A DNA stretch of 64,000 nucleotides. Source: Ginglymostoma cirratum (lineage: Eukaryota). This document shows, piece after piece, positions 1-64,000 of this stretch; within the stretch, counting starts at the first letter, position 1, and every line of letters starts with the position of its first letter. Location: the NCBI GenBank assembly GCA_024137785.1, contig JAHRHZ010000282.1, positions 1,087,201 to 1,151,200 on the forward strand, read 5' to 3'. A program made the translations under genes and the position numbers. A model generated the notes under the pieces. It was not told the origin of the DNA. It ran no database searches and saw only the letters and a program-made list of their open reading frames with translations.

Positions 1-202
1 ATCTCAGCTAACTGTCATATGTCTTCAACATAGAGGGAAACATGTTCTTCTGCTTTGAATTATGAGCAATGCTTACATAACACTCACAATGACTTGGGAT
101 ACACACTGCATGATCTCAAATTAGAAGTTGCTCCGTCCTGTTCACTGAGCCCGATAAAGTCGTGTATTTGATTTACATCAGAGATCAGAATGTGCCTCTT
201 AC

Positions 203-511
203 CCTGAGGTCCGGTGATGTTCCAACTTTGAATGACCTCTTTATACTTGACCTGGCATGTATAGACTGCTCTGTCGAACCATTCAGCATAAGGGACTCTC
301 AGGCGACTGGTCACTGAGAAGTTCCCATTCGCTTCACACACGGGAGAAGTGAAGATGCCAGAATCCACGCTTCGTCCGTTCTTCAACCAAGTCACGGAGA
401 TTGACTTTGAGTGGAAGTCACTGATTGAACAGACGATGATTGCAAATTTTCTGCTCTCGATTTCTTCACTGGAACTTACAGTTAGGAGAGCAGTCGGAAA
501 GCCATCAGGAC
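203..511 (-). CDS. IGHM: IgM heavy-chain constant exon 2 (Cmu2)
   Basis: Acceptor TTTATTAAG|G at 512/511 and donor CAGG|GTAAG at 203/202. The exon is 309 nt, phase 1-1 and open: (C)[102 protein letters not shown]. It has the C1-set C..W..YxC pattern. Confidence 0.95.
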
Positions 512-999
512 CTTAATAAAACACATCGTGAAAATTATCTGATGGATTTGAGAACAAGTACAGTCGGTTTTTACCTATCAAGGTTCAATGCGGTTAATAG
601 ATACTAACCTAAACATTCCAAGGATCCTAATTATGCAGAATGCTACAAAAGCTGGCATTCAGGCAGAGTGATCAGCAGGTTGATATCAAGTGCCAAAGCT
701 GGAAGTAACAGCAAGTAGTAAATATGGTACAGAAATTATACATCAGTCAAATGAAAAGAGAAATAACAATGTTGGACAGTCCGCATTTTAATGAAAGGAG
801 TCCGACGAGTGGACGAGAGAAATGATGAAATTAAGTAATTGACATCACGGAGATACGTTGAGAGAGGGGCAGGGCTCATTTTTCCAGGATATATCGCCTT
901 CAGGCGAGACTCGGGAGTTATAAGATGGAGGGTGGAAGTGTCTGTCCCAATATTGAGCAGGCCGTTTTCAGCAGTAAATAGGAATGAAATCGTATACCT

Positions 1000-2850
1000 C
1001 CTCAAATGAAGGCAAGTGGCTTAGTGGCTTAAAAACCAAAATAAAGTAAAAAGACTGCTAGGAGAGCACAATTAGCTCCTCTGCTGGTCCGAGAGATATG
1101 AGTGCAAATACGTCAGCAAAGTTTCAGGTAAGTGGACATAAATAGGGTAATGATTGTAAGGATTTCAACTTCCTCAATGTAGGCTGGGCATTCATCGTTT
1201 CAAATGTCCAGAAGGAGTAGAATTGTGAAATAGAGCTTTTTAATAGAACACGGAGAAGGTCTTGCAAGAGAAGGCTGAAACTGCACTTCACATGAGGTAA
1301 CGAAGCTGACAAAGCGCTTAAAATATCAAAGGAGAAGCATTTTGCAGAGAGTGATCACGAATCCATTGGATTCAAGATTGTTCTGGAAAGGAATAGTAAT
1401 AGGCACGAACCAAAATTATGAAACAGAGAGGGGGCAATTTTAATACGCTCGGGTACGATTTGACCAGAGTGAACTGGGAGCAGACATTTATTGGTAATTC
1501 TGAGTCAGAGCAGCGGGACGCATTCAAGGAGGAAATGGAAAGAATAAAAGGCCAACGTGTTCCAACAAAGAAAGGGTATGTGATGAAAAATGCTGCGAGC
1601 CCTGGACATCAAAATTCATATAGGGTTATACAAAGAGAAAAAAAAAAGAAAAGAAGGCTTGTGGCATATGTCGAATGTACAAAACAACAGAATCTCTCAA
1701 GAAGTACAGAACGTGCAAGGGAAAATGTTTAAAAGATAAATTAAGAGAGAAAAAAAGAATCGTATAATAATAATGGCCGGCACAATATGGGAAATTTTTG
1801 TTTAAAAGAGCCATGATACAAGTTGATTAATGGAATAAGGATAACAAGGGAAACAATAGGGCTCATTAAGTGCTACAGTGGTATTACTTGCGTGAAGTAA
1901 CAGCACGGAGGTTATATTCTAAATGAATTAATTGTGTCAGAGTTCACTTTTAAAGTGGACGATGCAGATACAGATATCATGGAGAAGCGTTGTGAATTGC
2001 GTTAAGAAATCTGCATTAGATGAGTTATGCTCTGTGTTGTATTACGGGGCGGATGAAATGTATCCAGGGCTGTTGAGTGAGGAAAAGGAGGAAATGGTTG
2101 AAGTGATGGCAATGATTTTGAGTTCCTCTTTGGCCACAAGGGATTGTAGTTCAATGAAGGTGGTACGGTGAAGCAAGAAGGAGCAAAGGAAAAACCATTG
2201 AAACAGAGGACAGTAAAACTAGACACGGTGGCACGAAAATATTGGAAGCAATTCAGAGGAACACAATGAATCTTCATTTGGAAGAGTTTAATCAAACATT
2301 CGTGACATGTATTATTGAGAGGAAGGCATGTCTAACGAACTTGAAGGGATATTGTGAAGCTTTTACCAGGTGTGTAGCGATAGCAATCCAAACAGCCAAA
2401 GGGATCTGAGGAAATTTGACTAATTGCATCCAGAACTGGCTGAGTGGCAGGAATTGGAGGGTGATGGTCATGGTGTGTTTGTGTGACTGCAGGCCTGTGT
2501 CTAATGCTGTTCTGTGGGGATCAGTGTTGATATCCTTGCCATTTGTGGTGTATACAAACAATTTAGACTTGAATTTTCGACGGTTGACCAGAAGGTTCGC
2601 AGATGGAATGAAAACTGTTGAGCTACTAAGTAGTGATCTTAATAACTGTTCAGCACAGGAGGATAAATAAGGAGTGGCTAAATGGGCTGATCAGAGGCAA
2701 ATGGAAATCACTCTGGGTCAGTGTGAGGAGATGTTTGTATGCAGGAAAAAAAATGCAAGGTTTAATAGTATTAAATGTGGAACCCTGAGATGCGCGAGGA
2801 TCTTTAGTGTGCATGCCCACCTATCCCTTACAAGGCAAGGACTTGCCATA
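1000..2850 (+). mobile_element. Decayed CR1-type LINE ORF2 (endonuclease-RT), 5' part, in the Cmu1-Cmu2 intron
   Basis: Frameshifted CR1 motifs: SDH after the endonuclease, CIQNWLSGRNWRV, VLWGSVL..LPFVVY, RRFADGMK, KWADQRQME. Boundaries approximate. Confidence 0.8.
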
Positions 2851-3372
2851 AAGTCATAGAGCCGTAGAGATGTATAGCATTGGAACAGACCCTTCGGTTT
2901 AACTCACCCATGCTAATCAGATTTCCAAAAGTAATCTAGTCACATTTTAGCATTTGGCACATATCCCTCTAAAGCCTTCCTCTTCATGAACCCATCCAGA
3001 TAACATTTAAATATTGTGACTGTACTCCAGGATTTCCTATGGCATCTCATTCTGTGCACACATCACCCTTTGCATGGTCTCTTTTAAATCTTGCCGTTTT
3101 CAACTTAAACCTATGCCCTCTAGTTTTGGACTTCCCTACCACGGCGAAAAGACATTGGCTGTTCATTGTATCCATATTCCTCATGATTTTATAAACTTCT
3201 GTCAGGTCACCGTCAGCCTTTGACTCTCTAGGGAAAATAATCCCATCTTTTTCAAACTTTCCCTATAGCTCAAACCATTCAACCCTCGCAATATGCTTGT
3301 AAATCTTTTCTGAAGGATTTCAAGTTTCACAATATCTTTCCTGTAGCTGGGAGACAGGAATTGAACGCAATG
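2851..3372 (-). mobile_element. CR1/HER1-type LINE 3' fragment inserted in antisense into the older CR1
   Basis: Begins with the CR1 3' tail (gtcatagag...gaacagacccttcgg) also seen at 7760, 18317 and 41250, then continues into the ORF2 C-terminus on the minus strand. Confidence 0.8.
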
Positions 3373-3397
3373 TTGGATAAAGAGGTTCAGAAGATTG

Positions 3398-3483
3398 AAG
3401 GGTCTAGGCCAGAAATGTCAGCCCTCCTGCTCCTATGATGCTGCTTGGCCTGCTGTGTTCATCCAGCTCTACACCTTGTTATC
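3398..3483 (+). mobile_element. Short Penelope-like pLTR fragment with hammerhead remnant, flanked by an 11-bp target-site duplication
   Basis: TCAGAAGATTG occurs at 3387-3397 and 3484-3494. The body AAGGGTCTAGGCCAGAAATGTC...TGCTGTGTTCATCCAGCTCTACACCTTGTTATC is nearly identical to the copy at 28112-28200. Confidence 0.75.
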
Positions 3484-3494
3484 TCAGAAGATTG

Positions 3495-4090
3495 TGGGAC
3501 GTTTGCCTTTATTAGCCGAGACATTGAGTTTAATTGCAGGAAATGACACTGGAACTTAATATAACACTGTTTTGGCCATATTAAAGGATGGTGTGCAGTT
3601 TCGGAATTCATGTAATAAGAGGAATGATTACATTGGAGCGGGCATTTCCAGAGATGAAGAGTTTCAGTTTTAAAATGAATTTAGGTAGATTTGGGATTTC
3701 CTTGGAACAGAGGAGACTGAGCAGGAACATGATTGATGTGTTTAGAATTATGAACAGCATAGCGAGTGTAGAGAAGTAGAAGCCTTTCCCCCTGTTGGTG
3801 TTGTCAACGTCTAATGTGCATAGGTTTCACGTAAGAACAGGACGATTAGAGAGGAATAAATCATTCAGACGATGGTGGAATTGGAGCTCAGTGCCTGTAA
3901 ATCATGTTGAAGCTGGAACCTTCATAACATATCATAAGAATAGAGACAAATACTTGCAATGCCAAATCAACAACGCAATTGATCCATTGTTGTTAATTTG
4001 GAAACGAATAGTTGGGTAGTTTTCTTTGATTGATATGTACTGAATGGGCTGAACGGCCATTTTCTGTGCTGTATAACTCTATGATTCTGT
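3495..4090 (+). mobile_element. Decayed CR1 ORF2 3' end and 3' UTR (continuation of the 1000-2850 element)
   Basis: SLEQRRLSRNMIDVFRIM motif (ORF 3588-3779) and tail gggctgaacggcc...tgtgctgtataactctatgattct. Confidence 0.75.
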
Positions 4091-4163
4091 GAAAAGTCTT
4101 ATGAATAATGTCCTATTCATGTAAATCACACATATCTGTTTACCCCGTTCTCATAACACTTAC

Positions 4164-4463
4164 ATGGCATTCCAGTGCTCTTGTCGGACCCGCTGTGTCG
4201 AACCTCACAGGATATTTGGTCACATTCCGCGTCTGACTCGATGAGGGCTAACTGGCTGCTCAGCGTGTAAGTTCCTTTCTTGTTTCTCACCGATGGGTAC
4301 GTCTGAACTCCAGTCGTGATCAGCTGCCCATGTTTCTTCCAGGTCACACTGGCGACGTCGGGGGAATAGTCCATCGCCAAGCAACCATAGATCACAGAAC
4401 CGTCAATGTTGCCTTGCTGACAGGAGGAGACTAAGCCATAAAGTGTCGGAGAAGACGGTGTTG
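4164..4463 (-). CDS. IGHM: IgM heavy-chain constant exon 1 (Cmu1)
   Basis: Acceptor TTTCTTTCCTAG|C at 4464/4463 and donor CCAT|GTAAGT at 4164/4163. The exon is 300 nt and open: (A)[99 protein letters not shown]. This is a typical shark mu CH1 ([21 protein letters not shown]). Confidence 0.96.
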
Positions 4464-4505
4464 CTAGGAAAGAAAGGTCGATTAAGCAAGTTAGTCTATG
4501 TTAGT

Positions 4506-4846
4506 TCATAGAAACCATAGTGCGTAAGCAGGCCATTCAGCCCAGTAAGTCCACACTGCCACTCCGAAGAGCATCCCATCCAGACCCATTCACCTACCCT
4601 GTAACACTGAATTTCCAAAGGCTAATCCAGTGAATGTACGCACCCCGGGCACTATGGCCAATTTGTGATGGCCAATCCAGCTAAACTGCACATCTTTGCA
4701 CTGTGTGAGGAAACAGAATCACCTTGCAGAAACACACACAGACTCGGGGGAAATGTGTAAACTCCACACAGACCGTCGCCCGAGGGTGGAACCGAACCGG
4801 GTCCCTAGAGTTGTGAGGGAACAGTGTTGACCACTTATCCACCATG
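4506..4846 (-). mobile_element. HE1-type (V-SINE) tRNA-derived SINE
   Basis: tRNA-like head with B box (GGTTCGGTTCC), central TGTGTGGAGTTT..CA core and CR1-derived tail. Homologous to 43172-43476 and 52699-53010. Confidence 0.8.
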
Positions 4847-5141
4847 GTGTGCAATTAGATATCATTTGTTACTCAAACGTATCCACACCTATAAGCTTAT
4901 TCCAATATGTTCCAGCTACAACAGAAATTCAGTTTATGTTTGTTTTATGGAATTTGTTGACCATGATCTATTAGTTCCCTCTCCAGAAACACGCCTTATA
5001 TCTTGAGGATTATTTTATAACTAAGGAAGAAGAACACTGATCTCATCAACATTCAAAGTTTGAAAATTTCGCCAATAACACAATTGACACATTCATTTGG
5101 ATTACAAATGAGTAGCGCAAGAGTTTCATGAAATAAAACTC

Positions 5142-5174
<33 letters not shown>

Positions 5175-5182
5175 TGTGTGTG
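5142..5182. repeat. (GT)n microsatellite
   Basis: About 20 GT units with two interruptions. Confidence 0.95.
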
Positions 5183-5589
5183 TCATTCATTCAGCATGTC
5201 TACATTTCTCAATCAAGAATGTTATTTGATAGATAACTTGTCTTGTCCTTTTTATCACTCCTCTTGTGTAAACTGGTTCAGTGAAATTAACCACTGCCAT
5301 CTCATATTACCTCGGATTACCCATGCACCAAAAGAATTGTTAAGTGACTCAACTTCAAAAGTGATTCTGTAATCCGTAATTACAAGATTACAATGAAACC
5401 AATCATAAAAACTTAATTATGTAAGAATATGAAGCGGCTTTTATGATTTTCTGCGTCGTGAGACTCGGAGTGAACCTTTTCTGTCTAATTCCAGTCTAAA
5501 AATACAGAAAAGTGATGTTTCTGAAAGGAAATTAGGTCATTGCAAGACAACAAGTTTAATTTATTTCATCGTTTTAAAAGTAATCCTAT

Positions 5590-5870
5590 CCCAGAAGCTG
5601 CACAGATCAATCTGAGTAGTTGGACATTGCCAGATATTGAGGCTACAGTTGCCTGGACAGTGATCAACATTGACTCCTGACTCCACGAAGTGTCTTGGAT
5701 TGAGGAATGGGTGAGGCAACATTCTTCTTACTGTCTGATGCTGCCATGCTACATGATTTTGACTAATAATTAAATATTCTTCCAATTAGGGCAGCAGATG
5801 GAAGAGGCAGAGAGTGCAGTGTGGACACTGCCTATCCTCATGGTGGGGACTTCAATGTTCACCACCATAT
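5590..5870 (+). mobile_element. Decayed APE-endonuclease fragment of a non-HER1 LINE family
   Basis: Remnants aacattgactcc...cacgaagtgtcttgg and GGGGACTTCAATGTTCACCA (GDFNVH). Resembles 34600-34820. Confidence 0.5.
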
Positions 5871-7759
5871 GAGCAATGAAGGGCAACTATCTTATTTGTA
5901 ACTGACTAATCTGAAAAAAAAAAATTGGCCCATACATTATTTGATTATATTCTTTCATGTGATGTTGGCTTTGTTGTCTACAGCAGCATCCTTTGCCCCG
6001 TTGCTAATTATCCATGGGGATGTACTGGAGAGCTGCTTTCTTCCACCATTAGTGACATTGCAAAATAGATACAATCACAACATTGTGAGGACGGGAGTGG
6101 CAGAATTATTGCCTCAGCAGCTGTGAAGATGCGGCTATATCATTAAATGTGGACGACAAGTTACATTAAGTTGTGCTGTCATTCATCCAGTGTTGCTGTC
6201 CTCCTTAGTGGTAGAGGTCATGACATCAGAATCTGCTGGGGAAGGAGTCTGGCTGAGTTTCTACAGTAGAACTCGTAAAGAGCTAATAACGGTCCCACTC
6301 TGCATTAGGAGTGAAGAAATGAATAACGAATGTGATAAATGGGGTGCCAAACAAATGCATTCCCTTGTGCTGAATGGTGCCAAGCTTCCTGGCTGCTATT
6401 GAAGCTACGTTCATCCAGACAAGTTAATGGTATTCCATCATACTCCTGTCCTGAGCCCTATAGATGGTGAGCAGGCGTTTCGGGACAGCAGGTAAGTTAT
6501 TTGCCGCAAAATGCCTGGTCTCGGACCTGCTCGTGTCACCACAGCATTTGCTTGGTAACTCATGTTCAGTTTTTGTCAATGACAATCCGTAGTATGTTGA
6601 TGATGTCGGAATCAGCAATGGTAATAACAGTGAGTGTCAAGGGAAATATTTAAAGCCAGTCTCCTTGGAAATGGAATATAACTGGCACAAGTGCGTGGTG
6701 AAACTTACTTTCCTCTTGTCAATGCAAGTCAGAACATTTTCTCTGGGATGCAGTTCGCTGCAGCAGCGCCAACAGAAGTGGAACACCAGGACTGTGAGGA
6801 TCTCTGTTGCCGCTGACCTCATGCCAATTTTCTGGAAGTTGAAACTGATAATGGGCAATTATCTGAATTCTGGAGGTCGCTGAAAATATGCGTTCTTCCA
6901 CTCAGAATCAGAGACTTTGGAGTGCTATGGTTAAATGAGCTTAACATTTACGCAGGTATGATTCAAGAAATTAACAAGTGCCCTTTAACTATCAAATTGA
7001 CACCTAGTTCAACGCAAAAACTCTAAGTTCTCAGTGTGACCACCACTCCGTCACTCTCTGTCTAGACCTGAACTTCCACTGACTTTGATATTCCCCACCC
7101 TGCCACACAACCGCTCACCTGGAACATATGACCCCATCACACGACAGTACCACACACCCAAGACAACCAGTATTACAGACGGGTATGTACCGTTGATTCT
7201 TTGCACTCAGTTACTCTCCTGCCACTCTACACATGGTTCAGGGTGCGTTTGGACCTAACAGGACCTAGCACCTTCTTTTTCACAATCCCAGTCAGGATCC
7301 AATTTCCCCAGAGATGACCTCAAGGCCTTGATCACTTCTCATCTTACCAAATCAACCTGTTAACATTGCACCATACCTCCCTTCTCATCTGTCGTTTTTC
7401 AAATGCCAATTTGCCAAAATCCGAGCTTTGCATTGTGAAATCATGTCCACCTGCCACTTCATTACTGTGACCATCTACCACTGATAGAGCCCCGCACTCT
7501 GTTGACCTGTCAACTAACCAGCCTGGGACTTGACGCATCGATTGCATTTCCACTCAAACTAACCCTTACATACCAAGCACCAGGTTGCCAAACTAATTCC
7601 TTGTTACCGCAATCATAAGCCTTGATGCCAAACTGTCAAACTCGGTGAATGACAGCTTATCCAACATCCAGCCAACACGTCAAACCTACCAGCTTACTCT
7701 CTATCTCCTCACTGGCTTGCAACCTTCGAAATTCAAGCCAGGTCCACCATACGTTCACT

Positions 7760-8700
7760 GTTATAGAGTCATGCAGTACAGGAACCAACTCTTCAGTCCA
7801 GCTCACCCATGCCGACCAGTATTCACAAATTAAAGTATTTCCATTTGCCTGCATTCGGTGCAAATGCCTCTAAAGCTGCTCACTTACTGGTCGAAATGTC
7901 CAGCATCTAACATACCTGCATCTAACGCTTCCTCTGCCAGTTCATTCCATATACCCACCACCATATGTGTGAAAAAGTTACCCTCAGGTCCCATTTAAAT
8001 CTTTCTCTCTCAACTTAAACCTATGGTTCTAGTTTTGAACTCCTCTACAATATGATAAAAGGAAACCCTTTTCCATTATCATTTTCTATGCCCCTCATGA
8101 TTTTATAAACCACTATAAGATCGTGACTTAATCTTCTAAGATCAAGGGATTAAAAGAAAAGCATAGAGTAGACAGTCTTTTCTCATAACTCAAACCGTCC
8201 AGTCTCAGTAACATCCTGTAAATCTTTTCTGGACTCTTTCCAATTTACCAACATTCTTTGTGCATCACGGTGACAAGAACTAAATGCAATGCTGCAAAAG
8301 TGGCATCACAAATGTCAGGTACAGCTGCAAGTTGACGTCCCAAGTCCTCTTCTCAACGTTCTGAACAATGAACACAAGCGTGCCAAGCACCATCATCACC
8401 ACTCTGTCTATCTGTGACACTGCTTCCAAGGAACCATGTACCTGTAGTCCCAGGTCCCTTTGTTCGAAAACAGCCTCCAGTGCTCGATCAATAACTGTGT
8501 AATTCGTGCCTTGGTTTGCCTTATCAAAATAAAACACCTTGCGATCATCGAAGTTAAACTCCATTTGCCACTCCTAAGCCTATTGATCCTACTATTCAAG
8601 ATCCCCTTGTACTTTTACATAACATTATTCACTGTCCACTATACCATTACTTTTGCTGTCATCACAAACTTGCTCACCATACATCAATCAATGTTTTCAA
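7760..8700 (-). mobile_element. CR1-type LINE 3' fragment (RT C-terminus and 3' UTR) in the J-C intron
   Basis: ORF 8280-8564 MEFNFDDRKVFYFDKANQG...EQRDLGLQVHGSLE; CR1 tail at ~7760-7830. Confidence 0.85.
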
Positions 8701-10179
8701 GATTTCTCATTGAATATTGCACCCAGTTCACCGTTTCCCATATACCCATTGCTTCCTTCATCCGGAAAAAAAAACCAAACTAATTAACTTCTCCTTAAAA
8801 ACATTTAATGTTTTTGCCTCAACCACTCTCTGTGACAGAGAATTCCAGAGGTTCACCACACTCTCATTGAACAGTAAATCATTGAGTTAAATTTTATGGT
8901 GAGTTTGAAAGATGGTTGAGAACAAGAAGTCTGATGACTTCATGAATGATCTAGCATTCTAGAGGGGCCGAGAGGCCTTCTTCAGCTTCTAACTTGTATC
9001 TTCACATCTTCCTTCGGCAGGACGACCCAAAAGTTCTGTATTTAAGGTGAAAGGCGCACATGCAAGTATATGCTTCACCTGAAAGTTTTCCTCCAAATCT
9101 CACTCAATTTTCACTTTCAACTATTTCTCTGTCCCTTTACTGTTTCTGGATCACAACTATTGAACACACTTTCTAATAGCGTTGTGGTCGTACTGATGCC
9201 ACATGAACTGCAGCAATTCAAGTAGTCTTGTACGACTAGCTTCTCAAGGAGATGTAAGAATTCTGAAAGTTCCACGTCTGTCTAGAGATACAAATAACCA
9301 CTGGAAGAGTTGAGACATATTTGAGGTAACTGTCGAGTGTCCATACAAGGATAACGTGCTGAATGGATTCTTTCTGTGTGGTTTGACGATGGTTTCACTG
9401 AACTGACTGAAATGCTCCTTCTTCATTTAATGCGAATTAAGGTTTATGCATTGTTTAGGGCGGCAGTAATATATTATAATTGCCTGGAATAAAGAAATAT
9501 AATGTTAAATTAAAAGGGTCTGACGAACTCGATTGTGTTGTTAGAATTGGAAATTATCAGAGATTTAAAGTTTATTCCCATTAGCAATTAATTATGGCCT
9601 CATTGTGTTAATTTCAGTAATCGCAGAAATGTTTTTTCAGAAATGGTAAATCCCTCAGATTAAACATGCAGTTTAATCATTAAATCTGGCATTGATTTTC
9701 TTTGATAATCAAAGGTGTTAAAGATTTGTGGACAAAGGCAGGCATGTGGTATGAGGCCACAAGTCCAACAAGACCCGATTAAATGGTGGAACAGCTCGAG
9801 AGTTTGGGTGCCCTACTCCTGCCCCTATCTTCCTGTCATTGTGTCATACGTCAGGCTACCACTGGCAGTGCAAAATGTTTGTTAAAATATTTTAACAAAA
9901 TAATGCTTGAAAACATTTTCATAAAATGTTGGTTATTTGGAATGGTTACATCGACCTTCCTCTTATCAATGGTCAAAGTAACGCCACCCAGTTATGGCAG
10001 CCACTACACTCTGGAGTGTTACTGTTACTGTACGATACTGTTTCTTCTGAACCGACTGCTCCAGACTGCGTCACTCACATTCAATGATCATCTGGTATGA
10101 AATATCACTGAACATTCTTAATTTGTGGCAATGCACTTTCTCTACGAGCAACTTATGTTGTTTCACTGACAATAGAACA

Positions 10180-10316
10180 TTTTTTAATGAAACAACAAAC
10201 TGTGAATGCTAGAAATCTGAAATAAATACACAAATTGCAGAAGAAACTCAGCAGGTCTGGCAGCTCCTTTTGGGAGAAAGCAAAGCTAACATTTCGATCC
10301 ACCGACCCCTCTTAAG
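10180..10316 (-). mobile_element. Decayed Penelope-like pLTR fragment with hammerhead remnant
   Basis: Shares the ctcagcaggtctggcagc core with 58850, 60757, 62211 and 63600. Minus strand reads CTTAAGA-GGGGTCGGTGGATC-GAAA-TGTT. Confidence 0.6.
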
Positions 10317-13300
10317 CAAATTGCTTTCATGTTTTCTGGCACGGGAACTCACAGCTATTGAGTTAGACTGTGGTTAAGTTGGCTTGACTTCTGCTGGAAA
10401 ATGTTTCTCAGGAGAGGTACTGGACAAACCGAGATATAAACTGAAGATTAATTGAGGAGCTGCCACCAGCTGTTTCAAGTGTTGGATTCAGTGGAAACCC
10501 CATTATACTGAACAGTCAAGCTTTCCTGATCCGGAACAGCGCTGGTTTGATTGAAAATAAAAGAAGATCATCATTGTCTCATAAAATATTCTTTGGCCTA
10601 CGATTAATCCTGAGTTAGGTGTAAATGCTTGGTAGAAGAGCAAGTCAGAAGCTCGAATTTCTCTGGAGTGTAATCCATTAAACCCCACCAGTGACGCCCA
10701 AACCCAATGACCAAATATTGTTTTTTATTAAATGCTAAACGCTAAGTTCCGTATAATATCTATGAGAACGATTGAACAGATTTCACAGGCCTCTATTTTT
10801 GGAATTCCAACAACATCCAAAGAACTCAATGTTTTTTTTCCCTCTGAAATGACCTATTCAGAGGTGGCATTACATACCTCTGTAATAGATTGGAATTGAA
10901 CACAGGACACCTGTCTCAATATCAGGGACACCATCACTGCACGACAAGAGGCCAGAGTACAATCAGCTCGAAACTAACTCGGACTAAACAGCCCAGCTGT
11001 TTGACAGTATATAAACCATGTTAATCATTGACACCTTTCAGCAACCAGATATAGTTATAGAGTGTTTTTACGATGGAAGTATCATTGAACAATTCTCCGA
11101 GCGTACTCTGATAACGCCTCTGAATTATACAAACACTGGAGGAACAATAGAGGAATAAAACTCGGAATTGCATTGTCGTAAATTCACTGTTACTGAATTT
11201 TAAGCCTGGAACTCCCTTCCTAATAGAACTGTGAATTTTGCTGGACCAGAAGATCCGCTCAAGTCGAAATACACCAAAATCTTTTGAAGTATAATATGAC
11301 TATTTTCATTAACACAAACAGTCCACGATAGGTACTCCAATAATAAGATGCAAAATAATTTCTGATTGTACATTGTGCCACTAAACATGTAAAGGCTAAT
11401 GTGAATAACATACCCAGCATGCTGTTTCTTCTGCCTCACTCTATCAAAAAAAAACTCCCAATGCAGATACAGTATTATGAACAACCAAGTTGAAACTCCT
11501 GCAGACTGTCTTTCATTTCTGAAGTGTCGTTCTGTGTGTAAAAATTTGGTTAGGGTTCTCACTTCTGAGGTGCCTAATCAAATAATATATTTCTAGTGGT
11601 TAAAATTGTTTTTGAAATACCAGATGGTATTGAATTATCTGCGATACAGGAGACTGAACCAGATGATTTACAACGGAAATTGCACAGACAGAAACTGTAC
11701 AACATTCATGATCCTATTAGATACACCTTTTCAATTCATCAAATCAAATGTTACAGATTCACTCTAATTTAACCTGCGTGATAGAAGCGACCTCGAGGTA
11801 AATATTAATGCGGCCAGGAATGATTTCACAATAAACACAGATTACCTACTGTTTTAATAAACTTCAGAAGTCATTGCAATAACCAAAATATATTTTTAGG
11901 GCATGTCTCCAATTTAAGCAAAGCTCAGGAGGAAATTGACAATTCTCGAAATTAATTTTATGCCCTGTTCAAAGCCAATATTGCATACTATTGTGGAAAC
12001 ACATGTAGGATAAATATTTACTGTCAGCTTTGCTTTGCAATGGAGAGTTTTTTTTAGGAGCTGTTCTGCAGTGAACGATAAGTGTTAAAAACATACGAAT
12101 CGGGAGTTGCCCAATTTACCTGATGTCTAAATAAATTTTCATGACATTGAACTAATGTGAACAATACCTTCCAGATGGCTAAATTGCAACAATCGGTCAA
12201 ATATATTAATTAACGTGAATATTACTCTATTTCATTGTTTGAAATCAACAATGTTTTCGACTACCCTCCAGTTACTGCTTCTGCAAAATTTTAAACTCTG
12301 TATATGCCTGAGTGCATTGATATATAATGCACTGCGTGCATTTTCAACAATAATCTGATGATAAGATCGTGCATGGATAACTTAAATTAATTTAAACTCT
12401 AGCCTTGGTCACATAATTCACTAAATCAGTTGTTTCCGAATGAGTTACGATTGAGTCGATATGCAGTTATAAAATGTGACTACATATTTAATCCACATGC
12501 TCTGGGAAAACAGAAAGCACTGTGTGGATGAAATCATTCAGTTAACGTTTTATTTTTATTCCTGCAAATCTACTTTAAACAGGGATGTAATAATTAATTA
12601 ATTCAAGTTGCTGAATCGATGGTCAATGCAGTGAAATTGATCTACTCTTCATCGAAATATTTCAGGCAGAATTGCTAAAGAGTCTTTGTCACTTATCTTT
12701 TCCAGCCAGAAAACTTTTCTGTAGAGTATGGCGGAATTGAAAAGTAATTTTTGATCAAAGATTTCACTGTGATGGCGTTTTTGCTCAATATCAGGAATTT
12801 TAAAATATTATATTTTTTGAAATTCTGTTTATACTTTCTATGACTTACAAATTGCTCAAAGACAGACCTTGTGATTGAAACATATAGTTGATTGCAAGGC
12901 AAGAATCAGGTTAATCTGTAATTATTCTTTGTAAGTAAAAATCGTGCCCGAAGGTAACTGTTTTCCCTTAATTTCCAATACCTTTGTGATCTGCCTTTCG
13001 CCCAATATTAGGCGTTAGGAAATTGCAACTTGCATGCTGTTTGCATTCAATGAGGAAAATAGAGAGATTCACTGTCACCAGCTGTGTTAACAATGCAAAA
13101 GCAATGTAGAAACCAGAAACCCGTTCATAAATATTACAAAAATAATGCCGCCTGAGCATATTCGCTTCTAAATAGAACAAAGATCATTGATTCACAACAC
13201 TGGGACAACGACATGTTTGCAGTACAAGTGGCACTGCAAGCATTTTAGACAGTATCAAAATGTAACAAGCCAAAAAAAAACTCAAATTGGAATCCAACAA

Positions 13301-22589: not shown

Positions 22590-25500
22590 ATTACAACTGT
22601 AAAGTCATGCTTTCTACCCTGTCTAATTCGGATGCTATAATTCACCCGATTTATAAAGGAAACATGCCAAGTTTTCGCATCCATTGTACCATATATCAAT
22701 AAACACGAATCCACGCTTTGTCAACTGTGAAATGAATGATCGAATGTTGCCCAGGCGATGCAAGAGACAACATCTCTTTAGTCAGCTGAGATCAGAAAAA
22801 TGAATGACCACAGTTAAAGACGCTAACCTTGCTTTGACGCAAATCAACCAGGTTAATTTGTAATTAGATGCGATTTAAAATTCGGAAAATTGCAAAGGAG
22901 ATAAATGAGCCCTCTAATTATTATAAATGATTTTGTTTGATGCAAAAATTCATTTGAGACTTGCTCAGAGCATGTAATGTGAACCAACATGCTTGTTTTT
23001 TTCTTGGTTTTGGCGGCGGGGTAACACACAAGATGTTGATTTAATCGGATTGATGTGGTCCATATGCCCAGCAGAAATCAAAGTAAATTTCAGAAATCAT
23101 GCATCAAAAGAAGGTTCAGAGGATCAGCACAGATAAGAAGTGCTAAATGATTTTATTGAGCGTTGCAAACATCCTGTGATTCTATTCATTAAATGTTACT
23201 GCCACAAATAACAATTTTCACGGAGTTTTTGACAGCCTTGACAACAGCAATGCTTATCCTGCAGATGTAGTGAAACCGTCATTTTTTCCCACCTCTTGAA
23301 GTAGACACGGTCTCATTTTATTTTGCTGTGGGTCCTTTTTCCGTTCGCTTTAGTCTTGGGCCCATCCCGTTTCAGGTTCCATCGAGTCAAGTCTTTGATA
23401 ATTTTCAAGCAGTTGTTTCTGTCATAAGCTTATTCCCAGTCCATGAGGCATTGAACCGATATCCTCATTCTCTTATATTTGACATCCTGACTTATAACTG
23501 TGCTGTATCATACCATGACCAAAATGATACTATAACATGCCGAGAAGTATGCAGTACTTTATCATGCTCTGTTATAAGAAGTTCTACTTCAGTTCTTACT
23601 CTTGTAGACATAAATAGAAAACTGGAAAATATGTCAGCGATCGCTGCACTATTCTATACTAAAGTTTATATTACATCGTACTATTTGTGTTATTATTGCC
23701 CAACCTCGTATTTCTATTCCTACAAATGTCCGACTACTCCAATTTACCTTCTTTGTTGGTAATTCCTACACTGATTACTGTCTCATGTTCAATTTTCTAA
23801 GTTCATGCTTTAGAAAAGAAAATTCTACATATTCTGTGTCAGTTTTCTTCAACACGATGGTCTCCAATTTGCAACTTCACTGGATTGTGCTCCTGTTAGC
23901 ATGGTTCAAGGCCTTACTTCAATCATTGCTGCACCGGGCTTTGATTGGTATTGCATCTCAATCATGTCTCTATTTTTATATTACACAATTTTACGTCTTT
24001 GTTTGTCTAGTAATGCGCCATAAATTATTTTTCTCTTCTTTATAAATAATGGTTCTTTTCTCCTTTGAAAAATGAATAGACATTGTCATACTTCGTCGTG
24101 ATAATGACCAAACAAGGACGTGCTGTTTCAGGAACAGAATCTCTCCAACCTGTCAGTATTATGTCAAAACACCCTGTTCTTGCTTGGACTGAACTAGATT
24201 TTGTTACTATCATACCACATCCAGTCTCGGTTACATGGTATTGATTCATTTTAAATCTGAGGTTTGCTAATAACCTTGCTTAGGGAAAGCGAATCACTTT
24301 ACAGACTAATTTGCCTCCATTTTTATGTTTTTGGGCAATGTATTAAAATTCAAAACGGGTTATATGTTTGAAATGAAGACTAATTAACCATGTTAACATA
24401 CCTTAATAAATTTTCTACAATGTGCTGCAGTGTATATAGTATCGTCAGGCTGATTGCTTAGTTTCCAGATTTACCACAGTCATCTCAAATGATCTAATGG
24501 AAAGTACGTTAAAGCACATCAAGATGAACGAGCAACGAATTGAAAAAGATTAATCTCAGCATCTAACAGAAACTTTCGATCTGTTTCCCAAATGTGTGAT
24601 GATTTTTCCAATCGATCGCAACAGCAAGATGGTATATACACCTGATGTGGGAATAGTACTGTTCTAATTATTCTTCCTCTCTCTACAAGGATAACAACTT
24701 TTGCAGGTGAAGGAAATTACATTATTTCTACAGTTAAGAACTGTTCCATTCGGAACATCAACCAAAACTATTCTGCATTATATTTTGAATGATTGCCTAA
24801 ATGTCATTTTATATTCTGTGCGATCATTGGTTAAATGAATCAGGCTCTGGCATAATATAAACAGAAAAGTTGGCTCACACCCTTGTAGTTTCAATGGAAT
24901 CTGGTTTGACATAAACGAAGATAAAGATAAATTCTGTATTCAAAGGGAATGGGTCTCTGTTAATATAAAAGGAGATATTGACTACTACAATAAGAACAGA
25001 GGCAGGATCTAATCTCGTTTAGCAACAGATATTTCGTGGTTCAGCATAGGCAAGAAATTACTGTTGCAGAAAATTGAAAAAGAACAGAGACACTGAATAA
25101 AAGAATAAAGGCCAGGTATATATTAGGATTGAGCAAGTCATTGTGCAATCATAGCAGAATATACAATGCACATAATTATGACGATGGAGTGTCTTAGAAG
25201 AGGAGCAAAAGTGACACTGTCAAATATTATGTTTGCCACAAACGCTTTTTTCTTGTTAAACCTGACAGCGACAAAGTTTTCAGAAACTGTTACAGCAGTT
25301 AGTTGTCATATTCGAATGGAAGTTTTGATCTTACTGTAAAATAAGAGTGTATACACGAAACAGCAAAGTTGATTGCAACAAATATGATGTTTGCTGCAGC
25401 AATATTAAAGAGTGAGAGACCTCAAAGCATTATTTAACAAGTCACAGAATACAGCTTGATGATAATGAAGTCAATACCTCGGGTACTCAATTCAACATTC

Positions 25501-27714
25501 TGCCGGATTTAATGTGAGACAGTTGGGTCACATTGGTATAATCTTGCCGAATGCCGAATAACTGAGTGAAATATTATTTTCAACATAAAAGGGAAAGAGT
25601 TAGTTTAATAACACACAAGCGGTCTATTGTACTGAAAAATGAAAAGTGAAAATATTGTCATTAATCTTCAGGTAATGTCACATTTGTGAAGGAAATAAAG
25701 CACTGGTTTTTCATCAATATTGGCGTCATCTAATTTAAACACGCAATGTATAAGATTATTGACATTCGATTTTTTCAGCACCCGGGCTAGGTAACCTTTG
25801 TGCAAGTGCGCCTAAAGCTGGAAACTCGTCAGACGATTATCAAGAAATTGGAAGCATTTTAGTCCAGAGACTCGACTGCGCACTGTGGTTAAAGGTTCAC
25901 GTTGGTAGAGTATAAAACAATTAATTCTGATTCGACTTGTCTTGCATCATTTTTTTCACACTCAGAAAGTTGAAGGGACTGAAAGACAGATTGACTCTTG
26001 GCAGAGTCTCCATTCAGCAAAGGATGTGTTTCTTTTAGATAATTGCTATTCTGAAATGCCACTCCATTACATAAGAAAACATACTTTATCTTCTCGGAGT
26101 TGTAAAAGGACGCTGCCCGTCCTGACCAAGTGCATAGGGGAACCTAGAATGAGAATAATTATGAGTGATGTTACGTAGAGTGAGGCAGTGAATGTAATAA
26201 ACATGCAAGTTTAACGCAAAACCAAAGGACAAGAATATTATGACGGTTTAAGGCTGAGCATAGTGTTATAAGTGTCAGAATGCTACCATGGCCCAAGCTG
26301 AATTGAAGCTTCATGGTTGATTAGAACTGACACCATCTGAGTCAGAATTGATTTATTGACAAAAGCAGGACAAACATGGTGGACTTGAGGAGTTTATAAA
26401 ATCCAAGATGACAAAGGAACCTATGACACCGGAATCAAAAACAATCTGTTTATTCTGATTCTTATCAATAGCTGACACTGTTTAAAGACACGCAAGTGCC
26501 ACAGCAGGTAACTCGGAAAAAAAGCAATGTTTAAATCTTCTGATTGAAGCAAACTTCAACTGGAAAATTAAAAAACAGAGGAAATGTCAGTGTCACAAAT
26601 TTAATAAATCTTTGAAACTTTATTCAAAGTTGAATTTTTGTAAATAGCCATGGTTTCTCAAAGAATCAAGAAAAGCATTAGCTTTATAACAAACGCTTTC
26701 AAAGGGAGAGTATTTGCAAAGTCTGAAACTATACAGTGCTGTGCCTTATTTGAATTCAATGCTGGTCAGAGTGGATGCAGAAAAGGTGCTTTCTCCATAT
26801 ATTATTTCCGTTTTAATGATTACAGACATACCTATATGGACAAAAGAATGTATTTTTTGCCTTTGTCTAGTTTATCAAAATGTAGAAAATGAATCAAACA
26901 TAACGTATTGGGAAGGGGTCATGATGGATGCAACAGACAAAATCTAATGCTCACGAAAGGAACAATAAATCTAAAGAGAGAGTTGCAAAATGTTAGGAAG
27001 ATCAAAAATATGAAAAGGTGCTGTCTACGTTCTCCAGGGTTCGGAGAACACAGTGGGTTAGTACATGGTCCGGAGACTCTTCCAACGACGTCCTCTAATC
27101 AGTCCATGAAACAGATGTCAATAGATCGATTTGTGTCACTTCAGTATGAGCTTATGACTGCAGCCGTCCAATGTGTTCAGATATAGTTCACATTGGCAGA
27201 TGTTTCCTCCAGATTGTGTCGACTTGATTTATTTTCTGATCAGAAGTGAGATATGTGGCTTGCTGCCGACACAGTGAAAAAGGAAGTTGTGTGTCAGATG
27301 AGAAGGATGGAACAAGCGTCACATTCATGCTATCAGCAAAAACAGTCTTCCTGCCTGTCAGGGTGAAAGCACACGGAGGGCCTTAAGAACAAATGTATTG
27401 TTGGGTACAATGTTGTATTTAATTCCATTTCCATTTTCGAGAACAAAACACCAGACACACAAAATTACTACATTATATGTGAGAGAGTTCAACTGAGTAT
27501 TATCACTGTGTGAAAGGAGCTAAACATTAACAAATAGTTTTGCTCACAAGCCTCTCTAAAAAAAATAGAAAGCTTCAGGGAAGTTCGGCGTTATCTCAGG
27601 TAAAAAGCGAGGAGAGGTTGCATCAGTGAACAGGTCGTTCTGCCTTCGAATTTTCCTCTAGTGATATTTCGTTGTCCTTTCTTGTTTTCAATTCATTTTG
27701 AACTACTCCGGAAA

Positions 27715-30188
27715 TAAGGCAAGGCGAATGACTAAGGTGGCAGTGGGGGGAACTCTTTGGTGCCAGCGACCATAATTCTATTAGTTTTAGAAGAGTGATG
27801 GAAAAGGATAGACCGGATTTAAAAGTTAAACTTCCAAATTGAAGGAAGGCCAATTTTGATGGCATTAGGCAAGAACTTTCAAAGGTTGATTTAGGGCGGA
27901 TGTTGCAGGAAGAGGAACAGCTGGAAAATGGGAAGCCTTTAAACTGAGATAACGAGAATCCAGAAGCAGTACGTTCTACCTACAGTCAACTGCAAGATGA
28001 TTACAGTTGTTTGTGATTGTCGGGAAAGATGGATGACGAGAGAAATTGTTGCATTGGTTCACAAAAAGAAGGAAGCATATGGCAGGTATAGACAGCAGAG
28101 GTCGAGTGAAGAGATAACAAGGTGTAGAGCTGGATGAACACAGCAGGCCAAGGATCATCAGAGGATCAGGAACGGTGACGTTTCGGGCCTAGACCCTTCT
28201 ACACCTTGTTATCTCAGATTCTTCAGCATCTGCAGTTCCTACTATCAGAGGTCAAGTGAAGCCTGTGGAAGAGTATAAAGGCAGTCTGAGAATACTTACG
28301 AGTGAAATCATAAGGACAAAAAAGGGGACATGAAATAACATTTGCTAGTAAGTTTACGGAGAATCCAAAGGGAATTAATAAATGCATCAAGCACAAAACT
28401 AGGGAGAGAATCGGGTCCCTCAAATATCAGCAAGGCAGCCTACATGTGGAACCGCGGGAAATGGGGGACACACTAAAAGAATATTTAGCACAAGTGTTTA
28501 CAACGGAGAAGTATATGCAAGGTTTGAGGAAATAATAGGATTTGAGGAAATAAATAGCAACGTCTTGAAAAATGTCCATATTACAGAGGAGGAGGTGCTG
28601 GATGGCTTTCAACGTATGTAGGTGAATAAATCCCCCTGCCTGGTCTGATGTAACTTTGAACTCTGTGGGAAGCGAGGGAAGTGATTGCTGTGTACCCTGT
28701 TGAGGTATTTGTATCATGAATGGCCACAGGTGTGGTGCAAGAAGACTGAATGTTGGCTCATGTGGTGCCACTATTTAAGAAAATGTAGTATAGAAAACCA
28801 GGGAACCGTTGACCCCTGAGGCTAACATCGATATTGGACAAGTTGTTGAAGGGATTCCTGAGGGATAGGTTTTACACATATTTGGAAAGGAAAAGACTGA
28901 TCATTCAAAGTCAACATGACTTTGTGCGTGGGAAATCGTGTCTCACTTACTTTATTGACGTTATTGAAGAAGCAACGAAGAGAAATAATGAGGGAAGAGT
29001 GGTGGAAATGATGTAGATGGATTTCAGTAAGATATTCGACAGGTTCGTCAAGGTAGACTGGTTAAAAATGGTAAATCGCACGGAATACAGCGTTAACTAG
29101 TCATATGGATACAGGACTAACTCGAAAGTAGAAGACAGAGGGTGTTTTTTTACACCAGAGGCCTCTGGCCAGCAGTGTGCGACAAGGATCTGTGCTACTT
29201 CCACTTTTTTAAAAATCATTTATAGAAATGATTTGAGTGTGAACAAAGGATGAATGGTTAGTCAGTTGGCAGACGACACCGAAATTGGAGTGGCAGTGGA
29301 CAGTGAAGAATGTTACGTCAGAATGCAATGGGATCTTGATCAGATGGGACTGTGGCCCGATGAGTGGCAAATAGAGTCTAATTTAGACAAATGTAAGGCG
29401 CTCCATTTTGGAACGGAAAATCAGGTCAGGACTAATGCACTCAATGGGAAGTTCCTGGGGATTGTTACTGAACAAATAGAACTTGAAGTGAAGGTTCATA
29501 TTTTCTTGAAAGTTGAGTTGCAGGTAGATAGTACTTTGAAGAAAATGTATGATTAGCTTTCTTTTATTGATCAGCGCATTGAGTTTTGGGAGTTGGGAGG
29601 TCGTGTTGCAGTTGTCCAGGTATTGGCTCGACTGTTTTCGGAATATTGTGAGCTTTTCTGGTCTCTCTGTTTTGGAAGGAAGTTGTGAAACTTGAAAAGA
29701 TTCAGAAACATTTCCAAAGATGTTGTCAGTTTTGAAGGGTTTGAACTACAGAGAGAGGCTGAACAGGTTGAGACTATTCTCCCTGGAGTTTTGGACGCTC
29801 AGGGGTGACATTATCGAAGTTCAAAAAATCATGAGGGTCATGGCTAGGATAAGTAGATAAGGTGTTTTCCCTCGCATAAGGGAGTTCGAAATTGGAGTGC
29901 ATGTGCTTAAGGTGAGAGGTTTAAGATTTAATCGGGACCTAAAGGGCAACTTTGTCTCGCAGAGGGTCTTGGCTGTCTGGAATAATGTGTCAGACGAACT
30001 GGTGGAGGCTGGCATAATCATCACATTTAGAAGGCATCTGGATGGGTAAGTGAATAGGAAGTGTTTAGAGGAATGTGTGCAAAATCCGGCAAATGAGATT
30101 CGATTTATCTCGGATATCTGGTCGGAATGGACGAGTTGGACGAAAGGGTCTGTTTCTGTGCTGTATATCGCTTTGACACAATGACTCT
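27715..30188 (+). mobile_element. Long decayed CR1/HER1-type LINE (end of endonuclease, RT, 3' UTR)
   Basis: SDHNSISF, QSQHDFVRGKSCLT, DFSK.FD, QLADDTEIG, WQIESNLDKCKALHFG. Many stops and frameshifts; tail ends ...tttgacacaatgactct. Confidence 0.9.
28112..28245. mobile_element. Penelope-like inverted plus direct pLTR fragment inserted in CR1 with a 16-bp TSD
   Basis: CAGAGGTCGAGTGAAG (28096-28111) and CAGAGGTCAAGTGAAG (28246-28261) flank it. Minus strand reads AGA-A-GGGT-CTAG-GCCC-GAAA-CG-TC. Confidence 0.8.
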
Positions 30189-30859
30189 GTGTTAGATGCC
30201 AAGAAGAAATTTTATATATTGTTACTGCTGAGGGCCAGACCTCAGCCCACGTTTCACTCAGTGTATTAGATAATTTTATGAGAGAAAAGAAATGTTAGGT
30301 GGTTTGCGACATCTGATGTTATGTCAAGAGACCGTATTAAGTAATGGCCTCATGTAGCAGCGATCATCTGATGAATTTTGTCTTATTTCTGAAGTCACAA
30401 AATGTAGGCTTAAGTTTGGCGTTATTAAATTAAGTAATGACAATTATGAAGGCACAAAACAAAAATAATTAAAGTGATCTGATAAATCAGTTAAATGAAT
30501 AATTAATAACGACATATTAACAGATATTTAAGGAGACGTTTCAGAATATACTGCATAGATAATTTCTGTAAAGTTAGAAAATAAAACCTAGGGCAAAACA
30601 ATCACAATCCATGGTTAAAATGTAAATAATACCATAAAACTGAACGTAAAGCTACTCCAGTGCAGACTGTACACGGTATGTCAGAAGCTTAGACAGTTTA
30701 TGGAAAAGTTGAAGAATAAAAGCTTAACAAGGAAGAAGAACCCAGAGTAAAAGTGAAAGTTACCTGGCAAGATGAAACGGACTGTTAGAGATAATATTGA
30801 AATAGTCTAAGAATATAGTGAACAACAACGACGTTAATCCTCTGGAAGTTGAGTCAGTG

Positions 30860-33800
30860 AAACCAGTAAACATCAGGATGTGTATAATTAATTGGTCAGG
30901 TAGTGGATTGCAGTCCTCCCGGTAGAGAATGAAAGCAACACATCAGAGATGGATGGTAATTGAGGAAAACCAAAAGAGGTTAAAATGGCAATAATATTCA
31001 GTGAGACGTTCCTCAGCAAATGGCTGGAGTTCCTTGTTGTCAGCAAGGGATTGTGGGGAACTGCATGTTAGAAAATTAACAAAAATGACAGTTGAAAATT
31101 TCATGTATTAGTTTTTAGTTTCCAAAATTCTGTAGATTCGGGGAATGCTTCAGTAGATTTGAAAATTGTGAATTGAAATATTTTACTAAAAAGAGGAAAT
31201 ACAGAAAGCAGAAAACTACTTGCTAATTAACAGCATTGGACATAAGGAATATTCTGGAGGATATTATTAGCGGGGGAATTATACTGAAGATCTTAGAAAC
31301 TATCAAGATAATCAGTTGGAATCAACATTACTGTGCAGTGGGAAAATTATGCTTACATTTCATTGTAGATTTTTGACAAATTAACACATGCAATTGATAA
31401 ATGAGAAACAGTACAAGTATTGTACTTAGACATCGAGAAAGCATAAAAAATACAGGAAATTAAAACCAGGTGTAGGCGATAGAGATCATTGAACTGTGAT
31501 TCAATTTGATCATAGCTGATCAAATTCTGGTGAAATATTGCGGCACTCCCTCACGGTAATAATACCTTTCCTGAGATCAGGCGATCTAAACTGCACACCG
31601 TGCAGTGGTTAGAGACCGAACAAACCACGATGCAATGGATGCAAGGTTTTACGACTCATGTACTAAAATCACGTTGTAATAATGGTTAATATTCCACTTG
31701 TATTTCTAAAGTACTTTGAATAAAGTGTCACATCATAGTTTTTTTTTTGCGGAACATAGAGGTTTGTAGGGAAGTGATGATACCTCGCAACAGATAAAAT
31801 ATTGGCTAGCTCATTTAGACCAAAGAGCAAACAAAACTTTGTACTGTATTGCTTGCCAAGATTCAACGACTTGTGTGGCTAGCATTCAGTATTGCCGTCT
31901 CAACTTATTGCAGTTTCTTTAAATGACTTAGCAAATGAGGCTAAAACAATTGTTGAAATTATGTTGATAACACATTGATTAATAGGAATGTTAGTTGTGA
32001 ACATTACATGAGGAAGTTACAAATAGATAGGCGTCGGTTAAATGGATGGGTAAAGAACTAATAAATGAAGAATTGTGGCTAAAATCAGAATACGTATATT
32101 ATTTCAGGAAGAGTAAGGTAGAAATCAGTCATACATATACATCAAAATGTCTTTGTGCATAAATCACAAAGGTCAAAATGCAGGGCCTGCAATCCACTAG
32201 GGGAATAAACAGTCTGTTCTGGTTTTGTTTGAGGCAAGTCGACTACAAGATAATGGTACTTGTATACTCTGTATTGTATTACATTGCATCAATTGACATA
32301 GAAATGGATTGGTCCTTTTGTACGAAAGATTGGAAATCAGGCAACTCGTATCCAATGTTGGTAGAACTTCAGAGAAGATTTAATAGACTATTACCGGAAT
32401 GGATATGTTCTTGAATGAACAACGTTTGGACAGGGCAGGCTTATGCACGTTTAAATTTGAACAAGTGGAGGGCGCTTCATTCAAACATATCCAAGGAAAG
32501 TAAGAAAGATCGACGAAAAATAAAGGTTTTGATTTGGTGCAACGGTGACTTTATTCTTCTAAGACCGGATCTAGCCAAAATAGTTTGGGAGCAGTTACAT
32601 GCAGGAAAGCCCACATCAGAGCATTGAGAGTATTCCAATGAGAATTAATGTATTTATAGGTAAACATATTCCTTACAGATGAAGACTGGTAGCAAAAATT
32701 CCAAAGGTTACTATTTATGGAGGAATGTAAAGAATTAGACAAATGAAAAATCGACGTTTATGGCAGATATTGAGGTATCATTATAATAGAATCCCTGGAA
32801 ACATATGAAAAGTACAGGCAATGATTTAAAATAAATTAGGAATGTAAAGAGGAAATAATTTTTTAGAATGTGGGTATTATAGAGGAAATTCAAAAGGCAT
32901 TTTATGAGTATATAAGGGACAAGATCATAGAGCGGGAAATATTATGACCCATTTGGAAACAATGTAGCGAACAATGGTAGAGTTGAAAGACTTTCGTTAT
33001 GTTTTGGTTTTTTAAAAATTTGTATTCACGACAAAGAATGGTATAGAGGTAGATATCAACAAAAAAGCTGTGATACTTTAAGAAGTTTCAAATGAGAAGA
33101 GAAGGTATGAACGATTTAAGTGGACTTAAAATTTCAGAAGGTGAAAATCCCAGAATCCTACAAAAGGTGGTAGATTGTAGGGGCCCTGATATTAATTTTC
33201 AAATAATCTCTGCACAAAAGGTAAATGCCAGAGCACTGTAGGTTAGCTGGCGCGAATATTCCAAAAAAAAAAATCAAGAATTGCTGCAGGGATTAACCAG
33301 GGAACTATTGTTATTCGGTTTTGTATTGATATGGATGAAATTATTTGAAAAAAAAGAAATTTCAGGGACAATATTCATGACAAGTTGTTAACGTAAGATT
33401 TAAACAATAAAATTAAGCATTGCTTCTTCGTGTATGATATATCTAACATGGTTAATTCTGTCTTCCAAGGAGGTGATGAGACATATACTTAAGCGATGGA
33501 AATGGATGTAATCTGCATCGACTTCGATAAGAGTTTTGATAAGACCTTGCGTCTGAAATTATTTAAGAATTCATGCGACCCAGTGAAATTTGAAAATCGT
33601 ATCCAAAGTTTATTTGGTGGCAGAAGACAGAAGTTATATGTCAAAGGTGGTATTAATGAATAAAAAACCTTGTGTCCAGTGGTAGATTGTGAAATTTTGG
33701 AGCTGGATCCATGACAGCCTGCAGTGTATATTAATGATCTGATCATGTATGTAGGAATTTTGATCATTAAGTTCAGAGATGAAGAGAAGAATCGTGTGGC

Positions 33801-33990
33801 ATTGGAAATAGCCAGCAGATAAAACCTGAGACAACGCTATAATACAGATGATCTTACCTATTGGACTGAACAATGGAAAATAGAACATCATCCAGAAATC
33901 TGTGAAGTGAAAAGACTATCAAGTCAAGAGAATACACAATCCTTGGTAGGAATCTATAAAACACAAAGGATAAGCGGTCCCTTGTAGTGC
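30860..33990 (+). mobile_element. Highly decayed CR1-type LINE remnants (probably two elements)
   Basis: Scattered RT remnants, e.g. DVICIDFDKSFDK at ~33505-33545 and LQRRFNRLLP (ORF 32178). Confidence 0.55.
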
Positions 33991-34419
33991 AACTTATCTT
34001 CTTTAGGCCGGGGTGAGGGGGTTTGTAGGAACTGTCTACAGATACTGGGACTGGACTATTGAATCAGGAAAATCAGCTGATGGTCTGGGGAGAAGCGTTC
34101 GAATTATACGTAGGTTAATGATGGAATGTGAATTTATAAACATATTCCTGGCACTAAGCATCTACTGTTGACTATTACACCATTATTTATCAGCAGAAAT
34201 TCAATCATATTTTTCAGAGAATGAAAATTGCCATGCTGACCTTGTCCAGTCTCCATGCAACACTGGACCCAAAGCAATGCTTTTGACTCAGAAATGCCCT
34301 GGCAAGCCACCCTGTTGTATGATCTCTAGAAAGTCTTAACTAAGGAATAAAAGCAGAATGACCACCTGATATTAACTAAGGAACTGGAAGAAACATCAGC
34401 ACAAGTAGCTACGCCGAAC

Positions 34420-36860
34420 CTTGGGGCTAGTGTCAAAACGGGGAGAGCTCTCTCACAGATTAACCAAGAAACAGCCTCACATCATCATGGTCATGGTTTA
34501 AAGACAATAACCCAAACACATCTACCACCATATCTGAAAATGCCCTGTCCCATCAGCAAGAAAGACTCAGGAGAGGGGGCAGCGCAGTGGTACACAGTTG
34601 AGTAAGAGTTTTCCAGGAAGTCCTCAACATTGGCGCTGCACACCAAGAAGTCTAATGGATTCAGGTTAAACAAAGGCAAGAAAATCTCCTGCTGATTACT
34701 ACCTGACATCCTCCCGCGGCTGATCAACTGAACTCCATATTTAACAAAAGTTGAAGGAAGTGCTGAGGGTGACAATGGTATAAAATGCACTCCGGATGCG
34801 GGATTACAACGTCCACGACCAGGATTAGCTAGGCAACAGTTCTGCTGTTCGAGCTGGTCCAGTCCTGAAGGATATAGCTGCCAGACTGTGTCTCCAGCAG
34901 CTGGTGATGGAACCAACATGAGGCCAAATATATTCTTGGCCTCATCCTGTCCATTCGGCTAGCTGCAGATGCACCTGTCCATGATAGTGTTAAGAGTGAT
35001 CGCTGCGCAATCCTTGTGGAGATGAAGTCCCACCTTCACTTTGAGAATACCCTCAACTGTGCTGTTTGGCAATTTTGGCGTGCTAAAAAAATCAGATATT
35101 GCAACTTAACACCCGGCATCCATGAGTTGCCATCAACAAAATCAGTATAATTCTCCAGCACTGTCTGTAATCTCATTGTCCAGCACATGCCCAACTCGAC
35201 TATTTATGATCAACAGATGGGATCAGCACTGGGTCAATGGAGAGTGTAGGAGTGCATACCAGGAGCAGCACAAGGCATACCGAAAAGGGAGATTTCAATC
35301 TTCAGACAGATATGCCAAGCAGATGATCTATATCTGCCGCCTCCAGTGGTCAGCAACATTACAGATGCCAGTCTTCAGTCAGTTCAATTGACTCCACGTG
35401 ATATTCACAAAAGTTGGAAGAACTTTGTGCTCCAAATTTTATAGGCCATGACAACATTCTGACAATAACACAAAACAATTTGTGCTTCAGACCTTGCTGC
35501 CAGTTAAACCAAACTGCTTCAGTATAGTAACAGCATTGGCATTTACCAGCAATGTGGATCACTGCCCAGGTATGTTCTGCACACAGAACCTGGGACATTC
35601 TAACATAGTGAATTATTGCTCCATCAGTCTGCTCTTAACCGTCAGTAAAGTGTTGGAAAGTGTCATCAACAGAGCGATTGTGCAGCACCTGCTCAGCTAT
35701 AACCTGCTCAGTGGTGCACAGTGTGGTTAGAGATCTCAATTAGAGATTCGTTTTTAACATGGAAAAAAAAAAACTGAGTTACAAGTGAGGACAGCCTGAC
35801 ACCTCTTGATATCAAGGTCAGATTAGACCAAGTGTGGCATCAAAGAGCCCTCATAAAACTGGAAGAAATGGGTATCAGTTGACATCCTCTCTGCTGCCTG
35901 GATTCATGCCAGGCATACAGGAAGATTGTTTTTGTTGTTGAAGGTCAGTCATGTCAGATCCAGGACAGCACTACAGGTCTTCCCAAAGGTAGTGTCCTAT
36001 CCAGTCACCCTTATCTGCTTCATCAAACACCTTCCCTCCAACATAAATTCAGCAGTGAAATGTGCACAAATAATAGCAGAATACTCAGCAACTCCTCGGA
36101 TACTGAGGCAGTCCATATTCAAATACAACAAGATCTGGACACAGTCGAAGCTTCGGCTGAGAAGTATCAAGCAGCATTCACGCCATAAAAATGCTTGACA
36201 GTGGCTATCGTCAATAACAGACAATCTAACCACGGTCCCTTGATGTACAATGGCCTTACCGTCTCTGAATCCCCCATTGTCAACTTCCTAGTGTTATAAT
36301 TGTCTAGAAACTGAATTGGAGCTGCCATATAAATACAATACTTACACGAGCAGGACAGTGGCTAGGAATACTGTTGTGAGTAATTCACCTCCCGACTCGA
36401 CAAAACCAACTCATCACCTAAAATGCAGAAGCCAGGAGTGTGATGACATGTCTCCCCACTTGCCTGAATGCGCGCAGCTCCAACCACACACAAGAAACTT
36501 GACATTATCCTGGAGAAAGCAGCCCGCCTGATTGGAAACATATCCACAAGCATCCAATCTCGCTAAATCTGACACTCAGTAGCTGCAGTACTTATTACCT
36601 CCAAGATACACTGAAGACATTTACAAATATCCTGAGAAAGCATCTTCCTAAACACTACCACTTCCATTCGTAAGGAGAAGAGAAGCATATGATGGGAACA
36701 GAGTGACCTGCACGGACTCCTCCACTCACCGTCCTGACTTAGAAATGTGTCAACAATCTTTCACTGCAATTGGGTCAAAATACTAGAATACCCTTCCAAA
36801 GGTCATTTTCGATCATCAGAAACGTCGTTCATCACCATCTCCTAAAACACAACTAGAGAC
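34420..36860 (+). mobile_element. Decayed non-LTR retrotransposon (APE endonuclease plus RT) of a second, non-HER1 family
   Basis: Remnants GELSHRL..KQP.II, NLLLIT, SDR, NYCSISLLLTVSKVLESVINRAIVQHLLSYNLLSGAQCG, LDIK...DQVWHQ. Sequence is unlike the other CR1 copies. Confidence 0.75.
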
Positions 36861-37547
36861 AGATAATAGAGACTCCCGCGTCACGCAAGGCAACCACAAA
36901 GTAAAATCCTTGAAGCTAACGTGACAGATCGATAACGTCGTTAAGCATGCATTGTGATTACTTGATTAGCAATCAAAAGTCCTTCTGTAAAGTTCCAGAG
37001 CCAGGATTTCAATTTCTAACATGGTAGCTCAATTAATTAAAGGATTTGAAATGAAAATGCTGGCATAATGAACTTACCAAAGTTTCAGAGCACTGCGCAT
37101 GGTTCAGTATTGCCTTCAAGAGGAAGAAGCCTGTCCTTCCTGCCAGAACTAGCCTAACTGTTCAACAGAAATGAGCTTGTTCCTTACCTGCCGCTAACTT
37201 GACTAAGAAGCCCATTAAATTATGTGAAATATTCTTCAGAAATATAAACCATAATTCGTCGAGCCAAGTGGCAGCAATTCAAAAAGGTAGATGATGGTCA
37301 CAGTCTTATGGTGCATAACTAATTTGTTCATATTTCGATCAAGAGTTCAAAAATTAAAAAAGTGCATTGGAGTATGGAAATCTGAAACAAAAACAGATTA
37401 GAAACATTGGAAACACGCAGCAGATAAGTTAGGTTCTGCAGACAGACAGTCAGGTACATGTTTTAGATGGAGAATTGAATGCAAAGTCTCCTGAGATATT
37501 CTCCTAAACACAATTCTCCCCAGTATTACACTCCAATTCAAAGCTGA

Positions 37548-38738
37548 ATTTCCAGAAGGCATTTGACAAGGTGCCACAACAAAATCTGCTATATGAGATA
37601 AAGTTGCACGGTATTACAGGTAACGTATTGGCATGGATAGAGGATTGGTTGACCAGTAGAAAGCAAAGAGTAGGGGTAAATAGGTGTTTTTCTGATTGGC
37701 GGTCAGTGGCTAGTGGTGTGCCTCAGGGATCAGTGTTGGGACCAGAATTGTTTACAATTTACGCAGATAATTTGGAGTTGGAGCCTCAGGTGGTGTGTCA
37801 AAATTTGCAGATGACATCAAGGTGAGTGATAGAACCAAGTGTGCAGAAGACACTGAAATTCTGCAGAGGGATATAGATAGTCTAAGTGAGTGGGCAAAGG
37901 TCTGGCAGATGGAGTACAATGTTGATAAGTGTGAGGTAATCCATTTTGGTAGGAATAACAGCAAAATGGACAATGTTTTAAATGGTAAAAAAACGCAGCA
38001 CGCTGCTATGCAGAGGGACTTGGGTGTCCTTGGGTGTGCATGAATCGCTAAAAGTAGGATTTCGGGTGCAGCAGGTAATTAAAAAGGTAAAGGGAATTTG
38101 GTCTGCCATTGCTAGAGGGATGGAGTTTAAAAGCGGGGAGGCAATGCTGCAGTTGTATAGAATCCTGGTGAGGCTACACCTGGAGTACTGTGTGCAGTTT
38201 TGATCTCGTTACTTGTGAAGAGATATACTAGCACTGGAGGGGGTGCAGAGGACATTCACTCGGTTGATTCCAGAGTTGAGAGGGTTGGACTATGAGAAGA
38301 GACTGAGTAGGCTGGGGTTATACTGATTGGAATTCAGAAGAATGACGGGAGATCTTATAGAAACATATAAAATTATGAAGGGAATAGATAAGGTGGAGGC
38401 TGGGAGGTTGTTTCTGCGAGCAGGTGAAACTAGGACTAGAGGGCATCGCCTCAAAATAAAAGGAAGCAGATGTAGGACTGAGATCAGGAGAAACTTCTTC
38501 ACCCAAAGGGTTGTGGATCTATGGAATTCCCTGCCCAGTGAAGCGGTTGAAGCAACCTCGCTGAATATTTTAAGACAAGGCCAAATAAAGTTTTGAACAG
38601 TAAAGGAATTAAGGGTTATGGTGAGTGGGTGGGTAAGTGGAGCTGAGTCTCAAAAAGATCAGCCGTGATCTTATTAAATGGCGGGGTAGGCTCGAGGGGC
38701 CAGATGACCTACTCCTGCTCCTCGTTCTTATGTTCTTA
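37548..38738 (+). mobile_element. Relatively young 5'-truncated CR1 LINE (RT and 3' UTR)
   Basis: FQKAFDKVP, SGVPQGSVLGP, SKFADDIK, WQMEYNVDKCEVIHFG, RTRGH, FFTQRVV.LWNSLP; tail tcttatgttcttat. Confidence 0.92.
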
Positions 38739-40699
38739 TTGCATTATGGAGTAGCCCTAGCAAGCTAGTTATTGGGTGATAGGCGATAGGGTCTCAATGC
38801 TGGCTTAGCCAGAAACATTGAAATTCATCGAGTGATTAAAGAAAATACATAACTGAGACTAAATCTCACTACCACTATATCAATTGAATGAAATTGCCGT
38901 GGCAGTTCCTGATGTGTTTTCAATTATTTTATATGAATATTCTAAAAAGTCCTTTGATCCTTTATGAGCCCTTGAATATTTTCTGGTCTAAATGGATTGA
39001 AGTATAAATCAATAGGATGTTCAGAGCAAATCTTGTTGTACATAAATGTTTCATTGTCTGGAACTGCAGAACTTCCAGAACTGAATTCTTAACATAATTG
39101 AACTTTAAAGTTGTGTTTATTCTTTGTAAAGAAGTAACATCTATTGCAGTCGATGCTCGGGAAGTTTGTATTCTTAAAATAAACCTGTTTTCATTTGAAC
39201 TGATCAATAAACAACTTCGTTCATCTGGGGTTGTCACAATTAACTCTTCTTTGAAAACACTAAAGCGCTTATGTAAATAAACACAGAAATAGAACTCTCA
39301 GTGCAGATTATAGATCAACAAAAACATATATTTTCCCATGAACACAGAACACACATAGCGGCAAAAATGCAAATAACTCAACGGATTCTAACATGAATTG
39401 ATATTTAGGCTCTTTTTATACATAATCTATATGATTATAGATTCACAGTGATATAATTTTTCAAATTTGGCACAAAGAAATAAATTACTCGTTGCTAGAT
39501 AATTTAGCACAACCAATGTTTCTGTCTCTCTCTCTTCCCTCTGTCTCCGCTCAACTCTGACTTTTCTACTTATTTGTTTTTCTGTCTTATAACGCGTTTT
39601 GCCTCTGCACAATTTGACAAATTTTTCCTCCATAACATGAAGTCAACACCTAACCTAATATCCCCTCAGCTCCATTCATCATTTACTTTCTAAAAAGATT
39701 TGACTCAATAGAGCAATACTTTCTCGAGAATGTGTCTTTGAATGTCCAGTGATCTGGAAGTACCTGATTATAACACATGGAAGGGTCTTTCCTCAGCACA
39801 TTACCTGTATGTATTGAGGCTGCGAGGCTTTACTGTGCGAGTGTTGAAAGGACTTTTCATTGTATCTCACCTGTCTTGTTCTTGGATGAGGATTTCTTGA
39901 TGGCTCAGTGTATTGCATATTTATTCTATAATTAAACTTTCATGGAATGTTTAATATAAAAGAGGAGAGGGTGACTTACTCTGAATCGAAACAGTGCTGC
40001 ACACGACCTTGGAATGTGCTTTTTACGGCATCTTGTATTTAGATCTATTCTGCATCTGAACCATTAAATACTTGGCATGATTGTTTTGGAGAGACGGAGA
40101 TTTATTCTGCATAGAACGTGAGCTGTACAATCATCTAATGTCAAAATGTAGGGGCATCTTTAGCACTAACTAACATATTGGTGATTTCGGAATGTTTGAA
40201 ACCAGAATAAAAAAGGAACGACACTCTAGGTTTAATTTTTGACCTCTGTGGTGTGTGTGTGTTGGTAGATAATGTTGATATATGTCATATCTGTATATTC
40301 CATGCTACGCATGCCAACGTTGTGTTTGATTCAGTAGCTTAAATTTGGTTTAACTCTGTCTTTAACATTCTATGCAGCAGTCTTTGTTGTTTTTGATAAA
40401 TATTTCACAGATTTGAAGGGATATAGGTTTAGTTACCAAATTAGAGAAAGAACGAAGCCACAACAGAGGAGAGAGGAGATCATATGTTATCAAGACTTTT
40501 TCTTATGACAAGTTTGAATTGAAGCAGCTCCACTTTTCTTGTAAAATATGATCCGGGGTGGTGTGGGGTGGAGATGGGGGTTTGGAATTTAGTGAGGTCG
40601 ATAATAATTCTGAAATGACTAACTTAGAGCAAAGGTCAATTTTAAGACAATAAGAGCTGAAACCTGAAGCACATCTTTCAGCTGATGGAGTTTGCTCTT

Positions 40700-42450
40700 C
40701 CATTCACTGCCATCATGGTTAAACTGATAAGCTTCAGCTTCACTTTTCTGCCTTTCCCCCACAAGCACTGATTCCACTACCAATTCAACATCTGTCCATG
40801 ACGGTCTTCAAAGTACTTATGGACTCAAACACGACAGTCTTCTCTGATAAAAATTTCTGCAGATTCATTACATTCTGGTCGAAGAAATTATCTTCTGCCT
40901 GAAGGCTGTGACCTCTATTTCAGGTATTATAACCACTGCTATTAAATTCTCCCGCAAGGGGAAACAACATTTCTGCATTTCGCACATCAAATTCCCTAAA
41001 AACAATCCATGTTTCAATATGTCACCACTCAATTGTCTATATTCCAATGAGTACAGTGCAAAACTACAGAACCTCTGTTCACAAGACAGCCCATTCATCC
41101 TCTGGATCAGCCAACTGAGCTTCATTTGGACTGCCTCGCATTCCAGTGTATCTTTCCTTCGATAAGAGGCTCAAAACTGCTCGCAGTATTCCAGCTGTTC
41201 ACTGACCAATGTTTGTACAGTTTTAGCAAAACTTATAGATTCGAAAAATCATACCATGTCGAAAAAGAAGGCCTTTGTTCAAACTTATCCGCACAAACCA
41301 GATATCCCAATCTGATCTCGTCATTTTTGCCAGCATTTGGCTCATATTCCTCCAAACTCTTCCTGTTCATTTTTCATGTCGACGCATTTTTAAATGTTGT
41401 AATTGTACCTACAGACACTACGTCCTCTGGAAAATCATTCCATTTATGCAGCACCCTCAGTTTGAAAAAGTTGCACATCAAATCCTTTTGAAATCTTTCC
41501 CCTCTCACCTTGATCGTGTGTCTTCGAGTTATGGACTCCCACTACCTAGGAAAAAGAGCTTGACTTTTCAACCTATCAATGCACCTCATCTTTTTATAAA
41601 TCGCAGTGATATCACCTCTCAATCTCTCCCGGAGCAGGGAGAAAAAAAAATCACCAGCTTATTCAGCCACTGCCTCGAGCTCAAACTATCCATTCCTGGC
41701 GTCATCCTCATGAATCTTTTCTTCACTCTCTAAGGTATAACAACATTCTTCCTGTAGAGTGTCGACCAGAATTGCAAACAGTATCCAAAGTGACCTCATG
41801 AATATCTTGTATAGCCGCAATGTGACATTTGCTCAAGCTTATGACCAATGAAGTCACTCGTGACAAACACCATCTTCACCACCCTGCGATTTCAATTTCT
41901 TGAATATATGATCCATGCTATTATGTCTCTTTATTCTGCAACACTATCCACGGCCCTACCATCAACTTTGTTGTTAATTCCCTGATCTGTCTTACCAAAA
42001 TACAGCACCTTCATATTTTTGTAAATTATAGTCCACCTGCCACCCATGGTGTCATACAGCATGGAAACAGACACGACCGGATCTTTCCAACCGTAATCCC
42101 AAACTAATCTGGTCCCACCTGCCTGGGTTTCACCCAAATCGCTCCAAAACTTCCTGCTTCATGTACGTGTTCAAATATTTGGTAAACGTTGTAACTGTAG
42201 CTGTATCCATTCCCTCCACTGGAAGTTGATTCCCCATGCCAACCACTCTCTGAATATTAAAAAAAAAATGCCCTGTATAGATCGTTCTCTTCTCACTTTA
42301 TAAAAAAGACGACAAGTCTTGAAACATTCCAGAATAGGGAAGACACCTACTACTCACTTTACCTATTGCTGTCATGATCTCCTCTCAGCCTCCTGCACTC
42401 CTGTGATAAAAGCTGCAGCCTATTCAACCCACCTCTGCAGTACAAACCCT
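40700..42450 (-). mobile_element. Stack of about three CR1 3' fragments
   Basis: Separate tails at ~40700, ~41250 and ~42050; ORFs 40868-41125 and 41931-42137 contain CR1 C-terminal motifs. Confidence 0.7.
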
Positions 42451-42454
42451 CCTG

Positions 42455-44620
42455 GGACATGAGACAGCATTGGCAAAGGGATTCTACGAGTACATTATGG
42501 AAAAAAAAGAGTCACGCGGGAGAGAATAGGGCCTGTTAAAGATCCGCAAGACTGACAACGTGTGGAACTTCAGGAGGTGGTTGAGACATTAAATGAGTAT
42601 GTTGCGTCATTGTTTTTTGTGAGGAATGATCTGGAAGCTCGAGAACTTATGAAAATAATAAGCAATGTCTTCAACAGCGTTCCTTTTACAGAGGAGGAGC
42701 TGCAGGACATCTCAAATGCACAAGGGTGGATAAATCCCCAGGACCTGATCAGGTGTGTTTAAGAGTTTTGAGGAAAGCTAAAGAAATGAATGTTGGGCTC
42801 CTTGCTGAAATATATGAATCATCGATAGCCACAGGTGATGTGCCAGAATACTGGATGTTGGCTAACGTATTCCCATTACTGAAGAACTGTAGTAAGGAAA
42901 AGCCAGGAAGCTACAGAACGGTGAGCCTGATATCAGCGGTGGGCAAACTGTTGGCCGGGATTCTGAGGTACAAGATTTACATGTATTTGGAAAGGCACAG
43001 ACTGATTAAGAATAGTCAGCATGGTGTTGTGCGTGGGAAATCATGTCTGACTGACTTGATTGATTTATTTTTGAAGAATCACTTAGAGGATTGACGAATG
43101 CAGAGTGGTGGACGTGGTTTATATGGACTTTCTTGATGCATTCGACATGGTTCCACGTGGTGGACTGATTACATGGAACATTGAATCCTTACAGTATGGA
43201 AACAGGCCATTCGGCACAACAAATACAGTCCGACCCTCAGACCATCCCAGCCCCCTTAACTCACCAAATCTGCACATCGCTATGAGCAATTTAGCATGAC
43301 CAATCCATCAAGACTGCATTTCTTTGGACTGTGGGAGGAAATCGGAGCACCTGGAGGAAACCAGGACAAGGGTAGAGTGTGCAAACTCCACACAAACAGT
43401 CGCCAAATGGTGGAATTGAACGCGGGTCCCTGGCGCTGTGAGGCAGTAGTGCTAACCACTGAGCCACCGTTCCACCCCATGGTGAACATGGTCAGATCTG
43501 GTTGAATCAAGAGGTAACTAGCTTTATGGTTACATCACTGGCTCGAAGGTCGGAGACAGAGCGTGGTAGTGGGTGGTTGCTTTTCAGAATGGAGATTTGT
43601 GACCATTGGTACGCTGTAAGTGTTGTTCCTGGGTCTAGTGACTTTTTTCATTTATGTCAATGATTTGGATTTGAATACTGGAGTTACGATTCGTAAGTTG
43701 ACAGATGACATCAAATTGGAGGTGTATTGGACAGTAAAGAAAGTTACCTCAGAGTACAGTGGCACGTTGAACAGATGGATGGATGAGCTGATGCACAGCA
43801 GAGCGACTGATGGAGTTTAATTTCGATAAATGTGTTGTGTTGGATTTTGATAAGACGAATCAGGTGAGGATTTTTACTGTTAATGGTAAGGTCCTGGAGA
43901 GAGTTGCCAAACAAAGAGACCTTGGAGTGTGGTTTCATAGTTCCTTGAAAATGAAGTCGTAGGTAGAAAGAAGAGTGAAAAAGGCATTTGGTATGCTTGG
44001 CGCTACTAGTCAGTGCATTGAGTATAGGAGTTGGGAGGTCATGTTGCAGCTGGATCAAACATTGGATAGGCCACTTCTTGAAAACTGAGTTCAATCCTGG
44101 TCTCTGCGAAAGCAAACATGTTTTGAAACTTGAAAGAGTTCAGAAAAAAATGCATATATGTTGCCACGCTTGGTTTGAGCTATGGTGAAAAGATGAATAA
44201 ACTGGAACTATATTTCCTGGAGTGTCGGAGGCTGAGGCGTGAGCTTTTAGTAGTTTATTAAACGATGAGGGCATGGACAGAGTGAATAGCCGAGGTCTTT
44301 TCCACAGGGTAGATGAGTCCAAACCGAGAGAGGATATGCTTATGGTGGAAGAGGAAAGAATTAAAAGCGAGCTAAAGGGCAACTTTCCACGCTGAGGATG
44401 GTGCATATATGGAACGAGCAGCCACATGAAAAAATGGAGGCTGGTATAATTATAACATTTCAAGGCCATCTGGATGTGTAAACGAATAGGAAAGGTTGTC
44501 AGGGATATTGGCCAATTGCTGGCAAATGGGACTAGATTAATTTGGGATATCTGGTTGGCATGAACGAGTGGAATGAACGATCTGTTTCCTTACTATCCAT
44601 CTCCTTGACTCCATGACTCT
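42455..44620 (+). mobile_element. Decayed CR1/HER1-type LINE (RT to 3' UTR), interrupted by a SINE
   Basis: ORF 42726-43094 DKSPGPDQ...WMLANVFPL...PGSYRTVSL...SQHGVVRGKSCLT; VDVVYMDF; LTDDIK. Confidence 0.9.
43172..43476 (-). mobile_element. HE1-type (V-SINE) SINE inserted in CR1
   Basis: Head GGTGGCTCAGTGGTTAGCACTACTGCCTCACAGCGCCAGGGACCCGCGTTCAATTCC contains pol III A and B boxes; V-domain-like core follows. Confidence 0.88.
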
Positions 44621-44624
44621 GCAG

Positions 44625-47600
44625 CCCTCCTCATAACACAAATCTTCCACTGCTGCAACATCCTGATATTTTTTATTCAGAACTATCTCCAGCTTGATTA
44701 CATCCTTATTGTAAGAGGGCGAACAAAACTGGACGCAGTTCTCCAGAAGAGGACATGCCAACGTCCTGTAGATATTTAACACGTCTTCCCAACTCCCATA
44801 CTCAAAGGTGTGAGCAATGATGGCAAAAATAATAAACTTCTTCTGAACCACGCTGTCAAATCATGTTATGCAAACTTCAAAGGATTACTTACCTGACCCT
44901 TAGTTCTCTCTGTACTACAGCACTGCAGGAGTCCCTATCTTAAATTGTTATAGTCCTGTCCTTGTTTGTTTTCCCACAGTGCAAAACCGCACAGCTCTCG
45001 AAATTAAACCCCAGCTTTCAATCGTCAATCAATTGACCTGATCAATAAAGTTCTCTTTCTAATCTTAGATAGCCTTCTACACTGTCCAATACACCATCAA
45101 ATTCGATGTTATTCGCAAACTTACCAGAATTTTGATCTCAATTATTGATATAAATGACAAAAAAAGCGGACCCCGCACCACTCCTTTGGAACACCACTTG
45201 CAACAGACCTCCAGTCCGGAAAACAATCCTCCACGACTACACTTTGTCTCCTGCCATCAGGGAATTGTGTATCCAATTGGCAAGCTCACCCTGAATCCCA
45301 GATGAATCGATTTTGACAAATAGACTATTATGTGGAACCTTGTCAAAGGCTTTCCTAAAGTCCAAGTAAACAATGTCTACCTTTCTGCTAGTCATCAATT
45401 CCACTTTTTCCTTTGGTTACATCTTTGCAAAAAGCCTTGCTGAATCAGTCCTTCCCTTTCTTAATGCATGTAAATTCTGTCCCTCAGAAATCCCATCGAA
45501 CAAGTTTCCCACCATTGATGTCAGGCTCACGGTTCGATAGATCACTGACTTTTGCTTACAGTGTTGTTCAAGAATAGCACGAGGTTAGCCGCTGTACAGT
45601 CTATGGGCACCTCACCTGTGGCTATCAATGACAAAAGAGGGGCCCAGCTACCTCTTCCCCAATTTCCATTAAAGTTCTGTGGAGAACCTAGTCAGGTCCC
45701 GGTTACTTATCTCTCTTGTTGTGCTTTAAGACCTCCAACACCTCAAATCTTCTCAAGACATTATTATTTATTTCCCAAAGTTCCATTGTTTCCATGTCAC
45801 TCTCCAAAGCAAATACGGACGTTCAATATTCGTTCAGTATTTCACACATCTCTTGTGTTTCTACGTTGATATCTAAGGGCCCATATTCCCTCTCGAGTCA
45901 TTCTTTTTTGCCTTTAATTAATTATAGAATCACTTTAGACTCACTTTGAAACTTTTAGCGAAAGATGTCTCGTGTCCCTTTTGTGCCAGCCCGAGAGCCC
46001 TCTTAAGTATACTTCGACAGTCCTCATGCTGTTCTAGGGATACACTCGATCCCAGCTGTCTATATCTGGTATATGCCTTCTCTTTTTACTTTTGCAGAGC
46101 TTGAATTTTCCAGTCACCCAACATTCACTACACCGACCAATTTTGCCCTTTACACAAACAGGAACATACTGCATCTGAGCTCTCATTATGTCATTCTTAA
46201 AGTTCTCTCACTTCTGAACATTTTCTTTACTTGTGAATAGTTTCCGGGAATCAACTTTTCAAAGTTCCTGTCTAATACCTTCAAAATTAATTTCTAATTT
46301 AGAGCTTTAACTTTGTGATCTATCCTATCCTTTCCCGTAACTATTTTAAACCTAATAGATTTATGATCACTTCTCTCAAAGTGGTCCCCCAAAGAAAGGC
46401 AGTCACTTGTCCTGCCTTATTTCCCAGCAGAAGTTCAAGTAATGCTTCTTCTCAAGGATGTACATCTGCATATTGAATAAACATGTTTTTTGAACACAAA
46501 TAACAAATTCTTCCACATCCAAGCCCTTTGCATTATGACATTCCCATTCTATGTTTGTACATTTTAAATTCCCCACCATTATCCAATTTCTCTTACAAGA
46601 ATCTGAGATCCCAAGAGGGTTGGAATAGAAAAGCTGTGATGTGCTTCTGAGACTTCATAAAGCTCTAGTTAGGCCCCATTTAGAATACCGTGTCCAATTT
46701 TGGGCCCCACACCTCAGGAAGGACATACTGGCACTGGAGCGTGTCCAGCGGAGATTCACGCGGATGATCCCTGGAATGGTCGGCCGAACATACGATGAAC
46801 GGCTGATGATCCTGGGATTGTATTCATTAGAGTTTAGAAGGTTGAGGGGAGATCTAATAGAAACTTACAAGATAATGCATGGCTTAGAAAGGGTGGACTC
46901 TGGGATGTTGTTTCCGTTAGGTGGGGATACTAGGACCCGTGTGCACAGCCTTAGAATTCGAGGGGGTCAATTTAGAACAGAAATGAGGAGACATTTCTTC
47001 AGCCAGAGATTGGTGGGCCTGTGGAATTCATTGCCATGGAGTGCAGTAGAGGCCGGGACGTTGAATGTCTTCAAGGCAGAAATTGATAAATTCTTGATCT
47101 TGCACGGAATCAAGGGCTACGGGGAGATTTCGGGTAAGTGGAGTTGAAATCTCCATCAGCCATGATTAAATGGCGGAGTGGACTGGATGGGCCGAATGGC
47201 CTTACCTACACTCCTATGTCTTATGGTCTTATGGTCTATCCCGTCACATGTTTGTTTCTCAATTTCCCATTGATTATTGAGAGGCCTACAGTGCAGTACC
47301 AATAAGGTGTTGATCGCTTTCTTATTTTAAAGTTCCACCTACATAAATTCACTGTACGGTCGCCCAGGAGTATCTGCCCTATGTGTAGCCATAATGTTCA
47401 AACGAGATAGAAACACCCATTCCCCCTCTTCTCTTGCTTCCCCTTCTATATTTCGTATTGCATCCATAACCTGGAACATTAAGCTCCAAGCCCTGTCTAT
47501 TCCAGAGATACTTATTTTGTCGTAGCTACGATATTTCAGTCCCATGTTTCCAACCTTGCGCTAACTTCATCTGCCTTACCCGTCACGCCTCTTGCATTGA

Positions 47601-47990
47601 AGGAAATGCACTTCAATTTACCAGTAATACCTCGTTCCCTGATAAGCTCTTGTCTACTCTTGTTGATTAGACTTATTTGTCTTACCTTCTGTGCCAGCCT
47701 CAGCAGTTTCTATTTTCTCACGATCTCTTTGGTGCCTCCCAGCACCACGTCCCTCGCAATTCTCCTTACTCGTTTAAAATCTCCCGAGGAGCAGTACCAA
47801 CCTCCCCTGTAAGGATACTTGTCCCCGTTCAATTCAGTTAGTTCCTCTCCCTCTTGTACGGGTCATTTCTGCCGCTGAAGAGATCGCAATGACACAAAAA
47901 TGTGAATTCTGCCCTGAGCACGACCTCCTCAGCCATGCATGCATCTACTCTGTCCTCATGTTCAGACTCTGAATATTCCATTATATTTGA
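44625..47990 (-). mobile_element. Decayed CR1-type LINE (endonuclease to RT), antisense, interrupted by a younger CR1
   Basis: ORF 44537-44851 (PLLENCVQFCSP), DFRKAFDKVP at ~45330-45365, endonuclease remnants at 47340-47600. Confidence 0.8.
46613..47236 (+). mobile_element. Young 5'-truncated CR1 insertion with uninterrupted ORF2 C-terminus
   Basis: ORF 46641-47147 (LVRPHLEY.VQFWAP...FFSQRLVGLWNSLP...GIKGYG) has no internal stop; (TCTTATGG)n tail; short ATCCC duplication on both sides. Confidence 0.9.
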
Positions 47991-47994
47991 AATA

Positions 47995-49900
47995 AAGCCC
48001 AAAATTAAGTCTGACTTCCTCATTAACAGCTGAATTTAAAAACTACCTTTTTGTGATTCAAGGACGAGGACTCCCAAGTTTCTTCATTTAATTTTTATTT
48101 GAATAATATTTAGCAGCTCTATTTTTTCTACCAAAGTGTATATCCTCACATTTTCCATGTTTTTACACGCAGTTCATCGACTTTGCCGTCATATCCCAAG
48201 CTTTAGCTCACATTCTTGTCCTATATACATATCTCTGCAAACTCTTTGTGTCATTCTCACCACTTGCCTCCTCTCCTATTTTTGTGTACTTCATAAACTT
48301 GTCTACAGTACATTCACATTTCTGATCAAAGTCATCAATATACATTGCACACATTGCACCCAGCACGGATTCATGTGATACTCTGTTTGTTCCAGGTTGA
48401 CGTCTTGTGAAATAAAACTCTGAGTCTGACAATCGTTCTACTACGATTTCGACAATCCTCTCACTGCGCCAATATGCTGCCTCCAAAGCCTTGGGCTCTT
48501 GCCTAATTAAGTAATATTATGCATGGTACCTCATCGAATGCCTTTGGAAACTCTAAATGTATGACAACAACTGCTTCCCTCCGTTTTTTTTACATGCTCA
48601 AGGAATTCTAATATATTTATCAGGTAAGATTTCCCTTTCAAAAAGCCATTCTCAGTCCTCTTGATCGTGTCATAGACTTCTAAATACTCTGCTGCTCCAT
48701 ACGATATGATAGGCTCCACCATTCTTCCAATGAATTGTGTTAAATTAAGTGGCTTCAGTCACGTTTTCTTGCGTCTTTCTTTTTCTGAATTAAGTTGTTA
48801 TCTTGCCAGTTTCCCAATCTTCTGGGACTGTTTCAGAAATCTAATAATTATTAGAAAGTTACTACACGTGCATCTCACACTTTTGACGTTATTTATTTTT
48901 CTGGCCTCGATTTCATCACATCAGTTCCAATGTACTTAATGATATTTAGACATATTAATTTCCCTGGCAGTTATGTTCTTTCAGTGGAGTTGTTGTGTTG
49001 TATTCATCTCCCTTGTGTTTTACCATTCGTTATTTAGGAATTTTTGGAATTCTGCAATAAAGGCTGATGAAGAGTATTTATTCAACTCGTCTGTTACTTA
49101 TTGGTTTGCAGTCATTAATTCCCCAGCTTCACTCAAAATAAGCTTGTGTTCACGCGGCCTTTCTCTTCCTTTCTAAAAAAATTAAGGAAGCACTTGCTGT
49201 CCATTTTGATATTACCTGTATTTTTAATTGTATTATTTTAAAAATTATAATTAATTGTGCAATTTCTCCCTCCTTATTAATTTCTGTTTTGCATTTTGAT
49301 AATTATACAAAATTTCAAAATGCTCTGCTTTACTTTGATATTTGATACATTTTAAGTTTTTTTTTCTTTTCTTTCAATTTTTTGCTATCTTTAATTTCCC
49401 TGCTTAACAGGAATTGGCTTGTCCCCTTGCATTAATCCTTCCTTCTCACTGGGATATATCTTTGTTCTGAATCATAAACTGTTATTCATAAACGACTGTC
49501 ATGGCTCTGCATATGTCTTTGCAGCTAAACTCATTTTACAGTCCAATCCAGCAAGACGTGCCCTCATTCCTTTGTAATTACCCTTATAAAAACCCGAAAC
49601 ATTTGTTTCTGATGCAAATTTCTCCTCTCAAATTGAATGCAAAGTTTTGTTATGTGACAGCCAATGTTTTTGATGATATCTTTGAATCCGTCGTCATTTA
49701 TTAAACATCCTCCAGTACATAATTCCAGATCCAACATATAAAGTTGCCTGGCCGGATTGAAAACATATTCTTCAAGGAGACTGTCCCAAATAAACTCTGT
49801 GAATTCTTCTTCGTGACTACCTTTGCCAATCTGACGCTGTCAATTGATGAGAAGATTAAATTTGCCAATGACTAGTGTATTGACTTTTTCATTCCTTTCT
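47995..49900 (-). mobile_element. Old decayed CR1-type LINE
   Basis: ORF 48531-48722 (ENGFLKGKSYLINILEFLE) and 48208-48486 (KFMKYTKIG). Confidence 0.7.
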
Positions 49901-52698
49901 GCATATTCTCTGTGGTGTTTAACGAATATTTCCACGGCCCTATAAATTTCTTCCAACAGAATCTTAGTCCACGCCCTATTTCTTAACTCCCCGATATGGT
50001 TTCTACAAATACAGATGATAAAAGCTATACTTGTGTAATAGTTGAGATAATGCCTTCTTTATGTTATGTTTTCCACCTGGTATGCTGCAGTGGTAGTGGC
50101 CAGTCGAAGAAGACCGCAACTCAAGTTGCAACTTTTCCAGTGATATGTCATAACTGTTATCTACTGTCAGCCTTCACTTCCATCTGCTGGAGAAGCAATG
50201 CCATTGCATTGACTGTGAACATGTTAAAAACACGCATTTGATGTTCATCTCCGATGAAAGCAATTCACTGGAGTTATAGCTTCATCACATTCTGCTGGCG
50301 TTTGCAGAGTTTATGCAATAATTCACTGAAGGTGGACAATGCTAATTAGCACCAGATCAAAGTCAACTTTTGAGCAAAATGTGACAATTCCTGTTTATGT
50401 ATTTTTGCTCACCACTTTCAATAGGAAACTGCCCGAGAAAGGTGTAGTCATTATTTCTACCTTACTACTTACCTCAAAACGTCGCTAAGCACCACACCCG
50501 AAAACTAAAGTGGAAACATGACCTCTCATAATTAAATAAAACATACCCTCCCAAGGATCAAGATGCGATCGTTGAAGTGAGGTTTTGTTCATTACTAACA
50601 CAATTTGCCATTTTGTTCCATATGTTTATGTATGTGCTTGTATAACTGTATCTGTGTCTGTGGTCGTGTGAAGCATATCCTATTTTCTGCAAGCCAATTT
50701 AGTTATCAGAGTCTCAAAACAAGCTCTAGTCGATGCAAGGGACTCAAAAGCATTTACGATTGAATGTTTCCTGCAATGTAACTTTTCAGCTTGCCTAAGA
50801 CACAGATTCTAAAGAGACAGTGACAACCACAACTAAGTCCTGCATAGTTACAGATTGTCGTTATGAGTTATTTATTTCAATTTTGGAGTATAAGCTGTTG
50901 CCTGGTCATCCTGATAGTTCACGTCAAACCATTGGAGATCTTACCTTTTTGTGCAGCCACGAAGGATTCCCTCCCATATTTCGTCGATGTGCACGGCCGT
51001 TATACCATTTCACCTCCAAATCTCAGCATTGTAATGTGGATACCCTGGCCCACATTTGAATTTAACTCAACAAACCCTATATGTTTCCACGCAACAGCAC
51101 GAAATAAAATACAATGCCTTTGCAATCCTCTGTCTGCACCTTCCCGGGTCACAAAAGTCCTTGTTCGTGCTTCTGGGCCTCATGTTTTACCCAATTTTCC
51201 GGACTGATGTGCAAACACTGACGATTGTTGTGACTTTGATGACAACACTGCAACAGCTCTGCTGTTGGAATTGTATAGTAAGAAGCAATAATTTAGGTGT
51301 CATGCTAGCCCGGCACTATAATTCAACATCTCTGCAGATGAACCAGCACAAGTTCTAAATAATCTGAAATAAATGTCAATGTTACGCGAATCATTAAAAA
51401 TTGGAGAATATTAACAGATTGCAAAACTACAACCGATTTGTACATGTTGAATTATATTCTGTTTTTTTTTAAAAGGCCCATTTATTTGCAAGCTGGCAAT
51501 TGCTGGAGCCCTGTCATAACTGTGATACAATCTTAGTCGAACCACACAGGTCGAAAATACCACTCGTAACAAACAATTTTAATGTTTACTTATGCTGACA
51601 AAAGCTAGAAATATCGTTTTATTCCAATAAGTCCTGTGGTGCAATAAAGTATGTCATAGAATCATTCAGTCAAGAACAGCCAAAAAATTCTCCAGTCATA
51701 TTTTACAGCTTTGGACGATAGCATCGTGTGCCTTGGGATCGCAAGTTTACATTTAAATGTCTTCTAAATATGATGAGTGGATCTGCCTCTCACACCTTTA
51801 TTGGCAATTAGTTGCAAATTACCACCAGCTTCTGGATGAAAGGAAAGCTGAATCCACGCTCCTTTGTGAATCTGCCACCCCTTACCTTAAATCTGTACCA
51901 TCTGAAAGGAAATGTTTCTTTCTGTCTGCCATACCTATGCCCCTCATAACTTTGTACTTCTCACTAATGTTCCCACTCAGACTTCTCTGCTCCACAGAAA
52001 ACGAAGACTATCTATTTCTCTGTTCATAACTAAAACACTCCAGATAAGGCGACATCGTGGTAAACCTCCGTTGCATTCTTTCCAGAACGAAAAAAGTTAC
52101 ATCCAGAGCAGCTATTCATACAATTCATGCTGGGACTATCTTCTCTTAAGCTCTATTCCTTGGCAAATAACGGCACATATCCCATGTCTTCTTAACAGTT
52201 TTGTCCAGCTGTTCTGCTACCATCATTGACTATAACTTAACTACTCGTTATATGCACTTTTTTGATGTGGCATTCACTTCATTTGAAAACATTTTAAAAT
52301 GATCACCTCTGGTCTTTGTCCATTTAATAGTGGAAATACTTTCGCCTGATTCATGCTATGAAGAGTGTTCATGATTTTACAATGTTTGATAAAAATCTGT
52401 GCATATCTGACACTTCTCCAAGGAAAACGGGCACAATCTTTCTCATCTTCTTTGAAATCTTCAGTGCTTCATCTTTCAAACCATTGTCGCAAACCTCTCC
52501 TGCACTCTCTGCAATGCATTCATAGTTTTCCTTTGATGTCATAGCTGAAGTTAACCATTGTCTTATATTCACCAGAGCCTCTTTCTTACTCTGTGTTTCT
52601 GAGTAAGAAACCTCGGGGACTGCATATTTTATTAACAGCTCCCACTATCTGACTTGCCACGTTTAACTGCATATAATATTGTGCATCCAGGTATATGT

Positions 52699-53010
52699 GT
52701 CATCGAGTCATTGAATCCCTGCAGTGTGGAAACAGGCCCTTTAGCGCAACAAGTCCACACTTTCCCTCAGAGCACGCCACCCAGTCTCACTAACGTTTAC
52801 CCTGTAACGCATCGACATACGCCTGGGCGCTGCGGGCAATTTAGCATTGGCCAATCCACTCAGCCTGCACATCTTTGGACTGTGGTAGGAAACCGGAGTA
52901 CCCAGAGGAAACCCACGCCGACACGGGAAGAATGTGCAAACTCCACACAGACAGGCACCCAAAGGTGGAATCGACCCCGGGTCCATAAATCAATGTGCCA
53001 TCGTGCCGAC
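52699..53010 (-). mobile_element. HE1-type (V-SINE) SINE with a deletion in the tRNA head
   Basis: Homologous to 43172-43476 (cctgcacatctttggactgtgg.aggaaaccggag...tgtgcaaactccacacagac). Confidence 0.85.
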
Positions 53011-55899
53011 CCTAAAGTGTTCAGTGTGTGGCATTATACCAAATGCTTTTTATAAGTCCATGTATACCATGGGCAACTTCTTTCCCTTCACCAACTGTCT
53101 CTGTTATCTGTTCAACACACTCCACCAGGTCAGTTAGACATAGCTTTCCCTTACCAAATGTAAACTGATTTTTCCAAATCAATCCATATGTTCCCCTTGT
53201 GGTGATTAATTCAATTCCTAATCCTCATGATTGTGCTCATCAGCATCTCTGATTTTCCCAAGTGCTTGCTGACATTATTGTCTCATTCATGGAAGATGAA
53301 CCCATCCAAACAACTTCCCATTTCCTCATTTCCATTCACTCTCAGCATTCAGGTAAATCACAGTGAGAAAACAGCAGTTACCCGAGTTGGTGAACTCCCT
53401 GGTTTCTGGCTGCTTCTCTTCCCTCAGGTCACGGTCACATTTGGGCAATCCGTATGTTTATATAGTTTCCTCTGCGAATGTCAATGATGATCAGTTGGCA
53501 TATAAGATTGGGAAAATAAATTCCATCTCAAACTTTTGTCACAGCCGTTATCTTGAATCATGCTAAAATGTCACAAAGGAAAAAAAAAACAGGATGAAAA
53601 AGATACACAGCAATTTTTTCTCCATTTCAATTTATGTCCTGCAACAACAGCTCATAATGATACCCCGCCTTTAGTCTGATGGAATAATCCAAGATGGATT
53701 TCCAAGTGCAATATATAACACATTGTGTTAGTGTGTGTAACAAGATATTTTCTTGTCGAGGAAGTTTGACCCCAGTGAAAATATTTGAAATGAGAACAAT
53801 AAGTGGCAAATGCGATGTCGGTAGGAATAGAAAAGTGTGCCAACCATTTTCGTGGTGGTTTATTCGTTTGGATTTGGCATTCTGAACATTTGATTCCAGG
53901 TTAGGGAATGATGATTTTTGTTTGGGGACGAATTGTTGAAAGAGACGATTTTCTTGCACTGATATTTGGAAAATGCAAAACACCTTGGTGGAAGGGGAAA
54001 CATTGTTGGCAAAGACCCAGATTTTACTGCCCAATACTTAGACTGGCGCAGATATTACTCAGGATAACTCAATCACAACGGTTGTTTCAATGTAGCAAGC
54101 CAGGCCAAATGGCCGCATTCTCGGCTGTCAGATGCTCTCATTTTAAATTTTCCAACATCACAGTTGCATCTTTCACACTCACTGTCCCATTTTAAAACCT
54201 CACTCGTGAAGTGTTTCCTGAGCTTCTCAACCACATTTTTAAGGCCAGGACACTGAGAAAGTTTACAGAATTACAGAATTGTAAAATTGTAGGATGAAGC
54301 CATGAGACCATCGTGTCCATACCTGGTCTCCAATTCAATATCTCATTTAAGTGCCATTCTCCTGTTTTTCCCTGTAATCACGCAAATGAATCAGTTCTAA
54401 CAGCAGACTCTATTCCATGAATGAACTGAATTTCAAGCCTGATGGGCAGACATTGGAAAACACGTCAATAGTTCACACAAAGCCCATGGAGACATTTTTG
54501 ATTTAGGACAGTCAGCTTTTCAAATACGTGAAAAACTTTTGCAGTAAAAAAGACTTTGGAAGTTGACCACTTTGTTCTCTCACTTCTTTTCTCCCTCTAG
54601 TTCACCTGACTATGAGTCAGTGTTTGGATTAATAACTTCATGTGCCTTAATTAATTTCTGTCCCTAGCTGAATGAACTGTCAATCTGTCTGTAAAGTGAG
54701 AGTGAAGATATTATATATTATTTCTCCTGCTTTCTGTGTCGAGAAATTTCAGCCCCATTTATTTTGCGGAGTCATGCTTTTTAAACTTTCGGGAAAGCAA
54801 TGTCACATGACTGCAGGGTAGGTCATTGATTCAGCGTTGAACAGCAGTTTCTCCCCACAATAATACCGGCAACTTTCGTTCATGTCCGATTTTTTCTTTA
54901 AGCGCGAATACTTGTGCCGTCACAACTACATGAGAGAGCTTGATTTTTACAGATTCTGGTCTCTAATTATGGGAAATGAGCAGCATTGCTGGCGGGGCTC
55001 CAACCTGCGCCAGGAGACAACAATGGATTTCAAAATCCAACACCTTATCCACTTCACCTCAAGCACAGCACACGGAACTCTGCCAATATTGCTTAATTAA
55101 AGTTGCTGGAAGGTTAATACAGTGTAGATGACCATTAGAATCTTTTCTTCTGTTTTGGCTCACAGCAGTCGCATGTCAATCTGTGTCTCAATGATCTCTC
55201 TCTGACATAATTATTGCTCTTGACTTTGCTTATTCTTGGTCTCAGAATGAAACAACAGACAATTTATTAGATTCCAACCCAGCAGCTGTTACTCCTGGCA
55301 TTTTCCTAATAGGATACCTTAAGTATCCTCTGACTGCTGTGAAATACTCCTGGCGGATTCAGACAGAGAAGCGTTCACTTATTGCCCCGGCCCTTCTTCG
55401 CACATGTAGATTTACCAAATGACCCGAAAGGGGGAAAAATAGACTTGAACTGGGCAATCAATGGTATTTAAAGACCCACTCGGCGAGAGACTGGAATCTG
55501 TATTCAGTACTTTCAGGAAGATGCTAGAGTGCCAATGACTGTTTTGCAATCTAAGAACACAGATCAATGTCCTGCTGGACAAAGTCTCAAGTCCTCCCGC
55601 GACAGATGGTAGAATTTGAGACATAAAAATAATACAGTTTAAAACTAGGTCTAAGCAATTTCGAAATCAAAACCTTTGGAATTTAAAACCTCTTTGCAAA
55701 ACGTGAGCATAGCAGTGCACACCAGGAGAGTCCTGAAGGATTGGTTCTCACTTTTGATCAGAGACTGAAAGGCCCTCTGCCTGCTTAGCTGAATGTAGAT
55801 GAGCCCATGCCACAGTTTGGGCAAAGAACCGTGCCCCGTGTCCTCCACTATTATGGGAACCTGTGATGGCCTGCTCATTATTGCTTTGCTGTTTGTCGG

Positions 55900-56560
55900 A
55901 ATTTGCAAATTTTACGACACAACAATGAAGAATCCACTTCAAAGGATGAAATGGAAAGCGCTTTCCTCTTCCAGTGGTGTTGAAAAACGTTGCAAAACTG
56001 CAAGGGTTTCTTCTTTCAAAAGTTACATTCGTGGCAATTGGTCTCAGTTTGTGTTCCATTTTCAGATGGAAATTTAGTAAATGCTTGCAAATGAATGGAA
56101 ATCAGCAATCGGAGGAAAATTACGATGATTCTTATTCCACATATCTGAAAACTGACTGGAAATAATGGAATGGTTTTCCAAAGGGCCAAATTAGGACTCT
56201 TGCTGTTTGTGGCTTTCGTTACTGATGTAGACATTAATTTGCGAGTCATGATTAGGATTTTGAAGATAACCCAAAATTGTCCGTGCAGTTGACCATGAAA
56301 AGGATGGCTGCTGGTGGCAAGTTGATAACAATGATTTCAATGAGCTATCTAAGAAGTGAGAAGTGTTATTCAATGACCAGTATTGAAAAGTCATGCGTTT
56401 ACGGTGGTCAAACAAAGCAATGTAATTCACAATACAAGGGACGGTACTGAGAAATGAAGAAGAAATGAGTTTTGTTGGGGTGAATGGTGACAGGTACCTG
56501 AAGTTGCTGGGGCAGGAAGACAATTTGGTATAGGCAACATATGGGACGCTTTCCCTCAGA
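55900..56560 (+). mobile_element. Highly decayed CR1 RT fragment
   Basis: Remnants gttttccaaagg...ttaggactcttgctgttt and tttgaagataacccaaaatt (decayed FADDTK-like). Confidence 0.5.
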
Positions 56561-57639
56561 GTCGGATTTCAGGGCAAGTGAGATTGTGAATGTTACAATA
56601 ATTTTAATATGAGACCCAGCAGACTGGGGAGGCATTTAGTTAAGACCTACTGACGGATGTGAGTGACATCACTGGAACAATAAAAGACTACGTAATTGCA
56701 GAAGGTGGAGAACAATTTTCAGCTATGCTCAGGCACATGCCCTCTTACATGTTTGCCCAGGTTGTTCGTAAATACAGACAGGTCAGGACAAGAATGCTCA
56801 ACATAGAGTGCAGGAAAAGATGCAAATTTCAGAGCTGAGAATCAGTGTTATAGCCCCACAACTCCTCTTGACTAGTTCTTTAATTCGATCATTGCCATAT
56901 TTCACCTGAAAATGTCAACCATCCCTGAAGAGGATCTTCTTGAGCTCCATGTTTCATAATAAATAATGTCCGTATGTGTTTCACTTCAGATGAAGGGCAG
57001 GCCACAAGCAGAAGGGCATGTTGCTCTATCATAGTACTTCTTTCTCTGACTGGACATGAACACAGCAGTAAAATGGAGATCCTGTGCAGTATTTCTTCAC
57101 CTCAGAGGATAATTAATAGATGCTTGAGGGCAAGTGTCAAATAACTTCTCACATAATAATTAAGTATAGTCGACCAAATATGTCGTGTGTGTTAGAAATA
57201 TGAGTAGCTTTGTATCCAACAGAACTGCATTGGCACGCAGGAACAGCTGACTAAGGCACTTTCAGCGGCAGTCACTTCGTGTCAGGAGGCCATGGGAAAA
57301 ATAAATAACATTTAGCTTCAGTTTGGTGACAGTTATCTGGAGACGTCAGCACAGCTGGTGATGCGGACTCGAGACTCGTGTGAACATCAGACAGTTTAGT
57401 TCGAATGGTGGGAATGATGGAGTCCACCTCGAGGAATGAAGGTACGAGACTGGCCAGATTTATTTTGTTGATGCGGATAATGCAGCTCTTTCCTACAAAT
57501 CCTATATTCCAAGAACCTTAAATTTGAAGAATCTGTCTGATCCATTGGATGCTCAATGCAACTGAATAGCTTAGTTACATGCACTCGAGCCCAATGTTTA
57601 CACTTGGTGTTGTTGTGCAAATTGGAACAAAAGTCAACA

Positions 57640-58220
57640 CTAATCACAGAATCATACAGTTATACAGTATGGAAGAGGCCCTTCAGCCTATTGAGTGCAT
57701 TCAGACAAAACAATGCAAAATCTACATTAGTGTCATTTTCCAGGGCTCGACCTACAGCCTTCAATATTTTGATATTTCAAGTTCTCATCCGCGTAGTTTA
57801 TGATGTTTGTAAACGTTCCTGCCTGAACTACCCTCCCAGGCCTTCCAGACCACACACCCGAGCCCTAACATGGCATTGGAAAGAATCCTCAAGTCGTCTC
57901 GAAATCATCCGCTTTCCAACTCAAAATGTGTTCCATTCATATCGACCTTCAAGTGACGGGAACAGCTGCTATCCGTCCATAAGTACATACCCCTCCTAAT
58001 GTTTTATACACATGTATCAGATTACCCATCACCTCCAATATCAGCTCCAAGGAAAACAACACAAGCTTATCGAAAATCTCCTTATTTCAAAAGCGCTGCA
58101 TCCCACTCAACATCCTGGTGAAACTCATATGCACCGATTCCAGTGACCTTACATCCTTTACATAGTGCAGAGATCAGAATTTCACAATGTGCTCCAGCTG
58201 GTGTCTAACAAAAGTCCCGT
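57640..58220 (-). mobile_element. CR1 3' fragment
   Basis: Tail cacagaatcatacag...gaggcccttcagcc followed by ORF2 C-terminal remnants. Confidence 0.65.
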
Positions 58221-58849
58221 AGAGGGGAGTCCATCTAAACTACAGGGAAGGGGTCACATTCTGAGACCTCTGTCATTTTCGGAGGATGAATACCTCTACG
58301 TCTGTGGGTGAAAATAAGGACCATTTTCTCAAGAGATGAGCACACAACTTTATCATCTAAAACCCCAGTCCCATTTCGCACGTCGTTTGTGATTAAAACG
58401 TTCCAGGGTAAATATCATTCGATGAGCATTTGAAACGTGACAGCAAATAAAATCACAGGCCAAGTACTGGAAACTGGAATTAGAAGAGATGAGTCTTTGA
58501 TGACCAGCAAGGACGTTATGAGCCAAAAGTTCTTTTTCCATGCCGTGAAAGCTCAGTGAGAGGGAGAAATTGATATGTGGCAAAAATGATCACCAACGAA
58601 AAGTCGAAAGCAGTGTCAGTGTGTAAATATACCAGCATAGTCACCAACTTCCCTGTTGGTCTAACGGTAAGCACCCAGCACTTTTCACCAACAAAGCCTG
58701 CGTTTGCTTCCCAGTCAGGGATTGCAAGTTCATGTATTCTTCTAAATTTCACGGACCGATAGAAAATCTAACTGATTTCAAGAACTGGAAATAAACCGTG
58801 AAGGCGTCACAGTAATCTTTATCTTCCCAAAATTTACTCAGATTAATAT

Positions 58850-58966
58850 AAAACAAACAATATTTGAAACTAAAACGTCATTTGCTGGAGAGACTCAGCA
58901 GGTCGGGAAGTATCTGTGGCGAGAAAGCAGAGTTAATTTTTCCAATCAAATACCCTTCTTCAGAAC
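58850..58966 (-). mobile_element. Penelope-like pLTR fragment with hammerhead remnant
   Basis: Minus strand GTT-CTGAAGA-A-GGGTATTTGATTG-GAAA-AATT-AAC; family core ctcagcaggtc.gg.ag.atctgtgg. Confidence 0.6.
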
Positions 58967-59979
58967 AAAGTTATTTATGTTGCTCCATGTTAAAATACTG
59001 GGGGATTTTCTGTTGAATTAACATTGGTCTCAAACTCCCTCCCAGTAAATTACAATAGTCAACATCACAACTTTAGAAGCAGATCATCAGCTCTTACGCT
59101 TATCTGTTGTCTGAGGTGGTGAATGTCTTTGCTCATGATTTTCTTTTTTTCTTCTTTCTTTCTGTCAGTGAACACCCATGTCGTATGGAGATTTGGTCGT
59201 TACAGAGCCTACTTCACAATGTGTTTCGATCTGTGTCTCTTGGCCACTGCATCCACCTCACCCTCTGTCACTCTCTCTGTGCCTCCTTTCGCCCATCTCT
59301 CTCACTCCTTATTTATGTTCTTTGAAAAGTCTGAAATTAGGAAACAGATTCAGAGTGGAGCTGCTGAGAGGATCCTCACTCTACCTTTACTGAAGTGTCT
59401 AGAACTGGGCTCACAATCTCGGCATAATGTGTCTGTCATTTCGAACTGAGGTGAGGAGACATTTCTTCTCTCAAAGGACTGTGAACCTTTAGAATTCAAA
59501 ATAGAATTTCTCATCCATCACAGAAATAATTCCACCACAATTTTTTGATTTATATTAACGTTTTTACTGATGGTGTAAAATCAATGACTGGTCACAGCAA
59601 GAAAGTCGGTGAATAGGTTATCCTGTCTGTTATATGACCACAACACTTGCCGGTCACTTTGCAATTATCATCTCGTTATTCTTACCAAACTGGGAATGAA
59701 GGAGTGAAAATAAAGGAAGAGGAAATGCGAAATGAATGTGGAACAGAGAAAAGAAACTCCTGGCTGAATTATATTTTAAAGTTCACAAAACAGCAAGAAA
59801 CACCATTTCTTGACGGGGCTAAACCTGGCCGACAGGAGCGGGAGCACAGAATAAGTACAGCTTTATTTCAAACACTGGAATCACGTTCAGTCAATAGTTG
59901 GCTCGTTTTACATCAGTAAGTTGAATCAACGCATGGAAGTAATGAGAAATCTAAATGAGGGACAACTATTGAAACGTAC

Positions 59980-60050
59980 AAGCACTGCTGGGATTTGAAC
60001 CCAATACCTCCTGCTTAGTACAGCAACATTTTAGCTTAGTGTGGCAAAAA
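59980..60050 (-). pseudogene. Decayed tRNA-Thr-like sequence
   Basis: Minus strand TAAGCAGGAGGTATTGGGTTCAAATCCCAGCAGTGCTT resembles the 3' half of vertebrate tRNA-Thr(AGU) as I recall it. The 5' half and anticodon arm are degraded. Confidence 0.5.
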
Positions 60051-60756
60051 GCTTTCGTTTGCTTCACAGCCCTATGTCTATTTTGTTATCCACTCGCTCA
60101 CAGTAGCTCAGTTTTTCTGCTTCAAAGTTTGTCAGTGAGAATTTCAATCACCTCCCGCTTTTACAAGAACAGATCGTTTACAGCTGAAAACTCTCCACTG
60201 AAACTGCTCAAAAAGAGACAAACTCCGCTTGCATTTTTTAAAACTGATATCTTCATCTGCTAAACTAACGGGATAAGGGGGATGCTTTCACCCTTTTGTG
60301 TTCATTCACCGCGTTAATACAGACGGGGGAAACGCACAAGTGGAATAAGGTCATTGTGAATAATTGTTCAGGTATGATGTGTGAACGAACATAAATAGTT
60401 GGCAGTAAAATCTGACTCATTAGGACCTGCAGTAAGCCTTGTACCACAAACACCACACTCACATCCTGCCTCAAACCTTCCAGTCATCATTGCCTTTCAA
60501 TTTTTTTTAACTCCTGCCTCTCAACTTGTTCCCGATCGATTTTAAGTCTCTGATTAGAAAATGAAACTTTTAAAAACTGATTCCTGACATAAGAACGTCA
60601 CTCATGTTAATGGGATTCATTGTCCCGTCCCTAATTACGGCAGAGATGCAGGTGTGGAGCTCATATCTTGATACCTTGGTCTCCTTGGTACATAAGTTCC
60701 TCGATATCTTAGGTATGGAGTTCAGGATTTAGACACAGCAAGACCCAAGAAACAAT

Positions 60757-60851
60757 GACAAAAGCAGAAGTTGCTCAAAACGGTCAGCAGGTCTGGTAGC
60801 ATTTGAGAAGAAAAATCAAAGGAAACGTTTCGGATCTGGTGACACTCAGAA
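60757..60851 (-). mobile_element. Penelope-like pLTR fragment with a deletion in the hammerhead core
   Basis: Minus strand TT-CTGAG-TGTCACCAGATCC-GAAA-CG-TT. Confidence 0.6.
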
Positions 60852-62210
60852 ACAGTGGCTTGTAGAGTAACTTGCGGTGGTAGTGTTCTCATTTATCTGC
60901 TGCCATGTTCTTTCCACGTGGAAGAAAACTCTCACTGGTCAGATTTTGGCAGGTTGAGGATGCGTGTTCTGTGTGTAACCAGGCATTTGTTTTCATTCAG
61001 TTAATACAGATAAGAGAAAGACAACTTCATTTCTTATTGGGTCATGATTTCCAGGCCTGGGGAATGCAAACTCTGAATACGAAACACTGGAACATCAGTC
61101 ATGCTGACAGTAAAACTTGCAAACTGACTTGTGCTCGCTGTAGTGCCAGACTTTCACGTCAGAATAACCTTCACAAAATTTTTTTCTCTCTCTAAGTTTC
61201 CAAACGGTCCATATTATTGTCCTGGGTTTCTTTGTGAAGAAAACTGAGTTGTGATAAATTGATGTTGTTCAGCAGACGTACCGCAGGAAGGCACAGAACA
61301 GGTTGATGCTAACAGGGGCCTGTTTGCGTGGGCTGAGCTGCAGTGAAGAGCGGCGCGAAGAAGTGTCATTCAGCTTGCCTGATTACAGATCCCAGGCGAC
61401 AAATGACCAGAAGTTTCTCGCTGAATTTTTCCAAGACCTTGAATCGAAGACACCATGAGTGAAAGCAAGAAAGTACCATTTCATTGCAGTGTGTCATAAA
61501 GGAGTGAAGTAATCGTGAACAAAATGACGAAAGTTCTTGCAGAGAAACAGGCGAGACGAAAATGAAGCAGTGACAGTGATTAACTTCCGTGTTTGTTCAT
61601 CTTGTGAATGTTGCCATTCCCACTCATGCCCCTGTTAACTTCGCAACCCAGAAGATTTTAGTTGAGTAAATGAACAGTACGACATCAGAGTCAATGTCCC
61701 AGCGACATCCAAGAAGGGAAAGATGAAATATTGCCATAGACTGCTATATGCAATTACCTAAACCTACCAATCCAATCATTGTGGTTCCTGAGATTAGAAA
61801 GTAAACAAAACGAAACAACTAAACGAGCCTCCCACTTTATGTACCTTCAGAAAATTCTCAGGGATTGTGGCACAGCTGTGAGGAAGTCTTAAAAAATTGT
61901 ATTCTCTAAAATGTTCTAAACTCATGAATTGAGAAAAGCATGGATCTTGCAACTATTCCTGAGATCCAGTTTATTTTGAGGATTCCTTCTAGATATCGTA
62001 GACATATGATAATTCACTAGAGTAAATTCATGCTTCCCAACTAAGCAAATCCCACCATCTTAATATTTCCTATTATTAAGTCTCTTAACATTTCTTATTC
62101 ATGGATAAAGGAACGAAAATAAGAATAAAGACTGTTGATATAAGGACAGAAACATTCCTTTCCTGGCCAGCAATAGAACTGAGACTAGGACGGTAAAAAC
62201 GTCGAAAGAT

Positions 62211-62405
62211 AACCAAAAGAATTGTGTATGCTGTAAATCGGGAATAAAAACAAAAGTTGCTGCAGAAACTCGGCAGATCTGGCAGCACCTGTGAAGATAA
62301 AAACAGCGTTAACATTTCGCGTCCGCTGATTCTTGCCAGAAGTGATTTTTTTTCTTCACAGATGCTGCCAGGCCTGCTGAGGTTTTCCAGCAACTTCTGT
62401 TTTTG
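62211..62405. mobile_element. Penelope-like inverted pLTR pair
   Basis: 62245-62303 is the diverged reverse complement of 62345-62405; a decayed hammerhead remnant lies between the arms (62307-62341). Confidence 0.7.
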
Positions 62406-63434
62406 AAATGTTCGAAAGGTTTCGAGGGATACGGGTCGGGGCAGGTGAGACCGGTTCAGTTTGGAATTATGTTCGGTATGGATTGGTTGGACCGAAGTGT
62501 TTGTTTCCATGTTGTGTAACTGTATGAATCTATGGTACTAGACCATGAGGGAAGACAACAGGCAAGCTTGCATCTTTCCTTGATGACATAACATTTGACT
62601 TCGTTATCTCGAATTTATAGAATTTTGGAGATGAAAAGAGATTTAAATCTTCGCAAAAACTATCACGATCTCTTTTGGATTTTTATGTGGACTGAGAATG
62701 ATGATGATTCTGATGGTACTGAGGTCAATCTTGGAGCTGTCAGTGGACATTTTACAATTTATATGGTGTTCCGAGACACTGTCATTGTTAGGAGTACGTT
62801 GAGAAGAATTATGAGGAGGCTGAGGCTGGATCCACTGGGGCGCTGTAGTTAACTGGGTGAGGGGGAGAATAAGGCATTTCCTGCGTTATGATCGGACAGA
62901 GAAGAATGGAACCAAAAGACAGCAGCCGCACTCAGCATATTGACACTGGAGAGGTGTTGGTCAAATTACTAGCAGAATACCGTGGATGCTGGCGATCTGA
63001 AACAACCACAGCTAATTCGAGAGAAATTCAGCAGGTCTCATTGTATCTGCGGAGGGAAGAAGGGAGTTAACACTGAGTCCCAAGTGACATCAGAATTTGA
63101 ACATAATATTGTGACCAATTTTGGTAAAGGCTATAACAGCCTGATGAGCATGAGGTATGCTGGTTTACTTTTTTTCCGTCAAAGAAGATCTGATTGTAAT
63201 TTTGTTTGGGACTGCTTGGCTACTGTGGCAGGGACATAAACCTATTTGGAAGGATTCAATCACACTGAGTGTGTGTGAGACAAAGAATATATTTTAACGA
63301 AACAGTATTTATTTTCAAGCAGTTAGCTGCATGTTGCTGTCAATTTGCATAAAGCAAAACGAAAGAAATTTAACAGTAAAACATTTGAGAACCTTGGCTT
63401 TAATTAGCATATAACGACTTATTGAGGAGGAAGG

Positions 63435-63506
63435 TGTAATTTCTGACCACCTTGATTCTCGTTTCAAATTGTTGTAACTTCTGACCACCTTGATTCTCGT
63501 TTCAAA
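63435..63506. repeat. Tandem duplication, 38-bp period
   Basis: TGTAA(T/C)TTCTGACCACCTTGATTCTCGTTTCAAA at 63435 and 63473. Confidence 0.95.
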
Positions 63507-63599
63507 ATCTACACTTTCTGAGGTGATTGCAACATTTTCAAAAGATTAACACCGTTTGATTCTAACTGTAGTAATTCATAAAAAAAAACAAACTTGATG

Positions 63600-64000
63600 C
63601 TTACATAACAGATAAGCAAGTTACTGGAAAAGCTCAGCAGGTCTGGCAGCATCTGTGGAGGGAAAAAACTGAGTTAACTTTTCGGGTCCGGTGACCCTAC
63701 CTCAGAACTGAGGATGGCGAGGGAAACGTCAGTTTACATGCAGAAAATAGGGAGGTGGGTGGGGTAGGGAGTAAACGATAGGTTCGAGCACAAAGATAAA
63801 GAAAATTGTACAGACAAAGGAGTTGCTAACGATCAGGCCAGGAAAGTGAATAGTTGTTAATGGGGACTGTTAGGGACTAGAGAGAGAGGGTGTGTAATGG
63901 CAGGCGAAGTGGCAACAAGGCTTGGTGGGGTCGGGGGCTGGGACATGGGAGAGTTGATGCCCTAAAATGGTTGAACTCAATATTGAGTCCGGAGGACTGT
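63600..64000 (-). mobile_element. 3' end of a Penelope-like retroelement (ORF C-terminus and pLTR), cut by the window edge
   Basis: From 63999 the minus strand encodes QSSGLNIEFNHFRA, matching the GLN motif that ends PLE GIY-YIG endonuclease domains. A pyrimidine-rich UTR follows, then the same short repeat that is dispersed through the window. Confidence 0.75.
63672..63709 (-). ncRNA. Minimal type I hammerhead ribozyme fold (this copy mutated in the core)
   Basis: AGUU-CUGAGGU-A-GGGUC-ACCG-GACCC-GAAA-AG-UU-AACU: perfect stem I (4 bp) and stem II (5 bp). A9 is changed to U and the helix III palindrome ACGU to AAGU. Confidence 0.65.

Follow-up and report, generated by a model that had tools for sequence, protein, structure and literature searches.

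A decayed Penelope-like element with a hammerhead motif in Ginglymostoma cirratum, and what the ends of its many relatives may record

Positions 63618-64000 (minus strand) of a 64,000-nucleotide stretch of Ginglymostoma cirratum DNA, hereafter the window, are almost certainly the 3' end of a decayed Penelope-like element (PLE) that carries a minimal hammerhead motif in its pseudo-LTR (pLTR). The best overall explanation for this insertion and its relatives, which we judge fairly probable, is that the element's RNA would be fronted by the ribozyme, that short stubs would form when reverse transcriptase (RT) runs off the end of that RNA, and that a minority of templates would be cut. The element type is already known: minimal hammerheads of PLEs, their action as dimers, lone truncated copies and inverted pairs appear in the covered portions of earlier accounts (PMC4209133; review PMC6765202). 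The fresh part is a map of copy ends with clues to a start site and a cut site. A literature search that took in part of the supplements turned up no account of hammerheads in shark PLEs, or of copies that end at start or cut sites; the covered portions of PMC6155905 and PMC4350176 add nothing here.

Read along the minus strand, the window copy begins with the last codons of a broken PLE open reading frame (ORF), the C-terminus of a GIY-YIG domain at 63958..64000, placed by tblastn to the homologue P0041. An earlier note on this DNA had described a C-terminal peptide about 250 nt above the ribozyme, and the peptide, ending in SGLNIEFNHFRA, is indeed found at 63990-63958, 253 nt above the hammerhead core. 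The upstream pLTR, or 3' UTR, follows as a pyrimidine-rich segment at 63710..63957, delimited by genomic matches and by a direct repeat in locus L049. It contains the position of a TATA-like box of putative function (63733..63738), which reads TATAAA in family A, the family of this copy, has one base altered in the window copy and lies 29 nt above the predicted +1. The 5' strand of stem I (AGUU, 63706..63709) opens with an A in initiator-like context, at which transcription is predicted to start and which falls inside the peak of 5' ends described below. The minimal core with stem II occupies 63676..63705, with a predicted cut between 63676 and 63675, and the 3' strand of stem I (AACU) was assigned by motif reading to 63672..63675. 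A downstream pLTR segment (63618..63671) completes the copy, whose 3' end is about +87 from position C3, near the family end site at about +95. A 33-bp direct duplication (63441-63504) adjoins that end. In a search for a target-site duplication, the longest word common to both flanks was 7 bp and lay away from the ends. The upstream pLTR is 85-88% identical to its 39 best other genomic matches, which indicates that family A is old.

The PLE origin proposed in the earlier note was borne out when the contig was extended past 64000, where the element continues for 1.18 kb and then meets an inverted 360-bp copy of its own pLTR end. The remnant comprises the C-terminal half of the RT, a C-x5-CxxC linker and a GIY-YIG domain, all broken by frameshifts, and it matches P0041 at 44% over residues 404-724 and 37% over 730-800 (tblastn). 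The inverted pLTR part has an intact hammerhead core, which lies about 1.4 kb beyond the end of the window. Farther on, about 2.9-5 kb past the window end (L031:3630-5683), is another family-A insertion, older and 75-80% identical to the first; it is an inverted pair with an RT/endonuclease remnant, and beside it is a short run of telomere-like TAACCC repeats (L031:6065-6090).

RT and GIY-YIG sequences are likewise found in L049, a near full-length relative with the layout pLTR-ORF-pLTR and the pLTR as a direct repeat at both ends; pLTR-ORF junctions were also found among 29 other loci. Pfam matched L049 to RVT_1 at E 3.7e-5, below Pfam's cut-off, and to GIY-YIG at E 0.02. GIY-YIG was above the cut-off in P0041, and nine of the ten element fragments in one set, together with L045, had no Pfam match. 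PLE homologues carry PF00078 and PF26215, some of them also PF01541, and the closest named protein homologues come from sharks and rays. PLE RT sequence also occurs in a skate protein (P0108) whose annotation is that of a nicotinamide riboside kinase isoform, which probably reflects a gene-model artefact or exonisation. The family A endonuclease shows the motifs YCIRCSQC..YIGET..EH..HF of a GIY-YIG domain with CCHH, and in families A and B alike a CX2-5CxxC linker of the CNRRRCNTC type separates RT from endonuclease. Two further PLE hallmarks are the inverted 5'-truncated copy, seen in the window-end insertion, and an optional tail of 30-40 bp, seen in bimodal 3' ends. The same architecture is described, in the sections covered, for endonuclease-bearing Neptune elements (Craig et al. 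2021, PMC8557442): a single ORF with RT and then GIY-YIG, the CX2-5CxxC linker, CCHH, pLTRs, an inverted 5'-truncated copy and a 30-40 bp tail. Since the linker marks Neptune or Nematis (PMC8557442) and vertebrate PLEs are Neptune or Poseidon in the part covered of one survey (bioRxiv 10.64898/2026.07.22.740005), Neptune is the likely clade of the window copy, an assignment made by linker rather than by tree, and by a linker that Nematis shares.

The hammerhead motif folds as the earlier note had described, with every part in place. It consists of AGUU (63709-63706), CUGAGGU (63705-63699), an extra A (63698), stem II as GGGUC-ACCG-GACCC (63697-63684), GAAA (63683-63680) and a further A, the triplet GUU (63678-63676) and AACU (63675-63672). 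The core of this copy is not intact, its positions 9 and 15.2 being U and A instead of the family's A and C. Its hammerhead is predicted from sequence not to cut, and the single copy is a dead relic. Among the matches listed, A at 15.2 occurs in three of 100 family copies and U9 in none, on which count U9 was rejected as a propagated ribozyme variant and could mark at most a small lineage; among loci picked for likeness to the window copy, U9 occupies five of 46 rows, two of them the window copy itself.

The family majority, CUGAGGA-A-stem II-GAAACGUU, is intact, and it is here that the minimal hammerhead with CUGANGA and GAAA boxes claimed for the element is found. The family motif has the extra base after position 9, the G10.1-C11.1 pair, the palindromic 15.2-16.2 and the NUH triplet expected of minimal hammerheads. 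In these respects, and in its short helix I and want of a helix III, it resembles the motifs with CUGANGA/GAAA boxes and an extra base 9/10.1 reported from metazoan PLE pLTRs, which also occur mostly as lone truncated copies with inverted pairs nearby (Cervera and De la Pena 2014, PMC4209133, portion covered). It differs in a helix II of 4-5 bp, and copy ends are mapped here but not in that account, the covered portion of which, with one searchable supplement table, does not name sharks. An Rfam scan of the window returned no hammerhead match at E<=5 and six weak matches; the weak miRNA matches in the scan are accounted for by the hairpin of an inverted pair at 22400-22530. In folding predictions stem II is reliable, while the monomer shows practically no pairing of stem I. 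When two family-A molecules are cofolded, the AACGUU palindrome pairs between them over six bases rather than the wanted four, taking in A14 and U17.

Covariation of stem II between copies, which the earlier note had claimed, proved weak. Inside each family (132 A and 133 B copies) double changes are not in excess, the two paired doubles per family being at chance level, and the only differences in stem II from one family to the other are U-G against U-A, an additional pair and the loop. What had been taken for three paired versions of the stem are really two family types and a single-copy variant, GGAU/AUCC, present in one of 133 family-B copies with 0.2 expected by chance. In a set of 15 hand-picked sequences, one metagenome PLE included, 87.5% of cells were paired and the structure scored better than slid controls; in the same set double changes fell at three of eight helix pairs, and 125 of 500 shuffles scored as high. 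A switch in which upstream DNA would act as an anti-ribozyme was rejected, being no better than 200 shuffles in any of four copies.

Clustering of 186 of 193 copies, those with a readable core, separated family A from family B, the latter with several subtypes. The family A consensus reads AGUU, CUGAGGA, A, GGGUC-ACCG-GACCC, GAAAC, GUU and AACU; that of family B reads AUUU, CUGAWGA, A, a 4-bp stem II, GAAAC and GUC, with a stem I of 2-4 bp. A PLE ORF precedes the family B motif in at least 22 cases, some of them duplicated, and many unbroken frames of 700-1,050 residues came up when a shark homologue was used as query. Both of the loci fetched from among these (L378 and L379) have RT motifs (KPADKG, MDV.SLY, YIDD), the linker and GIY-YIG, and the readable one ends in the B2 motif. 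Their unbroken ORFs of about 1,037 codons suggest that family B is young, and it may possibly still be mobile. Clustering and genome counts thus agree with the earlier claim of at least two abundant ribozyme-bearing PLE subfamilies.

A profile built from 171 natural motif-plus-tail seeds was run on the window, with the reversed sequence as control. It gave 11 matches, covering all eight places named in the earlier note, and none in reversed DNA, so that the seven other repeats reported there are all real. Two of the matches are inverted partners and one is an additional old family-A-like stub at 63021..63087 (minus strand, E 5.5e-5). As had been noted, none of the window matches has a fully intact core. 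The suggestion that the window-end element represents the source type holds for the repeats near 10180, 58850, 60757 and 62211, which are of family A, and fails for those near 3398, 22375 and 28112, which belong to family B with its own PLE ORF. Among the former, the stub at 62253..62396 is an inverted, head-to-head pair with a decayed core, that at 60768..60850 (minus strand) has lost the first core half, and a family-A-type stub at 58880..58969 (minus strand) begins 3 nt above C3 and has a decayed second core half. Among the latter, the stub at 28123..28200 (minus strand) keeps an intact stem II and GAAACGUC and has no CUG, and the inverted pair at 22387..22548 forms a hairpin with G12 changed.

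The two remaining stubs lie in an immunoglobulin (Ig) heavy-chain locus. A V frame (15986-16363) and two C1-set exons (4126-4500 and 84-512) were found on the minus strand, which makes the copies near 3398 and 10180 intronic. The first, of family B, occupies 3396..3473 on the plus strand in the intron that separates the constant exons, and is antisense to Ig transcription; the second, a decayed family-A-type stub, occupies 10232..10316 on the minus strand in the V-to-C intron, in the sense direction. The claim that two copies sit in IgM introns is therefore sound as to introns of a heavy-chain locus, the isotype being presumably IgM. The V segment and the two exons belong to one cluster, and the V looks unrearranged, since an RSS-like sequence stands at the end of its frame. 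The presence of two copies inside Ig introns might suggest that they act on the neighbouring gene, but one of them is antisense, the cores of both are broken and the window density (11 matches in 64 kb) is not above that of a random sample (160 matches in 571 kb), which leaves such an action extremely improbable. Decayed LINE RT fragments, presumably of CR1/L2 type, also occur in the window (37508-38596, 46629-47147 and others).

In the 4.36-Gb genome searched, an exact intact-core pattern gave 90,473 matches and its reversed control none. The random sample consisted of 100 round-number 10-kb stretches, 59 of them with DNA (571,045 bases), in which the 160 profile matches correspond to 280 per Mb. 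Since the exact pattern has 1.9 times its genome-wide density in this sample, the total extrapolates to roughly 0.6-1.2 million fragments. Published counts of minimal hammerheads, obtained with a different descriptor, are about 9,000 for Xenopus and about 4,000 for coelacanth (PMC4209133, portion covered), against about 90,000 exact intact cores here.

The copies end at preferred places. For end mapping, 261 of 283 matches from random, tail-selected and window loci were aligned to long natural copies, and offsets were counted from C3. The 5' ends of 48 of 100 family A and 46 of 134 family B copies fall at -6..-1, the first bases of stem I, where their density is about 8 per nt compared with 0.2 or less upstream; three A and 27 B copies span the entire 250-nt upstream reference. 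In both families the 3' ends are bimodal, at about +95 and about +125-138, roughly 35 nt apart, the second site of family B being bounded by reference lengths. Upstream DNA was unique in 30 and an inverted self-copy in 23 of the 53 family-A copies that end at -12..+4, in a classification whose A and B lists overlap in part. In contigs from public runs, 8 of the 15 joints listed are inversion joints at -2..-6, and loose ends lie at -3, +94/95 and +124; these runs amount to 16 rows of contigs, in which RNA ends are not visible, and their RNA status is mostly guessed. A recurrent fold-back joint was seen in most of 20 loci (L309-L327), in which the inverted arm runs as far as -3 and is joined, through 2-3 bases of microhomology, to a forward arm that picks up at +13.

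Fixed ends, a very high number and a frequent inverted-repeat shape are also what one would see if the stubs formed a separate family, of SINE, MITE or retrozyme type, propagated by master elements of its own. Such a family is very unlikely, as the stubs correspond base by base to the pLTRs of complete PLEs and are without the upstream TATA-like box, the fold-back joints are heterogeneous and the stubs are not tandem arrays. Non-LTR retrozymes, which are hammerhead-bearing, non-coding derivatives of PLE pLTRs found in one chondrichthyan, provide the nearest comparison; they form tandem units in the portion of the survey covered (bioRxiv 10.64898/2026.07.22.740005), unlike the shark copies, which are dispersed singles or inverted pairs. 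Retrozyme tandem units were rejected for family A, because upstream DNA is unique or inverted in all 53 stubs. At one place (G000:C22:6900904-6901097) four tandem 54-bp units contain a partial family-A motif without the first core box, a retrozyme-like micro-array.

The position of the 5' peak may be that of an RNA start. Among copies with native upstream DNA, a TATA-like box stands at -33 in 23 of 32 A copies and at -35 in 15 of 18 B1 copies, that is 29-31 nt above the initiator-like A with which stem I begins; the upstream sequences of A and B1 are unrelated despite this similar spacing. We lean towards the reading that transcription would start at stem I from the pLTR's TATA-like box, making the ribozyme the front of the mRNA, and that internally primed RT would run off at the capped 5' end. 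A promoter inside the pLTR has precedents in rotifer Pen2a, where a putative TATA plus initiator was noted (PMC3846280), and in Drosophila Penelope, whose internal promoter is TATA-less and whose ribozyme follows an intron (PMC2377424), unlike shark families A and B1; the covered parts of these accounts do not link copy ends to the start site. A PLE on a metagenome contig (L301:1550-1650, 80% to P0041) has the same motif layout, with TATAAA 36 nt above C3, and the bases after its cut site are identical to those of shark family B; it was the one locus with a recognisable motif among eight in the metagenome scan.

A capped template would be expected to leave a trace at the junction, as an extra G marks capped full-length L1 insertions in the part covered of one report (PMC11702581). 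In copies starting at the stem I A, counted where a non-template base precedes it, two counts, each over the first 100 matches listed, gave 47 and 53 with G at the junction, with 26% expected. At unique-flank loci (60 fetched) the fraction is 18/35 overall (p 0.001); family B contributes 11/17 (p 0.001) and family A 7/18, which is not significant (p 0.16), and pooled over other offsets there is no excess (4/29 A, 8/26 B). The control with internal truncations was swamped by fold-backs in family A; in family B it gave G 5 and A 15 of 100 (Fisher p 0.006 versus the start site), a comparison confounded by the other subfamily's base.

Alternatively, the 5' peak could reflect stalling or template switching of RT at an RNA structure, either the ribozyme or an upstream hairpin, rather than an RNA start. 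Upstream DNA can fold onto stem I or the core in both main families, about half of the stubs are fold-backs and self-priming at a palindrome has been proposed for rotifer PLEs (PMC3846280, portion covered). However, the upstream pairing is no more stable than in shuffles (fraction as low 0.49-0.68), stem II is the one stable helix and the peak falls on its far side, at an offset that is equal in families with unrelated upstream sequence; the TATA spacing and the G excess would also be left unaccounted for. Stalling is thus unlikely as the source of the peak, though compatible with parts of the reading in which transcription starts at stem I.

Evidence for cleavage was sought at the predicted cut. 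In the small end-mapping sample, ends near it number none of 100 in family A and six of 134 in family B. Starts were then counted genome-wide, two non-template bases being required. Subtypes B2/B3 gave 48, 240, 966, 315 and 360 raw starts at +26, +27, +28 (the cut), +30 and +31, or 192, 428, 1,723, 633 and 642 when corrected for filter strength; the count at +27 is mostly spill from +28, and that at +28 comes to about 1,400-1,500 after spill from an assumed +29. Thirty B2/B3 loci starting at +28 comprise 11 that join unique DNA, 11 inverted, three not truncated and five unreadable, and part of the +28 count could stem from A-rich flanks or from fold-back at a palindrome that starts there in one subfamily. 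Family A, with its GUU triplet, has no step at its cut site (corrected counts of 100, 108 and 70 at +28, +30 (the cut) and +33). As a hammerhead triplet, GUU cuts worse than GUC. There may be about an even chance that in the GUC family a minority of templates are RNAs cut by a ribozyme acting slowly in vivo, as a dimer or aided by protein, and losing the capped first 32-34 nt.

The motif might instead be kept as a promoter or protein-binding element that no longer cuts, the +28 step being a joining artefact. The conserved AACGU lies about +27 to +33 from the predicted start, the position of a downstream promoter element, and Penelope has a downstream element RGACGTGY (PMC2377424, portion covered). 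The absence of a step in family A, the mere 2-4 bp of stem I in family B and the unimpaired insertion of hammerhead mutants in vitro (PMC11167929, portion covered) point the same way. On the other hand, the core, the extra base, the G10.1-C11.1 pair, the NUH triplet and the first pair of stem I are kept across the families and in a distant relative, and starts jump at the cut site and are scarce just upstream. A purely non-cutting role is therefore somewhat unlikely, and it too could coexist with parts of the reading that includes slow cutting.

A branch-point-like sequence covers the cut site in the window (63645-63678, minus strand) and at the family A pLTR-ORF junction, where it precedes a pyrimidine tract and CAG-ATG. 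In family A another acceptor-like site stands ahead of the main ATG, and an upstream ORF of 30 codons lies between the acceptor-like sites. An intron ending at the branch-point-like sequence is unsupported by the joints listed: the 15 given for each of two contig sets, which have 354 and 206 further joints, include no GT-AG joint.

In the proposed mechanism, the element RT would start from either of two internal priming sites, which would lie about 95 and 130 nt downstream, and run off the capped 5' end to give stubs of 100-135 bp, about half of them folded back as inverted pairs. Longer copies such as the window copy would derive from the downstream pLTR. Uncut RNA would be the main template, from which it follows that cleavage would not be needed for copying, and in the young GUC-triplet family a minority of templates would be ribozyme-cut RNAs. 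The anole Poseidon element PAc (Frangieh et al. 2024, PMC11167929, portion covered) offers parallels: two internal RT start sites, shown in vitro, give its tail and match the two 3'-end sites of the shark copies, and its hammerhead is dispensable for insertion, as we infer for copying of the shark PLE. PAc differs in that its ORF starts within the ribozyme, whereas the main ATG of family A is about 165 nt below C3, and the reads reported for it have no ends at the cut site.

In PLEs the hammerhead cuts weakly in vitro and is dispensable for insertion, and anole reads are without cut ends. The shark copies could amount to a million-copy fossil record of PLE RNA ends, in which the hammerhead would make up the opening 35 nt of an mRNA that is capped and driven by a TATA box, the stubs would be cDNAs akin to strong-stop products and the step in the GUC family, absent from the GUU family, would reflect cutting and decapping in vivo; we put this forward tentatively, a little short of even chances. 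Its intact motifs number about 90,000, its copy ends are sharp and one of its families is young and retains unbroken ORFs, so that the genome provides exact coordinates for the candidate start and cut sites. The built-in contrast between GUC with a step and GUU without one makes the role of the hammerhead directly testable.
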